64,000 nt of DNA from a virus (lineage: Duplodnaviria > Caudoviricetes): the IMG/VR virus record IMGVR_UViG_3300032295_003128, positions 1 to 64,000 of that record. One strand, given 5' to 3'. Positions within the stretch are counted from its first letter, which is position 1. Each line of letters begins with the position of its first letter. Under the pieces are notes generated by a model. That model ran no database searches and was not told the origin of the DNA. It saw nothing but the letters and a program-made list of their open reading frames with translations. The position numbers and the translations under genes were made by a program. Positions 1-64,000 of this stretch are shown in pieces.

Positions 1-252
1 ATAGAAAAACACTGTAGGAATCCCCCTTTCCCCCAGATTTGTCGTATGTCTCTGTCGGACAGCGATTTAAGCCCTGTTTTCGACTGGGGGAAAGCCTGGG
101 GGAAAGGGGGAAAGCCCCCCTAAAAGTGGGGTTAAACGCGAGTTTAGGGGGGGAAAGGCCTGTCGAAAACGCGGTTTTCGGGGGTTTCTGAGTTTAGTCC
201 CAGCCGATAAATCGGCAAACTTCGCTATACTTCGCCGCAAGTGTATGCGTTT

Positions 253-471
253 CTATCCGAGGTGGAGTCCTCGGTCGTCGAGGATCTCAATAACCCGAGC
301 CCGGACGCTCTCGAAAGTCCGATACTCCTCGGCGGTGTGTTCGCCGTGCTTGATCTGGGATCTGAGGTATTGCAGGAGGTCATCCATCGCCCACTTCCAA
401 TCCGAACCCTGGCGGGCGTCGTTCAGCGCGGCGTCGTCCTCTGGAAGGTGGAACTCAAGGGTGGCTTTCAT
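253..471 (-). CDS. conserved phage hypothetical protein (72 aa, MKATLEFHLPED...)
   Basis: In-frame ATG at 471; the N-terminus MKAxLEFxLPED resembles a widespread small phage protein family (from memory). Confidence 0.7.
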   Translation of the reverse strand: MKATLEFHLPEDDAALNDARQGSDWKWAMDDLLQYLRSQIKHGEHTAEEYRTFESVRARVIEILDDRGLHLG

Positions 472-549
472 GGGAGTGGGGCGGGGTCCGGGATTTCCCC
501 AGTAAACGAGCGTCACAGTTTAGAAAGCTGCTGCACGACCCCCACCATT

Positions 550-618
550 TTGCAGGACCGGGAATCGAACCCGGAAAGCCGGCTTATGAGACCAGCTTAG
601 GATCCAACCTTTCCTGCG
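550..618 (-). tRNA. tRNA with CAT anticodon (Met/fMet-like), shortened D-arm, no encoded CCA
   Basis: Acceptor CGCAGGA/TCCTGCA with C1:A72 mismatch, anticodon arm CTGGT-CTCATAA-GCCGG, T arm CCGGG-TTCGATT-CCCGG; 69 nt. Confidence 0.8.
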
Positions 619-652
619 GGGTTAATATCCTCACAATCTCGTTCGCGTCAAA

Positions 653-796
653 TTATGCGACCAGTGCCAGGAGTCGTCTGACGAAACGCCATAGACTGAA
701 CCCCTCCGCAGAGGGACTCGGCCTATTGCGCTGGACGAATCCGACACCGCCGCCAACGGGCGGATAAACCAACCCCAGATCGTTTGCTCGGTGCAT
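653..796 (-). CDS. small hypothetical protein (47 aa)
   Basis: ATG at 796 preceded by strong SD AAGGAGG; the region is also strongly self-complementary. Confidence 0.35.
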   Translation of the reverse strand: MHRANDLGLVYPPVGGGVGFVQRNRPSPSAEGFSLWRFVRRLLALVA

Positions 797-855
797 GATG
801 TTCCTCCTTTCATGTCTCAATGTCGCGCGCGGGGATCGACGCGTCAACCGAGCGA

Positions 856-991
856 CTCTGGGACAGACGAGGAGCCGAGGAGACTCTTTGTCTGTTTTCA
901 GGTCCACCACTCCACCCTCGATATTGGGGAACTGATCGGGAACTGGGGGGAACTGGGGAACTGGCTCCTCGGCTCCTCGCTTGTCCCAGAG
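856..991. repeat. 27-bp inverted repeat (856-882 / 965-991) enclosing four GGGAACTG direct repeats
   Basis: CTCTGGGACAGACGAGGAGCCGAGGAG versus the reverse complement of 965-991, CTCTGGGACAAGCGAGGAGCCGAGGAG (25/27). Confidence 0.85.
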
Positions 992-1522
992 CGTCCTTCC
1001 GGAAGTTGCAGTTAATAATTGCAAAACCCGGGACAAAATTTGTTTCCCGTCTATATGATATGTTTCGCGCCAGGATTCGGCCATCAGAGGGGACAGTGGT
1101 GGGTTAGGTGGTGGGGCACAGATTCGAGATCCGTGCATTTTAACCGATCATCTCTGTATTGTGCCGCCTTGTGACCAGAACCATGATCCATGAATAATGG
1201 TGCAAGCCTCTGTGCATCAATGCTTTGTGCAGAATGGGGCAAATAAGCCTCTAACAGAGTAGAATAGGCTGCAAACGGCCCCTCTAACACTACATATAGA
1301 TCAAGGGACGCTGTTTTTGCCCTACCTGCTGCCCTTTGGCCCCCTTTTTCCTCTGTCTGGTTCATAACCCCCCATCGGATTAACAGAGTAAAACTCGGCT
1401 CCCCCTCCCCTTAAAGGTGGAAGAAAGCTCCAACGGAGCCGGATTCCTAACCATACAACCCCGCAGCCAGAGGGAATACGCCGATCAGATCATTCTGATT
1501 CTGCGCTGGCATCGTTAGTCCT

Positions 1523-1903
1523 ATGAATAAAAACACAGCACTCAAGTCACTCGTCGCCGCAATCGCCTCCGCTGACAAAGCGTTGGTCAGCATCGGCGAG
1601 AAAGGCAAAGCCGCTCGCGCCGCTGGCGTCGAGAAAACCGAATTGCGTGACGCGCTCCGCGAGTTGTTCGGCTTCGACAAAACCCGCGAAGGCTCCAAGC
1701 CCCGCCACGCGATCAACAGCAAGATCAGCTACTACCTCGGTGTCGCTGGCTACAACAAGAGCAACGTTGGTTCCAAGGGCGGCGCATACGAAGTGACCAA
1801 AGGCTTCGTGTCCTACGTCAAGAAAGGCCTGAAGGAGTTCGGCATCGAAGAAACCGACTACCGCAAGGCTCTCAACGCGGCGATCGCCGAGATCATCGGC
1901 TAA
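1523..1903 (+). CDS. hypothetical early protein (126 aa, basic, helical)
   Basis: First rightward ORF; phage-like codon usage; flanked by family A palindromes. Confidence 0.8.
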   Translation: MNKNTALKSLVAAIASADKALVSIGEKGKAARAAGVEKTELRDALRELFGFDKTREGSKPRHAINSKISYYLGVAGYNKSNVGSKGGAYEVTKGFVSYVKKGLKEFGIEETDYRKALNAAIAEIIG

Positions 1904-1929
1904 TCAGAACGATCTGATTCACGCTCCAT

Positions 1930-1962
1930 GAAGCGTGAAGCGTCCAACCCGCTTCACGCTTC
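1930..1962. other. perfect 13-bp hairpin
   Basis: GAAGCGTGAAGCG-TCCAACC-CGCTTCACGCTTC; no clear U-tract. Confidence 0.6.
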
Positions 1963-1978
1963 TCTGCACCTACTACCT

Positions 1979-2071
1979 ATGTATATCGACGATTCCTTCA
2001 TCAACGGCATGACCCTTTTCGGGTCGTTCCTCATTCTTTGGACATTCCTTCACTCCATCTTCGATCTATGA
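1979..2071 (+). CDS. small hydrophobic peptide (30 aa)
   Basis: MYIDDSFINGMTLFGSFLILWTFLHSIFDL; ATGA overlap with the next ORF. Confidence 0.35.
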   Translation: MYIDDSFINGMTLFGSFLILWTFLHSIFDL

Positions 2072-2304
2072 AAGACCCGACCATGAAGCGCGAAACAAAG
2101 TTCAGCGCGTTCAACGTCATCTCCCTCGAATCGCTCGCGTTCGGCGACTCGCAGCGCGAGGAGTTACGCTGGCTCCAAATCGGACAGGGACGCCCCCACC
2201 TTGAGATATTCCTCGTCTGGTGCTGGCAATGGTCGTGGCGCGACTATGGTCATTTCCTCACGATCGCCATGCCTTGCCTTGTTCTTCGCTGGCTTCGCTA
2301 TTGA
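2068..2304 (+). CDS. hypothetical protein
   Basis: In-frame ATG coupled to the previous stop; followed by a cUUCGg hairpin at 2315-2338. Confidence 0.45.
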   Translation: MKDPTMKRETKFSAFNVISLESLAFGDSQREELRWLQIGQGRPHLEIFLVWCWQWSWRDYGHFLTIAMPCLVLRWLRY

Positions 2305-2377
2305 ACAACCACATCGGCGCATCCTTCGGGGTGCGTCGAGGTGTCGAATCAGAATGTTCTGATTCGCTCCCTCTGGC

Positions 2378-2620
2378 ATGAGGGGCAACAAACTCCCCGA
2401 GAGGCGAGCATCATGCCGCACCACGAACATGGAAACAGGAATACCCCTGCCCAAGAAAAAGCTGCCCCGCTTCCGCGAGGCGAAAGACGAGGGACGTCCC
2501 CTCGCCTTCGAGCCAACCCCCAAGGAACTCGAAGACGAAAGGTCGCGCTATCTGGCGGCCAACAACCGCAACTTCGGGACGAATCTGGCTTTCGTCATTG
2601 ACTTCGTCCCAAAATCATAA
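2378..2620 (+). CDS. hypothetical protein
   Basis: ORF just after palindrome A3; alternative start at 2429. Confidence 0.5.
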   Translation: MRGNKLPERRASCRTTNMETGIPLPKKKLPRFREAKDEGRPLAFEPTPKELEDERSRYLAANNRNFGTNLAFVIDFVPKS

Positions 2621-2630
2621 CCTCATCACC

Positions 2631-2849
2631 ATGAGCCATGAAACAAGGTTCCTTAACCCTGATCCACAGCCACGCGCCGATCTGGCCGAGTGGCGTCCGA
2701 GTGCCAAAACCCCGATCGCTAAACGTCATGCCGAGAAATCCGGAATGCCGAGCATCGACATTGGCGAAGGAGTCGAGCCGCCGTCAGTCTCTGACTTCGG
2801 TTTCTACCATCCTGCGGAGAATGAACGCGGAGGTCGATATGCGGAGTGA
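2631..2849 (+). CDS. hypothetical protein (72 aa)
   Basis: ATG directly after a TAACC-N5-ACC box. Confidence 0.55.
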   Translation: MSHETRFLNPDPQPRADLAEWRPSAKTPIAKRHAEKSGMPSIDIGEGVEPPSVSDFGFYHPAENERGGRYAE

Positions 2850-2928
2850 CCTCAACAAAACCAAGTGTCTGGAGAAGCTGGTCTTATTGTCCCTGCTCCT
2901 CGTTTGGATGCTGTTCGCTCTGCTGTAA
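2839..2928 (+). CDS. small membrane peptide (29 aa)
   Basis: GGAGG SD at 2829-2833; hydrophobic C-terminus LVLLSLLLVWMLFALL. Confidence 0.35.
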   Translation: MRSDLNKTKCLEKLVLLSLLLVWMLFALL

Positions 2929-2982
2929 TAACCACAACACCCGAATCAGAACGTTCTGATTCACATCCTATCATCTATCACG

Positions 2983-3504
2983 ATGCCTACTAACACCAAA
3001 ACCTACGTCCTTCGTGGAGGAACTTATCCCAAAGACTCCATCGAAGTTGACCTTGAAGCAGGAACCTTCTGCCCCGCTGGCGGCGGCTTTGTCCGCAACA
3101 TCGCGGACTTGAAGCGTTTCAACGAGGACTTCCGTCCCGCTACGGAAGAAGAACTCAACTACAACCCGCCCTTCCGCAAGGGCCAGTTCTCCATCGAGCC
3201 GATCGACGACAACATCGAAGGCTACACGATGGGCTTTCTCTGGAACGGATGGGCGATGCCCGTCTTCACCAAGGAGAACGCCGCGAAGGTGCTGGAAGGC
3301 ATCGGCGCGAAACACCGCTACGACGAGGCCAGCGACACGTTCACGTTCCTCGTGGACGAGAATGACGGCGAGGAAACCTCGGAGGGCAGCATCATCCACG
3401 TCGATGGTGTGCCGGTGAAGGTCTACTCCATCGGCGCAGGGTCGTGGACTTGGGACGAGGTGAGTCCCCGCAAATGCCCAACCTGCGCTCAACCTCTGCC
3501 ATGA
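2983..3504 (+). CDS. hypothetical early protein (173 aa)
   Basis: Good codon usage; WNGWAxPxF...YxIGAGSWTW motif typical of phage/plasmid early hypotheticals; C-terminal CxxC. Confidence 0.85.
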   Translation: MPTNTKTYVLRGGTYPKDSIEVDLEAGTFCPAGGGFVRNIADLKRFNEDFRPATEEELNYNPPFRKGQFSIEPIDDNIEGYTMGFLWNGWAMPVFTKENAAKVLEGIGAKHRYDEASDTFTFLVDENDGEETSEGSIIHVDGVPVKVYSIGAGSWTWDEVSPRKCPTCAQPLP

Positions 3505-3632
3505 GCGGGTGCGACGTGAAGGAGTAGTGACACCGCCTCTCCCACTTTGGGAGGGGCGTAGTCTCGACTCATTCAGGGCCGAGAGAATCAGAACGTTCTG
3601 ATTCAAACCACAAAACCTAACATGGAGGTAAC

Positions 3633-4196
3633 ATGAAAAGAAAAACCCTAACAATAGTTCCATCCGCCGTTGATCAGGCGATCAAGCCGAAGCCGAGCCG
3701 CGCCGAGATCATCGAGGCCGCCGTTCAGTTGCGGCTGGAGGAACTCCAGAAGGAAGCCGAGGTCGTCGCGAATCACAACCAGCGTCTCAGCGACGCTGTC
3801 GTTGCGTTGATCCCCGCTGCTGTGGATAGCGTTTGCAAAAACGGAACGCTTGCGAAATCACTAAAGGACAACGAGACGGCTTACTACTACCGCGATTACG
3901 CTTGGGCCGACCCGACTCAGAAACTATTCGAGGATCATCTCTGCGTCACGATCAAGATCGAGAAGCGCGACCTGACGTCGAAGTTGCAAGCCGCACTCGC
4001 CAACGAGCGCGACAACCGCAAAACCCCTCCGTATCTCAGCGTGGATCAAATCCGTCGAGAGGTGAAGCAAGGGCTGAAACCCTCGGCTGATCCGGCTGGC
4101 CGGGTCAAAGCGTTGCTCGCCGATAGCGACAGCCGCACCGCTTTGCAGAGCCTTCTCAAAGCGGTCTATCCGAAACCCGAAGCGGTTGAAGTATGA
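3633..4196 (+). CDS. hypothetical protein (187 aa)
   Basis: GGAGG SD; follows palindrome A5. Confidence 0.85.
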   Translation: MKRKTLTIVPSAVDQAIKPKPSRAEIIEAAVQLRLEELQKEAEVVANHNQRLSDAVVALIPAAVDSVCKNGTLAKSLKDNETAYYYRDYAWADPTQKLFEDHLCVTIKIEKRDLTSKLQAALANERDNRKTPPYLSVDQIRREVKQGLKPSADPAGRVKALLADSDSRTALQSLLKAVYPKPEAVEV

Positions 4197-4353
4197 TCAG
4201 CGTGTGTGGTGTCGGCGCACCGACGATCGAGAAAGAGGAGTGAGGCTCCGCGCCCCTTCCAACTCTGGGAGGGGCGTCAGCCTCAAGCCTTCCGGCTTGG
4301 GGAATCAGAACATTCTGATTCATAACCAAAACACCTAACATGGAGATAACACC

Positions 4354-4965
4354 ATGCCTATTAAGAAAGTTGATCTGTCTGCCATCGGCACGAAGCCGAG
4401 CGGCAGCAAGAAGTCGTATCCTGCGCTGCCCGTCACGCCGGAGATGAACGAACACCTCAAGGTTATCCTCAAGAATAACCGCGAGATCGAAGTCATCGAG
4501 GCTGACACCGCTGCGCGTCGCGCTGAACTCATCCCGCAAGCGATGAAGTTCTTGTATGAGTTCTATCGCGGCAAGACTGACATCGAGTCCTCGCTCGAAG
4601 CGAAGACCGACGAAGGAGATTCGATGCTCTTCACGATGGCGAACCGCTATCGTGGATTGCCTGACGAGTCGCCCATCGTGGACTTGATCGGCGAAGCCCG
4701 CACCACGGCCTACTTCTCCCAGAGTGTGGAGATCAAGGTCAACGGCGACAAAGTCCCGCTCGACAATCTGCCGGTCTTTGTGGCCGAGCTGACCGAGCTG
4801 TGCGCTCGCCACAACGCCTCGGGAGCTTTGACTTCCAAGGCTGTGATCAAGCCGAGTCCCGAGTTCCACACTGCCCGGCACACGGCATTCACGCCGGAGG
4901 AGAACATCGCTTTGGACTCGTTCCTCGCTCCGGTGGTGTCGATCAAGACCAAGGGTCGCAAGTAA
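4354..4965 (+). CDS. hypothetical protein (203 aa), translationally coupled to the ligase
   Basis: GGAG SD; TAATG overlap at 4963-4967. Confidence 0.85.
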   Translation: MPIKKVDLSAIGTKPSGSKKSYPALPVTPEMNEHLKVILKNNREIEVIEADTAARRAELIPQAMKFLYEFYRGKTDIESSLEAKTDEGDSMLFTMANRYRGLPDESPIVDLIGEARTTAYFSQSVEIKVNGDKVPLDNLPVFVAELTELCARHNASGALTSKAVIKPSPEFHTARHTAFTPEENIALDSFLAPVVSIKTKGRK

Positions 4966-5597
4966 TGAACCCGCCAACCTTCCCCGCTCGTCCTATGACC
5001 GGCGGCCCGTTGGAGAGAGCGCGGCAGAAGTTACATCCGGACATGTGGCGTTACGAACCCAAGATCAACGGCTGGCGCGTGTTGATCGACGTCCGCAACA
5101 AGAAGATGTGGTCACGCTACAACCAGCCGTCCTCGGTCGAGCATAAGTATGCGTCCGTCCTCGACCGGCTCACGGGTATCTTCGCTGGCGACGTTCCGAC
5201 GTGGCTCGACGGAGAGATCCTGGGTCAGCGCACCCCGACCATGGGGCGCGGCTCGATCATCATCTTCGATGTGGTCTGGCCGCAACTGACCGAGCAGCAC
5301 AAGGAATGGAACCTTTGGTATGAACGCCGGAGGTTCCTCAACGTGACGCTCGACGGCGAAGCTGAACTCTGGGACGTGGAGCAGACGCCGAGGCAAGACA
5401 CCATCTACCACTTGCCGAATGTCTGCGACGACGAAGCCGAGGAGTTCTACCAGCGGCTCAAGCTCATCAACACGCGGCTCGGAGTCGAGCTGTATGAGGG
5501 TCTCGTGGCAAAGCGGGTCGATCGGGAATACCCGATGCAGCTCGCCTCTCCTGCCAAGGAGACAACCAATTGGATCAAACATCGTTGGGATTATTAG
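4965..5597 (+). CDS. ATP-dependent ligase-like nucleotidyltransferase (adenylation domain only, 210 aa)
   Basis: Motif I EPKINGWR, III LDGE, IIIa IFD, IV EGLVAK, V WIK; the ORF ends right after motif V. Confidence 0.8.
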   Translation: MNPPTFPARPMTGGPLERARQKLHPDMWRYEPKINGWRVLIDVRNKKMWSRYNQPSSVEHKYASVLDRLTGIFAGDVPTWLDGEILGQRTPTMGRGSIIIFDVVWPQLTEQHKEWNLWYERRRFLNVTLDGEAELWDVEQTPRQDTIYHLPNVCDDEAEEFYQRLKLINTRLGVELYEGLVAKRVDREYPMQLASPAKETTNWIKHRWDY

Positions 5598-5611
5598 AAA
5601 GGAGGTAACAA

Positions 5612-6073
5612 ATGAGAAAGATGTCTGTTGAATGTGCAATGGAAATCTGGAAGGCCGGCGGCGGCGTTGCCGCCAGCGAATGGCAGGAGAAGTCTGGCTA
5701 TTCACGCGGCGGCCCGATCTACAAACGGCGACCGACTCCCGTCTTCTGTCGGGAGTTGACTCGGGAGGGCCTCGAACTCGAAGCGATCAACCCGCACGAG
5801 GACATTGCTTCCTACTATCGGAGCATTCTTGCCTACGTCACTGGTCGTCATCCCAAAGCGCGGAAGATCATCGTGGTCAACGATCCGGTCGGGCTGCGGA
5901 CCGCGTGTATGGATGCGGAAATCCCAGAGCCAAGGTTCGACACCTTGATGGGCCGATGGGATATCGGCAACACGTTGGCGAGTCAGCGCGTATGGCAAGC
6001 CCAAGCCAAGCCGCGCTATGCGTGGCAAGGCCTCGTGAAAAGGCTTGATCCTGCTCCGGCTCTGGGTTCATAA
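5612..6073 (+). CDS. hypothetical protein (153 aa)
   Basis: Strong SD AAGGAGGT. Confidence 0.75.
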   Translation: MRKMSVECAMEIWKAGGGVAASEWQEKSGYSRGGPIYKRRPTPVFCRELTREGLELEAINPHEDIASYYRSILAYVTGRHPKARKIIVVNDPVGLRTACMDAEIPEPRFDTLMGRWDIGNTLASQRVWQAQAKPRYAWQGLVKRLDPAPALGS

Positions 6074-6205
6074 CCTGCCAACCGGAATCAGAACCTTCTG
6101 ATTCTGGGAGGAACACTGCTCCCTCTCGTTCTGGGAGGGAGCAGCATCCTCCCCGCAGCTCTAGCTGCGACGGAGATCATAACCTAACTACCAAAGGAGG
6201 TATAC

Positions 6206-7882
6206 ATGCCCATCAAATACTACACCCCCACGCTCGACAAAGCGGTGAAGGATCACCACATCGACTTCCGAGTGCGGGGCCGACTGCCGGAGACTTACGA
6301 CCTGCAATGGGTCGATAAGCGTCACCCGTGCAAGACCGGCTGCTGGCGTTTCGACCACGCGTCGGGTCGCCACGAGATCCGTTTGTCCGTGATCTGCTAC
6401 GACACCCTGACCAAGGGCGGAGCAGCACACGGCAAGCGGGTCGCCGTGCCTGATCTGTATCGCAACGTCTACGAACACGAGGCAGCGCACTCGCTCTACA
6501 CGACCAAAGACCTCGAAGGTCTCGGCAAGATTCTTGCCGCCGAGAAAATCCCTTGGCGGCTGATGAACTTGTTCGAGGACTGCCGCATCGAGCGTAATTG
6601 GATCCTCCGCGAACGCGCCGGCAAGTCGTTTCGCTGGACTCGTTGGGAGGAGCATCCGCCCGTCTCCAAGATGAGCGCGAGCAGCTTGCTCTTCCACATG
6701 AAGACCGAAGGCCTGACCCGCAGCGGGTATCGCTTCCCTCGGTCGTTCATCATTGCCCATCGGACACACCCCAACTGGCGCAAAGTCTACGACTATTACC
6801 GCCGCATCGTCGGGTGTGGATGGACCGAAGACCTCGTGCCGATCCTCAAGGACTGGCTCAAGGACTTCCCCGCTACGGGTGACGACACCATCGAGGGCGA
6901 AGGCGGCGCTGGAACCGGCGACATGGGCGAAGCGATCGGCGAGGCCACGGGGACGCACCCCGAGGACGTCAAAGCGAAAGACCCCAAAGGCGAAGGCGCA
7001 TCGCCGGAGACCAAATCCGGAGGCGGCAAGGGGAAAGGCGGCAAGGCGCCCGGCACTCGTGCCGAGTCCACCACGTCACCGACCCACGGACGCGGCAGCG
7101 GCGGCTCCGCTTCCGAAGTCGTGCCGACCATCGACCACGAGACCGAGCGTTCGCTCCGGCTGGCGCAACTGCTGGCCCAAGCGTTCCGCAAGAACGGCAT
7201 CATCGCCAAAGGGCCAACGGCCCGTCCGTCCAAGCGGCTCAACCTGCGCGGCTTGCTGCGCGGCGACTGGTCTCGTCCGTTCGTCGGCAAGACGATCGGC
7301 AACACGAACAAGCCGCACATCTCGTTCGTCATGGATTGCTCGGGCAGCATGGGCTGTCTGACTCACCTCGATCGTTCGCGCAAGGTTGAGCTTCGCACCG
7401 ATGACTGCGGTCGAATCCTTGCTCGTGCCTTGAACGAGCTGGCTCGTCTCGGTCACATCACGGGCGTTGTCTACGGCTCATCGGATGGCGGCTGCCATTC
7501 GCGCACCGAGCTGCCCGTTCCAGACCATGTGCTGACGATGGACGCTGGCCTCGAAGCCTTCTCCGGCTCCGAGGGTATCGGCCTCACGTTGGCGCCCGGC
7601 TGCAAGCCCGGCTGCTACACGAAGAAAGGCTCCGGCTCGTTCTTCGAGGAGATCGCCGCCAAGTCTAAGATTGCCATCGTCTACACGGACGGCTGCATCA
7701 CGGACGCTCCGGTCAATCGTATGCCGCTCCGTGCGCGGGGCGTCTACACCATCGGCGCCTATGCCGGACCGGACAAGACCATCTCACTACGACACCACTT
7801 CGATTACGTCATCAGCCGTGACTCGTTGTGGGGCGTAGCCGATGCGCTCGTCCGCACCCTGAAGTCCATCCCGCGCAAGTAA
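6206..7882 (+). CDS. HExxH metallopeptidase-like + VWA domain protein (CobT/MoxR-partner-like)
   Basis: EHEAAH...NLFEDCRIE, G/S-rich linker, MIDAS DCSGS and VYTDG; SD AAGGAGGT. Confidence 0.85.
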   Translation: MPIKYYTPTLDKAVKDHHIDFRVRGRLPETYDLQWVDKRHPCKTGCWRFDHASGRHEIRLSVICYDTLTKGGAAHGKRVAVPDLYRNVYEHEAAHSLYTTKDLEGLGKILAAEKIPWRLMNLFEDCRIERNWILRERAGKSFRWTRWEEHPPVSKMSASSLLFHMKTEGLTRSGYRFPRSFIIAHRTHPNWRKVYDYYRRIVGCGWTEDLVPILKDWLKDFPATGDDTIEGEGGAGTGDMGEAIGEATGTHPEDVKAKDPKGEGASPETKSGGGKGKGGKAPGTRAESTTSPTHGRGSGGSASEVVPTIDHETERSLRLAQLLAQAFRKNGIIAKGPTARPSKRLNLRGLLRGDWSRPFVGKTIGNTNKPHISFVMDCSGSMGCLTHLDRSRKVELRTDDCGRILARALNELARLGHITGVVYGSSDGGCHSRTELPVPDHVLTMDAGLEAFSGSEGIGLTLAPGCKPGCYTKKGSGSFFEEIAAKSKIAIVYTDGCITDAPVNRMPLRARGVYTIGAYAGPDKTISLRHHFDYVISRDSLWGVADALVRTLKSIPRK

Positions 7883-8049
7883 CCCCTGCCTCGGGAGACC
7901 CACCTCCCCTTCCCGCTCTGGGAGGGGGAGCTAGTCTCTCACTCAACCAATGTTGAGTTCGGGAGTTAAACACAACCCCCTCTGGTATGCGGGGAACCGA
8001 ATCAGAGCCAATCAGAAGGTTCTGATTCCGTTGCATACCAAACGTTAAC

Positions 8050-9399
8050 ATGTCCGATAAACATTCCGATTCGATTAACATCGACAACCTCCCGTGGCCG
8101 GCCGCTCGCGCCTTGGCGAAACAGCAGCTCGGCATCAAGGGCGAGTGGGTCTCCCACTGCACCCTGCCCCGCCTCAAAGCCATGCTCAAGGGCGAGATGA
8201 CTATCGCCGACGCGCAAGCCGCTTCCCTCGCTGACCAAGCGAAGAAAGCGGGCCTCTCGCTCGGCGGCGGCATCGACGCCACTGCGCTCAAGCCGCTTGA
8301 AGCCAAGCTCACCGAGCTGGCAGGTATCATATCGTCGCTCGACGACGAGGTGACTACGGCCAAGTCCGAAGCGGCCAAGCTCGTCGGCGACTTGCACACG
8401 GAGATGTCCGATCGGCTCACCGAGTCGCACGATGCCTTCACCAAGCTGCAAGATGCCGTCACCTCGGCGCTCGCCAGCGGCGGTTCGGCTGCGGCCAAGG
8501 TCATCGCTCCGATCCTCGGGGTGCCGACGCCTTCCTCGTCTGACCCCGTGGTCATGGCGCTGGAGATGTTCTGCGCTCCAGGCCGTGCGATCAAGCCGCT
8601 GCTCGTCAAGGGCGGCCAAGGCGCGGGCAAGACCTACGCTGCGCGTCAGCACGGCATGACCGCCGGCTTTGACCGCTGCGTGGAGTTCGGTGTCCACTCC
8701 CAGACCGAGGCCGTGGACTTCCTCGGTATGATGATGCCGAGCGGCGAGTGGCTCGACGGCCCGTTGACCGAGGCGTTCCGCGCTTCGGCTCTGGGACAGC
8801 TCGTCTTGCTTATCATTGACGAGATCTATCGTGGTCAGAACGGCGCTCGCACCCCGCTCCTGACCGCCACGTCTCCGGCCACGCTGCCCAGCGGCGAGCG
8901 GGTCTATCGTCTCCGCACGGGTCGCGCCATCGTCGATCCAGTGACCGGCGTTCACACCTCCGAGATCATCGAGGCTCCTTGCCAGAACCTCGCCATCGTT
9001 GCCACGACCAACGTCGGGGCCGAGTTCAACGTCGATCCGGGCTGCCCCGCCGAGCGCGAGCGGTTCATCCCTATCCACGTCGAGGTTGACGAGGCCAAGA
9101 TCCGCGCTGTCTGCGGCGCTATCGCCACGGCCAAGGGCTACAGCTCCTCCGTGGTTGACCGCACACTCGCCTTCTACCGCGAGTGCAACGTCCTCAAGAC
9201 GGACGGGTTCATCGAACTCTGCCCGTCCACCCGCATCCTCTCCGAGGCGATCCAATACGCCGACAGCGAGGCCAACGTGAAGTCGATGCTGCGCGAACTC
9301 GGATTGCACATCTGGGTCGGCACCACCATCGAAGGCAAGCCCGAGGAAGAGCAAGTCAAGCGCGTCACCACCGCACTCGACAAGGCCTTCGGGAAATAA
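8050..9399 (+). CDS. MoxR/CbbQ-type AAA+ ATPase with N-terminal coiled-coil extension
   Basis: Walker A GGQGAGKT, W.DGPL, Walker B LIIDE, sensor I ATTN, Arg finger ERF. Confidence 0.9.
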   Translation: MSDKHSDSINIDNLPWPAARALAKQQLGIKGEWVSHCTLPRLKAMLKGEMTIADAQAASLADQAKKAGLSLGGGIDATALKPLEAKLTELAGIISSLDDEVTTAKSEAAKLVGDLHTEMSDRLTESHDAFTKLQDAVTSALASGGSAAAKVIAPILGVPTPSSSDPVVMALEMFCAPGRAIKPLLVKGGQGAGKTYAARQHGMTAGFDRCVEFGVHSQTEAVDFLGMMMPSGEWLDGPLTEAFRASALGQLVLLIIDEIYRGQNGARTPLLTATSPATLPSGERVYRLRTGRAIVDPVTGVHTSEIIEAPCQNLAIVATTNVGAEFNVDPGCPAERERFIPIHVEVDEAKIRAVCGAIATAKGYSSSVVDRTLAFYRECNVLKTDGFIELCPSTRILSEAIQYADSEANVKSMLRELGLHIWVGTTIEGKPEEEQVKRVTTALDKAFGK

Positions 9400-9462
9400 C
9401 CTGACCACCTAACGCGTAACCGCCCTTTCCAATCTGGGAGGGGGCGGCCGCACCAAAACACC

Positions 9463-9897
9463 ATGTTTAATTCAAGCGGATTCATCGAGGGTATCAAATC
9501 CCTCTACAATCAGGGCGTTCGTAAGATCGTCACTGATTTCAGCGGCGGAGGCGACTCCGGCGATATCAACTACATTGCGTTCTATAGCGCGGGCGGTTCG
9601 GAAAAGCTAACCGTCGAAGAGCCACTCGACTGGCGGGATGAGATGCACAACATCATCACCAGCGAGGTTCATTGCGACTGGTATAACAACGAGGGAGGCG
9701 GCGGTTCGATCGTCATCAATCTCGAAGTCAACCCGCCGACCATCGAGGTCAACTCGTATTGGAACGAGACTGTCTGCCGCGACGAGCCGACTGTGACTGA
9801 CACGCTGGATCCGACGCTCGTGCTGCCGAAGCCGGCCGTCCCAGAACACGCGGCTGTCCGCGCTGCCAAGAAGCTGCCGAAACGGGGGGCTTCGTAA
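9463..9897 (+). CDS. DUF6878-like protein
   Basis: FSGGGDSGDI...WYNNEGGGG motif (family recalled from memory). Confidence 0.7.
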   Translation: MFNSSGFIEGIKSLYNQGVRKIVTDFSGGGDSGDINYIAFYSAGGSEKLTVEEPLDWRDEMHNIITSEVHCDWYNNEGGGGSIVINLEVNPPTIEVNSYWNETVCRDEPTVTDTLDPTLVLPKPAVPEHAAVRAAKKLPKRGAS

Positions 9898-10305
9898 ATG
9901 CACCCTTACCATCACGCGCTCTCCAGCGCCAAAAGGTTCGGAGGCCAGCCCGAGGACTACCTCGCGATCCATCACTGGTTCGACGAGTCGAAGGAACAGT
10001 TCGCCAACTTCCGCCATCGTGCGCTGCGTCATCACGCGCAGGGCATCTACGAGTGTGAGCGCAAGTTCGGCATCACCATGACCAACTCGGACGGGCGCAC
10101 GTTGCCTGTTCGTTACATCGGCGAGCAGCACGTCAACGAGGACATCGGGTTCATCCCGTCCCTCCAAGACTGGCTCTCCGCCATCGTCCCAGAGCCGTGG
10201 ATGCGGAGTCGCCCCCATGGCGTGGACAAGAACACCGAGGACGAGGCCGTCAATCGACGGACTGTCCGCAAAACCAACACAACCAAGAAGGAGATCAAAC
10301 TATGA
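9898..10305 (+). CDS. DUF6915-like His-rich protein
   Basis: HPYHHALSS..FGG..EDYLAIHHWFDESK...RHRALRHH..G...GEQHV.ED.G.IPS..DW (family recalled from memory). Confidence 0.8.
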   Translation: MHPYHHALSSAKRFGGQPEDYLAIHHWFDESKEQFANFRHRALRHHAQGIYECERKFGITMTNSDGRTLPVRYIGEQHVNEDIGFIPSLQDWLSAIVPEPWMRSRPHGVDKNTEDEAVNRRTVRKTNTTKKEIKL

Positions 10306-10568
10306 GATTAGTGAAATTCACCCAAGTTCACGCCGACACCGGCACCGAGGGACTGATCTATGTCAACCCAGAGCAGGTCGCCCGCGTCATTCCCAAGACT
10401 TCCGTTTTGGAGAACGTGTCAAAACCCAAAGCTGTCAGCGCAAACACCCGCATCTCAATCGCCAGCACGGCGCAGGGAGTTGCGTTCTGGGTCAAGGAGA
10501 CGCCCGACGAAGTCGTCGCTGCGTTGACTGGCTCATCCGTTGCCGTCCGGTTGGCGGCGAAATTCTAA
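10302..10568 (+). CDS. FlbD/SwrD-like small protein (88 aa)
   Basis: IYVNPEQV...TRI...VKETPDEVVAAL pattern; AAGGAG SD; ATGA overlap. Confidence 0.55.
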   Translation: MRLVKFTQVHADTGTEGLIYVNPEQVARVIPKTSVLENVSKPKAVSANTRISIASTAQGVAFWVKETPDEVVAALTGSSVAVRLAAKF

Positions 10569-10585
10569 CCAGAAAGGAAAACATC

Positions 10586-10819
10586 ATGTTACAGATCATA
10601 CAACGTCCCCTCCCCACCGGAGGGATTGAAACCGAATACCTCGCAGTCCCCTCGCCCGAGGAGATTGCTGCCGAGGTCGAACGCATCGAGTTCGAGCGCA
10701 ACTCGTGGGCGCGCAAACGCTACGCAGCGTTCGCCAACTACGATGTGGACACGCTTACGTTCGACGATGAACCCGGCCACATTGTCCCAGACCATGAACC
10801 CGTGGAGGAATTCCTATGA
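10586..10819 (+). CDS. hypothetical acidic protein
   Basis: AAGGA SD, ATG at 10586. Confidence 0.65.
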   Translation: MLQIIQRPLPTGGIETEYLAVPSPEEIAAEVERIEFERNSWARKRYAAFANYDVDTLTFDDEPGHIVPDHEPVEEFL

Positions 10820-10986
10820 AAACTGATCCACACATCCTCGAAGCGGCGGCGCACTTCAATAGCCACCACGACTACAGCCTCGATGCGATCCTGGCTTTTG
10901 TGTCCGTGGCCCTGCGTCACGCGCACCAAGTCCAACTGGCTCGCGTCAAAGAAGAAAACCCGCAACTGGAGCTTCCCATCGAATAA
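10816..10986 (+). CDS. hypothetical protein (56 aa)
   Basis: GGAGG SD and ATGA overlap; below the ORF-track cutoff. Confidence 0.55.
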   Translation: MKTDPHILEAAAHFNSHHDYSLDAILAFVSVALRHAHQVQLARVKEENPQLELPIE

Positions 10987-10987
10987 C

Positions 10988-11299
10988 ATGAGCATCATGG
11001 ACATCATGGAAGACATCAAACAGAACGTCGATTCGCTGCTCGTAGACCGGCAGTCCAAGCGAGTTCTGGCGATGCACGACCTCTCTCGCAGGGAGCCGAG
11101 CTACGAGCGCGGCTGTTTTGGCAAGGCCGATCTCGGACGTAGCTACGTCCGGCAAGCCGACCGAATCAGCCGTAAACGTCATAAACACTACGGCGTCTAC
11201 CGCTGTCCGCATTGCGGCGGCACTCACCTGACAACCAAACTGGAGAATCGGGGGCAATACGCACCGCTTCTCTACATCACAAAAACGAAAGGAAACTAA
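10988..11299 (+). CDS. zinc-finger-like phage protein
   Basis: C..K...YRCPHCGGTHLTT motif. Confidence 0.65.
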   Translation: MSIMDIMEDIKQNVDSLLVDRQSKRVLAMHDLSRREPSYERGCFGKADLGRSYVRQADRISRKRHKHYGVYRCPHCGGTHLTTKLENRGQYAPLLYITKTKGN

Positions 11300-11303
11300 A
11301 ATC

Positions 11304-11516
11304 ATGATTGAAATCGATACCGAGTCCACCCTCTACGTCTGCACCGATGGGACAAACGCCGAGGTTCACATCCTTGCTCCCAACGGCAAGGCATACACCC
11401 ACACCGAGCATCTCCGCATCGACGACCCTGACCCGTATGGGCCTCACGGCACAGACGCGGCGGTCTTCAAGCTCCTATGCGAGACCGATATGGAACACCA
11501 CACGTTCGACATTTAA
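11304..11516 (+). CDS. hypothetical protein (70 aa)
   Basis: AAGGA SD; tight packing. Confidence 0.6.
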   Translation: MIEIDTESTLYVCTDGTNAEVHILAPNGKAYTHTEHLRIDDPDPYGPHGTDAAVFKLLCETDMEHHTFDI

Positions 11517-11548
11517 CCACCAACAGTTCTTGTTACCGGAGGAAACGC

Positions 11549-11689
11549 ATGAAAATTAAAATCCCTAAATCCCTGATCCAAGAAATCACTGATGTCGTCG
11601 ACGGAGGATTAGACCTGCCCGCGACCCCCGAAGAGTGGGGCGACTTGGTCGAAGAACTCCTGCGGCGTGAATTTGACATTATCTACTAA
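11549..11689 (+). CDS. small hypothetical protein (46 aa)
   Basis: GGAGG SD, ATG at 11549. Confidence 0.55.
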   Translation: MKIKIPKSLIQEITDVVDGGLDLPATPEEWGDLVEELLRREFDIIY

Positions 11690-11734
11690 CCATGAGCTAC
11701 GAATTCCACACCGAAGAAAACGAAAGGAACTACC

Positions 11735-11986
11735 ATGAGTAACTACGAAACACTCAAAGAAGTAATCGGAAGGTATCACGATGACGCGCAAAAAAAGCTC
11801 ATCGACAACAACAACGAGATCGAAATCTTGCGAAAGAAATTGGCTGACCGCCACAACAGATACCAAGTTGACCCCAACGAAATGTTGGCTGCGGCAGACG
11901 AACGCTACAAGTTGGAGATCCGCGCCGAGTATTATCGAGGCATCGCCGACTTCGCCCGCGTGTTAATCCGGAAAGCCCGAGACTAA
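11735..11986 (+). CDS. coiled-coil hypothetical protein
   Basis: AAGGA SD; TAATG coupling to the glycosylase. Confidence 0.7.
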   Translation: MSNYETLKEVIGRYHDDAQKKLIDNNNEIEILRKKLADRHNRYQVDPNEMLAAADERYKLEIRAEYYRGIADFARVLIRKARD

Positions 11987-12402
11987 TGCAAACATTCCTT
12001 CCCTACTCATCATTCGTTGAGTCGGCCGGGGCGCTGGACAACCGGCGCCTTGGCAAGCAACGAGTGGAAACCATGCAAATCCTCAACGCCCTATCACGCG
12101 CTGACTACGGCTGGCAGAACCATCCGGCGGTCAAAATGTGGCGGGGCCACGAGCATCAGCTCATCATCTATGGGCTGGCGATTTGCCTCGAATGGCGGAA
12201 GCGCGGCTTCAAGGACACTTGTTTCGACAAGATCGAGCTGTTCTTGACGCTGTATCCGCACAACACCGCAAAGTTCGATTGGGTCACGGACGACCTGTGT
12301 CGCTCGCACCAGTCGAATCTCAAACGCAAGGATCCCGCTCACTACGGGCCGCTGTGGCCCGATGTTCCTGACAATCTGCCCTATGTCTGGCCGATTGTTT
12401 GA
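11986..12402 (+). CDS. pyrimidine dimer DNA glycosylase / endonuclease V family (MSMEG_6728-like)
   Basis: MQTFLPY...LD.RRLGKQRVE..QI...GW.NHPAVKMWRG...SHQSNL.RKDP.HY...LPYVWP. Confidence 0.9.
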   Translation: MQTFLPYSSFVESAGALDNRRLGKQRVETMQILNALSRADYGWQNHPAVKMWRGHEHQLIIYGLAICLEWRKRGFKDTCFDKIELFLTLYPHNTAKFDWVTDDLCRSHQSNLKRKDPAHYGPLWPDVPDNLPYVWPIV

Positions 12403-12420
12403 ACGGGTTACTAACCTTGC

Positions 12421-12747
12421 ATGTCTACAACCTCAATGGAGAAACAAACCATGAAATATCGTGAACACAACGGCCCTCTGCTGGCCCCCGAGAACTACAT
12501 CCACCTCTGGAAAGCAGCGTCCAAACCCAAAGCGGAACCCAAGGCCTACGTCTGCCGTGACCTGTGGCGCCGCCTCACTACTGCCCTGCTGGCCGGAGCC
12601 AAGCTCCTGATGCTCGCAGCATGTAGCCCGAAGCCTGAACCCCTCGCCCTCGATCCGCTGGATCTGGCTTGGGTTCAGCCCGAATCGGCCCGCGCTGAAC
12701 GGGCCAAGACCCTTCCCAGAGTGGAAGGCAATCCGTTTCAACTCTAA
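12421..12747 (+). CDS. hypothetical protein with an internal hydrophobic segment ending LAAC
   Basis: ORF track; start may be 12451. Confidence 0.5.
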   Translation: MSTTSMEKQTMKYREHNGPLLAPENYIHLWKAASKPKAEPKAYVCRDLWRRLTTALLAGAKLLMLAACSPKPEPLALDPLDLAWVQPESARAERAKTLPRVEGNPFQL

Positions 12748-12762
12748 CCCACTAATACTGAT

Positions 12763-12993
12763 ATGTTTCCTTGTGAACGATTCCCAGTAACACCCACCCC
12801 GAAAGCTACTTCCGGGGCGTTTATCAACAAGGCGGCTTGCCGCAAATACATCATGGACTTTGCCGCCAAGTCCCGACACCACACGTTTACTCGTATAGAC
12901 CCAGCCATTTACGACGAGTTGAACGGCGTCTTGCGCCGCCACATGGCGACGATTGTCACCCGGAATCCCAGCTTTGGGAAGACCCTGCGATAA
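12763..12993 (+). CDS. hypothetical protein (76 aa)
   Basis: Compact ORF in the operon direction. Confidence 0.6.
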   Translation: MFPCERFPVTPTPKATSGAFINKAACRKYIMDFAAKSRHHTFTRIDPAIYDELNGVLRRHMATIVTRNPSFGKTLR

Positions 12994-13084
12994 CCAATTA
13001 GGGATTGCGGCGGAGTGGTTTCTTCTCTGGTTAGTATCATCCCCTGTCCAGTAACCGCATAAAAGCTGGACACTTTTCATAACC

Positions 13085-13477
13085 GTGCTACCTTCCCACC
13101 TCATGCAAGTGACGGCAACCGAGCGCACCTTCGGCCTGAAGGTCAGGGTCAAAGTCGGGGGCGATGCGCTCTCGGCTTGGCGCTCGGCGACCAAGTTCAC
13201 CGACACCTTGTCCACCGACGGGGACGACGACGACTCCGATGCCGGCTGGGCGCTATCCAACGCCAACCGGGCCTACATCTGGCTCAAGTCATGGCCCGAG
13301 TCGCGCAAGAAAGGGAACAGCAAGACCCTGACCCACGAGTGCGTCCATGTCGCCATGAGCTTCCTGCGGGACCATGTCCGCGAGGACATCCGTAAAGCCG
13401 AGGAGACATGCTGCTACCTAGTGCAGCACTTGGTCGATGAAATCGAACACAAACTTAACCACCGAAAAAAACAATGA
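13085..13477 (+). CDS. small HExxH zincin-like protein
   Basis: LTHECVHVAM...EETCCY; start may be 13103. Confidence 0.65.
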   Translation: MLPSHLMQVTATERTFGLKVRVKVGGDALSAWRSATKFTDTLSTDGDDDDSDAGWALSNANRAYIWLKSWPESRKKGNSKTLTHECVHVAMSFLRDHVREDIRKAEETCCYLVQHLVDEIEHKLNHRKKQ

Positions 13478-13743
13478 ACAAAGAAACTTTATGGGGGCTT
13501 CTAATCCAGAACAACCCCCGCCTTACCGACGATCCTCATCTGACACCCGAGAGCGCACGGCGCTTTTTCGACATGGTTTGGAACACGGCCTACGGAGCCG
13601 GATGCAAGGACATGATCGATCGCCAGCATGAGATTGCGGAGAACAGCGACGAACCCACTCAGCAAGATTTTATCAAGTTCCTTGTGGACGCACTTGAACG
13701 ACTTACCGATGAAAGCCCGAATCCGAAAAAAAAGAAACACTGA
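13474..13743 (+). CDS. hypothetical protein (89 aa)
   Basis: ATGA overlap with the upstream gene. Confidence 0.65.
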   Translation: MNKETLWGLLIQNNPRLTDDPHLTPESARRFFDMVWNTAYGAGCKDMIDRQHEIAENSDEPTQQDFIKFLVDALERLTDESPNPKKKKH

Positions 13744-13936
13744 CCCCGCTCAGAGCGACGGCGAAATAGCGTGGCGGAAGCGTTACATCGAGCTTTATGA
13801 CCAGCAGTGCAACGCCTACGACGCGCACCGCTTGTGCCTTGAGGCTATCGACGCAAATGAATCCGAACGCGCTGCCGAGCTGCTTGAAGGGTTGGTCGCC
13901 GCTCACGAAGAAGAGGTTCGGCAATTGGTCAAATGA
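13709..13936 (+). CDS. hypothetical protein
   Basis: Helical acidic ORF; start uncertain. Confidence 0.45.
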   Translation: MKARIRKKRNTDPAQSDGEIAWRKRYIELYDQQCNAYDAHRLCLEAIDANESERAAELLEGLVAAHEEEVRQLVK

Positions 13937-13972
13937 AACGCACTAAACTGCTAATTATAGATAAGTTGTTAC

Positions 13973-14239
13973 ATGGCTACTTATAAAGGCAAACAAGTCT
14001 CGCTGTATAAGCCCCGCAAAATGAAGGGGATTACCCCGGCTGGTAAAAAGAAATCTGTCTTCGTCCCCGGGAAAAAAGAGGGAACGGCAAAAGTCGTTCA
14101 CTTTGGGGACTCCTCGATGTCGGACTACACGCAGCACCGAGACAAGAAGCGCCGCGCCAACTTCCATTCGCGGCACAACTGCGCCGACAAAAAGGACAAG
14201 ACCAAGGCGGGATATTGGGCCTGTAAGAATTTATGGTGA
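13973..14239 (+). CDS. small basic phage protein (DUF5754-like)
   Basis: KKKSVFV...VHFGD..MSDY..H.DK.RR.NF.SRHNC...AGYWAC..LW. Confidence 0.75.
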   Translation: MATYKGKQVSLYKPRKMKGITPAGKKKSVFVPGKKEGTAKVVHFGDSSMSDYTQHRDKKRRANFHSRHNCADKKDKTKAGYWACKNLW

Positions 14240-14412
14240 GCTACCCCGATTGGATTTGCTCCGATTGCGGACGCAAGCATGGCAAGCGGCCCGAGGGGAA
14301 TCCCTACGGCGCGACCTATCACGAAGACACCTGCGGCGTTTGCGGCGAGGTGACCGAAGTGACCGAACCAAGAGACTACGGACATTTGAAAGATGGCTGG
14401 GATAAAAATTAA
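14236..14412 (+). CDS. zinc-ribbon protein (58 aa)
   Basis: WICSDCG...TYH..TCGVCG...VTEPRDYG; GTGA overlap; not in the ORF track. Confidence 0.7.
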   Translation: MSYPDWICSDCGRKHGKRPEGNPYGATYHEDTCGVCGEVTEVTEPRDYGHLKDGWDKN

Positions 14413-14896
14413 AGCTGACTGGTCGGCCATTCGGCTCGGCTACTTGCAGGGCGAAACCTTTCGGGTTTTGTCCCAGACCTATGGCGTCAAAGAGGCGACC
14501 TTGCGGAGTCGGGCGTCCCGCGAAAAGTGGCACGTCCCGCCCAAGCGCGTCCTCACCACGCCCGAGGACAATGCCCTGTCCCTCCAGCGCGCCCACGAAC
14601 TGTGGCAACAGCGCAAAGAGCGGGTCAAGGAGTCGGAATACAAGATCGCCGAGCGCATCTTGGCCCACGCCGAGACGATGCCGGAGGATCAACTCATCAA
14701 CAAGGCGGACAAGATCAAGATCGGGGTCGATATCGGCCGGCGGTCCGTCGGCATGGACGTCGAACAGAAGGACGTCAACGCGGTGAACATCGCCATTCTG
14801 GGAGACGTGGATGCCGAGTCTCTCAAGGCCATGAGCTACGACGCTCCGGCGGGGCCGATGCCGCTCCCAGAGCCAGATCTGAACCAAGAACCATGA
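14393..14896 (+). CDS. terminase small subunit-like HTH protein
   Basis: DWSAIRLGYLQG.TFR.LS..YGV...TLRSRASREKW N-terminal HTH followed by helical segments. Confidence 0.6.
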   Translation: MAGIKIKADWSAIRLGYLQGETFRVLSQTYGVKEATLRSRASREKWHVPPKRVLTTPEDNALSLQRAHELWQQRKERVKESEYKIAERILAHAETMPEDQLINKADKIKIGVDIGRRSVGMDVEQKDVNAVNIAILGDVDAESLKAMSYDAPAGPMPLPEPDLNQEP

Positions 14897-15048
14897 AGCT
14901 CGTTCCGCTGCTGATTACGACCGTCTGCTATTTGCTCACGGCCTGGGGATTTTATAAGGACGCCCAGATGGGCCTCTGTTGGGCCTTCCTCGGATATTCA
15001 ATCGCAAATCTGGGATTTATCTACATCTGCATCTGGGGCAGCCCTTAA
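14893..15048 (+). CDS. small two-TM membrane protein (51 aa)
   Basis: Hydrophobic; GYSIANLG motif; ATGA overlap. Confidence 0.65.
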   Translation: MKLVPLLITTVCYLLTAWGFYKDAQMGLCWAFLGYSIANLGFIYICIWGSP

Positions 15049-15053
15049 ACTTT

Positions 15054-15377
15054 ATGTCTGAAAACAACACCGAAACCACTGAAATCGCCAGCATCGAGAA
15101 GACGGAATATATTACGTCGCATCTGATGACGCTGGTGGGAAACTACCTCGCCAAGAAAGACCGCTCCGAGTTCGCCGAGTCCGACGAATTGTTGGCTTCG
15201 CTCTTCTCGCAACAAGCCATCTTGCTCATGGCCGTCAACGCGGTCCCGCACGATGTCCGTAAGGTTCTGGGAGAGGCCATCGACGCAGAAGTCGTAAAAC
15301 TTGGCGAAGTTCCTGAAGCGCCCAAGCCGAAGGAAGCGCCATCGAATCTGATCGTCCCAGACCGATTCGAGTCGTGA
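15054..15377 (+). CDS. hypothetical protein (107 aa)
   Basis: Last rightward ORF before the convergence point. Confidence 0.65.
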   Translation: MSENNTETTEIASIEKTEYITSHLMTLVGNYLAKKDRSEFAESDELLASLFSQQAILLMAVNAVPHDVRKVLGEAIDAEVVKLGEVPEAPKPKEAPSNLIVPDRFES

Positions 15378-15398
15378 GCGAGGGCTTTTCTGCGCTGC

Positions 15399-16073
15399 TT
15401 ATCCTTCTTGGGACGCTGGCGTTTCTGGCTGCTGTTGCGAGCTACCAGAAGTATTGAGCCAGCACCAAGAGGGAAAGCGGTAACCTTCGCTGGCTTTCTC
15501 GGCCACGTCTTGGGGCAGCCACACCTTTGCCCTGAGGTTGCAGCCGCACACGCCGCAGTTGGCAAGGCTGGCGTCCCGCACTGTCTGGCGCGCTCCGATG
15601 ATCGAGAAGATCGTCGAGGCCAGATTGGTGCAGACGAAGCATCCACTCATCCCCACGTTCAGGGGACAGGACGCGCAGGTGATTGCTCGTCGATTGGCGG
15701 TCTCTTCGTCTACCAATCCTTTCTCTCCCAGAGCGGCGCGGACCGCCCCCAGAAAGCGCATGACGTCGTCGATGTTGAATTCCTTTTTTAACCCGACATC
15801 GCTGAGCAATTCACTTGCCTCAGAGTCGCGAGCTGCGAGTTCCTCTTCGGACAGAAGCGGCTGGCATCGTCCCAGATCTTGCTTGGCGCAGGTGAAGTTC
15901 TCGATGTCCTGGCGCGGGTTGCCGGCGGGCAAATTGTTCGCCGCCCGGTGATCACTCACCTGCCCCACGACGAGGTCGAGGATGTTGTTCTGGAACCGGC
16001 ACTCGGTCTCCGGCTGGATGTATTGCCACCCCCCTCTGGGAAGAAGCGATGCGTCGTTCCATGCGTAGTTCAT
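15399..16073 (-). CDS. Cys-rich (zinc-binding-like) protein, last gene of the virion block
   Basis: CASCPLN, CFVC, CGVCGC and CW motifs; ATGA overlap with the giant gene. Confidence 0.8.
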   Translation of the reverse strand: MNYAWNDASLLPRGGWQYIQPETECRFQNNILDLVVGQVSDHRAANNLPAGNPRQDIENFTCAKQDLGRCQPLLSEEELAARDSEASELLSDVGLKKEFNIDDVMRFLGAVRAALGEKGLVDEETANRRAITCASCPLNVGMSGCFVCTNLASTIFSIIGARQTVRDASLANCGVCGCNLRAKVWLPQDVAEKASEGYRFPSWCWLNTSGSSQQQPETPASQEG

Positions 16074-19000
16074 TGAATTTCTCTGATTCGATCGGTCAGC
16101 CCGCGCTTTTCGGCTTCTCTCACGGCATCGGGACTCGGGACGTAGGGCGGGATTTCTCCGCTCATCACCGCTTCGGTATTGTCTTCGCCGACGCCGACGG
16201 CCCGGAGCCGGTCGCGGAAAGCGGTTTGGCTCAGTCCCAGACTGCGAGCCGAGAGATACTTACGATGGTATTTCTTCGCGATACGTTCACGGGCTTCATT
16301 CGTCAGACGGAGGGCTTCAGCCACGGCGCCCGGAGCCTGCGTTCCGTTGGACAGGAAGACTCGGTTGAAGAGAGCCGACGCGTCGCGCATCTCACGCATG
16401 TAGGCCGACCCAGCGAATCCAGCACTCTGGGACAGATCGACCTCGTTGATCCGCTGTCCGGCAACTACCGCGAGAATTTCGTTGAATGGATCATACGCCC
16501 GGCCTGACTCGGTGACTTGGCCGGTGAAAGCTTTATAGATGCGATCCGCGCTTCGAGCAGTTCCAGGGACGAACACATTCCCGACATGGATGCCGACGTT
16601 CTTGAGGATGTTTGTCGTCGAGTCCTGCGGATTGTAGATCCTCTGTCCCCGGCTGTCGGTGTTTCGAGCGACATCCATGAGAGACCCCGCCAAGAGCTGC
16701 TCACTGGCGAACGGCGATAGGGCCTCTTGAAATGCGCCTGCTGCCGCCTTGCCGAGTCCCGTGGTAATATCTTCGGCTCCGGTGACGGCTCTCCAGAACG
16801 CCCAGAGCGGCTTTTTGAGATAGTCATTCGGATCAGCAAAAGACACATCGGCAAAAGATATCTTTCCGTCTTTCCGCCCGAAGAGGAGAAGCTGGTTGTT
16901 CTTTTGCCAATCTGGGAGAAACTCGCGCAAGTCTTCTTCGTCGTCGGACGACAGGCCAGCCATCGCCATAAAAGACCCAGCTACCACGGACGGCACCGAC
17001 AGCGCAGTGGTGAAGCCTGCAACGCGGCGCCAGCCGAGTTTCACCAACTCTGGGTTGCCGGACTTGATCTCGTCGAAAGCCAGCTTCAGCGTATTGACGT
17101 TCGTGCGGACGACCTCTGTCGTAAAGGTGATGAACGGCGCGATGACAAGGCCCGGCCCCTTCTTCAACTCCTGCACCCACTCTGGGGCGAGCGAATACGT
17201 CCAGTGGATGTCACGGGCGATTTGGGCGGCTTTCTTTTTCAGATCGTCTTCGGCCATTTTAGGGAACGCTTTTCGGTAATTCTCCAGCTCGGAGAAGTAG
17301 ATGATCGCCTTGAAGATGTTGTCGCCCATGGCGTAAGTGCCTTTCGCGAAGTCCCAGGTTGCGGTGATGGGGCGAGTGAGGTGCTCGAGGAAACCTTCTG
17401 GGCCTTTCGTGGACGCGGCCCGCCCCACCGACTGCATGTCGTTGAGTAGATTTTCGACAAGATTCACCGACACCGACTCACCGAAGATGCCGAGTTGAAT
17501 CAATTCCTCGATGGCGTTTCGAGCTGCCGCCCGATCTTTGTAGTTCTTGAACACGTCTTGGATTGCCAAGCTGTGTCCTTTGCCGATCGCTTTGAGGTTG
17601 AAGTTTCCCGTCGAGAGAAGTTTCAGCCACCCCGACAAATAGTTGCGGACTTGCCCCGCTGCCGACCCGACTGTCGCCATCGCCATTGAGAGAGCCGTGC
17701 CCTTGGCTGCGATGTTGTAGACTGGGTTCGGCTTCTGGCGTGGGGGGAACATGCGGTAGAGACCTTCGACCATCTCCGAGTTGCCGTACATTCCGGCCAG
17801 CGGCGACAACCGCTCATTGCCCTCGGTCGCGATTTTGACATAGCCGACCGGGCGGTCTTCCCCATTGTCGCGCAGCCAACCCTCGGACAATCCCAGTTCG
17901 CGGAATTCGGTGAGGAACTTGTGGTTGTGGACGAGGCTGGTCAGCTTCATCACTGTTTTTCCATACGACGTTTCGGGGTCGTCGTTGACGCCCCAGAGTC
18001 GCTGGATCTCCGGCGCGATGACACCCCTTTTGGTCAAGATCGAGAGATTCTTCTGACCCGGAATCCGACCGGACAGGACTTCGAGCGACGGCGAAGATTT
18101 ATAGACCGCGAGAAAACTCTCGAGCACGTTGTCCACATTCGCTGCTGACAATCCCTTAGCCGCCTGCCGATCAGCTTCGGCGCGTCCCAGGACTTGCCCT
18201 TTGGCGGCGGCTTCTTCGATCAGGCTATCCGCGTTGTCTTTGACGAGCTGACGCCTAATGAACCGACGGGCGTCGGCCATGACTTTGGTGTTCTTGCGAA
18301 TCTGCTGCACCCACTTGTCCTTGAGATCGAAGATCGAGTAGCTGCGGTTGAGGTAAATGCCGAGGTTCTCGTCCACCGCCAGCTTCATGTCGCCGCCGAC
18401 CATGTCGGACACTTTCTCTTGAAGCACCATGAGGTGCTCGTTCATCTCCCGGACAGTCTTCTTGATCGCTCTGGGTAGGGACTTCAGGGCGGCCTGTTGC
18501 TTGACCCGGAAGGCGGCCCGATTAAGGCGGAGGTATACCATCCGCTTCTCGCTGGCGGCCTTGGGATCGGTCAGCCGGATACGAGCGATGTCGTTGAGCT
18601 GGTCTTCGGTGAACGGGTTTTCCAAGTTACCTAGAGCCGTGGTGATCGTAGCCCGATTTACCCGGACACCGGCGTTGGCCGCCTCGCGGAGCTGGCGTCC
18701 CAGAATGCGAAGCAAGTCGTCCGCTCGGCTGGCATCGGCTTTTTGATTAAACTGCGAATCGAGGAGAAGCTGGTAGCCCCGGCGATCCATGTCACGGGTC
18801 ACGGCGGTAAAAGATTTCTCGCGAACGTAGTTGCCCGGGCCAGTCGGGATGACCTCGTCCCGGAACACACCGCCGAGGGAGAAGAACGTTTGCTCGGCTG
18901 CTGGATTGTTGTAATCCCAATATACTCCCGCCGCCATCACACCTCCGGTTGCGGGTTTCACCGCGCCCTCGATGACGTCTCCATCTTCGTCACGTTTCGG

Positions 19001-22000
19001 AGACGCTGCCGCAACGAACTCCTCGCGGGTCATCGTCGCCACCGCTGCGGCAACGTCTAGGCTAGGCGCATCAGTAGCGACCGCTTTAGTGCGCGGCGCG
19101 GCTGTTTTTGCGGCGGCCTTGGCCTTCGGTTCGGCCTTGGCCTTAGTCGTCGCTTTAGCTTCCGGTTTCGGTTCAGGCTTCGGTTCAGGCGTAGGCTCAG
19201 GAGTCGTGGCCTTTTCTTTCTTGGCTTTGGATTTGGATTTTGGCTTCGGAGGCTCTGGCTCTGGGTCGGGATCTGTGTCCGCGTTAGTGTCGGTCTCTTC
19301 AGGCTTCGCTGCCGCTTCGGCTGCTGCCGCTTGTTCGGCGGCCAACGCGGCTGCTGCCGCCGCTTGTTCGGCTTCCGCTTGCTCGGCTGCCGCTTGTTCG
19401 GCGGCCAATGCCTGTTCAGCGTCCACTTGCTCGGCAACTACCAACTCGGCTTCCAGCTTTTGAATGTCTCGCTGAAGCTCGTTCCTAGGGCCGTAATTCT
19501 CGATGCTCCGCATCCCAGGCTGCGAGCCGTAGTTGAATGCGCCGAGAACGTCGTTGAGCGCCTGGAGGTCCCGCCGCTTCGACGCGAGTTCGGAGCTTAC
19601 CTCCGCGAGAGGACGGGCTTCGATTGCTGGGGCTGGGGCCGGAGCCGGAGCCGCTTGATCGGCGCGACGTTGCCCCCTCGTAAATTCAGGGAACTTAACC
19701 TGATTCGGCTCTGGGACGGGGTTCGGAATAACCATGAGCCAACGCGCTTCGGCTGCGGCCTTCGCACGGACATCCCGTTCAGCCGGCCACTCAGCGGCAA
19801 TACGATTGCGGTCTTCGGCTGTCCCGGCCAAATCACGGGCTTCGATCTGTTCCTCGATAAACTGTTGCTGGGCCACGAGAGCGGCCATCTCGTCAACCAT
19901 CCGGCTGCGGATCAACTCTGGGGCGGCGTCGCCGTCTACGCTGGCGAAGTTCAGGCGCCATGAATCACTGAAGCCTTCAGCAAGAGGCGAGTTCCGATCG
20001 ACTTGAACCCCGGTGATTAGAGTCACAACGGCGTTCCAGACGTCCTTGATCGCGTCCATGAAGTTCCGCGATGTGCCGTCGGCCTTTCCAAATCCCAGTT
20101 CCGCGAGGCGCTTTGCCACCTCGGGGTTGTGCGTAACATCGACGACGAATTCTTCGAGGCTTACGAGCGCCGCCAACGGCTGGTTCGATTCCGCTGCGGC
20201 TGCTTCCGCGAGCTGGTCGGTGATAATTTGCACATCCGCGCCGGACAGATTCTTCGGAACATCGAGGCCCCGGGACCGGGCTTCGGCGAGGATCGCTTTG
20301 CTACGGAGGGTTTCGAGGCGGGCGATTGCGCTTCGTTCGGCAGGGTTCAGTTCGACTTCGCCACTGAGCTTCGCGCTGACTGCGACGTGCGACAGTTCGT
20401 GAAGCAAGGTGTCAATGATCCCCTCTGCACGATTGGTGTGGTTTCCAGTAGAGTTTAGGTACACCGAGTATGCGCCGTTTGCGTCCACCGAAGCGCGCCC
20501 AGACCAGATTACAGAATTTGACTTAGCGATGTCCCGCGTGACTTCGTCGAGGAGCGTTTGCCGCTGTTCGGGATCGGTTTCGTCGATGGGAATTTGCCGC
20601 TTTTTGCCGTCCAGCGTGACGACGTAGTTTCCGTCTTTGACAGCCAATCGCTTCTCGACTTCTTCCAACGTAATAGGCCGAGCGGCGTAGTTGCGGCCGA
20701 ATCCTGCTATCTGCAAGCTGACGTTGTCGTTCCAGTTCAGTCGGCTGTTCAGCTTCAGGAAAGCCTGCGCCGCCGCACGCGACTTCGCGTTGACTTTCGG
20801 GTCGGCGGCGACGGTCTTGAGAAACGTGTCGATGTCCTTGAACGCGTTGGCCTTGATCAAGTCCCTCATGTTCTTCCGAGCGAGCTGCACTTGGCGCGGG
20901 GTATTGCTTCTGGCCTTCTGGGTGCGGCCCATGCCGAGAAGCAGATCCGTGCTGCTCTGGGTGATGAGCATGTCCGCGATCGGCTGCATCGTCTGGCCTA
21001 TCACGTTGCCGCCGGCCGCCAGCGTATTTTCTGAGGACTTGCCGTCCGTTTCGATGGCCGACGCGATGCGGTCAATCTCGTCGTCCGTATAACCCTTGAG
21101 GTCATCGGCCTTGAGGCCGGAGTATCCCGCGACGTAAGTCCGGGCTGCGTTCCGCGCTATCCGTCGGACGGTGCGGTTGAGAAGACGAGTTCGTGCGCGA
21201 GGTCGCTGAGTCGCGTCAGCGGGTCTTCCTGAAACGCCCCCGGGTCCGTCAGCATCAGGTCCGGCAGGGCTCCGTAGTCCCCCTTCAGCATCCGGTTCAA
21301 CATTTTGTCCCCCAAGCGACTGGCTAACTCGGGGTGATTCTCCAGAAGTACCACCGCCATCAGCCGACAAGCCACGTCCGGATACTCCGCTAGGAGTTCT
21401 GCGCGCGAGCGAGCGCGCGGCTCCGCCTTGCTTGGCCCAGTCGAGGAGTTCTCGTCGTTCAAGGAGTTTTTCTGCGGCTGGGGACGGCTGGTAACTGGCG
21501 GCGTCAATGTAGTTTTCTCGTTCTGCATAAAGTTTATTATAGCTGATTTCACTCCGAAGATAACTAAGTATTTCCTCTAGGCGCGGGTTGGTAGAGACAA
21601 CGTCTTCGACCGATCCACCTTCTTTGACCGCTTTTTCAGCCGCGTCGATCTTACGCGGTATGCGGCGTCCCTCGCCGTCCTCGTCTTGATACCAGATGCG
21701 TCCTTGCTCTGGACCGTAATCAAACGCGTCGAGTAGAATTTCTCGGTCTTCAGGGCTAAGCGCCTTGACTAGCTCCAGCTCCTCGCCCTCCAGGCGGAAG
21801 TTGACGCGTCCCAGATCGGGGCCGTCATCCTCGCTTTCCAGATCTGGCGCGTCGTCGCTTTCCAGATCTCGCATCTCGTCTTCTGGATTTTGGTAAGCCC
21901 GACCGCGTGTCGGCGCCTCATTGCTTTTGGTTTGCAGCCGTGCGTCGGCTTCTCCAGCTCCAGTCCCAGCTTTAGCCTGCAACGACTCGGTGCGGATTTT

Positions 22001-25000
22001 GTTAGCCCGTGCTGTCACTACCTGTTTCCGCGCCGCGTCCGCCGCCTTTTTAGCCGTTTCAAACGGGTCGTATTGGGCGTACGCGTCTCGTGCGATGGTT
22101 GCCAGCCGGTTGACGAACCGGTCTTCCGCCCGCTGTTGCTCTTTGGTCTGACCTTCGGGTCTGGGACGATCCGCCAGGGCTTTGACTACTGCGGTAAAAT
22201 CTTTTGTCCCCAGCGCGCTGCTCTTGGCGGCTTTGCCGCGTTCTTTACGTTGGTTTTTGTATCCGGACTCTTTCTCAATACGATCCAGAGTGGCGTTAAG
22301 TTTTTTAGCTGCTTGCTCTGCTTTCGCCGGGTCTTTGCCCGACAAGAAACGAAGTTCCGCGCCGATACGTTCTCTCGCTGTGTCGATGTCCGCCAGATCG
22401 TCTTCCGTGATCCGAAGGCCCGCGCTGTTTGCGTCGAGGCGCACCGCTTCGATAGCTTCGCGAGAAAGCCTTTGCGGGGCGGATTTCTGCATCCGGGTTT
22501 TCTGGGCTTCGGCCAGGGCGGCGACGAATTGCCGCGCCAGCCGGATTTGGTCTGCTTCGGGAAGGCTGCTCGGCCTCCGGGGGTTGTCGCGCACCGCATT
22601 GAGGAAGGCTTCGGTCGCCGAGTTGACTGCTTTTTGGCGAGCTGTCGCGGCCACCTCTTCAGCTTCGGTTCCCGTCAACCCTTGCTCGGCCCCGACTGTT
22701 TCGTAGACGGTGTCTTCGTTGGTGAACGTATCGGCCCGGAAAAGTCCCGGCAGGACGGCGTCTAGTCCACCGATCGTGATTTGCTCCCGGAGCAGTTGCA
22801 AAGGCCGGGGAAGCGCTTTGACCGCCGCTTGCATTTCTCTCGTTGATTCGGCTTCGGCACGTCGGCTTTTGAGTCGCGTTTCGTCGGAGTCTATCGAGCG
22901 CCCCAGATCCGATTGGTAGACCTTATTGAACGCGCCGAGTCCTTTTAACTCAGTGTTAAACCTCTTCGGACGATACGCTTTAGACTTGCGCTGCGCTTCC
23001 AACCGCTTCTCCTCGAAGTCGAAAGGAAGGACATCGAGCTGGCTCTGTAGTTCGGCAACCGAGCGTTCAGATTTCCTGACCTTGTCTTGGGTCTCTGGAT
23101 TGTCGATTAGGTTTAAGCGCGTCGAGTTCAACGACCGGAGACGCTGCTCTAGAGAACGGATCTCATCCGTGAAAAGCTGCAACCGAGACTTGGCGTCGCC
23201 GCGACGACCCCGGAACGAAGGCAACGATTTGGAAATTTGGCTGAGTTCTTCGCGGTATTGATCTCTCGTCGATTTCAGCTTTGCGAGCCGTTCTTCTTCG
23301 CGCTGAAGTTTAATCTGATCGTCGTAGCGCGCAGCGTCACTTTCGAGACCTCCCTGTTTTCCAGGCGTTCTAACCAACCGCCTCAAGCGATTGACGCTTG
23401 CTTCCCGCTCCTGGAGCGAGGGGGCCTGCTGGTTCAGAAGCTCGCGAAGTTTATCGCGCCGCGCCAGAAGCTTTGGCTCCCGTTTCACCGCATCGGCTTT
23501 GGTTTTCAGGCCGTCCAGCTCGGCGGACGTTTCTTCAATTTCTTTGTCGAGCTGCTCACGCTTGGCTTTAGCGTTGGCGTTTTGATCGACTAACGCATTG
23601 AAATCCGTCCGCGCCCCTTCTCGGGCAAGCATGGCTTCCCGCAAGGCCGCTTCGAGTTCTTGCTTACGCGCTGCTTCTTGGCGGTCTAGCTCGCCCATCC
23701 GATCGCGGTCGGCTTCTTGGATTCTCCACTGAGATTCCCGCCACGCTTCGTCTTTGCGCTGGTCAATCGGCGAGATCGAAAAGGCAAGCGGGTCTTGGGC
23801 CAGAACCGGCATTCCGTCCGGAGCAAACTGCCCTTCACTAGCCCGGGAGCCTTTGGTTTTGGCTGGCTTAGAGCCTTGGCTGATTTGATAAGGTGCGGAC
23901 TTGCCGTCCGTCCCATACCAATCGACGGCTGTGAACACTGGCTGCCAGACGCCACGGAAAAGTCGGTTTTCGATCCGCGCAGTCGGGTCGTTCTTGAACA
24001 TCTCGACCAGCTCCGGCGTCGCACGAACCACGTCGCCGCGATTCATGCCACGGGCGACTTCCGTTTTGACTCGGTTTTTCGCCCTTTCGTAGTTCGCCTT
24101 ATCGAGGTTGAATTGGCTGTTGGCGGCTTTGAATTCAGCGTCAGCTTGCGCCGCTTGGGTCTCATACTCCTCCCGGGCTTGCCGTTCGAGTGCGACGACC
24201 TCGTCATCTACCCGTTGACGCGCCAACGAAGGGGCGTCCGCCAGCACCGCGTCGATTTGCTTGGGAGTGCGCGGGGCCGATTGCATCACTCCGCGCTCGT
24301 CGGTGAAGAACGTTGGAACGTAAGCCTTGGCTCGTTCTTCTTCCAAGTAGCGGGCATACACCGCCTCTCGCTGCTCCGGAGACATCGGAGTCGGGCGAGG
24401 AATCTGTTTACGCACCGGACGGACGGGAGCGGCTTCCGGCGCGTCGATCATCAAAGTCAACCGCGCTTTGACGGGGCGCCCCCGATTCCAGAGAGGTCCG
24501 CCGCTTGCCGCTGCGCCTTGAGCCAAGCCCTCGGCCACCTGCCGCTGGATGCGCTGATCACCAGCCTCACTGACTTGTTTCGGGCGATCTCCCAGAGCTG
24601 CCAACCGCTGCTCCAACTCCTGCGCCTTTGCCGAGAGCGCGGACCGCTCTTCTACGCTGAGGCGTCCGGCTAAGTTTTGTTTTACGACTTCTACGACTTT
24701 TCCGGTTTGGTCTTTTACTGGACGGACTCGCGCATCGTTCGCAGCGACATCAGATTTAGAGGTCAAAGCCCCTCGGTCAGACAGCAAAAGGCGTTGGCGA
24801 ACCTCGTTCAGTTCTTTGCCGATGGCTTCTCGCTCGGCCTGAGTTTCCGGCGTTTCTTGTACAGATTGCTGTCCAAGTCCGTCTTGGGTCTCGACGACGC
24901 CCGACGGCGCTGAGGGAGCGTCGCTCCCGAAGATATACTCGACTTTGTAGGTCAGCCCCCGATCAGCACCGGTTCCATCGGTCACTGTCATCGTTGGCGG

Positions 25001-27373
25001 CAGCGCGATCGGCGCATTCGGGTCGTCTTCTGGGACAACCGAAGCACCGAAGACTTCGCTGAGTTCAGCCGGCGTATTCGCGGCGTTGAGCTTCTGGTTA
25101 AATTCTTCGGTCAACGTAGCCGGCGCTTCGTCTACGATGCGGTTGCCGACCCGGGAGAACTGACTGGGCTTCAGCTCGAAACGCTCTTTGGTGTCGGCGT
25201 CTTGGAATACGGCGTTTCCGTTTTTACGGCGGCCAATCAACTGGGCGTTACGGAGCGTTCCGGCCTCTAAGATCGAAACCTCGGTTCCAGCCGCTGCCAT
25301 CTCACCGGTCTGATCGGTGAGAACACTGCCCTGCCAATTCTTCGCGGCTTCGGCCCGTTGAGCTTCTTGTTGCTCCCGCGCCTGCCGCAGGTTGCTGACA
25401 AACGTGGCTTTTGAAACCGGCCCAATTACGTTGCGGAGCCAAGAACGATTGTCCCGAGGGACACTGGCACTAAACGGCGCAAGTCGTTTCCGAAGCGCCT
25501 CGACCGCCACCTTTTTCTGCGCGGCTTCTTCGTCGGCCAGAGTTTGGGTTGTAAGCTCTTCTTCGAGACGTGCGATCTCCGCCTCGGTGTCCCGCGCATC
25601 GGCTTCGGTGAAATTGAAAGGAACGCCGTCTGAACCAAGAATCACGAAGCCCTGATCCCCGCCCATGTAAGCGCCGTCGGCGTCGGTATCTTCTGAGCGT
25701 TCGGAGATCGCAGCCGCGCTTCCGGTTTGCGGAGCGAGCGGCTCGGTTCCTTCGACGGCCACGCCTCCGAGGTCGCCTTCTTCCCGCTGGCTCTTGAAGT
25801 ATTCGATTTTCTCAGCGAGTGCGGCTCCTTCTCTGGTCGTAGCATCAAGCGGGGCGACGCGGGCTCCACCAAGACCCACGGCCATCCCTACTCCGCCCTG
25901 AAACTCGGCCTCTGGATCGATGGCGGCCCAGCCATTCGAGGCTGGGAACGCGGCTTCGAGTCCGGCGTTGTATCGAAATTGGCGGCCGTCTAGCTCAATG
26001 GGATCTGACCAGTCTCCCAGAATCTCTTGCGGCGGCTGCGGCGCAGTGGGCGCCTCTTCAGTTTCGTCGGGATCGACTGCTAGATCGTCAAGCGCGGCTT
26101 TGGTGCGGGGAGCAATGTTCTCCAAAACCCCACCGCCACCGCCAAGCATACCGCCGATTGTGGCGCCAGCCGCTGCCGCGATCATACGCTCCCTCCCCGC
26201 CCCAGGAGCGTTCAGCCGCTCTTCGATAGTCTGGTTCGGGTCGGCCATGCCGACGGCCGCCTGTTCGAGGCCGGTCTGGAGATACTCGGTCGTGCCCTCC
26301 AAGGCCGAACCGATGGCTGCTCCTTTGGTCGCTCCAGCGGCAACGCGCCCAGGGAACTTCAAATTCAGCGGCTTGCTTTCGACGCCAAACATCTTGTTGA
26401 CGCCCGGAATCTTTGAAGCCACGAATCCCTCAAACAAAGTATCCAGCGCGGCGCCGGGGACCGATGTGGCGAGAGCCGCTGTGACTGCTTCGCTGCCACC
26501 CTCACCGGTCTCATCCCGAATCTGGCCGTAGGTCCCGCCGGAAATCTGTCCCAGATTGGCGAGGTACGCGCCCGTCATGGCGCCGTAGCGGGTTCCGCTG
26601 GAAACGGCCCCCTGAACTCCCCGCGCAGCATCATCGACAGTCCCCGCAAGTCCACGGGCGGTTCCTTCGGCGGCCTTGGCCCCCACCGAACGGGTCAGGA
26701 GGCCCTGGGTAATCTCTTCGGCGACCTTGCGCTCGGCTTCGTCGGCCACTTCTCCGGCGGCCCGACGCTTGGCGATCTGGTTGATGACCATCCGCTTGGC
26801 GAGCGATTTACCGACCGCGCCGCCGACGCCGCCTCCCAGAATCGAGGTCAAGAGCTGGGGGATCTGTTCGCCGAGGAGGCCGACGGCATAGCGGCCGGCA
26901 TCACCCAAGTCTTCGATATCTTCAAAAGGATCCTGCACCGAAGCGGCCTGCGTGGCCGCCTCTTCCATGGCCCGACGATAATTGTCGTAGCCCCAATCGG
27001 CGCCCCGCTCGATACCCAGTCCGTCGGCGGCCAACCCCAAAAAGCCGTAAGCCAGCCCTTCGAGCTGGTCCCCGCCCCGGCTCAATCCGACAGAGAACTC
27101 TTCTCCCAGAGTGCGTTCGGGGGTAAGGCGGACGCCCCCTTTCATAATATCCCGAATAAACCCCGAGCTTGCCTCCTCGGCCGTTGCCGACTGAGCGCGC
27201 CGCTGGGCCGATCGTTCGCGGAATCCAGCCGCTACCGATTCGGCCGACTCCGGCTCAGGAATTTCGACCGGCTCCGGCGTTCCGAGGCTTCCAAAGTTAG
27301 CCGCCGCCGCTCTGGGACGAGCTAAGGTCAGCGTAGAATCGTTTTCTTCCTCGAGGTCGTCGTACCAAGCCAT
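16070..27373 (-). CDS. giant internal virion / large polyvalent protein (3767 aa) with HExxH metallopeptidase-like domain and LPD38-like C-terminus
   Basis: G/A-rich hydrophobic N-terminus, long coiled coils, LLHELSH at 20387-20401, P/A/E-rich linker, C-terminal APFITF-type region; follows the other ejection genes. Confidence 0.8.
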   Translation of the reverse strand: MAWYDDLEEENDSTLTLARPRAAAANFGSLGTPEPVEIPEPESAESVAAGFRERSAQRRAQSATAEEASSGFIRDIMKGGVRLTPERTLGEEFSVGLSRGGDQLEGLAYGFLGLAADGLGIERGADWGYDNYRRAMEEAATQAASVQDPFEDIEDLGDAGRYAVGLLGEQIPQLLTSILGGGVGGAVGKSLAKRMVINQIAKRRAAGEVADEAERKVAEEITQGLLTRSVGAKAAEGTARGLAGTVDDAARGVQGAVSSGTRYGAMTGAYLANLGQISGGTYGQIRDETGEGGSEAVTAALATSVPGAALDTLFEGFVASKIPGVNKMFGVESKPLNLKFPGRVAAGATKGAAIGSALEGTTEYLQTGLEQAAVGMADPNQTIEERLNAPGAGRERMIAAAAGATIGGMLGGGGGVLENIAPRTKAALDDLAVDPDETEEAPTAPQPPQEILGDWSDPIELDGRQFRYNAGLEAAFPASNGWAAIDPEAEFQGGVGMAVGLGGARVAPLDATTREGAALAEKIEYFKSQREEGDLGGVAVEGTEPLAPQTGSAAAISERSEDTDADGAYMGGDQGFVILGSDGVPFNFTEADARDTEAEIARLEEELTTQTLADEEAAQKKVAVEALRKRLAPFSASVPRDNRSWLRNVIGPVSKATFVSNLRQAREQQEAQRAEAAKNWQGSVLTDQTGEMAAAGTEVSILEAGTLRNAQLIGRRKNGNAVFQDADTKERFELKPSQFSRVGNRIVDEAPATLTEEFNQKLNAANTPAELSEVFGASVVPEDDPNAPIALPPTMTVTDGTGADRGLTYKVEYIFGSDAPSAPSGVVETQDGLGQQSVQETPETQAEREAIGKELNEVRQRLLLSDRGALTSKSDVAANDARVRPVKDQTGKVVEVVKQNLAGRLSVEERSALSAKAQELEQRLAALGDRPKQVSEAGDQRIQRQVAEGLAQGAAASGGPLWNRGRPVKARLTLMIDAPEAAPVRPVRKQIPRPTPMSPEQREAVYARYLEEERAKAYVPTFFTDERGVMQSAPRTPKQIDAVLADAPSLARQRVDDEVVALERQAREEYETQAAQADAEFKAANSQFNLDKANYERAKNRVKTEVARGMNRGDVVRATPELVEMFKNDPTARIENRLFRGVWQPVFTAVDWYGTDGKSAPYQISQGSKPAKTKGSRASEGQFAPDGMPVLAQDPLAFSISPIDQRKDEAWRESQWRIQEADRDRMGELDRQEAARKQELEAALREAMLAREGARTDFNALVDQNANAKAKREQLDKEIEETSAELDGLKTKADAVKREPKLLARRDKLRELLNQQAPSLQEREASVNRLRRLVRTPGKQGGLESDAARYDDQIKLQREEERLAKLKSTRDQYREELSQISKSLPSFRGRRGDAKSRLQLFTDEIRSLEQRLRSLNSTRLNLIDNPETQDKVRKSERSVAELQSQLDVLPFDFEEKRLEAQRKSKAYRPKRFNTELKGLGAFNKVYQSDLGRSIDSDETRLKSRRAEAESTREMQAAVKALPRPLQLLREQITIGGLDAVLPGLFRADTFTNEDTVYETVGAEQGLTGTEAEEVAATARQKAVNSATEAFLNAVRDNPRRPSSLPEADQIRLARQFVAALAEAQKTRMQKSAPQRLSREAIEAVRLDANSAGLRITEDDLADIDTARERIGAELRFLSGKDPAKAEQAAKKLNATLDRIEKESGYKNQRKERGKAAKSSALGTKDFTAVVKALADRPRPEGQTKEQQRAEDRFVNRLATIARDAYAQYDPFETAKKAADAARKQVVTARANKIRTESLQAKAGTGAGEADARLQTKSNEAPTRGRAYQNPEDEMRDLESDDAPDLESEDDGPDLGRVNFRLEGEELELVKALSPEDREILLDAFDYGPEQGRIWYQDEDGEGRRIPRKIDAAEKAVKEGGSVEDVVSTNPRLEEILSYLRSEISYNKLYAERENYIDAASYQPSPAAEKLLERRELLDWAKQGGAARSLARRTPSGVSGRGLSADGGGTSGESPRVSQSLGGQNVEPDAEGGLRSPAGPDADGPGGVSGRPADATQRPRARTRLLNRTVRRIARNAARTYVAGYSGLKADDLKGYTDDEIDRIASAIETDGKSSENTLAAGGNVIGQTMQPIADMLITQSSTDLLLGMGRTQKARSNTPRQVQLARKNMRDLIKANAFKDIDTFLKTVAADPKVNAKSRAAAQAFLKLNSRLNWNDNVSLQIAGFGRNYAARPITLEEVEKRLAVKDGNYVVTLDGKKRQIPIDETDPEQRQTLLDEVTRDIAKSNSVIWSGRASVDANGAYSVYLNSTGNHTNRAEGIIDTLLHELSHVAVSAKLSGEVELNPAERSAIARLETLRSKAILAEARSRGLDVPKNLSGADVQIITDQLAEAAAAESNQPLAALVSLEEFVVDVTHNPEVAKRLAELGFGKADGTSRNFMDAIKDVWNAVVTLITGVQVDRNSPLAEGFSDSWRLNFASVDGDAAPELIRSRMVDEMAALVAQQQFIEEQIEARDLAGTAEDRNRIAAEWPAERDVRAKAAAEARWLMVIPNPVPEPNQVKFPEFTRGQRRADQAAPAPAPAPAIEARPLAEVSSELASKRRDLQALNDVLGAFNYGSQPGMRSIENYGPRNELQRDIQKLEAELVVAEQVDAEQALAAEQAAAEQAEAEQAAAAAALAAEQAAAAEAAAKPEETDTNADTDPDPEPEPPKPKSKSKAKKEKATTPEPTPEPKPEPKPEAKATTKAKAEPKAKAAAKTAAPRTKAVATDAPSLDVAAAVATMTREEFVAAASPKRDEDGDVIEGAVKPATGGVMAAGVYWDYNNPAAEQTFFSLGGVFRDEVIPTGPGNYVREKSFTAVTRDMDRRGYQLLLDSQFNQKADASRADDLLRILGRQLREAANAGVRVNRATITTALGNLENPFTEDQLNDIARIRLTDPKAASEKRMVYLRLNRAAFRVKQQAALKSLPRAIKKTVREMNEHLMVLQEKVSDMVGGDMKLAVDENLGIYLNRSYSIFDLKDKWVQQIRKNTKVMADARRFIRRQLVKDNADSLIEEAAAKGQVLGRAEADRQAAKGLSAANVDNVLESFLAVYKSSPSLEVLSGRIPGQKNLSILTKRGVIAPEIQRLWGVNDDPETSYGKTVMKLTSLVHNHKFLTEFRELGLSEGWLRDNGEDRPVGYVKIATEGNERLSPLAGMYGNSEMVEGLYRMFPPRQKPNPVYNIAAKGTALSMAMATVGSAAGQVRNYLSGWLKLLSTGNFNLKAIGKGHSLAIQDVFKNYKDRAAARNAIEELIQLGIFGESVSVNLVENLLNDMQSVGRAASTKGPEGFLEHLTRPITATWDFAKGTYAMGDNIFKAIIYFSELENYRKAFPKMAEDDLKKKAAQIARDIHWTYSLAPEWVQELKKGPGLVIAPFITFTTEVVRTNVNTLKLAFDEIKSGNPELVKLGWRRVAGFTTALSVPSVVAGSFMAMAGLSSDDEEDLREFLPDWQKNNQLLLFGRKDGKISFADVSFADPNDYLKKPLWAFWRAVTGAEDITTGLGKAAAGAFQEALSPFASEQLLAGSLMDVARNTDSRGQRIYNPQDSTTNILKNVGIHVGNVFVPGTARSADRIYKAFTGQVTESGRAYDPFNEILAVVAGQRINEVDLSQSAGFAGSAYMREMRDASALFNRVFLSNGTQAPGAVAEALRLTNEARERIAKKYHRKYLSARSLGLSQTAFRDRLRAVGVGEDNTEAVMSGEIPPYVPSPDAVREAEKRGLTDRIREIQ
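21157..21528 (-). CDS. putative overprinted gene (123 aa) in an alternative frame of the giant gene
   Basis: TATAAT at 21541-21536 followed 7 nt later by ATG; protein-like helical sequence while the host frame is G/R/S low-complexity. Confidence 0.5.
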   Translation of the reverse strand: MQNEKTTLTPPVTSRPQPQKNSLNDENSSTGPSKAEPRARSRAELLAEYPDVACRLMAVVLLENHPELASRLGDKMLNRMLKGDYGALPDLMLTDPGAFQEDPLTRLSDLAHELVFSTAPSDG

Positions 27374-27378
27374 TGCTA

Positions 27379-27407
27379 AAAGTAGCGGTTGTCAGGTTAT
27401 GATGCAA
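27379..27407 (-). promoter_or_regulatory. sigma70-like promoter for the giant gene with a family C box in its spacer
   Basis: TTGCAT-17 nt-TACTTT, then 5 nt to the ATG. Confidence 0.45.
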
Positions 27408-27422
27408 CTGCCTGAAACTCGA

Positions 27423-29366
27423 TTAAAGTTTACCGAGTTGGGCGCGAAGTTGCTTCAGCTCGGAATCGATGCGGCTCCATTGTTTTTTCGCCGACTTATA
27501 GTCCGGTCGTCCGTCGGCTCCCGGTAAAGGAACGATCGCCGCCTGATCTTTTGTAAGCTGGGCTATTTGGAACTCGATGCTTGCGCGTTTACCGGACTTT
27601 GCTTGCTGAGCCTTCGCGCTGCCCGCCCGTGCGCTCAGATTTTCGCTCAAATCTTTGTACCTCCGGTCGGCGGCTTCTCGGGTCGAGGCGTCAACCGCAT
27701 CCATATTTTCTGCCGTGAACGGATTCGGTTTGGCGACGTTGGCGGGTTCGGCTGCGGGCGCTGTTGCTGTGGCTGCGGGCGCAATCTGCTTCGCCTTTAC
27801 TTTTTCGAGAACCTCGGCCAAAGGTATCGCGGCTCCCCCTTTCACCACAAACATCTGTTTGTATACGTCGGGATACGATCGAGCCGCATCGAGGATTTCC
27901 TCTTCAGCGGCTGCATCCGAAAGCCCGTCCAATGAAATCGCGTAGCCGCTTTGAGTAAGCCTTGGGACGAGAGCCCTCAGCTCTGCGCGGGCCTTATCTT
28001 GTGTTGCCGCGTCAGGTGAGGACATCGTCTTTTGGTATGCGGCGAGGGCCACTTGTTGATCGGAGATCTGGGGCGCGCCCGATGCTTCGAGGAGCCGTCG
28101 GTCTGCTTCATCCATCAAAAGCTGAGCCCGGGTTTCTTCGCCACGTCCGCTCAAAACTGCCGCCTGAGCCCGTAGGACCTCTGCATTGTTTTTAGCCAAC
28201 TCAAGCGCCTTTGAAGGATCCACCACGTCGGCCTTTACTAGTCCCATGTCTACCGCCACCTGTTGCTCTGCCCGCTTTTGCGCGGCCAGTGTGACGTAGT
28301 CGATTGCGCCCGACCATCCGCCGCGCCCGCCAGAATCGCGGTGATACTTTTCGACTTCGGTGACAAGCGTGGGATCCATTTTTGACAACGCGTCGAACTC
28401 AACCGCCCCCATGCCGAGGTCCGAAGCTGCGTTGTTAATGAACTGCTGCGCGACCAAACTTTCCGCGCCTTTTAGACGACCCAGTTGGCGACGATCGCTG
28501 GCTTCCATCTGCCGGCTCTTTAGCACCGTAGACGCTTGCCGATAGTCATCGAGTAAGCCGCGCAATGGAGAGGTGGTCGGCTCGGTGGCTGCTTGGGGTT
28601 CTGGCTCCGGCGCGTTGAACTCAGTAAACGGATTGGTCGATTTTCCGCCCCGGGTTTGTAGCGTGTTTGCGGCCGAGGCCACGACGGCGTCTTTCTCTTC
28701 AGGTGAATATGTCTTGCTGGATTCCACGGCGCTCCCGCCGGAGCCGATAGGGGCCAACTCCTCGCCTGGAGGAGGCCCGCCATTGTAGTCAGCCATTCTC
28801 GCATCAAAGCTGTCGAGGGGGTTGGGTTTCCGCGATTGGCCGAAAGTATTCATGAGCGGGTTTCCAGAAGAAGATGAATCCAGCCGTAACGGCGCGCCGG
28901 AATCCAAATCAAAACTTTGCTGCGGCTCTTCGGCGACCGGAAGTTTATCAAGGCCAATGGAAGCGGGTTTTGGTTCAGACGTTGACGCGCTAGAAGCCCG
29001 ACGGAAAACGCGGTTATAGAGCGCTGGATCCCCTAGAAGGCCTTCGAGCGAACCTCCAGCTTCGAGCGCCCCGAGGCGTTCCTCGTTAATGCTGGTAGCC
29101 TCTGCCCTCTGGCGTTCAGCTAGTGCGGTGCGATATCCAATGTCCGCCTGAAGGTTCGCAATCTCTAGTTGCGCTTTCTTGGCGATGTACGGCATCGCCT
29201 CCCGCTTGATGGCGTTGTCGATCGTCGACTCCTCTTGGCGTCGCTGCTCCTCTTGCTGCATGAGCTTAGTGCGACGGACGTCGTTAAACGCCGCGATGCC
29301 CACTCCGATGGGGTTCCAGTCCCATGGAGGTGCTGTGCTGATTGGTGCGAATGCTGCTCCTGCCAT
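27423..29366 (-). CDS. internal virion (ejection) protein (647 aa)
   Basis: Position between pilot-like and giant genes; A/Q/E-rich helical sequence; ATG at 29366. Confidence 0.65.
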   Translation of the reverse strand: MAGAAFAPISTAPPWDWNPIGVGIAAFNDVRRTKLMQQEEQRRQEESTIDNAIKREAMPYIAKKAQLEIANLQADIGYRTALAERQRAEATSINEERLGALEAGGSLEGLLGDPALYNRVFRRASSASTSEPKPASIGLDKLPVAEEPQQSFDLDSGAPLRLDSSSSGNPLMNTFGQSRKPNPLDSFDARMADYNGGPPPGEELAPIGSGGSAVESSKTYSPEEKDAVVASAANTLQTRGGKSTNPFTEFNAPEPEPQAATEPTTSPLRGLLDDYRQASTVLKSRQMEASDRRQLGRLKGAESLVAQQFINNAASDLGMGAVEFDALSKMDPTLVTEVEKYHRDSGGRGGWSGAIDYVTLAAQKRAEQQVAVDMGLVKADVVDPSKALELAKNNAEVLRAQAAVLSGRGEETRAQLLMDEADRRLLEASGAPQISDQQVALAAYQKTMSSPDAATQDKARAELRALVPRLTQSGYAISLDGLSDAAAEEEILDAARSYPDVYKQMFVVKGGAAIPLAEVLEKVKAKQIAPAATATAPAAEPANVAKPNPFTAENMDAVDASTREAADRRYKDLSENLSARAGSAKAQQAKSGKRASIEFQIAQLTKDQAAIVPLPGADGRPDYKSAKKQWSRIDSELKQLRAQLGKL

Positions 29367-29370
29367 AATG

Positions 29371-30870
29371 TTAAATATAACTGAATGATTTATTTCCAAC
29401 CCCATACTTACCGGCTGGAGTGTAATAATACTGACCGACACCCCACCGCGACATCTCAGAAGGGTCTTTGCCCCACGCTTTAGCTGCGCCGGTAGCCGAT
29501 CCATAAAAACCTGAATTACGGTCTAAGCCTCCCGTCACCATCGAGCTTAACGAGCTTCCGACACCTAGGATATCGTTGAAGCTAAAGCGACTTTGGGGTG
29601 CCGAGAAGCTCCTGCTGTAGTCTCCGCCGCCTCCACTCCCGCCAAGCGATCCCCCAAGGCTCGCCCCTAATGAAGCACCTGCGGCAGTGCCTAACCCAGG
29701 GGCCACGAAAGTGCCTACTAAACCCCCTGCGACAGCTCCGCCGAGTGACGCGATAGAAGATAGCCCCGCTGCGTATTGCCGGTTCTTGTCCGCTTCTACT
29801 TGAAGTTGATTTTGCCAAGACGTGTTGTTGATGCTCTGTCTCCAGTCCCCCCACGTTGTAGCAGCCGCGACAGACTGTCTTGACGCGGAGTCGTACGCAG
29901 AGGTCTGCATGGCGCCGCTTTTTAGTATCGCGTCTAGCCCGCCCAAGTATCGTGTCTTGCCCATGTCGCTTTGCGACACAAGAACATCCCGTGCGACGCC
30001 TTGCCGGGCCCCTAAAATTGTATTCAAGCCAGTCTGTTGATTCCGAACGTATGCTTGTTGCGCTCCAAATATATTTTCGTTGTTTCGCTGGTTTATTGTT
30101 AGCGCGTCTTTACTGCTTATCCCCAGGTAGTCACTGGCCTGCGCTGCCGTGGTTTGCAATCCGGATACTTGGGTGTCGTAGATAAGTTTCGCCCAATTCT
30201 GGGCGCTTTGGTCTGCCTGCATCGCAAGATCCAGCGAAGTGAGGCCTAAGTTACGAGCGGCCAACGCCGATCCCGCTTGGCTTCCAGCCCCAAGTCCTCC
30301 CTGAAGAGCCCCGTACGCGCTTTGCCGTTGCACGGAAGCCATCACGTCGGCGGGCAAACGCCCTTGTAACATCTCAAGGTTGTTCCGGCTAATCTGCTCT
30401 TGCTGAGCTAACTGATACGGGTTTGCCCGGTCGATCATGCTTTGCCGAGTACGGAACGCAGACTCCGTCAACTTGTCGGCAAAACTAATAAAATTGTCTG
30501 CATTCTTTAGGTTGAAATCGACTGCCTCTTGGCCTGAGCGCGTAACAAGGCCCTCTGAACGAGTTTTGTATTCGTCGATATAGCCTTTCTCTTCTGCGTA
30601 GAGTGCCGGCAGCGCGTCTCGAAAAGACGCGATGGCATCTTGCATCGATGTAGAATATTCGGTGTTGGCGGACTCGATAAGAGAGCGGTAGTCACCAGCT
30701 CTTTCTTGCTCTAGCGTAACAACCTCCTTGGCCGCAGCGATACTTTTATCGACGTACGCTTTGATCGCGGCCATCGATTTCCCGTACGCATCGTCCGCAA
30801 GCTGAATTCCTTTTTGCTCCCGTTCCCGGTTCACCTTCCCCGGATCGCCTTTGCTGCCGCCCATGCTCAT
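29371..30870 (-). CDS. internal virion / pilot-like ejection protein (499 aa)
   Basis: AGGAGG SD; MSMGGSKG start; Q/A-rich body; G-rich hydrophobic tail (GLVGTFVAPGLGTAAGASLG). Confidence 0.7.
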   Translation of the reverse strand: MSMGGSKGDPGKVNREREQKGIQLADDAYGKSMAAIKAYVDKSIAAAKEVVTLEQERAGDYRSLIESANTEYSTSMQDAIASFRDALPALYAEEKGYIDEYKTRSEGLVTRSGQEAVDFNLKNADNFISFADKLTESAFRTRQSMIDRANPYQLAQQEQISRNNLEMLQGRLPADVMASVQRQSAYGALQGGLGAGSQAGSALAARNLGLTSLDLAMQADQSAQNWAKLIYDTQVSGLQTTAAQASDYLGISSKDALTINQRNNENIFGAQQAYVRNQQTGLNTILGARQGVARDVLVSQSDMGKTRYLGGLDAILKSGAMQTSAYDSASRQSVAAATTWGDWRQSINNTSWQNQLQVEADKNRQYAAGLSSIASLGGAVAGGLVGTFVAPGLGTAAGASLGASLGGSLGGSGGGGDYSRSFSAPQSRFSFNDILGVGSSLSSMVTGGLDRNSGFYGSATGAAKAWGKDPSEMSRWGVGQYYYTPAGKYGVGNKSFSYI

Positions 30871-31340
30871 GCGGCCTCCTTCCCGATCCACTCAATTGGA
30901 TCGTCATTCGCGGTGAAGAATTTCCACATTTCAAGGCTCGACTCCCGGGCGGCTTCGGGGCCTCGAAGGATCATCACGATCATCGGAGCCATCAGGAGAT
31001 GGACGTCCCGGAGCGTCAACGCATAGGCGCGACCCCTCGGCCCTTCGCGCTCCAGTTCCACCGAATCCCGCCAAGCGATGATGGCTTGGAAAATTAGCGG
31101 CATCAGCTTCGCTTTGTGCGCGTTGAAAAACTCGTTGGTCGGCAGCTCGACCAAAGCACCCCAGAAGGTCAGGTCGATTTCTTCGCGGGGCGGCAGTTCG
31201 TCGCCATCGACGAGGGCGTCCCAGAGTTCGGAGATGGCACCAAGCGTCGTGATGAAATCAAGGGCGCTTTGATTGCCGTCAAACCAAGCCAAGAGCTTGG
31301 CGTCTCGGGCGTCTCTCCATTCAGGTGAATCGTAGATCAT
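30867..31340 (-). CDS. conserved podovirus-type helical protein (WDxLVDGD motif)
   Basis: ELWDALVDGD...ELPTNEFF; located just before the ejection genes. Confidence 0.7.
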   Translation of the reverse strand: MIYDSPEWRDARDAKLLAWFDGNQSALDFITTLGAISELWDALVDGDELPPREEIDLTFWGALVELPTNEFFNAHKAKLMPLIFQAIIAWRDSVELEREGPRGRAYALTLRDVHLLMAPMIVMILRGPEAARESSLEMWKFFTANDDPIEWIGKEAA

Positions 31341-31359
31341 GGGTTAGCAGGTTATTATA

Positions 31360-34300
31360 TCACCGCATGAAGCGGACTGCACGTCGGATGGGCGGCTGCC
31401 CCGTGAAGTTCTGCTGTGCGAGCTGGGTGGCGAGCATTTGGGTGGCCTTCTCCATATGGGCCGCGATCTGGTCTCCTCCCAGAAGAAACCCCTTGGCGGC
31501 CTCGAAGACGGCGGCAAAGTTCCGCAGATACATCTTCTCGTTGTCTGAAGCATGAGGCATGAAGCGCCGCTTCCCGAGGATACGGACCACGGGGACTGTG
31601 TCGGGCAGAGTGATGAAGTATTTGCGCTTGAGCTTGTTGCCGTCAGCGGGGTCAGGAGCCTCGCCGCGATCGACTGCGCCTTGCATCCAAGTGTAGTCGT
31701 CCCCGCGATAGCCAGGGCCGCCGCGCAGCCATTCGGAGTACCTATCATGGACGGCACGGGGATTGTTATCGAAGGACATGAAAAGGATCGTCTCGATCTC
31801 CTGGGGCAGGAAAAACTCGCCCGTCGCGGTGACGTTGAGCGCGTAAGTGTCCACGCTGCCGACCCACTTGCCGGTGAGCATGAGCTGCTCTTCGGCGGTG
31901 TTGATGAACCGCTTCACAGCAGCGTCGGAAAGCCGATACGCTTCGGGGAGTTCCAGCCCTGCCCGGCCCCAGTGGTAACCGAACGTGTCCGGAGCAGAGG
32001 CCGACAACTGCTGCCGCTTGGCGCGGCGGGTTTCTTCGATGTCGGCCACAATGTCGCGTTCGACCAGAGCAAGGGCCGATGCCTTTATGGCTCCGGCGGC
32101 GTCGGCATACTTGGAATCATCGTCACGACCATTGACGACAACTACCGATCCAGACGGGGAGTTGTTCTTGCGCGTCATGGCAGCCGGGACCAAGTAGCTC
32201 TCGATCATCAGCTTTTTCTGCTCGTACGTCACGGGAGGACGCGGGCCGCTGTAATCTTCGCGCCGTTGGAGGAACGCTTGGTGAGAACGAATTTCTGTGA
32301 CGGCTTGATCGGCCAACGTCTGCATCCTCGAAGTGGGGATCTGCAATCCTCCGGCGATTTCGTTGTGGAGGCGCCCGATTTCTCCGGTCGCATCGCGCCG
32401 AGCTTCTTCAACGCTGCGAACGAGATTCCTTTCCACGAGAGCAAAGGCTTCTTGCTTAAAGGCCGCAGCGGCATCGGCTTGCCCCCGGGACGTGGCAACA
32501 TAGGATTCGACGAGCTTCTTGCGGATCTCGTCGTCGAACGTTGTGGGTGCGGTCGCTTTGTAATCTTCGCGACGGGCCAAGAAGTTAAAGTGCGCGGTGG
32601 CTTCGGTGTTGGCCGTTGTCAGGTAGGTGTCAATTCGCGCCGTAGGGATCTTCACGCCGTCAGGCAGCTCATTGTGCAGCCGCCCTGCGAAGGTCAGCAC
32701 AGCGCGACGAGACGCTTCTACCGCAGTCATCAGGTCTCGCTCGATAAATTCGAAGGCTTCCTGTTTGAGTTTGGTGGCTACGTCGGGAGCGGCTTGAGCG
32801 GTAGCAAGGTAGGACTCGACCAGTTTCTTGCGAATCTCAAACGTAGGGAATGAACCGGGAACTGTCGCGTTGTAGTCCTCTCGTTTTGCCAAAAAATTGT
32901 AATGCGCGGTGGCTTCCGTCGTGGCCGTAGACAAGTAAGTCGTAAGTCTTGCCGTCGGGATTTTTACGCCGTCAGGCAACTCGTTGTGTAAACGGGTTTC
33001 ATCCGGACTTCCGGCAACGTTACGGCGAGTCTCTTCTACTTGAGTCATCAAGTTGCGTTCGATCAGCTCAAACGCCGTCTGCTTCAACTGACTGGCAATG
33101 TCGGGCGCCCCTTGGGCAACAGCGATACATGCTTCAACAAGCTTTTTGCGGATCTCAAACGGGAAAGTCGGCGCGGTCGCGTTGTAGTCTTCTCGACGGG
33201 CCAAGAAATTGAAGTGATCTGTAGCTTCGGTTACCGCCTGGGACAAATACGCGGCAAGGCGAGTAGTCGGGTATTTGAGCCCCTCGGGAAGTTCGTTGTG
33301 CAGTTTGGCGACGTCTGCGTCAGCCGTATACTCGCGGCGGGCTTTTTCCACCTGCGCCATCAGGTTGCGTTCGATTAGCGAAAACGCCTCGGATTTAAGA
33401 CTCGCGCTCAAATCAACGACTTTGTCGTTTCCTGCCGTTGCGGTGCCTCGCGCCGTGGCGAGGTACGATTCGACGAGCTTCTTGCGAATTTCAAAAGGAA
33501 ACGGGTTGGGCAGAGTGCCGGTGGAGTAGTCCTCGCGGCGGGATAGAAAGTTCCAATGGGCCGTCGCGTCCAAGACCGCTTGATTCATGTAGTCTACGAT
33601 GCGCGCAGTCATCACTTTGACGCCATCGGGTAGTTCGTTGTGCAATTGCCCAATCTCGCCAGGTTGGTCGCGCCGATTAGCTTCAACCCTTGCCATTAGA
33701 TCGCGCTCGATCAACGAAGCAGCTTCTTGCTTCAAGGCGGTTGCAACTTCGGCCTGCCCGCCAGCGGTCGCGATATACGCTTCGACTAGTTTCTTTTTGA
33801 TCTCAAAAGGAAACGACGGAAACGGCGGGTCGGTTTCTCTGTAGTCTTCGCGGCGCGCGAAGAAAGCCCACTGAGCGGCAGCGTCGGTCCCCGCTTGAGA
33901 CAAATAGGTTTCAAGCCGACCGGTCTTAAACCGAGTTCCGCCGGGCAGCTCATTGTGCAAGCGGCCAGCTTCGCCGGGAGAACCTTTACGTTCCGCCTCG
34001 ACCAAAGCCATCACGTTGCGCTGGATCAACTCGAATGCCTGCGTTTTGATCGCGCCACCGTCGGCTCCATTGTCGGTCATCAACAAAGACAGCGTCAGGA
34101 GGCGGATGACTTCTCCCGGTAGCGCGGCTGGAAATGAAGTGGCGTCGCTGGAGAGCGCGATAAACGTCAGCGGGACACGATCAAATTCCTCCGACCGAGC
34201 AATGAAGTTGTGGTGGTCTATCGCCTGTTGGTATGCCTGATTAAGGTAAGACCGAATACGGGTCGCGGTAAGCCGATACTTAGAAACGGTCTCAAGCCCA

Positions 34301-34731
34301 ACTCGCCCGACCATGCCGCCGAACGTGTTTTGGCTACCCAGGGCCAAAGTTTGAAACGCAGCCTTACGCTCGCGGTCCACTGTGGCGGTGATTTTGCGCT
34401 CGATATACGAGTAAGCTTTTTGCTCCAGAACAGCCGCCCGCTCTAAGTCGTTGTTCTCTTCGCGCCATAGCGCGAGGATCATGCTCTTGGTCGCGTCCGG
34501 CTCGTCGAGAATCAAGAAGCCGGTAAGTGGATTGCCGGTCGTGCCACCAGCTTGCCAGATAAGCTCGGTACGCTCTGCCTCTTCCTGCCGAGAGACAAAA
34601 TTAAAATGATCAATCAGACGACGTTGCGCTTCGTTTATTCGGCTGTCGATGCGGGCAGAATTGCTCGTGGCTACGCCATTATCGACGTAGGCGGCGAATA
34701 ACCCGCGTGCTTGGACAAACGAAGTAGCCAT
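31360..34731 (-). CDS. head-tail adaptor (tail tubular A)-like protein with nine tandem ~105-aa units
   Basis: Repeated (G)RLHNELPxG...HFNFLARREDY...FEIRKKLVE...AF.LIERNL; only the last unit carries a beta-rich insert (FFLPQEIETIL). Confidence 0.65.
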   Translation of the reverse strand: MATSFVQARGLFAAYVDNGVATSNSARIDSRINEAQRRLIDHFNFVSRQEEAERTELIWQAGGTTGNPLTGFLILDEPDATKSMILALWREENNDLERAAVLEQKAYSYIERKITATVDRERKAAFQTLALGSQNTFGGMVGRVGLETVSKYRLTATRIRSYLNQAYQQAIDHHNFIARSEEFDRVPLTFIALSSDATSFPAALPGEVIRLLTLSLLMTDNGADGGAIKTQAFELIQRNVMALVEAERKGSPGEAGRLHNELPGGTRFKTGRLETYLSQAGTDAAAQWAFFARREDYRETDPPFPSFPFEIKKKLVEAYIATAGGQAEVATALKQEAASLIERDLMARVEANRRDQPGEIGQLHNELPDGVKVMTARIVDYMNQAVLDATAHWNFLSRREDYSTGTLPNPFPFEIRKKLVESYLATARGTATAGNDKVVDLSASLKSEAFSLIERNLMAQVEKARREYTADADVAKLHNELPEGLKYPTTRLAAYLSQAVTEATDHFNFLARREDYNATAPTFPFEIRKKLVEACIAVAQGAPDIASQLKQTAFELIERNLMTQVEETRRNVAGSPDETRLHNELPDGVKIPTARLTTYLSTATTEATAHYNFLAKREDYNATVPGSFPTFEIRKKLVESYLATAQAAPDVATKLKQEAFEFIERDLMTAVEASRRAVLTFAGRLHNELPDGVKIPTARIDTYLTTANTEATAHFNFLARREDYKATAPTTFDDEIRKKLVESYVATSRGQADAAAAFKQEAFALVERNLVRSVEEARRDATGEIGRLHNEIAGGLQIPTSRMQTLADQAVTEIRSHQAFLQRREDYSGPRPPVTYEQKKLMIESYLVPAAMTRKNNSPSGSVVVVNGRDDDSKYADAAGAIKASALALVERDIVADIEETRRAKRQQLSASAPDTFGYHWGRAGLELPEAYRLSDAAVKRFINTAEEQLMLTGKWVGSVDTYALNVTATGEFFLPQEIETILFMSFDNNPRAVHDRYSEWLRGGPGYRGDDYTWMQGAVDRGEAPDPADGNKLKRKYFITLPDTVPVVRILGKRRFMPHASDNEKMYLRNFAAVFEAAKGFLLGGDQIAAHMEKATQMLATQLAQQNFTGQPPIRRAVRFMR

Positions 34732-35414
34732 TAAGCCGGTATTTCTTCAACTGTCACTAAGACATTCCCACTCGCGCCGAAGAGGTCTGGCGTGGTACTA
34801 GAGCCCGCGAGATACGCAGTGCCGCCGGTAGTCCCGACGCGCAGCGAATAAGTAACAGCGGTCGTAACGTTGGGGGTGTGCAGCCCTTCGACAATAATAC
34901 CTCTCGACTCGGCGGCGCTGCCAAAACTAGTTACCGTAGCGGCGAAGCACGTCGATTCGGTGCCAGCCATCAGGCCCGCCGTAATGGACGCGGGGTACGT
35001 TGCCCCGCCGATGGAACAGCTCGGCAAAAAAGCACGAACCAGCATTTTGTTGGCAGTTGCGCGCGGGGTGATGCCCGGCGTGTTTAGCACGTTGGCCCCC
35101 GCGTTCCCCGGCAAGGCTGATGACTGACCCGTCGCTATCACTCCAGAAGTGGAAAAGTGCGACAAACTGGCCGTGACAATATTGCTTCCTATCACAGTCT
35201 GCCATTTCGCGTTCCAAAACCCGTTGAGGGTTCCCTTGGAAGTATCTAGCCACAGCGCCGATCCGTCAGTCGGGACATTGGTGTTTACCCCACTGATAAA
35301 CACAATCTTTTTGCCTGCTGGCGCGGTCAAATAGGACGCAAACGTCTCCAACAAAGTTTGGAGATTGCTCGGATACTTTGAGTTTACGGGCAGAGTTCCG
35401 GGTATAAGCGGCAT
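34731..35414 (-). CDS. tail fibre/spike-associated protein (227 aa)
   Basis: PTDG.LWLDT...W ring motif plus beta-sandwich C-terminus (ITP..TANK.LV...VTYSLR...VTVEEI). Confidence 0.65.
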   Translation of the reverse strand: MPLIPGTLPVNSKYPSNLQTLLETFASYLTAPAGKKIVFISGVNTNVPTDGSALWLDTSKGTLNGFWNAKWQTVIGSNIVTASLSHFSTSGVIATGQSSALPGNAGANVLNTPGITPRATANKMLVRAFLPSCSIGGATYPASITAGLMAGTESTCFAATVTSFGSAAESRGIIVEGLHTPNVTTAVTYSLRVGTTGGTAYLAGSSTTPDLFGASGNVLVTVEEIPA

Positions 35415-35416
35415 AA

Positions 35417-37309
35417 TTAACGTTTATTGAAGTGTGGGCTTAATAGTATATCCCATCCGAAAGGAGCGCAACTAGCCCTCGGGGTAATGATCATGGCTTT
35501 GGTCGCGGTGCAAGGAACACAAAACACCCGGCCGTCCGGCAATACAACTCCTCCCGCATAAGCTCCTTTACCGAAGCCGTCTTGGGTGGTTGGAGGCGTC
35601 GGAAACCCCGGTAGCTGAATCGAAGCAGTGGAGCCAGAAGCGTCAGAGTCAAAAACGCGCGGAAATTGTGCCCGCCCCGGGATGAGAACGACAAACCCAT
35701 CCGGCAGCCGGACCATGCCGGAATAGTCCTCGACAGTGCTGAGTGGGATGCTGACCGCCGTGCGTAACAACTGTTGCGCGTCAGAGCTGAACACCTCTAT
35801 CTTTAACGTTGTCGGGCTGGATTGATCGACGAGCGGAATCAATATCTCGCCTCGAGCGTTAAGCAATGGAGCTGCGCGAAAATGCGACTGCGGCTCGGAC
35901 GGAGTTGGAAACAAGTTTAGCTGTTGCGACCCGTTGTAACCGCCGAGGGCAAGCGCACCTGTTCCGCTTTGATAAACGTGGGCCCCGAAAAACACGTCGC
36001 CTTGGGAAGTTAACGAGGCCCCGCGAGTAAGATACGTCCCTTTGTTAAGACCCGTAAGCACTTCTAGAGTGCCGTCCATGCGAACTATCGCAGGATTGAC
36101 GCTGGCGTTCGGTGCCAGAAACGCGGACCGGTGTCCACTGAACTTGCGCGTGTTTGGCAGCATAACCCCTCCTACAAACGCTCTGTTCGGAAGCGTTGCG
36201 ACTTCGTTGGTCCACACGGATCTATTTTCGTAAGGATAGTACAGCAGCGCTCGCTTAGAGTTGTATGGAACGCACACCACAGCAACTTGAGGTATGCGGG
36301 TATAATTGTAAGACGCGCTGTCAAGCGTATCGCCAGCCGACACGGGATAGTCCGCCATGAGAACGCCGCCAGCAAAAAGGGCGCCTGTGTTGGGGTAAGT
36401 TCCGCCTTCTGGAGTCGGTGCCGATACAAGCACATCCTTCCTCGGGTCGTAAATCATTGCTTCCGTATAATTGAAAGGAACTAGAAACACGCGCCCATCG
36501 GGAAGTAATACCCCGCCGCTAAAGGCCCCGCCGAATCCAGCGGTCAAAGTCGAGCCGCCTGGAAAAGTCGGAGCCGCCGCCCGGGAACGACCGACAACTG
36601 GAAAACTTCTATTTCGGGATGCCGTTAGTTCTAAGTTTGAGCGTAGCTGAGTAAAAAAAGTACCTTCTTGCTGCCCAAACCAGCGCGTGGTCCCATCGGG
36701 CGCGGAATTCAAAAAGTGTACGCAGGCATCAAGGTCGCCGGCCGGATGGCCGCCTGTTACTCCCCGCCCGAAGTGAGTGGACAAAACAGCTTCGGTCGCA
36801 ATGTTCGTCGATCCCACAGCTCCTGCTTTGAGACTGCGACTGCCCACCGCATTATCCGCGAGGTGCTTCTCTTGAACGGGTCGAACCTGATTAGAATCTG
36901 TTGGCGCGGCGCTTACCGGATGATCAAGCTGCTCGTCGCCGATAGCCCGCGCCTTAATGTGGTTTCGCCCAACCGCGCGCTGCGAATCGTCGGTGGGGCT
37001 GCTTTGCAGTTTTGTTTCAGTGACGGACCCGTCTTGTAGCTTGCTGGCCGTAACCGATAGGCCGGGCAAAAGGTTCGCTAACCCTACTTCCGCAGCTACC
37101 TGGCCCCTCCGCACGATCGCGACGTCTGTGGTCAACGTCGATGTAAGAGGAGCTTCGATTCCGCCATTGTAAATCCAGTTACGCAATGAGGCCATCGAAG
37201 CGTTGAAGGTTTCACTCGCCCTTGAGACCAACATCAAGTCCGTAGCTGCGACCGGCTCTAGCACTGGATCAAGCTGCGCTATCGTTTTGTTTGTGGTGTA
37301 GTTCGGCAT
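35417..37309 (-). CDS. tail fibre with C-terminal GGVLLPDGRVF.VP beta-propeller-like repeats
   Basis: VT..KL.DG.V shaft repeats; repeats FSGGVLLPDGRVFLVPFN and YAGGVVLPDGRVFCVP. Confidence 0.7.
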   Translation of the reverse strand: MPNYTTNKTIAQLDPVLEPVAATDLMLVSRASETFNASMASLRNWIYNGGIEAPLTSTLTTDVAIVRRGQVAAEVGLANLLPGLSVTASKLQDGSVTETKLQSSPTDDSQRAVGRNHIKARAIGDEQLDHPVSAAPTDSNQVRPVQEKHLADNAVGSRSLKAGAVGSTNIATEAVLSTHFGRGVTGGHPAGDLDACVHFLNSAPDGTTRWFGQQEGTFFTQLRSNLELTASRNRSFPVVGRSRAAAPTFPGGSTLTAGFGGAFSGGVLLPDGRVFLVPFNYTEAMIYDPRKDVLVSAPTPEGGTYPNTGALFAGGVLMADYPVSAGDTLDSASYNYTRIPQVAVVCVPYNSKRALLYYPYENRSVWTNEVATLPNRAFVGGVMLPNTRKFSGHRSAFLAPNASVNPAIVRMDGTLEVLTGLNKGTYLTRGASLTSQGDVFFGAHVYQSGTGALALGGYNGSQQLNLFPTPSEPQSHFRAAPLLNARGEILIPLVDQSSPTTLKIEVFSSDAQQLLRTAVSIPLSTVEDYSGMVRLPDGFVVLIPGRAQFPRVFDSDASGSTASIQLPGFPTPPTTQDGFGKGAYAGGVVLPDGRVFCVPCTATKAMIITPRASCAPFGWDILLSPHFNKR

Positions 37310-37581
37310 TAAAGCGATAGTTTGAAATTCAATGTGTCATTATTTGCCGCAAACGTGCTGAGCAATAAATAACGGTTGCTGTTAATGAGTAAATATACAG
37401 CTTCTGTCGGGCGATTGTAGCTCAGATGCCCGTCGAATGCTTGCGTCCCCAGCAGTTGCTGTGTCGGCAAGATTGCGGTCGCGTACACTGGTGCTGAAAG
37501 CCCCCCGCTGAGCGGTCTACAACCTACCCCGGTAGTGGCCCCTATTTCCAGTGGCGCCGCCGTTATAGCGCGGCAGCTCAT
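37309..37581 (-). CDS. small virion-associated hypothetical protein
   Basis: Coupled to both neighbours. Confidence 0.6.
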   Translation of the reverse strand: MSCRAITAAPLEIGATTGVGCRPLSGGLSAPVYATAILPTQQLLGTQAFDGHLSYNRPTEAVYLLINSNRYLLLSTFAANNDTLNFKLSL

Positions 37582-39713
37582 AAAATTGAGCCTCCTCCAA
37601 CGGATTCGGTCTGCTTAGTAGCGTGTAATAGCAGCCTGCCTAACCTCGCGCGGCCGCGCCATGAAATGCGTAGCGCAAATTCGTGCCCTAAGTTTGCGGG
37701 TAATTCAGTCGCTGCGTTGTCAGCTTCCGGCGGGGTAGGCAGCCGAAATTGAGAAATATACCCCCGGGCGTAATCAGGTACGTTATTGGAAACGCCGTCT
37801 GGAACAAACTGCGTTACAAAGCACTGTGTAATAGTGTGCCAATGCACCCACTGCGGGCTATCATCGGCGTGCCAATAAATTTTGCACTCGAACGTTTCGT
37901 CGGGCCCGCCGCCCAAATCGTCGAACCAAACGTCGCACCTCAGTAGCTTTTTAACATTATACTCTTCCTTGAAATCAAAGCTTTTCGTGTTCACGAGCGC
38001 ATTGACGGGCCGAACAACGCCTGCGCCATCAATGTCATGCTCTTGGTCTAAGGACACTTCCCACAGTTCATGGAAGTTGTTGTGAAAGCATATGGCAAAC
38101 ATGCGACGAACACCGCCGACTTCGGCGGCAAACACTTGCAAGGGAGAGATTCCAGTCCACACGCCATCAAACGAAGCTGCTGATTTTTCTCGGTTCCCTG
38201 CCGTGTTTCGAAAATCCAATACCGCGATTCCGTCGTAGACAATGTTAACCGGCGCGTCCGCGAGCAACTCGGCATTTGCATCTTGAACTGCTTTTGTGCT
38301 GCCCGACGCAGTAGGAACGACCGCGCGAGGCCAACAAGTCATCAACAGACGGTCATCAAAGTAGGCAAAACTTACGCGCTCCAGAAGATACGACGTGTCG
38401 TATTTTAAGATCGAGTCGATTTCTGAGGACATGGGCGTTTGGCCGTAGCCCTCAAAATCAGCGCGCGCGCTCCGGTACGAGCGAATTCCGTTTCCGTCCA
38501 AGCTCCGAAAAAACAGATCCCCGTTTACTGCTTGCACACTCTCGGCCGCCGACCCTACGTTCAAAAATAACACGCGCTGAAAACCTTTGGTTTGCTTCCA
38601 TTGCATTCGTTCGAGCGAAACGGTAAAGCTCGCGGCGCCTCGCTCGCAAAACGCGATAAGATCGCCTTGTCCAGTCGCGTCATCTTGGACTGGAACAAAC
38701 GCCATGGTCTGTACTTTTCCCATTTCGCCTGGCAACGAAAACGACCCACCTTCGGCTAAAAACGTATGCTCGCTAAAATTCAGCAAATCTTGATCGCTAC
38801 CTGAATTGAATCTCGCGACGAAACCGCCAGCCCCAGCGGTTGCAACCGCAGCGGGTATCACAAACGAGTACTCGTCGTTTCTTTGAACGACAACGTATGT
38901 TCCGTTGATGTTCGGGGTGCTGCTGTGTCCGGTGATTGTGACTGAATCGCCCGCCGAAAAACCGTGAGGTGCTTCTGTTGTAACAACGCACGGAAAGTCT
39001 ACGCTTGTGCTTTTAATTGCTACGCTGGACACGCTGCCTCCGTAAATGAGATCCCCCGCCATTATTTCACTGCCGTCGTTGACGGCCACAAAAAGTCGCC
39101 CTTGTCCGTACGCCATTTGCTTTCCGGACGGAACGCTAGGGGAACCGTAATAGCTCGCCGGTTGACAGCCATAGCCGTCATAGATGATCGGCTCGTTTGC
39201 GCCGTCTTGGATGACGACAAATTTCTCGGCTTGTACTAAATAAACCGGAACGGTGTTCAGTATCGGAACTGACTGGTTGACCCAAAAACACGAACCCGCT
39301 GTTAGATCAATCGCTAGGACGCGCCCATCGATGACGAGGATAAGCTGCGCCGGTCGCCCCTCGCGGGGGTCATTATAAATTAAACCCCCTTGATAATACC
39401 GCCCTGCCCGGACGTACGCTTCAAACCGGCTTGCGGAAGTAGAAGTATCTCCCGTTAATCTTGGTCCCGAAACCCCGTCTTGGACCCACTCGTCAAATCC
39501 CGGCTGCCCACTAGCGACTGACGTTGGCGATCGCCAATAAGAAGCTCGGATTTGAGAAAAACCCGGACGCGTTCTAGGGCCGCCGGCGCCCCGAAAAGTG
39601 CAATTTTCGGCGTAGGACGCCGCGCCGTCGGCAATTTGCGACGGATCCCGGCTTCCGTCCATTCCGACGAGACCCCGGAAGCCATCAACCAGTCTTTCCT
39701 GGTCGATAATCAT
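37578..39713 (-). CDS. tail nozzle (tail tubular B / stabilisation protein)-like, 711 aa
   Basis: N-terminal A.N....G...TRPGF, beta-propeller-like body, C-terminal TKSFDF...KKL; downstream of the capsid gene. Confidence 0.75.
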   Translation of the reverse strand: MIIDQERLVDGFRGLVGMDGSRDPSQIADGAASYAENCTFRGAGGPRTRPGFSQIRASYWRSPTSVASGQPGFDEWVQDGVSGPRLTGDTSTSASRFEAYVRAGRYYQGGLIYNDPREGRPAQLILVIDGRVLAIDLTAGSCFWVNQSVPILNTVPVYLVQAEKFVVIQDGANEPIIYDGYGCQPASYYGSPSVPSGKQMAYGQGRLFVAVNDGSEIMAGDLIYGGSVSSVAIKSTSVDFPCVVTTEAPHGFSAGDSVTITGHSSTPNINGTYVVVQRNDEYSFVIPAAVATAGAGGFVARFNSGSDQDLLNFSEHTFLAEGGSFSLPGEMGKVQTMAFVPVQDDATGQGDLIAFCERGAASFTVSLERMQWKQTKGFQRVLFLNVGSAAESVQAVNGDLFFRSLDGNGIRSYRSARADFEGYGQTPMSSEIDSILKYDTSYLLERVSFAYFDDRLLMTCWPRAVVPTASGSTKAVQDANAELLADAPVNIVYDGIAVLDFRNTAGNREKSAASFDGVWTGISPLQVFAAEVGGVRRMFAICFHNNFHELWEVSLDQEHDIDGAGVVRPVNALVNTKSFDFKEEYNVKKLLRCDVWFDDLGGGPDETFECKIYWHADDSPQWVHWHTITQCFVTQFVPDGVSNNVPDYARGYISQFRLPTPPEADNAATELPANLGHEFALRISWRGRARLGRLLLHATKQTESVGGGSIL

Positions 39714-39719
39714 CCGGCG

Positions 39720-39947
39720 TTACTCCTTGGCGAGGGCGGTCATCATCGCCTCGTCGAAACCGGCGTCTTCGGTCGGTTCGGCTTCCGCTTCGGCAGGAGC
39801 TTCGCCGACGGGAAGGCCGTCGATGGCGGTGAGAGTAAGAGTGCCGGCGCCGAGCTGAAGAGTCGCCAAAGCTTCGAATGTCGAACCTTCGGTAACCCCA
39901 TCAGGCGGAACCATGCCGTTAGGAACGGGAAATGTGATGGATTTCAT
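39720..39947 (-). CDS. small acidic protein downstream of the capsid gene
   Basis: 75-aa ORF with good codon usage. Confidence 0.65.
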   Translation of the reverse strand: MKSITFPVPNGMVPPDGVTEGSTFEALATLQLGAGTLTLTAIDGLPVGEAPAEAEAEPTEDAGFDEAMMTALAKE

Positions 39948-40011
39948 GTGGTTTGCGAGGTTGCCCCCATTCTACCCCGGAGGTTCACTCCGGGGCAGTG
40001 TTGGGAACAAC

Positions 40012-41316
40012 TTAGGCCGTAATCGCGGTGTTCGCGCAGTTGACCACGTCAACAGCACGCGGGCAGCGGCGATGACGAATCACGAAGCCGAGTTCAGGGC
40101 GCAGGAGCTTGGGACCATAGGCATAGAGTGCCCGGAAGTACCCAATATTGCCGTCCGGATTGATCAAGCGGTCCTGGATGTTCCTCCAAGTGAATTCACC
40201 CGACCAGGAGTAGGCCGGATTGTATTTCAGTTGGCCGACGCCCGTGGGCTTCGGGATGAGGATCTTGAGCACGTCCGCGTGGTAAACCACGGTGTCCGTG
40301 AACGGCGCGTCTTTGTACGCCTGAGAAACCTCGTACCCTTTTCCGATCTGCAATCCAGACACGGAATCAGCAAAAGGCTGAATGCGAGTCCATTTACGAT
40401 CGGTATCGTTGAACGTGTAGCGCGGCGGAAACTCAACCGTGAAGAACTTGAACCCGCGATACGTACCGGAGAGCCCCGGAGCCGCCATCATCGGGCTGCT
40501 GTTGCCAGCGCCCTCGAAAGCGTAACGGAAGTCGTCACGGACGTTGCTGTCCTCCATCTTCAGATCGTAGAAGCTGAAGCGGTCGCCGACCAAGGCGTAG
40601 ACCGGCGTCATTTCGTCAACCCGGGTGTACGGATTGATCGAGCCGCCGAGATAGCCCATTTGTTCGTAAACGAACTCAAGGACATCCCAAGTCAGTTTAC
40701 CGACTTTGGCCGCAACAGTGCCAGTGGGCATCGCGGTTCCGGACGCTGTGCCGTAAGTGGCGGAAGTCGCCAAGGCATCAGACGGACCGGCAAAGAACTG
40801 GGAGCGCGTGGCGTTCACAATTCCGCTATTGGCCGTCTTGTAGACTACCAAATAGTTGCTGACTGCGTTGAGGTACTCGTCCTGGTACGCGTTGGTCCAG
40901 ACCCAGCGGGTGTTTTCGGTCAGGATGCGGATGATGTTCCGAACCTGATCTTCCACCTGCCAAGCAAACTGAAGGTCGTCCAAACAGATGTCGGGCGAGT
41001 TCAGCGCGGCCTTTTTGAGGCTCGTCTGGCGCAGGGTGATGCCGAAGCGGTCGAGGGTTTGTCCGGCGTTGTTGAGACACGGACCGCCCGCCACGGCGGT
41101 TTCGGTGCTGCTCGTCCAAGCCTGGAAGGCCACGGGCGTAGAAGGAAGCACCCGCTCATAGATCGGGTAGGCGTACTGAGTGCCCTGCCCGTCGAGCCAA
41201 GGCTCTTTAGGCAAGTGCTTGAGGTAAAAGTCCGAGTTGGTGATGTTCTTCGCAACGTTGTTGCGAATCAAACCAGCATGCTCGTGAAACAATTTCTGAA
41301 TGTTAGGTGCAGACAT
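40012..41316 (-). CDS. major capsid protein (434 aa)
   Basis: Size, strong codon bias, AAGGAG SD, own promoter/leader, downstream hairpin at 39975-39995, position before the nozzle. Confidence 0.75.
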   Translation of the reverse strand: MSAPNIQKLFHEHAGLIRNNVAKNITNSDFYLKHLPKEPWLDGQGTQYAYPIYERVLPSTPVAFQAWTSSTETAVAGGPCLNNAGQTLDRFGITLRQTSLKKAALNSPDICLDDLQFAWQVEDQVRNIIRILTENTRWVWTNAYQDEYLNAVSNYLVVYKTANSGIVNATRSQFFAGPSDALATSATYGTASGTAMPTGTVAAKVGKLTWDVLEFVYEQMGYLGGSINPYTRVDEMTPVYALVGDRFSFYDLKMEDSNVRDDFRYAFEGAGNSSPMMAAPGLSGTYRGFKFFTVEFPPRYTFNDTDRKWTRIQPFADSVSGLQIGKGYEVSQAYKDAPFTDTVVYHADVLKILIPKPTGVGQLKYNPAYSWSGEFTWRNIQDRLINPDGNIGYFRALYAYGPKLLRPELGFVIRHRRCPRAVDVVNCANTAITA

Positions 41317-41492
41317 AAGCCTGTTTTTCTCCTTTCAAGAGAGGTTTTGTGGTTATGAACCTAGTGATGTCCAAAACCGCCATTGCGGAGCCAGACGCTA
41401 GATCCAAGGTTTTCTTTACCCTCTGCGGAAAGGGCCTATACACGCAGTTGTTTTTTCGAGCCGAGTATTACCGCTACTCGTAAGCGTGAGAT

Positions 41493-41521
41493 AAATTATA
41501 CGCAGCCGGAAAGCGTGTCAA
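41493..41521 (-). promoter_or_regulatory. sigma70-like promoter upstream of the capsid gene
   Basis: TTGACA (41521-41516) with TATAAT at a 15-nt spacer or TAATTT at a 17-nt spacer. Confidence 0.55.
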
Positions 41522-41574
41522 ATGGCGCTCAATCACGGTGTCGCAAAAAGCATGAAGATAGCGTTTTACAATAT

Positions 41575-42036
41575 TCATTGCGGTCGTAGAAGTAATGCCG
41601 CTTCCTGTGATGCTGCCTCATAAGTAACGGGTGGGGCAGGCCAATCGTTGCGTGGTGTCGGATTAACAGACGCAGCGAGTAAAATGCCTTCAAGCCATCC
41701 TTTCATAGCTGACATCGCGGGGCCTAGTGCTTGACCACTAGTGATGAGGGCCATTTCTAACCTCTGCAAGCCGACAACCTGAAGGGTTGTGAGAAAACGT
41801 GAAACCCACTGCTCTGCTGTATAAGTTGTTGGAGCCGGGTTGCTTTCGACGACTATTGCTTTAGCGGAGAACTCATTGCGAACGTACTCTACTAGCTGAC
41901 CCCCGGACGGTAAAAGTTCATCAGTGTAATCAGAAACTATACCGTTATGAATTAAGAGGCGAACTGGGGCGATATCTTTGTTGTCTCCAACGAAATCTCC
42001 TAGCAGGCGCAGTGTGTCAGTATCGGTAATAATCAT
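41575..42036 (-). CDS. fibre-associated / chaperone-like protein (153 aa)
   Basis: ATGA overlap with the upstream fibre gene. Confidence 0.6.
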   Translation of the reverse strand: MIITDTDTLRLLGDFVGDNKDIAPVRLLIHNGIVSDYTDELLPSGGQLVEYVRNEFSAKAIVVESNPAPTTYTAEQWVSRFLTTLQVVGLQRLEMALITSGQALGPAMSAMKGWLEGILLAASVNPTPRNDWPAPPVTYEAASQEAALLLRPQ

Positions 42037-43547
42037 GTCAGTTTGAAGATGAAGTTGTTGACGAAACCGCCGTTGCCGCCGCTGTAAGCGGCGAACCAAA
42101 TTTCTATGCGCTCTCGTGCAGTTTGCCCTCCCCAAGCGGCTGCGGTCGCGGTTGAGGAGACCGTGAGTACTGAGTTAGAGCTTGAGCTTGGGATCTGGAA
42201 GCTATTTAGGGTTCCACCGAACGGAGTGACTGCATTAGTCGCAATATTTCTTCTACGAAGATGGACCCGAATGCCGTCAAATGTAATCCCGCCAGTCTCC
42301 ACGAACAAGGTCAGGGTAAAGGTCGAGGGAAGGCTCAACCAAAGAGGGTCCATCTCGAAAAACTCATCCGGCAAAATAAAGTACCCGCGAGCGTTGAGTT
42401 GTGCGTTTGTCAGAGAACCAAGATTAGACGTGTCCCCGGTAAAGCCTGAGTTAGTAAAAGAAGCAAATCTACGTATGTAAATCGTGTTAGTTTTCGGCAC
42501 TGAAAACACCGCGTCTAGTTTTTGCTTGTCTGTTGACGCCATAAAGCCCCCAGAAGACACGGTGGCGCTAGGATGAGTATGCGCGGTGGGCGCAGCATCA
42601 AGGGCCGTGCGTATAGCTGCGGGGGCGGTAAAAGCCAATGGGCCATAAACAGTAGTGTTACCACTTCCGTCATCCGCAATTCCTGTGCCGTTGATATTGA
42701 TCTCGTTGAAAGCCGCATACGGGGCCCACAGATCGGACTGCTGCTCCGGTAGGCTGGGAGACGCGGAGGGGACGACGGATACTTTCTGAAAATCCACCAC
42801 TGCGCCAAGCGACGCTTTTTGATTGAGAGCGGCCTGCAAGTCCCTCACTTCGCTGATCGCCACACTGCCAAGCTCCCACATCCCCGTATTATTCGAGAGC
42901 GTGACCGTGACAGTGTTGCTGCTAGGAAAGTTTGCTGCTGGGTAAGCGACAAGCTCTTGGTCTGTGAAAGCAGTTAAATTGATGAAGTTGCGTCTAACCA
43001 AGCGGTATGGGCGTCGCGTTCCTCCGCTAGCAGAGACGGCTAGCACACGACGGAGGGTAGTCTTGCCATAAGTAGTATTATTGAGGTTATTCCCTACAAT
43101 AATTGTTAGCTGTGCTGTCGCGTTACTCCCGTTGAGCATTAGCTGGAAAAACCGCGTAGTGGCGTTGTTTAAGGGAGTAATATCATCCAAAAAGAGTTCA
43201 TTCGTAGACTGCGGAATCGTGACGCTCTCTTGGACAGTAAGGGTCGGTCGAACGTCGAGCTGGGTCTGCAAGCCCGTTACTTCGCTTATCTGGTGCGTGT
43301 GGGCTGGGAGTGTCCCCGAAGAACCCGTTCCTTTCTCAACGAAGTTCGCGTTTTCGACGCCGTCTTTGAACCAATACTCCACTATAGAGCTGCCGCTCTT
43401 GATGCCGACGGTCAACCCCTGATAACGGAAGCCGGACGTGAGGTCAGCAAGGGCGAGCGCGACGGTATCGTAAGGCCCGTATTTGGCGTCCAGAGCGGTT
43501 GGCGATCCAATCAGAACGCCTGTTGCGAGTGTGATTCCAGATGGCAT
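42033..43547 (-). CDS. fibre protein with phage tail repeat motifs (504 aa)
   Basis: HTHQISEVTGLQTQLD, ISEVRDLQAALNQKA, HTHPSAT...GFM...DK.KLD. Confidence 0.75.
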   Translation of the reverse strand: MPSGITLATGVLIGSPTALDAKYGPYDTVALALADLTSGFRYQGLTVGIKSGSSIVEYWFKDGVENANFVEKGTGSSGTLPAHTHQISEVTGLQTQLDVRPTLTVQESVTIPQSTNELFLDDITPLNNATTRFFQLMLNGSNATAQLTIIVGNNLNNTTYGKTTLRRVLAVSASGGTRRPYRLVRRNFINLTAFTDQELVAYPAANFPSSNTVTVTLSNNTGMWELGSVAISEVRDLQAALNQKASLGAVVDFQKVSVVPSASPSLPEQQSDLWAPYAAFNEININGTGIADDGSGNTTVYGPLAFTAPAAIRTALDAAPTAHTHPSATVSSGGFMASTDKQKLDAVFSVPKTNTIYIRRFASFTNSGFTGDTSNLGSLTNAQLNARGYFILPDEFFEMDPLWLSLPSTFTLTLFVETGGITFDGIRVHLRRRNIATNAVTPFGGTLNSFQIPSSSSNSVLTVSSTATAAAWGGQTARERIEIWFAAYSGGNGGFVNNFIFKLT

Positions 43548-45094
43548 TAGAGCGTGTTCCTCAGTTCTAAAGTTGTGGCCGAGTCAGTCAGCGGATTTTT
43601 GCTTACGTGAACCTTAAAATTGCGCGTCCAACGCGGCGATGTTGACGCTTGAGCAACGCTGTTTTGAGTCTCTTCAGTCTTAAATGGCCCGGTAATCGGA
43701 CCGCTGTTAAGGGCCGACACGAAAAAAGCAGTCTTGCTAGTTAGGTCAGAGTCGTGCGCTACGCCTACAAACTGGTTGCTCACGTTGTAGGGGACAGACA
43801 GGGTGCCGTCAGCACTCGCTACCACCTTCGCAATAGTTGCGGAAGCATGAATGTTTGTAGCTGCTCCAGAGGTGCCGTTACCAAGAGCCGTGATCGCAGC
43901 ACCAAACTGGGCCGCAGTAAACGTCACAGGAGACTTGATGTAATACCAAGGGTAGACGCCCGTGAACGCCGCAGTGCTGGCTGACACCGATCCGGCAGCA
44001 CGGCTGACAGCTAGCGCAGTGCTAGCATTATTCTTGTTATCAAAATATGCACCAGTGCCTGCGTCATGAGCAATTGACACGCTCCATTGGTTTGATCCAA
44101 GAACTACTGCTATAGATCCGAGCGAAGGGTTGGAAGTCGAAGCAATGCCGGTGCCCGTGTACGTAAAAGTAGACGCTGCGCCTACAAGTTCGGGTCCCTG
44201 AGTACCATTGCCGTTGGTGATGCGGCCTCGATCGAAGGTGGCAGTTAGCGTTCTATCAGCCGAGCTGCCGACTTCTTGCACTCCGGTTGTTCCAGAAACC
44301 GACAAGGAGGCGGACTTGAGGGTAGATATAGAGGGTGGGACGGTCGGGAAAAGAATGGTGTCGAGAGCCGCTACAATAGTGCGGGTTTTCCAAGTGCTAG
44401 CTGGTTCGGCCACGGCTCCACCGACAGGGGTGCTCACAACAGAATTTCCAACCGCGCTAGCGTATAAAGAATTCGCGGCATCTGTTCCAGCGGGTCCTGC
44501 GGCTCCAGTAGCTCCAGTGTCACCTTTAACGCCCTGCGGCCCTTGCGGCCCAGTAGCTCCGGGGAGCCCTTGCGCTCCAGTGTCACCTTTAACGCCTTGC
44601 GGCCCTTGAGGCCCTGTAGCTCCTGCGGCTCCAGTAGCTCCTGCGGCTCCAGTAGCTCCTGCGGCTCCAGTAGCTCCTGCGGCTCCAGTAGCTCCTGCGT
44701 CACCTTTAACGCCCTGCGGCCCAGTAGCCCCTGGAAGCCCTTGAGGCCCTTGCGCTCCAGTGTCACCTTTAACGCCTTGCGGTCCTTGCGGCCCGGCAGG
44801 GCCTTGCGGTCCTTGAGGCCCAGCAGGGCCTTGCGGTCCTTGCGGCCCTCCGGCAGGGCCTTGCGGCCCAGCGGGACCTGTGGCGCCGATTTCTCCTCTA
44901 AGACCTTGCGGCCCTTGAGGCCCAGTTGCCCCTTGAGGCCCAGTAGCTCCAGCGTCACCTTTAATACCCTGCGCCCCTTGAGGCCCAGTTGCCCCTTGAG
45001 GCCCTTGAGGCCCAGTTGCCCCTTGAGGCCCTACCCCTTCGATGACTTCGACAACTTCTTTCGGAGCCTCGATGATCTCGATTACCTCGGCCAT
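43547..45094 (-). CDS. collagen-like fibre protein (515 aa)
   Basis: About 180 aa of Gly-X-Y repeats followed by a beta-rich domain; TAATG coupling. Confidence 0.85.
44616..44699. repeat. 18-bp tandem repeat x4.7 (encodes GATGAA)
   Basis: GTAGCTCCTGCGGCTCCA repeated perfectly. Confidence 0.9.
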
Positions 45095-45429
45095 TAGCGC
45101 GTAACCTCCGGAGTGCAAACCGCCACGCCTTCGATTAAGCGCGTGACTTCGCTGTTTAAGACAAGCTCTAGGTCATAGACGTATCGGCCCGCAGGAAGGG
45201 CCTGCGTTTGTGCCTCGGTAAGCGACACCTTAATTGTCCCAAGCGCCCCTCCCAGAGCGATTCCCGACGTGTGCGTTAATGAAATAGCTGCGGTCGGAGC
45301 GTCGTAGCTGGTCCGGAGCTGCATACGCGCAGCCGCCCCCGTCAAGCTTACCGGGACGCCGCCGCGCTTGTAGACAAGATCCAACGACCAAGTCGTGCCT
45401 TGCGGAATTGTGATGTCGTGGGAGACCAT
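45094..45429 (-). CDS. BppU-like fibre-attachment protein (111 aa)
   Basis: I.QGTTW...SLTG..ARMQLR...YVYDLEL...RLIEG...PEVTR. Confidence 0.7.
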
Positions 45430-45443
45430 CCGCTAATATACAC

Positions 45444-46658
45444 CTACGCGCCCATGCCCGCCTTCACCGCGTCGAGAAAGTCCTCGTAGTCGGCTCCGCC
45501 TTCAGGAGAAACCGCAGGAGACGTTCCGCCGCCCGCGCCGGGGGTCGTTGCTGTGTATTTCTCTAAGGCAGACGACACCTCTTGATATTTCTCAAAAAGA
45601 TTCGTGAGCTGCGTGTAGAGAAACGGCGCCGCTGCCGCCCGAAGCGCAAAGTCGGCGCGTTGCGGGATTTCAAGGCGATCAATATCGACGGATCGCGCAG
45701 TCTGCACGACGTTGTCGATCGCTCCGTTCCACGCGTCATCCCCTTCCCGCTTGCGGAAAAGAGGAACGTTGTCCTCGACCGATTTCCACACTGCGTCGAT
45801 TGACGCGTTGTAGGTACGGCCCATTTCCTCTTGGGCCTTGGCGGCTTGCGCCTGACGATGCTCTTCGAGCTTCTGGTTGGCGAGCTTGGCGTTGCCGGCG
45901 ATCCGAGTGCGGATCCCTTGAACTTTTCGAAATTCCTCGGCCAGCTCGTACAAACGGAAGCGGTCGAGGTCGTTCATCCCCGACGCAATGTCCACCAGCA
46001 ACTCGGTCTGGCGCTCAGAGTCCGATTCGGCAAAAGCTGTGCGAAGATCCGCTTCGCGGACTTCGTACTTCTTCGCTGTTGCGGAGATTATGCCGTCGAT
46101 TCGCCGCAACGGCTCGACTACGGCCTCTTTGTATTCCTGGGTGGCTTCGACGCGAGCAATTTCCAGTTCACGTTCCTGCGCGTCAATGCGATCCCGCATT
46201 GCCTTCAGTTCGGTCGGATCGGCCTCCCGGGGCTTGGATTCCAACGCAGCAAGCTTGGCTTCAAGCTCTTGGCGACGCGTCCGCTCTTCTTTCAGGGCGC
46301 GGCGTTGCTCCGCCCACTTGGTTTTAGCTCCAGGCGTAGGCGCAATGTCGTCGCCCGGAGGTTCTCCTAGATCGTCGTCTTTCGGAGTCGAAGCGGCCGG
46401 CTCGTCTTTCTTACCTTTGAGCGCGGCGACCAACGAATCAGCCGAAGGCCCCTTAATCTCTGGAGCCTTAGCAGCCTCGGCCGTCGGAGCCGGGGGCGTT
46501 GATGCCGGTGCGGCAGGAGTATCCGCTGCGGTTTCGGTCGCGGGGCTTTCGAAGGCTTCGCGCATAGCGCGAGCTGCATCGAAACTGAGTGAACCGCCAG
46601 CCTCTTCAGGCGACGGAGTGTTGTCGGCCGGAGCCGGAGCAGTGGTTTGGTTGTCCAT
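45444..46658 (-). CDS. capsid scaffolding protein-like
   Basis: P/A-rich acidic N-terminus, long coiled coils, short C-terminal helix; ATG at 46658. Confidence 0.65.
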   Translation of the reverse strand: MDNQTTAPAPADNTPSPEEAGGSLSFDAARAMREAFESPATETAADTPAAPASTPPAPTAEAAKAPEIKGPSADSLVAALKGKKDEPAASTPKDDDLGEPPGDDIAPTPGAKTKWAEQRRALKEERTRRQELEAKLAALESKPREADPTELKAMRDRIDAQERELEIARVEATQEYKEAVVEPLRRIDGIISATAKKYEVREADLRTAFAESDSERQTELLVDIASGMNDLDRFRLYELAEEFRKVQGIRTRIAGNAKLANQKLEEHRQAQAAKAQEEMGRTYNASIDAVWKSVEDNVPLFRKREGDDAWNGAIDNVVQTARSVDIDRLEIPQRADFALRAAAAPFLYTQLTNLFEKYQEVSSALEKYTATTPGAGGGTSPAVSPEGGADYEDFLDAVKAGMGA

Positions 46659-46662
46659 AAAA

Positions 46663-46944
46663 TTATTCTTCAACGAGTGACGGCATCAGATCTCGGGCCG
46701 ACGGGGCTAGTCGGGCGGGCATCGCGAGTCGCTCAAGCGAGCGAAGCGCATGGAAATAGCCTTCGCGCCGAGCGTTCTGCATGGCGTTCCATTCCATAAA
46801 ATTCAATCCAGGAGGAGTGGGCATCTCAAGCGGCTCGCCCAATTCCTTGAGGACGTCGATAGCCCGTTGAACGTGCGGTTCTTGTAAAGTCTGCGCCAGC
46901 GCAGGGCGGAACAGATCGTTTTTGCGGTATTCTTCGGCAGTCAT
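46663..46944 (-). CDS. small hypothetical protein (93 aa)
   Basis: ATGA overlap with the endolysin stop. Confidence 0.65.
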   Translation of the reverse strand: MTAEEYRKNDLFRPALAQTLQEPHVQRAIDVLKELGEPLEMPTPPGLNFMEWNAMQNARREGYFHALRSLERLAMPARLAPSARDLMPSLVEE

Positions 46945-47522
46945 TGAGTGGCTTGAAAGTGCATGGCATCCCGGGACCAGAACGCTCCGGCGGAAAGCCA
47001 ACCCTCGCGGGCAAAGATTTCCATTACGTCGAAAGGCATCCGCGACTTGGTCGGCCAATGGGTAAGGTTTCCGTTTCGATTGGCATCGAGGTCTACAGCA
47101 GCGGCACGGGCATGAAGGCTCGGCAAGCTGCCGCCGCGCATCGAGCGGTTAGCGAAAGCTCCGAAAAATCGATTTACTCCCGCTTCCGTCCGGGCTTCGT
47201 CGGTCTTGTAGCGCTCCCCTAGAGCCTTGAGGATTCGCTCAAAGCTCGGCGCGAGCTTTTCGTGAACGGCAATCGTCTTCACAGTCGAGGGGCCGTTGTA
47301 CAAAAACATCTTGTACGGCACCGGAACCGGCTCCAGCGGAACGTGTCCGGGACGCCCGTAAAAGTTGGTCAGCGCCGCTTGCGTAGTCTTAGGCCAAGGC
47401 TTTGACGCCGGCATCAGCCCGCGAAGATGTCGCTGGGCGGCTGCGACGGACTGGGGTCCCCAAAAGCCGTCAGGCTCAGTCCCGACGGTTTCCTGGATAA
47501 TCTTGATCTGCGTTTGGTTCAC
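46941..47522 (-). CDS. endolysin: peptidoglycan-binding motif + M15 peptidase
   Basis: IQETVG..PDGFWGPQS; R..RGG...SLHA...AVD; DAMHFQ. Confidence 0.85.
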   Translation of the reverse strand: MNQTQIKIIQETVGTEPDGFWGPQSVAAAQRHLRGLMPASKPWPKTTQAALTNFYGRPGHVPLEPVPVPYKMFLYNGPSTVKTIAVHEKLAPSFERILKALGERYKTDEARTEAGVNRFFGAFANRSMRGGSLPSLHARAAAVDLDANRNGNLTHWPTKSRMPFDVMEIFAREGWLSAGAFWSRDAMHFQATQ

Positions 47523-47665
47523 CGGGTCGGCTTGACTACGCTTTTTCCGGTCGGCTCTACCGACACAGTCACTCGCTGGTTAAGGAAGTCGTAACCAAAC
47601 CCAATCTTCGGGGTCACACATCCCGCGAGCAGGACCCCGCAAACGAGGATAAAAGCCCGTTTCAC
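47519..47665 (-). CDS. lipoprotein, spanin-like (48 aa)
   Basis: MKRAFILVCGVLLAGC lipobox; GTGA overlaps on both sides; not in the ORF track. Confidence 0.65.
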   Translation of the reverse strand: MKRAFILVCGVLLAGCVTPKIGFGYDFLNQRVTVSVEPTGKSVVKPTR

Positions 47666-47838
47666 TTGCGCGAAAACTTGGCGATCACGTTGACGATCGC
47701 GCGCAGGGTTTTCTCCGGCTGCTCGCCTGGGATAAACTCAAAGACGGCAATCAGACCGACCATAACGGTGGTCAGGGCGCCAATGATTTCGAGCCAGTTC
47801 AGTCCGGAGACAAGAGTAAGGATTTCAGTGAGATTCAT
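47662..47838 (-). CDS. holin-like membrane protein (58 aa)
   Basis: MNLTEILTLVSGLNWLEIIGALTTVMVGLIAVFEFIPGEQPEKTLRAIVNVIAKFSRK; lysis context. Confidence 0.6.
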   Translation of the reverse strand: MNLTEILTLVSGLNWLEIIGALTTVMVGLIAVFEFIPGEQPEKTLRAIVNVIAKFSRK

Positions 47839-47859
47839 ACATTTGCGGTGTGCAGGTTA

Positions 47860-48102
47860 TTACCTATTCATCAGGTGTCGGAAGCTGTCAAATACCCAAG
47901 CGGACATTGCCGCTATGGCGGCGGCGACGCCGTAAATGGAGGACTTTGCCGTCTCTAGGTGCTTCAACCTTTCGTCGTGCTTATCGAAGACTTTGCCGAA
48001 CCTCTCTTGGTTGTCCAAAATGAGGTCCACCTTAGTCTCCAGCCGCACAAGCCGCTGAGCGTCCAAGAAGTGGTCTGATTCTTTGCCGGCCATTTCATTC
48101 AT
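47860..48102 (-). CDS. coiled-coil + C-terminal TM protein (XhlA/holin-like)
   Basis: RLVRLETKVD...HDERLKHLE followed by a hydrophobic helix. Confidence 0.65.
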   Translation of the reverse strand: MNEMAGKESDHFLDAQRLVRLETKVDLILDNQERFGKVFDKHDERLKHLETAKSSIYGVAAAIAAMSAWVFDSFRHLMNR

Positions 48103-48129
48103 AATAAACGCGGTTCACAACCGGTGCAA

Positions 48130-51100
48130 CTAGACGAATGTCGGGTCGATGACTTGCCAGCCACGGCTGATTGCTTGCGTTTTACTGCTGTTGTACGTCG
48201 TGGTGTCTCCGGCGGTCGCGATAGTGCCGCTGAAATCCACAACATTGGAGTCTCCGGGTAGGCTCGAGGGGAAAGACCAAGTGCCCAACGTCCTCAGAAT
48301 TCCAGCCAGAACCGTGACGCTGACGGCGCCCACGCTCTTTACCTGTACCCCGCTTCGACAAACAACTCCGACAGGAAACTGCGTCGCGAAGAAATCATAA
48401 AACACGCTGCTACCGAGAGAAGCTACATTTTCGACCGTAATCTCCTCCATCACAGAAACTCCAGAGCTATCTTTCCGTATCGGAGCTATAGCCAGCGTCA
48501 AAGCGCCGGCATTGCGTACCCGCAACGATGACATGTGTCCGCTGTAGCCGCGCCACGAGCCGTCAGAAAATGGCACCGCGTTAAAGAGTGTTCCGGTCAC
48601 CGCGCTGTTGGACGAGAACTTCGAGAGTAATGGCGCCCCTCTAAAATCTGCCGTAGTTAGAAGGGGGCAGTTGTCCAAATAGACCTCACTCAAATGCGTC
48701 CACTGGTCACCCTCGTAGATAGCCATCTGCCCGCCGGTCAGCCCGTCTCCAGCAAATGGCTGTCCATTTATAGAGAGTACATTGCCGTCAAAAGTAAGCG
48801 GGGCGTCCCCGCCAGTCGGCTGCCATTTAGTGATGTCCGACACCCGATCAATGATCGACCATGAAGAAGATGCCGACAAGGAAGTATCTCGTACTGCTTT
48901 ATGAATGAGATACGGTCGGCCGTTTACTGGAAACCGGCCCCCAGCGACGGGCCCCCCGAAAAACGTTAAATTCCGAAATACCACCACCGAGTTTTGCTTC
49001 AAACCGGACGTCAAATTAGCTTGTGTAAACTGATCAATATTAATGGCTTGAAAACCAACACCTCCTTTCTGTACCTCGATCCATTGATTACTTGTTATGA
49101 ATGAGCGTGCAACGGCGGCAGAAGTAACCGATTGCAACGCCGCATTGTCGCGTAAATCTAACAGCCGAATCGACCGGCGCCCAGCGGTTGGAAAACTCGC
49201 TAACTGCGTGTTTCTTGCATACAATTTCTGAACTCCGGTGATGTGCCGAAATGCCATCGGCACGTTGGGGCCGTACGCATTATAAAACTGCCACCACTCA
49301 CCGGTAATAGGGTCGCCGTCAGTATCAGCTTCCGGGTCGTAGTCATAGGTGCGGTTTCCGATGTACGTTTTAATTGTGTTTGCGGGGAGCACAAGCGACG
49401 TCAGCGGATTATCCGACACGTCAAGCTCTAGCAAAGGCGCGCCATACTGCACGTCGATTGTCTGTAAGTTGTTTCCGGATAAATCCAGTCTGAACAGCCG
49501 GTAGCCAGTAAATTGATCCGCCGGTAGAGGCAGCACAAAGGCCGGACCCAAATTATTGTCCGCGAGTTTAAGTATCTCAGTTTTACTTTCAATGCCGGTG
49601 CCTCCCAAATCAAAGGAGGTCAATAAGTTATTGCTTACATCGATTTCCCTAGGACGATAGCCGCCGAACACCCCTCCAGGAAACGCCAAAGACGTAAGTC
49701 CTTGGGTAGCGGAATCAGGGTATTGATTTGAAAGATTGAGTACGTCGCTCGGAAATAAGTGAGTGAACGTGGCAGTGTTTATTTTATTGTTTGCGGCTTT
49801 GTACGACTCTGCTACCCCATAATTACTGAAGGTCGCTGTGGTTAGCTGATTAAACGAAAGGTCTACGCGTCGCAGATATCTCGTGGTCGGCGGTATCGAG
49901 CCAAATGTCGTCCCATACAGACTAGGTCGCCGTTGGGATATCATCGACAAGTCGATGCCGCATCTATCTACCTTAAAGGTCGCGTCCGTCAGGAAGTTTG
50001 ATTGAACGTCTAGGTCTATAAGATCCGCGCAATCCTCAATATTAAGATACGTTAGCCGATTAAACGATAAGTCTAATATGTAAATTGGGGTGTTCGGCGC
50101 TGAAAACTCGCTTAAGCCTAAATTGCTCAGCATTAAATGGCGTTTGACTTCGGTCACCATCCCGACGCGCGCGAGCAAAGGATTGTTCGGGGTGTTCCGG
50201 TAAAGCCAGCGCTCAGTTACGGGTCGCCCAAAAAAGTCGGTTCGAAGCTCTGACGCCAGCGCAGGGACGCCTACGGGATCATTGTTTTCGGCCAACGCAA
50301 TCTCGAGATATTGCCTAGTACCAACATAATACGTCCCCTCGACGCCAGCCAGAGTAAACTTCATTCCGATAACTGGATCATCCGGCGGCGGCCACGTGTT
50401 TGGCATTCGCGTAAAATCAATGACTGTCGGCCTTACAGTCAAATATTGTCGGGTAGTACCCCAGTTCTGCGAAATATTTACTGTGTACGTGCCGTTGCCG
50501 CCCGTGCCGGTTCCTAGCGCGGTGATACGGGTGTCTTTCACTAGCTTGTTACCATAGTAAGTCCCTACAGGTAGCTCCACCCCGTCTGTTATGTTCATCC
50601 CGACTTGAAGAGGCACTGAGCCCGGTTCGTTTACAACATCGTCTACTGTCAGGGTTGTGCCGTTTATGTTTGCGCGAAACCGAGGAGGACGCGCAGTAAC
50701 TACCGGGTTACCGAAATCGAAGTCAGGGTGCGGCAGCCAAGAGATCGGGTATTCTCCAAAGGTTCCGACTGACCTCAAAGTACAATAAGGGTACGTGAAA
50801 TTACACAGTGGATGCTGGCATCTAAGAACCGACGGCGCGCCTTCGCAGAACTCAGGCTGATTCTGCACCGCGAGTAACGCGTAAAGTGCGTCTTTTTTTG
50901 TACCCAAAACAGCTTTGAAACCTGAGTCTGCTTCCGTCCACCCTTCGACAATAGACTCGTAGATGTCGCCCGGGAAAGCATCGGTTCGTTGCGGTAGGTT
51001 AAAGTATATTCGTCTGCCCGTTGGGAAAAACACGCGGTTTGTCGCTTCATCGTACGTGTATTCCGAAAACTGTTCGTCCAACGTCGCCCCCGACTGGCCG

Positions 51101-51219
51101 AACGCGCCTTCCCAATTTGGGATTTCTTTAATTGCGCCGAACGCAGGGTCCAAAACAAAATACGTATCGTCGCGAAAAACGCTTTGCCTTCCTTTGACGC
51201 TGCCTCGTATCGCAAACAT
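48130..51219 (-). CDS. leucine-rich repeat protein (1029 aa), probably virion-associated
   Basis: About a dozen LxxLDLSxNxL repeats; fibre-type GTGTGGNGTYTV domain; TAATG coupling at 51219. Confidence 0.8.
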   Translation of the reverse strand: MFAIRGSVKGRQSVFRDDTYFVLDPAFGAIKEIPNWEGAFGQSGATLDEQFSEYTYDEATNRVFFPTGRRIYFNLPQRTDAFPGDIYESIVEGWTEADSGFKAVLGTKKDALYALLAVQNQPEFCEGAPSVLRCQHPLCNFTYPYCTLRSVGTFGEYPISWLPHPDFDFGNPVVTARPPRFRANINGTTLTVDDVVNEPGSVPLQVGMNITDGVELPVGTYYGNKLVKDTRITALGTGTGGNGTYTVNISQNWGTTRQYLTVRPTVIDFTRMPNTWPPPDDPVIGMKFTLAGVEGTYYVGTRQYLEIALAENNDPVGVPALASELRTDFFGRPVTERWLYRNTPNNPLLARVGMVTEVKRHLMLSNLGLSEFSAPNTPIYILDLSFNRLTYLNIEDCADLIDLDVQSNFLTDATFKVDRCGIDLSMISQRRPSLYGTTFGSIPPTTRYLRRVDLSFNQLTTATFSNYGVAESYKAANNKINTATFTHLFPSDVLNLSNQYPDSATQGLTSLAFPGGVFGGYRPREIDVSNNLLTSFDLGGTGIESKTEILKLADNNLGPAFVLPLPADQFTGYRLFRLDLSGNNLQTIDVQYGAPLLELDVSDNPLTSLVLPANTIKTYIGNRTYDYDPEADTDGDPITGEWWQFYNAYGPNVPMAFRHITGVQKLYARNTQLASFPTAGRRSIRLLDLRDNAALQSVTSAAVARSFITSNQWIEVQKGGVGFQAINIDQFTQANLTSGLKQNSVVVFRNLTFFGGPVAGGRFPVNGRPYLIHKAVRDTSLSASSSWSIIDRVSDITKWQPTGGDAPLTFDGNVLSINGQPFAGDGLTGGQMAIYEGDQWTHLSEVYLDNCPLLTTADFRGAPLLSKFSSNSAVTGTLFNAVPFSDGSWRGYSGHMSSLRVRNAGALTLAIAPIRKDSSGVSVMEEITVENVASLGSSVFYDFFATQFPVGVVCRSGVQVKSVGAVSVTVLAGILRTLGTWSFPSSLPGDSNVVDFSGTIATAGDTTTYNSSKTQAISRGWQVIDPTFV

Positions 51220-51572
51220 TACGCCGCGATCCACTCGTCGTCACCAATCTTAATCAACGCCTGCGACGCTGAATTCCGAGTGTACGTTATGACTGTCGAG
51301 CTGCCCGCTTCAAGCGCAACCTCGCCGGGATCAGGAGACAGTATCAAAATTTGAGTTCCTATCGGAAACTTTACTGAGGCGCTCGGAACATAGACCGGCC
51401 CCCCCGCCGTAACCACTAGCCCGCCAGCATCTTCTAGTTGAAGCGTATAAGGGGCGTTACTGAATAGCCGCCTCACTCCGCACGACAACGGTGCGGCCCC
51501 TGCTTCTTGGGCCGAGGTGATGGGAAACAGCTCCCCGCTAAACGGGTTAAACTTGTACCCCGGGAGACTCAT
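51219..51572 (-). CDS. tail fibre-related small protein (117 aa)
   Basis: YTLQLEDAG...FPIGTQI...LIKIGDDEWI. Confidence 0.65.
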   Translation of the reverse strand: MSLPGYKFNPFSGELFPITSAQEAGAAPLSCGVRRLFSNAPYTLQLEDAGGLVVTAGGPVYVPSASVKFPIGTQILILSPDPGEVALEAGSSTVITYTRNSASQALIKIGDDEWIAA

Positions 51573-51787
51573 TGAATGCTTCGGTTAAGCGATTTAGGGA
51601 TCGCGCGCAGATTGCTACGGCGATTCGACATGCCGTTCATGTGATGAACGTCTTTGCCGTCGCCCTTACGAACGTGGCCGAGCTTCTCCATCTTACGGCG
51701 AGCCTTGTTCCGCTGGCTGCGACGTTTGATTTGCTCCGGCTTCGCGTGGTAGTCGGCGTATTCTTTGGCGTAGTTTCGAGCGCTCAT
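51569..51787 (-). CDS. small HNH endonuclease-like protein
   Basis: GDGKDVHH...N..SNLR.....NRS. Confidence 0.75.
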   Translation of the reverse strand: MSARNYAKEYADYHAKPEQIKRRSQRNKARRKMEKLGHVRKGDGKDVHHMNGMSNRRSNLRAIPKSLNRSIQ

Positions 51788-54126
51788 TGAGTTTCGGTAG
51801 GCACGATTTCGGGAACCGCCATGCGGCTCGCCATTTTAACCTTGGCCGCTGTCTCGGCGTCTTTCAGCGCCATCTTCTGGGACATCTCGGCCTGTTTCAA
51901 AGCCATGGTCGCCTGATGCCGCTCGACATCCATTTGCAACTTGGCTTGGCGTTCCATCAATTCTTGACGGGCTTTCGGCGAAAGCTGTTCGGACTCGGCG
52001 AGCTTCTGCTCCATCGCGGCGATGCGAGCTTGCTCCGACTCGATCATTCGCTGCTGTTCGGCTTGCTGCGCCATCGCTTGCTTCTCGGCGGCGGCTTTAA
52101 GCTCGTCGGCCATGCGGTCGCGGGACGCGCCGAGCTGCTGGAGACGCTGGCGCATCATCGCGACTTGATCTTTGCGGACAAGATCGCTGCCGAGCCGCTG
52201 AACGTGCTCGGCCAGGTGCGGCAAGAACAAGTCCATCGCTTGCAGCGCGGCCATCGGGTCGGCCCCGTTGGAGATGCCCTCCTGCATTTGCTCTAGGGCC
52301 TGAAGATGTCGGCCAGCGTGAATGAAGTGGTTTTCTCCGTCGCTCACCGGCATCGGGCTGCCGCTCGACATCATGCCGTTCTCGATGACCGCAAGCTTGT
52401 CGTCCATAGGCGGACGCAAAGACGTTCCTGGAGCGGGCAAATACCGATCCACAACCTCCTGGCCGAAGCGGGCAGCGATCCTATCACGCAAGAGGTTGAT
52501 CCGCCCGGCCTCGTCGAGGCTTCCGAAAATTGCCATTGTCTCCTCGATTGCGATTTGACGCATTCCGGGGGAGCCAAACCCAATCGCTCGGACAGGTTCA
52601 ACGCTGCGCCAGCGGTAGATGGCTTCCTCGGGAACTCCGCGCTTGATGCAACGACGGCGGAAATCGACGGCCTCCCTGCCGCCGGGTTCGATGGCGGTGT
52701 ATTTGCGACGGCTGAGTCGGCGGTAGACTTCCGTGAGCAACCGCTTCCACGGGTGGTAAAACAGATTGATCGACGCCGAGCTTAGGACCGCTTCTTGCTG
52801 AAGCTGCGCTCTAACCTCGTAGGCAGTCCGCGCTTGGCCGTCCGCGTTCATGGCGCGGGACTGATACCCGACAGTGCGGTTGGTCATGTTCTGCGTCAGG
52901 TCTTGCAGGACCGGCAGCATGTTGCGGCTGTAGTCTGGAATGGCCTTCTCTACAACTTTCAGCCCGGGAGGAAACAACGCATAAGGGCCGTAGTACGATA
53001 GGGTAAGATCTTCGAGTGCGCGGCTGCCCTGATCTCCGGGCTGCACAATTAAAGCCGAGCTTAACAGCGCACCATCGACCATGCCGCAGCGAAGGCGGTT
53101 CAGAAGCTGGATGTGCGGGTAGATCTTAAATCCAAGCCCGCGAATGCCATGATACGTTCCGTTACCGACGCCGTACGTAAAGGTGACAAAGCAGTTAACG
53201 GGAGAAGAAAAGCGATTGGCGCGGGTAAAGAGAAACTCTTCGTCCGGCTCGTCTTCGTCAATCGAACCCACGGGGTCGCGCAAGAACATCAAATGCGAGA
53301 CTTTCCCCGAGAATTCCCGAACCCACATGTGGACTACGTCCACTTTCTTGGCGCGGCTGTTCGTATAGAGGAGGTCATTGTTCTTCAGCTCGACCTCCAG
53401 CTTTTCCCACTCGCCGACTTCGTAGTTCGTCCGTTCGTTGCAGGCCCTTAAAAGCGCGTGCCGGACCATCTTGACGTTCCAGCCTAACGAGGCGGCAACC
53501 TTGGGGTCGCGGATGTAATGATAAAGTTGATGGGCCTGATACTCGCGCTCCACTGTCGCGCATTCGATCTCGAACTCGTTGGCCTTTGTCCCACGGGGCA
53601 TACGAAACTCGGAAAGCCCCGCCACTCTCCAACGCCAATCGACTTCGTCTTCAAAATACGTCACGCCAACCCCATGCGAAACGAACTGGTCGGCCAGCAT
53701 TTGATGGGAAAATTCAAACTCCGGCCATTCTTTAAGCGTCCGGTGAAACTCTTCCGAGATGACGCGCTCCCACTCGACCCGCTGCTCGGCCGTTCCGTAA
53801 TCCAAAGACACTCGGGCCAGCGAATCAACCGACGCCGTCAGATCGTAGTATCCGGCCAAGGCTTGCTCTTTGAGCGCCGCTGCCTCGCCAAAATCCAAGT
53901 TTGTTCTCTCGCCTTGACCCATCTCCGTCAGGTCGTCCTGGTTGAATGGGGGCGAACCATTGAACATCGAGTCGATCAACGCCCGGTTCTGGGAGCTTCC
54001 GGCGTCGGAATCCTTCAAGGCCTTATAAATGGAGCGGGCTGCGTCAACAGTCGTGACGCGCATTTTCGGCGGCTTGCCTGATTCGTTCAGCCCCGCCAGT
54101 TCAAGTGGTTGCAATCCGGATTCCAT
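51784..54126 (-). CDS. portal protein (780 aa)
   Basis: Size; position after TerL; RTAYEV motif; long Q/A/M-rich C-terminal coiled coil. Confidence 0.75.
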   Translation of the reverse strand: MESGLQPLELAGLNESGKPPKMRVTTVDAARSIYKALKDSDAGSSQNRALIDSMFNGSPPFNQDDLTEMGQGERTNLDFGEAAALKEQALAGYYDLTASVDSLARVSLDYGTAEQRVEWERVISEEFHRTLKEWPEFEFSHQMLADQFVSHGVGVTYFEDEVDWRWRVAGLSEFRMPRGTKANEFEIECATVEREYQAHQLYHYIRDPKVAASLGWNVKMVRHALLRACNERTNYEVGEWEKLEVELKNNDLLYTNSRAKKVDVVHMWVREFSGKVSHLMFLRDPVGSIDEDEPDEEFLFTRANRFSSPVNCFVTFTYGVGNGTYHGIRGLGFKIYPHIQLLNRLRCGMVDGALLSSALIVQPGDQGSRALEDLTLSYYGPYALFPPGLKVVEKAIPDYSRNMLPVLQDLTQNMTNRTVGYQSRAMNADGQARTAYEVRAQLQQEAVLSSASINLFYHPWKRLLTEVYRRLSRRKYTAIEPGGREAVDFRRRCIKRGVPEEAIYRWRSVEPVRAIGFGSPGMRQIAIEETMAIFGSLDEAGRINLLRDRIAARFGQEVVDRYLPAPGTSLRPPMDDKLAVIENGMMSSGSPMPVSDGENHFIHAGRHLQALEQMQEGISNGADPMAALQAMDLFLPHLAEHVQRLGSDLVRKDQVAMMRQRLQQLGASRDRMADELKAAAEKQAMAQQAEQQRMIESEQARIAAMEQKLAESEQLSPKARQELMERQAKLQMDVERHQATMALKQAEMSQKMALKDAETAAKVKMASRMAVPEIVPTETQ

Positions 54127-54140
54127 GGGTGGTCAGGTTA

Positions 54141-54389
54141 TTATAGCTTAGGGCGAAGAAATGTCACCCGGCGGACTCCGCTGGAGCGAAAAACCCGGAA
54201 CGATTGACGTTCGACCGAAGGGTTGCGGAGCATTCGCTGATACAGCCCCGAGCTTGCGAAGTCGCGATGGCTTTTCCATCCCTCTCGGCGGAGCGCCTCT
54301 TCATTGACGCCTTCAGATTCAGCCTCTATCGCCGCCCACGCCGAGTCGTAAAGATCAGACGCGGAGGGCTTTGCTTTCTTCTGGATCAT
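54141..54389 (-). CDS. hypothetical protein (82 aa)
   Basis: Overlaps the end of the phosphoesterase gene. Confidence 0.5.
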   Translation of the reverse strand: MIQKKAKPSASDLYDSAWAAIEAESEGVNEEALRREGWKSHRDFASSGLYQRMLRNPSVERQSFRVFRSSGVRRVTFLRPKL

Positions 54390-55176
54390 AGGTCAAAAGT
54401 TTTACCGCAGGGAGGCTGTTCGCCGGAAGATTACGCCAATCGAGAATGCCGACCGACGGGCGGCACAAGCTATCGCCGACGACTTTGTGTCCGTAGCGGG
54501 TCAGCATTTGCCACGCGCCGGTCACGAGGAAGAGCGCGTGAGCGTCCGAGTAGTAACCGCCGCAATGGCGATGTCCTCTCAAGAACACCCGGGGCAGCCG
54601 ATGGCCGGAGCGCGCGTAGTTCAAACGAGCGTTTCCCATCGTAATGCTCATGGCCCCCGCTTCGAGATACGCCCGTGCGCTGGTCGGCATGTGGTGCGCT
54701 ACGTCGATCAGCGTTCCGTTGAGTTCAAGCAGCGCTTTGTCGCCGCAGAACTGGCCGCCGCACTCTTGCGCGATATACTCTTCCCAGTCGCCGGTATGAC
54801 ATTCAGTTCCGGCAATGAAGTAGCGCTTTGCGGCTACTTTCGCCAGCGGAAGCAACGCTTGGATTGCCGCGCTGCTGTGGTCTTTCATCTTGGCGGCGAC
54901 GACTTCCTGAGTCCCGTGGTGCCGACCTTCGATGCAATCTCCGTTGACGATCAGCGCCCAGGGCGCCCCTTTGAAGTGTTCAAAGATCCGTGTCTGCATG
55001 TCGGTCCAACACGACCACAACCACTGCTGATGAAGGTTATCGCCTAAGTTGACGGTGTTGCCGTAACTGACTTTGGCGCCGTCAGGCCAGAGCCCGACAG
55101 AAGAACCGCAATGTAAATCAGATACGACAACTACTCCTGCTACTTCGGCTGACGCCGGTTTCGGTCGTTTACGCAT
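54355..55176 (-). CDS. calcineurin-like metallophosphoesterase
   Basis: SDLHCG, NGD..EG, GTECH, HH, RGHRH. Confidence 0.85.
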   Translation of the reverse strand: MRKRPKPASAEVAGVVVVSDLHCGSSVGLWPDGAKVSYGNTVNLGDNLHQQWLWSCWTDMQTRIFEHFKGAPWALIVNGDCIEGRHHGTQEVVAAKMKDHSSAAIQALLPLAKVAAKRYFIAGTECHTGDWEEYIAQECGGQFCGDKALLELNGTLIDVAHHMPTSARAYLEAGAMSITMGNARLNYARSGHRLPRVFLRGHRHCGGYYSDAHALFLVTGAWQMLTRYGHKVVGDSLCRPSVGILDWRNLPANSLPAVKLLTYDPEESKALRV

Positions 55177-55200
55177 GAGGTTAGTCGGTTATGATAAACG

Positions 55201-56976
55201 CTAAAATCGGGAAAGCAAACTAGGGTTCCGTGACGGGGTAAACTTTGTCATCGTCCGTTTCCACCGGGTTTCACGCCCGCCAGTCCCAGAGTTACCATCC
55301 TGGGGCGCCCGAATACCAAACCGCTCACGGACAACTTCGAGCAAAACAAATGACGCATCCGCTATGTCAGGAGACCGCCCCGTCCTAGATTTCATGTCAA
55401 CTTTGCTCTCAACGATTACTTTCATCGCCCCGCTCTTGCGCGTGTCGTAGTGGCGGCTCGTCATCTCTCGGGCCAAGTCCGGCCCGATACCGCGAATCTG
55501 CCCGTTCTGGAGGTACTCCTTAGCCCCGAACCACAGCTCGGTCACCCGGTTGGAGTATTTCTCGTTGGCTTTGGTCGAGTCGTACGAGGACAGCGCTCGC
55601 TCCGAAGGCGCCCCGCCGAAGTGAACCCGCATGAACTCATTGTTCCCCGCCACCGACGCGAGCGCGTCGCAGAACGGGACACCGCCGCCCGTCACGTCCA
55701 CGCCGACGTTGTACCAAGGGATGTTGTGTTGGATGACAATGTCTCGGATCTTTCGGGCAATCTGCATGGTGCGCGGCTCGGGGCTGGATACCTCGTCCTC
55801 CAGATAGTGGAACTCGTCGAATGACACTTGATCGAATCCTTCCTTCCCGACCCCGTAAGACCCAAGGTAGATGACGCACCGGTCGCCGCCGGAAACAAAC
55901 GACGGGTCAATGCCGACTACACGCTGCGGAGTTTTCAACCAAACTGGCGGTTGGTCGCCTTTGAACCGAATGATCTCGGTCTCGGAATAGATGGCCTTCG
56001 ACGCTGCCTGGGGCGCCCAAAAGCCCCGATAATCCCTCCAAAACAACGGCGAGTCCTCCCCCAACCGCGCGCGGGCCTCGTCGATCTTTTCAAATTTCTG
56101 GATCGGCCACTTGTTTTCCCCGATCAAGTAATTCGGATTTTTAAGCGCGTCAAAGTGCAGACACACGCCGCCGATCTTAGTCTCCCAGCGGCCGGTATCC
56201 ACGTTGATGGCCCCCCACCCGTCTTTCGGCTCCACGAACTTGCCGAACGGATCGTAATAGCTCGTCGGGTTTGAGGCGGCGCAGATGTGCAAGACAGGGT
56301 TGTTCGCCATGTTCGACAAGGCGGTGTCGATCAAGGCATGACTCAACTCAGACAACTCGTCGGCCGCCAAGTAGACCCGGAGTGCTTTCATGCCTCTCAT
56401 TTTGCCGGTCACTTCATTGCTTTTGCGGGCTTCGGCGGGAATCAGGTAAACGCCGGATTGTTCCTGCCTTTGGCCGTTTTTCATCACGTAGATCGCCGGA
56501 GTCGGCGTATCCGCAAGCTTGGCTGGGGCGACATCCTTGATCGCGGGCCAATACCGCTGCACGGCCCCCCAAACTCTTTTCTTGGCGTCGCGGATCGAAG
56601 TCGAGGTCAGCAGGCCCAACGTGTGGTACGGCGCCGAGAGCCAATTCAACAAGACCCAGACGGCCATGAAATCCGACTTGCCAGACGATCCGCAACCGGC
56701 GAAACCGACGTAACGATTATGGCAGCACTCGTGCAACATCGATTCGGCCCAAGGGTGCCAAATGAAGTTCTCGGTCTTGTGGTTCCAAAAGATTTTGGCC
56801 GCACGTTTGAAGTGCTCTTCGCGGCCCAACCAATCGGGCGAGCGACCGCCCTCGCGGTACATAAAAAGCTCGATGGCCCAATCGGCATACTCCGGCGGGA
56901 AAATGAATCCGTAGCGGCGGATCGCCGTCGAAGGAACGAGTTTTGCGTCGCTAATGAGACAGGGTTTGAAAATCAT
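55201..56976 (-). CDS. terL: terminase large subunit
   Basis: Walker A GCGSSGKS, Walker B AADE, coupling motif ASNP, RNase H-like GIDP...D, SPDIADA. Confidence 0.9.
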   Translation of the reverse strand: MIFKPCLISDAKLVPSTAIRRYGFIFPPEYADWAIELFMYREGGRSPDWLGREEHFKRAAKIFWNHKTENFIWHPWAESMLHECCHNRYVGFAGCGSSGKSDFMAVWVLLNWLSAPYHTLGLLTSTSIRDAKKRVWGAVQRYWPAIKDVAPAKLADTPTPAIYVMKNGQRQEQSGVYLIPAEARKSNEVTGKMRGMKALRVYLAADELSELSHALIDTALSNMANNPVLHICAASNPTSYYDPFGKFVEPKDGWGAINVDTGRWETKIGGVCLHFDALKNPNYLIGENKWPIQKFEKIDEARARLGEDSPLFWRDYRGFWAPQAASKAIYSETEIIRFKGDQPPVWLKTPQRVVGIDPSFVSGGDRCVIYLGSYGVGKEGFDQVSFDEFHYLEDEVSSPEPRTMQIARKIRDIVIQHNIPWYNVGVDVTGGGVPFCDALASVAGNNEFMRVHFGGAPSERALSSYDSTKANEKYSNRVTELWFGAKEYLQNGQIRGIGPDLAREMTSRHYDTRKSGAMKVIVESKVDMKSRTGRSPDIADASFVLLEVVRERFGIRAPQDGNSGTGGRETRWKRTMTKFTPSRNPSLLSRF

Positions 56977-57078
56977 AAGTCTTTTGTGCCAAAATCCTTG
57001 TCACAGCCCGGCACAGGCCGATTTGATAACGGCGCAAGGCGCTGGTACTCTGAAGGTTTACGCATTTGTGCAATCAAC

Positions 57079-57100
57079 TTCGAATCCCGTGCGCGCTGCC
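57079..57100 (+). mobile_element. attP-like core resembling the 3' end of a tRNA
   Basis: TTCGAAT-CCCGT-GCGCGCT-G-CC upstream of the integrase; flanked by TTTGTGC(C)AA repeats. Confidence 0.6.
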
Positions 57101-57230
57101 CCATTTTCAAATTCGTAAGTCACTCGACTTACTCTGTTAATCGGAAAGTTATGCAACATTTGTTGTGAACCTTTGTGCAAGGTTATGAATAATTTTGAAC
57201 GACTTGGCACAAACTTACGTCAAAAAACAC

Positions 57231-58487
57231 ATGACCGAATCAACCCTTATTGAGACCGAACCCGGCGTTCACGAACTCCAACTGAACGGATCGCGGGTCA
57301 AAATTCGCGAAACCAAAAACGGCAACTACAAGTTTTTCCGGCTCGACTGGAAAGTCGGTAGCCGCGCATTCCGCCGCGCCTTTTCCTCCTCCGAAAAAGC
57401 CATCGACGAGGCCGAGCGCATTGTACGGGATCTTGCCCGGGCCGAAGGGGAAAAAACAACCGTGCGTAGCGAGGATATCGTCTACTACCGCGAATGCGCC
57501 CGAAAGCTTGGCGGCGTTCCCCTGCACGAAGCCGTCGAGTTCTACTGCAAGTTCCATCGGGTCGGGGCTCCCCGCAAAACCATCGCCGATCTCGCCCAAG
57601 AACTCGAAGTCGCCACCCGCGCCCGCGAGGCATCCCGGCGGCATCTCGAAACAATCATTCATCTCAACAAGGTATGGACAAAATGGACGGGCGCAATGAC
57701 GCCCTCCGAAATTACCCCCGCGCTCATCGAGCGAAAGTTCTCCGAAAGCGACTACTCGGCCCACACGAAAAAGAATTTGCTACGGGGTTACCGGGCCCTG
57801 GAGCTGTTCGCGATCCGCCAAAAATATCTGCCGCGTGAATTCGAGAGCGTAGCCGAGCGGGTGACCATACCCAAAACGCGCAACGCCACGCCAGCCGTGT
57901 TCACTCCGGAAGATCTGATGCGGCTCTTCGTTGCCGCGCAGCCGAAACATTTGTCCTACATCGCCATGATGGCGTTTGCTGGCGCCCGCCGGGCGGAGTT
58001 CGAGCGCATGACCCGCGACCACATTTCGCTCGATGACAAAGTCGCCATCATCAATGCGGAAATTGCCAAGAAGGGTTCCCGGCGCGTTTTGGAATTACCG
58101 GAAAACCTTTGCGAGTGGCTGCGCGTGGCCGAACTTCCCGAGAAGGGTCTCCTCACGTCACGCAAAAGCATCGAGCGGCTTTCGTCCAATAAAGCAGCGC
58201 TGAAAGAAGTGGGCCTGGACGCCTCAAAGTGGGAGCAGAACGTGCTCCGCCACTCCTTTTGCTCCTACCACTTGGCCTTACACCGCAACGCGGCCACCAC
58301 TTCAGAGCAGGCCGGCAACTCACCTCAAATGCTCCGCGAGCACTACAAATCACTCGTGACCCCCGCCGCCGCCAAAGAATGGTTTGACATAACCCCCGCC
58401 AAGGTGATGCAATTCGCAACTGAGCGTCACCTTGCAGGGTTAATAAAATGGACTTGCCACAAGAAAGGAGCTGTGACAATTTCGTAA
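57231..58487 (+). CDS. int: tyrosine recombinase / integrase
   Basis: FAGARRAE (R), AKK (K), NVLRHSFCSY, AGNS, HY (catalytic Tyr). Confidence 0.9.
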   Translation: MTESTLIETEPGVHELQLNGSRVKIRETKNGNYKFFRLDWKVGSRAFRRAFSSSEKAIDEAERIVRDLARAEGEKTTVRSEDIVYYRECARKLGGVPLHEAVEFYCKFHRVGAPRKTIADLAQELEVATRAREASRRHLETIIHLNKVWTKWTGAMTPSEITPALIERKFSESDYSAHTKKNLLRGYRALELFAIRQKYLPREFESVAERVTIPKTRNATPAVFTPEDLMRLFVAAQPKHLSYIAMMAFAGARRAEFERMTRDHISLDDKVAIINAEIAKKGSRRVLELPENLCEWLRVAELPEKGLLTSRKSIERLSSNKAALKEVGLDASKWEQNVLRHSFCSYHLALHRNAATTSEQAGNSPQMLREHYKSLVTPAAAKEWFDITPAKVMQFATERHLAGLIKWTCHKKGAVTIS

Positions 58488-58525
58488 CAACCTTGAACCC
58501 CCAATCAAGAAAGGAAAAACACAAC

Positions 58526-58816
58526 ATGCCCAATCAACTGAAACCAGGAACGCGCCGTCTCTCCTATGTCGAGACGCGCCAAGCAGCCAAAGCTTTGGAT
58601 ATCTTAGCTGCGGCCAAAAGCACCAACGTATCGGCCCTCATTCGTGAGGCCACCGAGGAGTACCTAAAAAAGGTAGATAAAGACAACTCCGTCCGGAAAC
58701 TCGCCCTGCAAATCGTGAAAGAACTTCCCGACGACGCGGAAGAACGAGCGGAAGCGGATCTAGACCCGAAAACCATGGAGGCACTCACCGCCGTGATGAA
58801 ACACATTCGGCGTTGA
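58526..58816 (+). CDS. ribbon-helix-helix (CopG/Arc-like) regulator
   Basis: RRLSYV...ALDILAA...NVSALIREA..EYL; AAGGA SD. Confidence 0.7.
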   Translation: MPNQLKPGTRRLSYVETRQAAKALDILAAAKSTNVSALIREATEEYLKKVDKDNSVRKLALQIVKELPDDAEERAEADLDPKTMEALTAVMKHIRR

Positions 58817-58905
58817 CCGGCACTATCAGAACGTTAATATCCGTCTGCTTCCTACGTCCTAACCTCACCACCTAAACCAAATTAAACCTAAATATACCAG
58901 AAGTC

Positions 58906-59124
58906 ATGGTCATTCACCTCACCTACGCCCAAGAAGAGGCACTCAAACGCCTATCGAACCAAGTCAACCTCCCTCCGGGGAAAATCGCCGAGTTATTTGT
59001 GCAGGACGGGATTTCGTCGTATGCTTATACCAACGATGGACACACCTCTCTGCGCGAATCCCTTGCCGAGTCTTCAGAAGCTTCGCAACCCGAAGCTGAT
59101 CCGGAGCTTTGCCAGCGACGCTGA
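58906..59124 (+). CDS. small DNA-binding-like protein
   Basis: IHLT..QEEALKRLS...PGKIAELFV (RHH-like). Confidence 0.45.
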   Translation: MVIHLTYAQEEALKRLSNQVNLPPGKIAELFVQDGISSYAYTNDGHTSLRESLAESSEASQPEADPELCQRR

Positions 59125-59227
59125 ATTAGAAGACGCACTCATCAAGGCTGCGGAGGCTACCGGCTACTCCATGAGCGAAATTATCCGGCAAGCTCTCCGC
59201 AGCTCTTTGATTAAGCAAGGTTCTTAA
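59036..59227 (+). CDS. ribbon-helix-helix protein
   Basis: IRSFASDAELEDALIKAAEATGYSMSEIIRQAL. Confidence 0.6.
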   Translation: MDTPLCANPLPSLQKLRNPKLIRSFASDAELEDALIKAAEATGYSMSEIIRQALRSSLIKQGS

Positions 59228-59321
59228 CCGCGCAACCCGTGACAATCATCAGCCTTACCTGGTGTTTGCTGCTCATGCTCGTAGTCGTTGCCTGTATCGA
59301 CAGCGACGAACCGCCCTACTT

Positions 59322-59609
59322 ATGACAATGACAATCGAATGCTCGGCTTTCACCGCGACACCGATCGCCGAAGGCCGCATTAAGTTGGAAATCCAATCGG
59401 CCGCCGCGCCGCGCAAAGACGTCTACACCGCAGGGGAAGCCGTTGCTCGCCTAAGCGAGATCTTCGGCAAACCCCTTCACCGCAATTCGCTGGCCTACTG
59501 GCGAAAACAAGGACTCCCGTGCGTCAAGCTCGGGGAGAAAAAGATCATGTACTCCGAGGACGACCTTGTGCGCTGGGCCCAAGGCCGCATTACTTCAGCG
59601 ATCCCGTGA
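59322..59609 (+). CDS. excisionase-like (MerR-type HTH) protein
   Basis: YTAGEA...SLAYWRKQGLPCVKLG...MYSEDDL..W. Confidence 0.7.
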   Translation: MTMTIECSAFTATPIAEGRIKLEIQSAAAPRKDVYTAGEAVARLSEIFGKPLHRNSLAYWRKQGLPCVKLGEKKIMYSEDDLVRWAQGRITSAIP

Positions 59610-59968
59610 ATAGCCGCCAAAAAGGTAAGCGGGTCGAACGACTCTGGAGGGATCAACTCCGGGAGGCCGGTTTTCTCAAAGCCTACCGAGGACAACAATA
59701 CTGCGGCGCAGCGGGTGACGCTGACGTGGTTTGTCCCGAGTTACCGGGCTTTCACTTCGAGGTCAAAGGCGTTCAGAACCTGAACGTCCTCGTTGCGATG
59801 AAACAAGCGATCAGCGACTGCGGAAAAAAGATTCCGGTCCTGGCGCATAAGAAAAACAACGAACCTTGGCTCGTGACCATGCTCGCTGATGACTGGCTGC
59901 CCTTAGTTAAAGAGACTGACCGAGTTAGTCTGTCGGAAACTCCCGAATCGGCTCACGATAATCCGTGA
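59606..59968 (+). CDS. Holliday junction resolvase (PD-(D/E)xK, Hjc-like)
   Basis: NSRQKGKR.ER...RGQQY.G...DV...FEVK; GTGA overlap. Confidence 0.8.
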   Translation: MNSRQKGKRVERLWRDQLREAGFLKAYRGQQYCGAAGDADVVCPELPGFHFEVKGVQNLNVLVAMKQAISDCGKKIPVLAHKKNNEPWLVTMLADDWLPLVKETDRVSLSETPESAHDNP

Positions 59969-60098
59969 AATATGTGGTGTCGTTTTCTCGTCGAATCGCC
60001 CCGAACCCCTCGTAGCCGTTGGGGCCGTAAATTTGAACGTACTCAGGGTCAGACGCCAGCGCGGGCGCGAGAAAAAGCATAAAGATCACGAATTTCAT
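59925..60098 (-). CDS. small secreted protein (57 aa), antisense to the operon
   Basis: Signal peptide MKFVIFMLFLAPALA; fills the gap between resolvase and methyltransferase. Confidence 0.45.
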   Translation of the reverse strand: MKFVIFMLFLAPALASDPEYVQIYGPNGYEGFGAIRRENDTTYFTDYREPIREFPTD

Positions 60099-60135
60099 AC
60101 AAGTAATAGACTTAAGCGATACCCCCGCGTTCAAA

Positions 60136-60807
60136 ATGACTCCCGAGCAAGTACGAGCCCTCTACGACCAAAGATACGCCGAAACATACGATGCGACATT
60201 CCGGGAGGGATCAACGGCGTCACCCCTGACCAAACACGAAAGATCGATCCTCAAGCTACTGCTCGACAAAGGAGGGCCGTGGCTAGACGTCGGATGCGGC
60301 ACCGGCTATTTTCTAAAGCAGTTCCCCCACATCGAGCGGACAGGGTTAGACTTGTCGCCCGCCATGTTGCGGATCGCCCAAAAAGCCAACCCTTCGGCAA
60401 CGCTAGTCGGAGGGAACTTTCTGGAGCCGCACCCACAATGGAACGGAAAATTCCGGGTGGTAACATGTATGTGGTATGCCTACACCCTAGTAGACTCCAT
60501 CCGTGACGTCGAAGTCGCGATAAACAACATGGCCGACTGGACCTCTACGGACGGATTTCTGTTCGTTCCAGTTTGCGATCCACACTCTTTTGTGGGCGAG
60601 TTTCCAGACAGCCAACCGTGGTGGGACGCCAAATCGTCAGTCCGAGTAACCGGCGTCACATGGAATTTTGAACAGCCCGGCAAGAACCACGTTCACTTAG
60701 TTAGCCCGACTACCGAGGTCATGCGGGAGATGCTCTCCAGACGTTTCCATAGTGTGACCAAGATCTCATATGAGACCGTCGCGTTTCTCGCTAAACACAA
60801 ACGATGA
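60136..60807 (+). CDS. class I SAM-dependent methyltransferase
   Basis: WLDVGCGTG, GLDLSPAML. Confidence 0.85.
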   Translation: MTPEQVRALYDQRYAETYDATFREGSTASPLTKHERSILKLLLDKGGPWLDVGCGTGYFLKQFPHIERTGLDLSPAMLRIAQKANPSATLVGGNFLEPHPQWNGKFRVVTCMWYAYTLVDSIRDVEVAINNMADWTSTDGFLFVPVCDPHSFVGEFPDSQPWWDAKSSVRVTGVTWNFEQPGKNHVHLVSPTTEVMREMLSRRFHSVTKISYETVAFLAKHKR

Positions 60808-63224
60808 AGCTCTTCCCCTACCAAAAAGAAGCCGTAGAGCGGCACCTCAAGATCCTCGACTCAGTCGGCGCTTCCTTAGACGGAACCGGCTGCGGAGGCG
60901 GGAAAACTGTTATCGCCAGCGCGGTGGCGGCCAAGTATGCGTTGAAAACCTGCGTGGTCTGCCCGAAGAGCGTCATCGCCAAGTGGGAAGACACGCTCGC
61001 GGCGTTCGGGGTCAAGCCCCTCTTTGTTCTCAACCCCGAAAAGTTGCGGAACGGGAACACCCCCTGGGTAAAAAAGATCCCGAGCGGGGGTAAAAAGACA
61101 AAGTTCGAGTGGAATATACCCGAGCGGTGTCTTTTGATTTTCGACGAGGCGCACGTCTGCGGCTCGGCGACGTCCCAGAACGGAAAACTCCTTGAGTCCG
61201 CCGCTGACCATTGCGTTCTCATGCTCTCGGCGACCGCTGCCGAGTCCCCTCTCCGCATGAAAGCCATCGGAGTCCAGCTCCGTCTCTTTACGCCCGGCTA
61301 CTACTGGAAATGGGTCCGCGAACAAGGAGCGGTCGAGTCTCGATGGGGCGGACTAGAGTGGGATCCTAAGCGCGCTGAAAACAAAGAGAAAATGGAACGC
61401 CTCCATCATTCGATATACGCGAATAGAGGATACCGCGTCCCGGAGGCAGTCCTGCGCGAGCAGCTCCCAGAGCTGATGATTACCGACGAACAACTATGGC
61501 TTTCCACAACCGACAAAAATGAAGTCAAAAAACTCTACGACGAAATGGCCGACCCCGAAGATCCAGGAGCGGTCAAAAACCTCCGGCAGCGTCAAGCCAT
61601 CGAGAAAATCAAAGTCCCCTACCTCGTGGAGAGGGCGAAAGAAATCGTGGACGCCGGAGGATCAGCCGTCGTCTTCCTCAATTTCCACGAATCCATCGAC
61701 GCCGCCCGCGTCCATTTCGACCAAGGCTGCGTCATCGACGGACGCGAAAGCGCGGAACAGCGGCTCGAAACGCGCCGCCGGTTTCAAGCAAACGAACTGC
61801 GGACGATCATCGTCCAAATCGCGGCCGGTGGACAAAGCATCGATCTACACGACACAAGTGGTTCGTTCCCTCGCGTGGCTTTGCTGTGCCCCCAATTCAG
61901 CGGAGTTGTGGAAGAGCAGGCTATTGGACGGATCGCCCGAGTGGGGGCCCGGTCGAGGGCTCTCGTTATCCGACTGTTTGCCCCCGGAAGCGTAGAAGCG
62001 GCCGCCGCCAAACTCAGCGCCGAAAAACGCGAAAACTTAGAAATTTTGAATGAGGGCAAGAAAAGTTTGAACGAATCCGCCAGTCCCGAAGTCTCTTCTT
62101 CCATGTCCGGGTTATCAACCTCACAACCTGCGGCCGATGCGCCCGAAATTCTTCCCGCTCACAGCGAGCATTCACCTTCATCCCTAAAACTCAAAGCTAT
62201 ATGCCCAGGATTCCGAAACGACCAAACCAGAGACAAATCAGCAGCCGACCGAGGGACCCTCGGCCACAAAGCGGTGGAGCTGGAAAACCTCGACGTGGTC
62301 CCACCGGACGATTCACGTCTGCGCGAAGCTGCGGAAATGTGCCTGAAGTATCTCTCCCTGCTGCGGAAAAAGGTCGGCCCAAGCGCAAAGGAAATTCGCG
62401 AAGAAAGGTACTCGATGCTGGATCAGTTTGGTCATATCGACCATCTGTTCCTGAACGGGCCGCAAGCCCACTTGATCGACTACAAGTTTGCGTTCAGCGC
62501 CTACGAAGCGGACTCACCTCAATTTTGGGCCTATTGTCTCGGCGTTTGGGATAAACATCCCGAGGTCGAGGAAATCACCGCCCACGTAGTTTTACCATTT
62601 CAAGGGGTTATCGACGTCGAGTCTTGGTCGCGGAAGTCCGACTATGAGCGGCTCTCGGCGCAAACCGCCGCGATCATCGAATCCGCTCGCCGCGATAACC
62701 CCGAGACTTACCAGACCGGCAGCCATTGCGCGTGGTGCGGGCAACGGGCCAAATGCCCGAAGCTCAACAACCTCGCGCTGGCCGTTGCCGCCCAATACCA
62801 ACCCGAAGCGCTGGAACTTCCGGCCAAGTTCGACCCCGCACTGATCGACGATCCCGAGGTCATTGCCGTCGCCAAAAAACTCGGCCCGATCTTGAAGGCG
62901 TGGGCCGAGAAAGTCGATCAACGTGCGCTCGAAATGCGCTTGGTCGAGGGCATCGAGATTCCCGGCTTCGAGTTGGCCGAGCGGTCGGCTCCTTTCAAAA
63001 TCACGGACGCGCAGGCCGCATGGGAAGTGGTCAAAGATCACATGACGCCCGAAGCCTTCGCTGGGTGCGCGGAAGTAAAAATCGGAGCGCTGGAGAAGGC
63101 GTTCGTCCGCACCGCCAAGCGCGGCACCATCAAATCCGCCAAGGAGACTTTGCGCTGCGCCCTTCTGGACGCCAACGCAGCTCAGTCCGAAGGCACCAGC
63201 CAATACCTGAGGAAGAGCAAATGA
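60804..63224 (+). CDS. SF2 helicase fused to a Cas4-like/DUF2800 PD-(D/E)xK nuclease (806 aa)
   Basis: Q motif LFPYQ, GCGGGKT, DEAH, SAT, QAIGRIAR; then HSPSS...CPG...GT.GH...GHID...IDYKF...Q...Y...HCAWC...CP. Confidence 0.85.
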   Translation: MKLFPYQKEAVERHLKILDSVGASLDGTGCGGGKTVIASAVAAKYALKTCVVCPKSVIAKWEDTLAAFGVKPLFVLNPEKLRNGNTPWVKKIPSGGKKTKFEWNIPERCLLIFDEAHVCGSATSQNGKLLESAADHCVLMLSATAAESPLRMKAIGVQLRLFTPGYYWKWVREQGAVESRWGGLEWDPKRAENKEKMERLHHSIYANRGYRVPEAVLREQLPELMITDEQLWLSTTDKNEVKKLYDEMADPEDPGAVKNLRQRQAIEKIKVPYLVERAKEIVDAGGSAVVFLNFHESIDAARVHFDQGCVIDGRESAEQRLETRRRFQANELRTIIVQIAAGGQSIDLHDTSGSFPRVALLCPQFSGVVEEQAIGRIARVGARSRALVIRLFAPGSVEAAAAKLSAEKRENLEILNEGKKSLNESASPEVSSSMSGLSTSQPAADAPEILPAHSEHSPSSLKLKAICPGFRNDQTRDKSAADRGTLGHKAVELENLDVVPPDDSRLREAAEMCLKYLSLLRKKVGPSAKEIREERYSMLDQFGHIDHLFLNGPQAHLIDYKFAFSAYEADSPQFWAYCLGVWDKHPEVEEITAHVVLPFQGVIDVESWSRKSDYERLSAQTAAIIESARRDNPETYQTGSHCAWCGQRAKCPKLNNLALAVAAQYQPEALELPAKFDPALIDDPEVIAVAKKLGPILKAWAEKVDQRALEMRLVEGIEIPGFELAERSAPFKITDAQAAWEVVKDHMTPEAFAGCAEVKIGALEKAFVRTAKRGTIKSAKETLRCALLDANAAQSEGTSQYLRKSK

Positions 63225-63338
63225 CGATGGGCGGGGATGGGACGCTGAAATTCCGAAGGATTGGAAAACTTTGAAGGGTTCTTAACCCAACAACCGAGGC
63301 AGCGGCACTGCCAAACAACAAACAAAACTAAACATCGT

Positions 63339-64000
63339 ATGAGCAAAATATCGTTTGAAGACCTCGACAAAGCACCCGCTGAGTCGAACACCGAAACCGC
63401 AATCGCCGTGAAGCCGGACTTGGCCGTAGCCGTCCCGAGCATCGGCGAGCCAGCTAAAGGACTCTTGGGAGAGTGGACCGCGCAAGACACGCGCTTGCCC
63501 CGCTTGAACTTGGTCAACAAGAGCGGCGACCTCGCCAACACGTTTGTCCCAGGGACTTACGTCATAAACAAAGAGCACCAGCTCAATCAACTCTCGGCCG
63601 ACTCCCGCGAGCGGAGCAACCCGATCAACGTCATCGTCGCGACGATGGCGAAACAGTACCAGGAAAACATTCCGTTCGATCAGCGCGAGTCCACTCCGGC
63701 TCGCCTCTTCAACAAAGCCTCCGAAGTCATGGCGGCCGCCGGATCAATCAGCCGCATGAGCGGCGAAGGGAAATTCTCCGAAATCGCGCACATCGAGCTT
63801 TTCCTCGAAGAGCCGGAGGGGTTGACCGAAGACGCCCAGGCGCTCTTCTACTACACGTTCGGGGGCAAAAAATACACCCGCGTCATGTGGACTGTCAGCG
63901 GCACCGCTTTCGGCGCAGTCGCCGTCACGATCGCCAGTGCGCTGCGGGGACACTTGTCTTCGACCGGACTGACCGGAGGTCAATGGCTCCTCGGGTCGAA
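63339..64000 (+). CDS. ssDNA-binding/annealing-like protein, partial (runs off the window)
   Basis: MSKISFED...QDTRLPRLNLVNKSG; typical position after the nuclease; open to the window end. Confidence 0.55.
   Translation, partial: MSKISFEDLDKAPAESNTETAIAVKPDLAVAVPSIGEPAKGLLGEWTAQDTRLPRLNLVNKSGDLANTFVPGTYVINKEHQLNQLSADSRERSNPINVIVATMAKQYQENIPFDQRESTPARLFNKASEVMAAAGSISRMSGEGKFSEIAHIELFLEEPEGLTEDAQALFYYTFGGKKYTRVMWTVSGTAFGAVAVTIASALRGHLSSTGLTGGQWLLGS

Follow-up and report, generated by a model that had tools for sequence, protein, structure and literature searches.

Standard gene callers forbid genes that are embedded in other genes, and gene finders usually miss overlaps of this kind. In double-stranded DNA phages, embedded genes are to our knowledge known mainly from spanins. 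The stretch of DNA analyzed here (the window; 64,000 nucleotides, positions 1 to 64,000 of the IMG/VR record IMGVR_UViG_3300032295_003128, Caudoviricetes) contains a gene for a giant virion protein of 3767 aa, within which a 123-codon ORF lies on the same strand in the +1 frame. An earlier note, made from the sequence alone, had proposed that this ORF is an overprinted, leaderless gene with its own -10 box. The locus raises the question of whether the ORF is a gene at all and, if so, which of the two frames is the passive one. The best explanation overall, to which we assign a probability of roughly 75%, is that a real 123-codon gene with a predicted protein product resides inside the virion gene.

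The arrangement that had been described, namely a TATAAT, 7 nt, an ATG at 21528 and a 123-codon ORF in another frame, is present in every detail (Table 1). The spacer between the hexamer (21541-21536) and the ATG (21528-21526) reads AAACTTT on the - strand, the frame is open to the TAG at 21159-21157, and the whole of 21157-21528 is contained in the giant ORF. The ORF listing lengthens the embedded frame upstream to a GTG at 21552, giving 131 aa. The giant protein had been said to read as G/R/S/P low-complexity sequence over the same bases, and the giant frame there is indeed a stretch rich in G/R/S/P/A/D. The ORF was also correctly placed upstream of the HExxH region, since the HELSH motif is found about 250 codons downstream, at 20401-20387.

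Table 1. Features of the giant virion-protein gene and of the ORF embedded in it (window coordinates).
Feature	Coordinates	Strand	Remarks
Giant virion-protein gene, 3767 aa	16070..27373	-	Host of the embedded gene; PHROGs match, HMMER relatives
Embedded +1-frame gene, ATG to TAG, 123 codons; predicted small acidic protein (pI 4.95)	21157..21528	-	
Probable start codon ATG; giant-frame codons TAT-G	21526..21528	-	ATG in relatives' ORFs
TATAAT hexamer, Tyr-Asn codons in the giant frame	21536..21541	-	Candidate -10 box, not conserved
AT-rich patch 5' of the ATG, GC 0.30	21529..21568	-	Likely internal initiation region
Small-protein N-terminal tail (disorder predicted)	21406..21525	-	Giant frame still normally constrained
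Six-helix domain (predicted), small-protein residues 42-117	21178..21405	-	Selection on the embedded frame
Giant-frame reading: disordered G/R/S/P linker, giant residues about 1982-2065	21179..21430	-	AlphaFold
HExxH motif (HELSH) of the giant protein, 3' of the embedded gene	20387..20401	-	

The C-terminal residues 3000-3744 of the giant protein match phrog_22602, 'virion structural protein' (PHROGs; E 4e-37), and HMMER identified 23 relatives of the protein, many of which are 3100-4250 aa long; a search against PDB sequences gave no match. Both His residues and the Glu of the HExxH motif, a putative peptidase motif, are conserved without exception in the 12 sequences aligned. One protein, P0005, was considered as a separate C-terminal gene and rejected as such, being an internal-start call of a giant protein like that of locus L002; its cluster includes the 3705-aa P0049, so P0005 is no evidence of a split giant gene.

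In one genome, the hexamer, the ORF and the open frame are all within chance. TATAAT occurs ten times in the window against an expectation of 5.7, and ten was reached in three of 100 shuffles. Four of 111 +1-frame open stretches in the giant gene are of equal or greater length, and the chance of the stretch being open is 0.07 by codon shuffling and 0.16 by synonymous resampling. Across the giant genes, openness has P values of 0.04-0.71 (codon shuffle), with two to six equally long +1 ORFs in each. The sole strong signal from the single genome is composition: at about 21400-21250 the GC content of the three codon positions is about.78/.68/.36 in the giant frame and about.68/.36/.80 in the +1 frame, the latter being close to the usual.67/.46/.66 of the gene. 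Similarity to relatives is common off frame: of the 73 off-frame ORFs with 70 or more codons in the giant gene, 52 match relatives at E<1e-3. Openness of this degree and off-frame similarity are what might be expected if there were no second gene, the open frame being a by-product of a GC-rich gene and of a conserved giant frame or an RNA or DNA element. Because openness and off-frame similarity are unremarkable, the case for a gene rests on position-specific tests.

Relatives were found only through the alignment queries A2 and A3, the latter of which was used for the metagenome scan; tblastn of the ORF and of a piece of the giant protein against INPHARED phages gave no match, and a single-protein scan of IMG/VR gave no relatives. 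A profile HMM seeded with the window peptide, P0003 and P0004 was searched against 25 sources (24 loci and the window) and matched the domain in 21, each time in the +1 frame and within the giant ORF. The earlier note had proposed to look for stop codons in homologues, and none interrupts the +1 frame in the 20 of 20 related phage loci that hold the segment, where the ORF is open from ATG to stop. The 13 unique relative ORFs, of 102-137 codons, all run from ATG to stop with none interrupted. Furthermore, gene callers predicted 19 more small proteins of 83-154 aa on other contigs, the starts and ends of which match, and one of these, P0038, is 89% identical and also 123 aa long. In locus L020, the giant gene (41% identity) is intact but lacks both the ORF and the G/R/S/P linker. 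The embedded gene is thus dispensable for the L020 lineage, and both frames of the segment are equally distributed in the sampled loci.

The position-specific tests draw on about nine uncultured lineages and on alignments of a gap-rich region. In a codon-position scan of the whole gene (nine lineages; 538 windows scored, 622 of 1160 not scorable), main-frame third positions diverged less than the larger of the first and second positions in only 13 of the 538 windows. These 13 are contiguous and cover giant residues of about 1999-2089, and none of the other scored windows behaves in this way; the minimum of the scan was -0.15, against a mean of +0.168 (sd 0.081). In the aligned columns just 5' of the domain, the greatest variability is at the third positions of the main frame. 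The frame-specific dN/dS check that had been suggested came out in favor of the embedded frame: counts of changes in five independent pairs gave an NN/NS of 0.51 (bootstrap 95% CI 0.35-0.71) for this frame and an NN/SN of 1.36 (0.94-2.05) for the giant frame, and ten overlapping pairs gave dN/dS-like ratios of 0.42 and 1.39, respectively. Per site, substitutions that leave the embedded protein unchanged outnumber replacements in it about two to one.

Codon usage gave the same distinction in nine of nine lineages. The embedded frame (r.45-.57, CAI.64-.75) resembles in-frame windows, whereas the giant frame over the same bases (r.05-.23, CAI.39-.58) resembles the off-frame background. In addition, in 54 of 55 pairs the embedded frame had a higher amino-acid identity than the giant frame had over those bases, and embedded-frame identity correlates with that of the downstream part of the giant protein (r.85).

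On this sequence evidence, the embedded ORF is a genuine, selected protein-coding gene, the predicted product of which belongs to no known family, and the giant reading over the domain is under no amino-acid constraint detectable in the alignments beyond staying open. If there were no second gene, the third positions of the main frame should vary most; in this segment, and nowhere else in the scan, they vary least. The excess of silent changes, the suitable codon usage and the confidently predicted fold of the embedded frame (below) also speak against a mere by-product, and an Rfam search of 20000-23000 found no RNA family; we consider this alternative very improbable.

A second alternative attributes the helical peptide to the giant protein itself, of which it would truly be an in-frame part hidden by a compensated double frameshift or a sequencing error, as the composition switch and a GC-repeat at about 21400 might suggest. 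However, BLASTP of the peptide against 25 proteins, mostly relatives of the giant protein, gave clear matches to two leucine-rich repeat (LRR) fusions only (P0020 was weak, E 0.004), the giant proteins of relatives align to the G/R/S/P reading, and the two-frame layout recurs in 20 independent loci. A compensated double frameshift was ruled out on these grounds.

The manner in which the embedded frame is translated needs to be considered separately. In 13 of 13 unique relative ORFs the ATG, which we infer to be the start codon, lies 16-50 codons 5' of the domain, its position shifting by a few codons among lineages. The conserved part begins only this far past the ATG, after a tail whose sequence is not conserved, and the ORF is on the same strand in the +1 frame. 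Both features would also suit programmed +1 frameshifting, by which the giant protein would be cut short at about 1980 aa, ending in the helical domain, and no free protein would be made. Nevertheless, in all 13 ORFs the open stretch has an ATG close to its 5' end, no conserved slippery motif was seen by eye in the indel-rich, poorly aligned bases before the domain, and neither a giant-frame stop nor a known +1 shift context is apparent. We regard frameshifting as quite improbable, and an independent start at the ATG as more likely.

The 40 nt 5' of the ATG have a GC content of 0.30, in the lowest 0.2% of the 40-nt windows of the giant gene, and in nine of 11 loci the AT-rich patch falls within the lowest 0.1-3.7% of such windows of its own giant gene. 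AT-rich leaders without a Shine-Dalgarno motif are typical of most genes in the phage. The conserved patch suggests internal, Shine-Dalgarno-independent initiation. Translation from the mRNA of the giant gene itself is slightly favored, while a transcript from an internal promoter is a rather doubtful source.

The proposal of the earlier note was more specific, in that the gene would be leaderless with its own -10 box, might be expressed in the lysogen, and might encode, for instance, an inhibitor or immunity partner of the HExxH peptidase. A perfect TATAAT does lie 7 nt from the ATG, and TATAAT occurs 13 nt before the ATG in two other genes of the phage, one of which has 11 nt (AGCTATAATAA) in common with the embedded-gene site. 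The phage carries an integrase gene, so lysogeny is possible, and the conserved HExxH is not far downstream. However, only part of the proposed signal recurs in homologues: the ATG is kept in the 13 unique ORFs, but the TATAAT is not, a TACAAT at matching spacing being found in L002 only and no hexamer there in the other lineages, some of which have AGGAG- or AAGGA-like motifs in its place. Despite the perfect -10, a sigma-70 scan called no promoter at the site, and the -35 matches at three of six positions by eye. TATAAT is not rare within the window, the recurrent leader motif of the phage (ATAACC...) precedes the embedded ATG in none of 11 loci, and nothing connects the small protein with the peptidase domain. 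The comparison gives no support to the dedicated -10 box and leaderless start, and the proposal as a whole appears unlikely.

The favored reading, initiation at the embedded ATG, would yield a free small protein. Its residues 1-40 are predicted to be disordered (pLDDT 42-54), with a polar N terminus, whereas residues 42-117 are predicted to form six helices (pLDDT 80-94, with 55 residues above 90). AlphaFold gave the giant frame over the same bases a pLDDT of 28-36 and no secondary structure. Eleven of the 13 relatives have no Cys, and the single Cys of the window's protein is inside the helical domain. No Pfam family was found in the window's ORF or its 13 relatives, nor anything for the small protein in PHROGs or NCBIfam. 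A sequence-profile search of the PDB gave a best E of 0.065, the ESM Atlas gave a best value of 0.80 (noise level), and Foldseek searches with the predicted fold gave best E values of 3.3 (PDB) and 0.72 (BFVD). VIA-align against 48,161 chains gave a best Z of 4.2 (rmsd 4.0, 76 residues aligned), with none outstanding. The lack of an outstanding match is no proof of a new fold. The two LRR_5 fusions are 79% and 75% identical to the small protein over 85 and 64 aa; PF13306 is carried by P0003 and P0004 only. A further LRR fusion, P0048, opens with the same M-Q-N as the small protein, as does P0038. The loci of the LRR fusions were not found among the viral contigs or genome contigs searched.

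Calling the gene overprinted had implied that it is the newcomer. In a newcomer test, however, the codon usage of the embedded frame was nearer to that of the genome than was that of the giant frame in nine of nine lineages. Since codon usage, fold and selection all favor the small frame, it is probably the dominant and older one, with the giant linker riding on the small gene. The codon usage of old overprinted genes can converge, so that this age order of the frames is no more than probable.

In the predicted product, which is small, acidic and soluble, a six-helix domain of about 75 aa follows a disordered N-terminal tail and precedes a short tail. Within the domain it is the embedded frame that is under selection, and the giant frame there reads as a spacer, disordered by prediction, between two halves. 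Either an insertion into a linker or a read-through fusion spanning the small gene probably brought the segment into the giant ORF, and translation most likely begins at the ATG within the conserved AT-rich patch, without a Shine-Dalgarno motif. The product may dock, as a partner or adaptor, on the giant protein or the virion, a tentative prediction made because its gene is co-inherited with the giant gene and because in close relatives its domain is the N-terminal module of BspA-type LRR proteins. Taken jointly, and equally speculatively, the giant protein may have been stitched across an older small gene, the spacer being the overprint; the junction would be a recombination-tolerant seam for modules such as the BspA-type LRR, splitting the giant gene, and the small protein would serve as a docking adaptor, either travelling with the ejected giant protein or loading it with cargo.

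These results point to an unannotated, strongly constrained predicted protein within the largest structural gene across a family of uncultured phages about 70 kb in size, and add a new orphan family of proteins for which the fold model is confident. They offer a clear case in which the annotated host frame is, by prediction, the passive one, a linker written over a folded small protein, and they bear on the assembly of giant phage proteins from parts and on the origin of overlaps. The start ATG can be removed without altering the giant protein, which would allow a clean genetic test.

The closest phage parallel is lambda Rz/Rz1, in which a complete small +1-frame gene, missed by gene callers, lies inside a larger same-strand gene; the source (PMC6139136) also considers that such an arrangement may arise by loss of a stop codon and read-through over the gene downstream. 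However, the small protein described here lacks a lipoprotein signal and has no Cys close to its N terminus, which sets it apart from the o-spanins, and it is acidic and helical by prediction, whereas Rz1 is a proline-rich lipoprotein. Furthermore, the host here is a giant virion protein rather than a lysis gene, and it is the embedded frame that is ordered (by prediction) and constrained and the host frame that is disordered. In hepatitis B virus, according to passages of PMC8227390, a disordered polymerase spacer joins two functional parts over the preS/S envelope gene in another frame, and a short gene that once lay between two later-joined genes has been proposed. That system differs in being an animal virus with a reverse-transcribing polymerase, a far longer overlap and two experimentally known products (PMC8227390), whereas the age order here is drawn only from codon usage and from one relative without the segment. 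De novo overprinted viral genes (Rancurel, Pavesi, Willis & Masel; as cited in sections of PMC8227390) similarly involve an internal same-strand +1 overlap with one disordered product, but here the frame that looks de novo, by codon usage and disorder, is the giant linker. Finally, three BspA-type LRR_5 proteins encoded on metagenome contigs (PF13306; P0003, P0004 and P0048) share 75-79% identity with the small-protein domain over their N-terminal 64-85 aa, whereas the ORF in the window ends right after the helical domain, without LRR repeats.

The TATAAT hexamer, the ATG and the 123-codon ORF in the +1 frame of the giant virion-protein gene are present as the earlier note described, and the giant-protein reading of these bases is indeed a low-complexity linker, rich in G/R/S/P/A/D. 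The record is a complete virus genome of 72,115 bases with direct terminal repeats, encoding a terminase, tail-fibre genes, an endolysin and an integrase, and the giant protein has a C-terminal match to a PHROG of virion structural proteins. A temperate lifestyle may be possible given the integrase, despite the direct terminal repeats.

Features of the embedded ORF, the giant gene and the leader motif in the window
Feature	Position	Strand	Remark
TATAAT hexamer	21541-21536	-	sequence read; 7 bases, then ATG
Embedded ORF start ATG	21528	-	sequence read
Embedded ORF stop TAG	21159-21157	-	ORF of 123 codons
Giant ORF, 3767 aa	16070..27373	-	embedded ORF in its +1 frame
HExxH motif (HELSH)	20401-20387	-	~250 codons downstream of embedded ORF
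Integrase	57195-58487	+	phrog_1, E 3e-20
Leader motif	27393-27400	-	
Leader motif	31348-31355	-	
Leader motif	47853-47860	-	
Leader motif	54134-54141	-	
Leader motif	about 55189-55196	-	
Leader motif	6070-6077	+	
Leader motif	9396-9403	+	

A single genome provides little evidence for the embedded gene. TATAAT occurs ten times in the window (5.7 expected), four +1-frame open stretches in the giant gene are at least this long, and the probability of the stretch staying open is 0.07 by codon shuffling and 0.16 by synonymous resampling. The sole strong local signal is base composition: at ~21400-21250 the GC1/2/3 values are about.78/.68/.36 in the giant frame and about.68/.36/.80 in the +1 frame, the latter being near the normal pattern of the gene (.67/.46/.66). 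Because of this switch, a compensated double frameshift was considered, in which the helical peptide would be the true in-frame sequence; this idea was rejected. BLASTP with the +1 peptide (25 proteins) gave just two clear matches, P0003 and P0004 (79% identity across 85 aa and 75% across 64 aa), besides one weak match, P0020 (E 0.004), and the giant proteins of relatives align to the G/R/S/P reading via similar linkers; the giant frame is thus truly read as a linker. P0003 and P0004 are BspA-type LRR_5 proteins with the matching segment at their N termini, and a longer member of one LRR-fusion cluster opens with the same M-Q-N.

Among 1.84 billion representatives, HMMER detected 23 relatives of the giant protein around the ORF, and alignment-based scans provided 24 related phage loci, with giant proteins mostly 41-48% identical to that of the window (24-25% in two distant loci). 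An HMM seeded with the window peptide together with P0003 and P0004 matches 21 of 25 sources (the window and 24 loci), always inside the giant ORF and in the +1 frame. No match was obtained in L006, which stops short of the region, or in L008 and L009, whose giant proteins share only 24-25% identity. In the most distant full-length relative, L020 (41% identity), the giant gene is intact but lacks both the embedded ORF and the G/R/S/P linker; a K/A/E-rich linker takes its place (L020:6400-7150) and the +1 frame is full of stops. As some loci were one contig fetched twice, 13 unique embedded ORFs remained, and all 13 run uninterrupted from an ATG 16-50 codons ahead of the domain to the stop (102-137 codons in all). 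Elsewhere, a profile search found 19 small gene-caller-predicted proteins of 83-154 aa, mostly on short contigs, one of which (123 aa) is 89% identical to that of the window. One relative, P0010 (261 aa; contigs of at most 1763 nt), shares 77% identity with the giant protein. It begins exactly at the end of the embedded ORF and turns hydrophobic and membrane-like after ~140 aa, which could reflect a split giant gene with an LRR fusion beside it, a frameshift, or else a chimeric contig.

Off-frame similarity alone is no evidence, as it arises as a by-product of main-frame conservation: of 73 off-frame ORFs in the giant gene with 70 codons or more, 52 match stretches of relatives at E<1e-3. Five tests, however, set the embedded ORF apart from this background. 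A gene-wide codon-position scan was run in 40-codon windows across nine giant genes in a back-translated alignment (538 of 1160 windows scored, the others being too gappy). Main-frame third-position divergence fell below the higher of the values at first and second positions in 13 windows, all contiguous at giant residues ~1999-2089, which is the helical domain (minimum -0.15; mean +0.168, sd 0.081); d1/d2/d3 in the core are about.49/.42/.35, and flanking third positions are.55-.73. Among five independent close pairs, changes silent in the embedded frame only numbered 64 at 215.7 sites, those silent in the giant frame only 31 at 279.3 sites and those silent in neither 65 at 429.7 sites. The dN/dS-like ratio in these pairs was 0.51 (bootstrap 95% CI 0.35-0.71) for the embedded frame versus 1.36 (0.94-2.05) for the giant frame; with ten overlapping pairs, the two ratios were 0.42 and 1.39. 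Furthermore, codon usage prefers the embedded frame in nine of nine lineages (r.45-.57 and CAI.64-.75, similar to the gene's own usage); over the segment the giant frame resembles off-frame background (r.05-.23, CAI.39-.58). In 54 of 55 pairs, amino-acid identity is higher in the embedded frame than when the same bases are read in the giant frame. Embedded-frame identity also tracks downstream giant-protein divergence (r.85), which argues that the embedded gene was inherited with its host gene. Judged by this comparative sequence evidence, the ORF is a real embedded gene representing a new orphan family.

As the fifth test, AlphaFold models (15 sequences) predict six helices for the small protein, with pLDDT 80-94 over residues 41-110, and the giant-frame reading of the same DNA without secondary structure (pLDDT 28-36). 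With pI values of 4.05-6.06 and net charges of -2 to -21, the small proteins are acidic; they are also hydrophilic, and searches of Pfam, PHROGs, NCBIfam, PDB, ESM Atlas and BFVD gave no assignable family or fold match. In close relatives, the domain is a conserved N-terminal module and the LRR_5 part of those proteins is more variable. Owing to this and to co-inheritance with the giant gene, the small protein might tentatively be given a docking or partner role, either on the giant protein or on the virion. All 12 aligned relatives keep the HExxH motif unchanged, and its region has no Pfam family match and no PDB sequence match. Cysteine is wholly absent from the giant virion proteins (3100-3900 aa) of nine of nine lineages, namely 16070-27373(-) of the window and the giant ORFs of loci L002, L004, L005, L013, L014, L015, L017 and L018.

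The TATAAT that the earlier note read as the gene's own -10 box is simply a Tyr-Asn codon pair in the giant frame, and it is not kept: TACAAT stands at the same spacing in one other lineage, nothing is there in the remaining lineages, and a sigma-70 scan calls no promoter at the site of the ORF. Sequence conservation thus lends no support to a private promoter, and an internal promoter ranks second as an explanation of expression. What is conserved is AT-richness before the ATG. The 40 nt upstream have a GC of 0.30 (lowest 0.2% of such windows in the giant gene), and in nine of 11 loci this stretch is among the lowest 0.1-3.7% of windows in its own giant gene; AGGAG- or AAGGA-like motifs lie 8-10 nt upstream of the ATG in some relatives. 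AT-rich leaders without a Shine-Dalgarno motif also precede most of 17 predicted gene starts in the window (16073 to 56976, - strand), only ~3 having GGAG- or AGGAG-like sequences, a pattern that hints at a host with Shine-Dalgarno-independent initiation. The conserved AT-rich patch and these leaders favour internal, Shine-Dalgarno-independent initiation, which would take place on the mRNA of the giant gene. Entry by +1 frameshifting from the giant frame is a distant third, since the embedded ORFs always have an ATG and a conserved shift site was not seen by eye.

A motif, (T)ATAACCTG[AC][CT][AC]ACC, recurs 5-25 nt upstream of ATG starts in this phage and is a candidate phage-specific promoter or leader. 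It occurs twice as TATAATAACCTG..., and its 19-mer has two sites at no more than three mismatches (0.01 expected). It also stands before the giant genes of L002, L011, L012, L013 and L017, and related ATAAC-type leaders, often after GTTGCGT or GTTGCAT, precede those of several relatives; before the embedded ATG it was found in none of 11 loci. In addition, near-consensus sigma-70 hexamers with a short spacer (TTGACA, 15 nt, TATAAT) lie in an intergenic region at about 41495-41521(-).

The small gene had been described as probably overprinted, and the reverse looks more probable. By the codon-usage criterion summarized in PMC8227390 the small frame appears to be the ancestral one and the linker secondary, and the tendency of de novo frames to disorder points the same way. 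This order should be read with caution, because old overprinted genes can come to share the codon usage of the genome. The two frames are co-distributed in the sampled loci, both being missing in L020, so the segment was either gained as a unit or lost there. The small gene may have been inserted into a permissive linker, or two genes may have been fused by read-through across it, and both origins fit the data. The embedded gene belongs to a known class of embedded phage genes, its unusual feature being that the passive frame is the annotated giant one. A read-through origin has been proposed for the polymerase spacer of hepatitis B (PMC8227390) and is also discussed for embedded spanins (PMC6139136).
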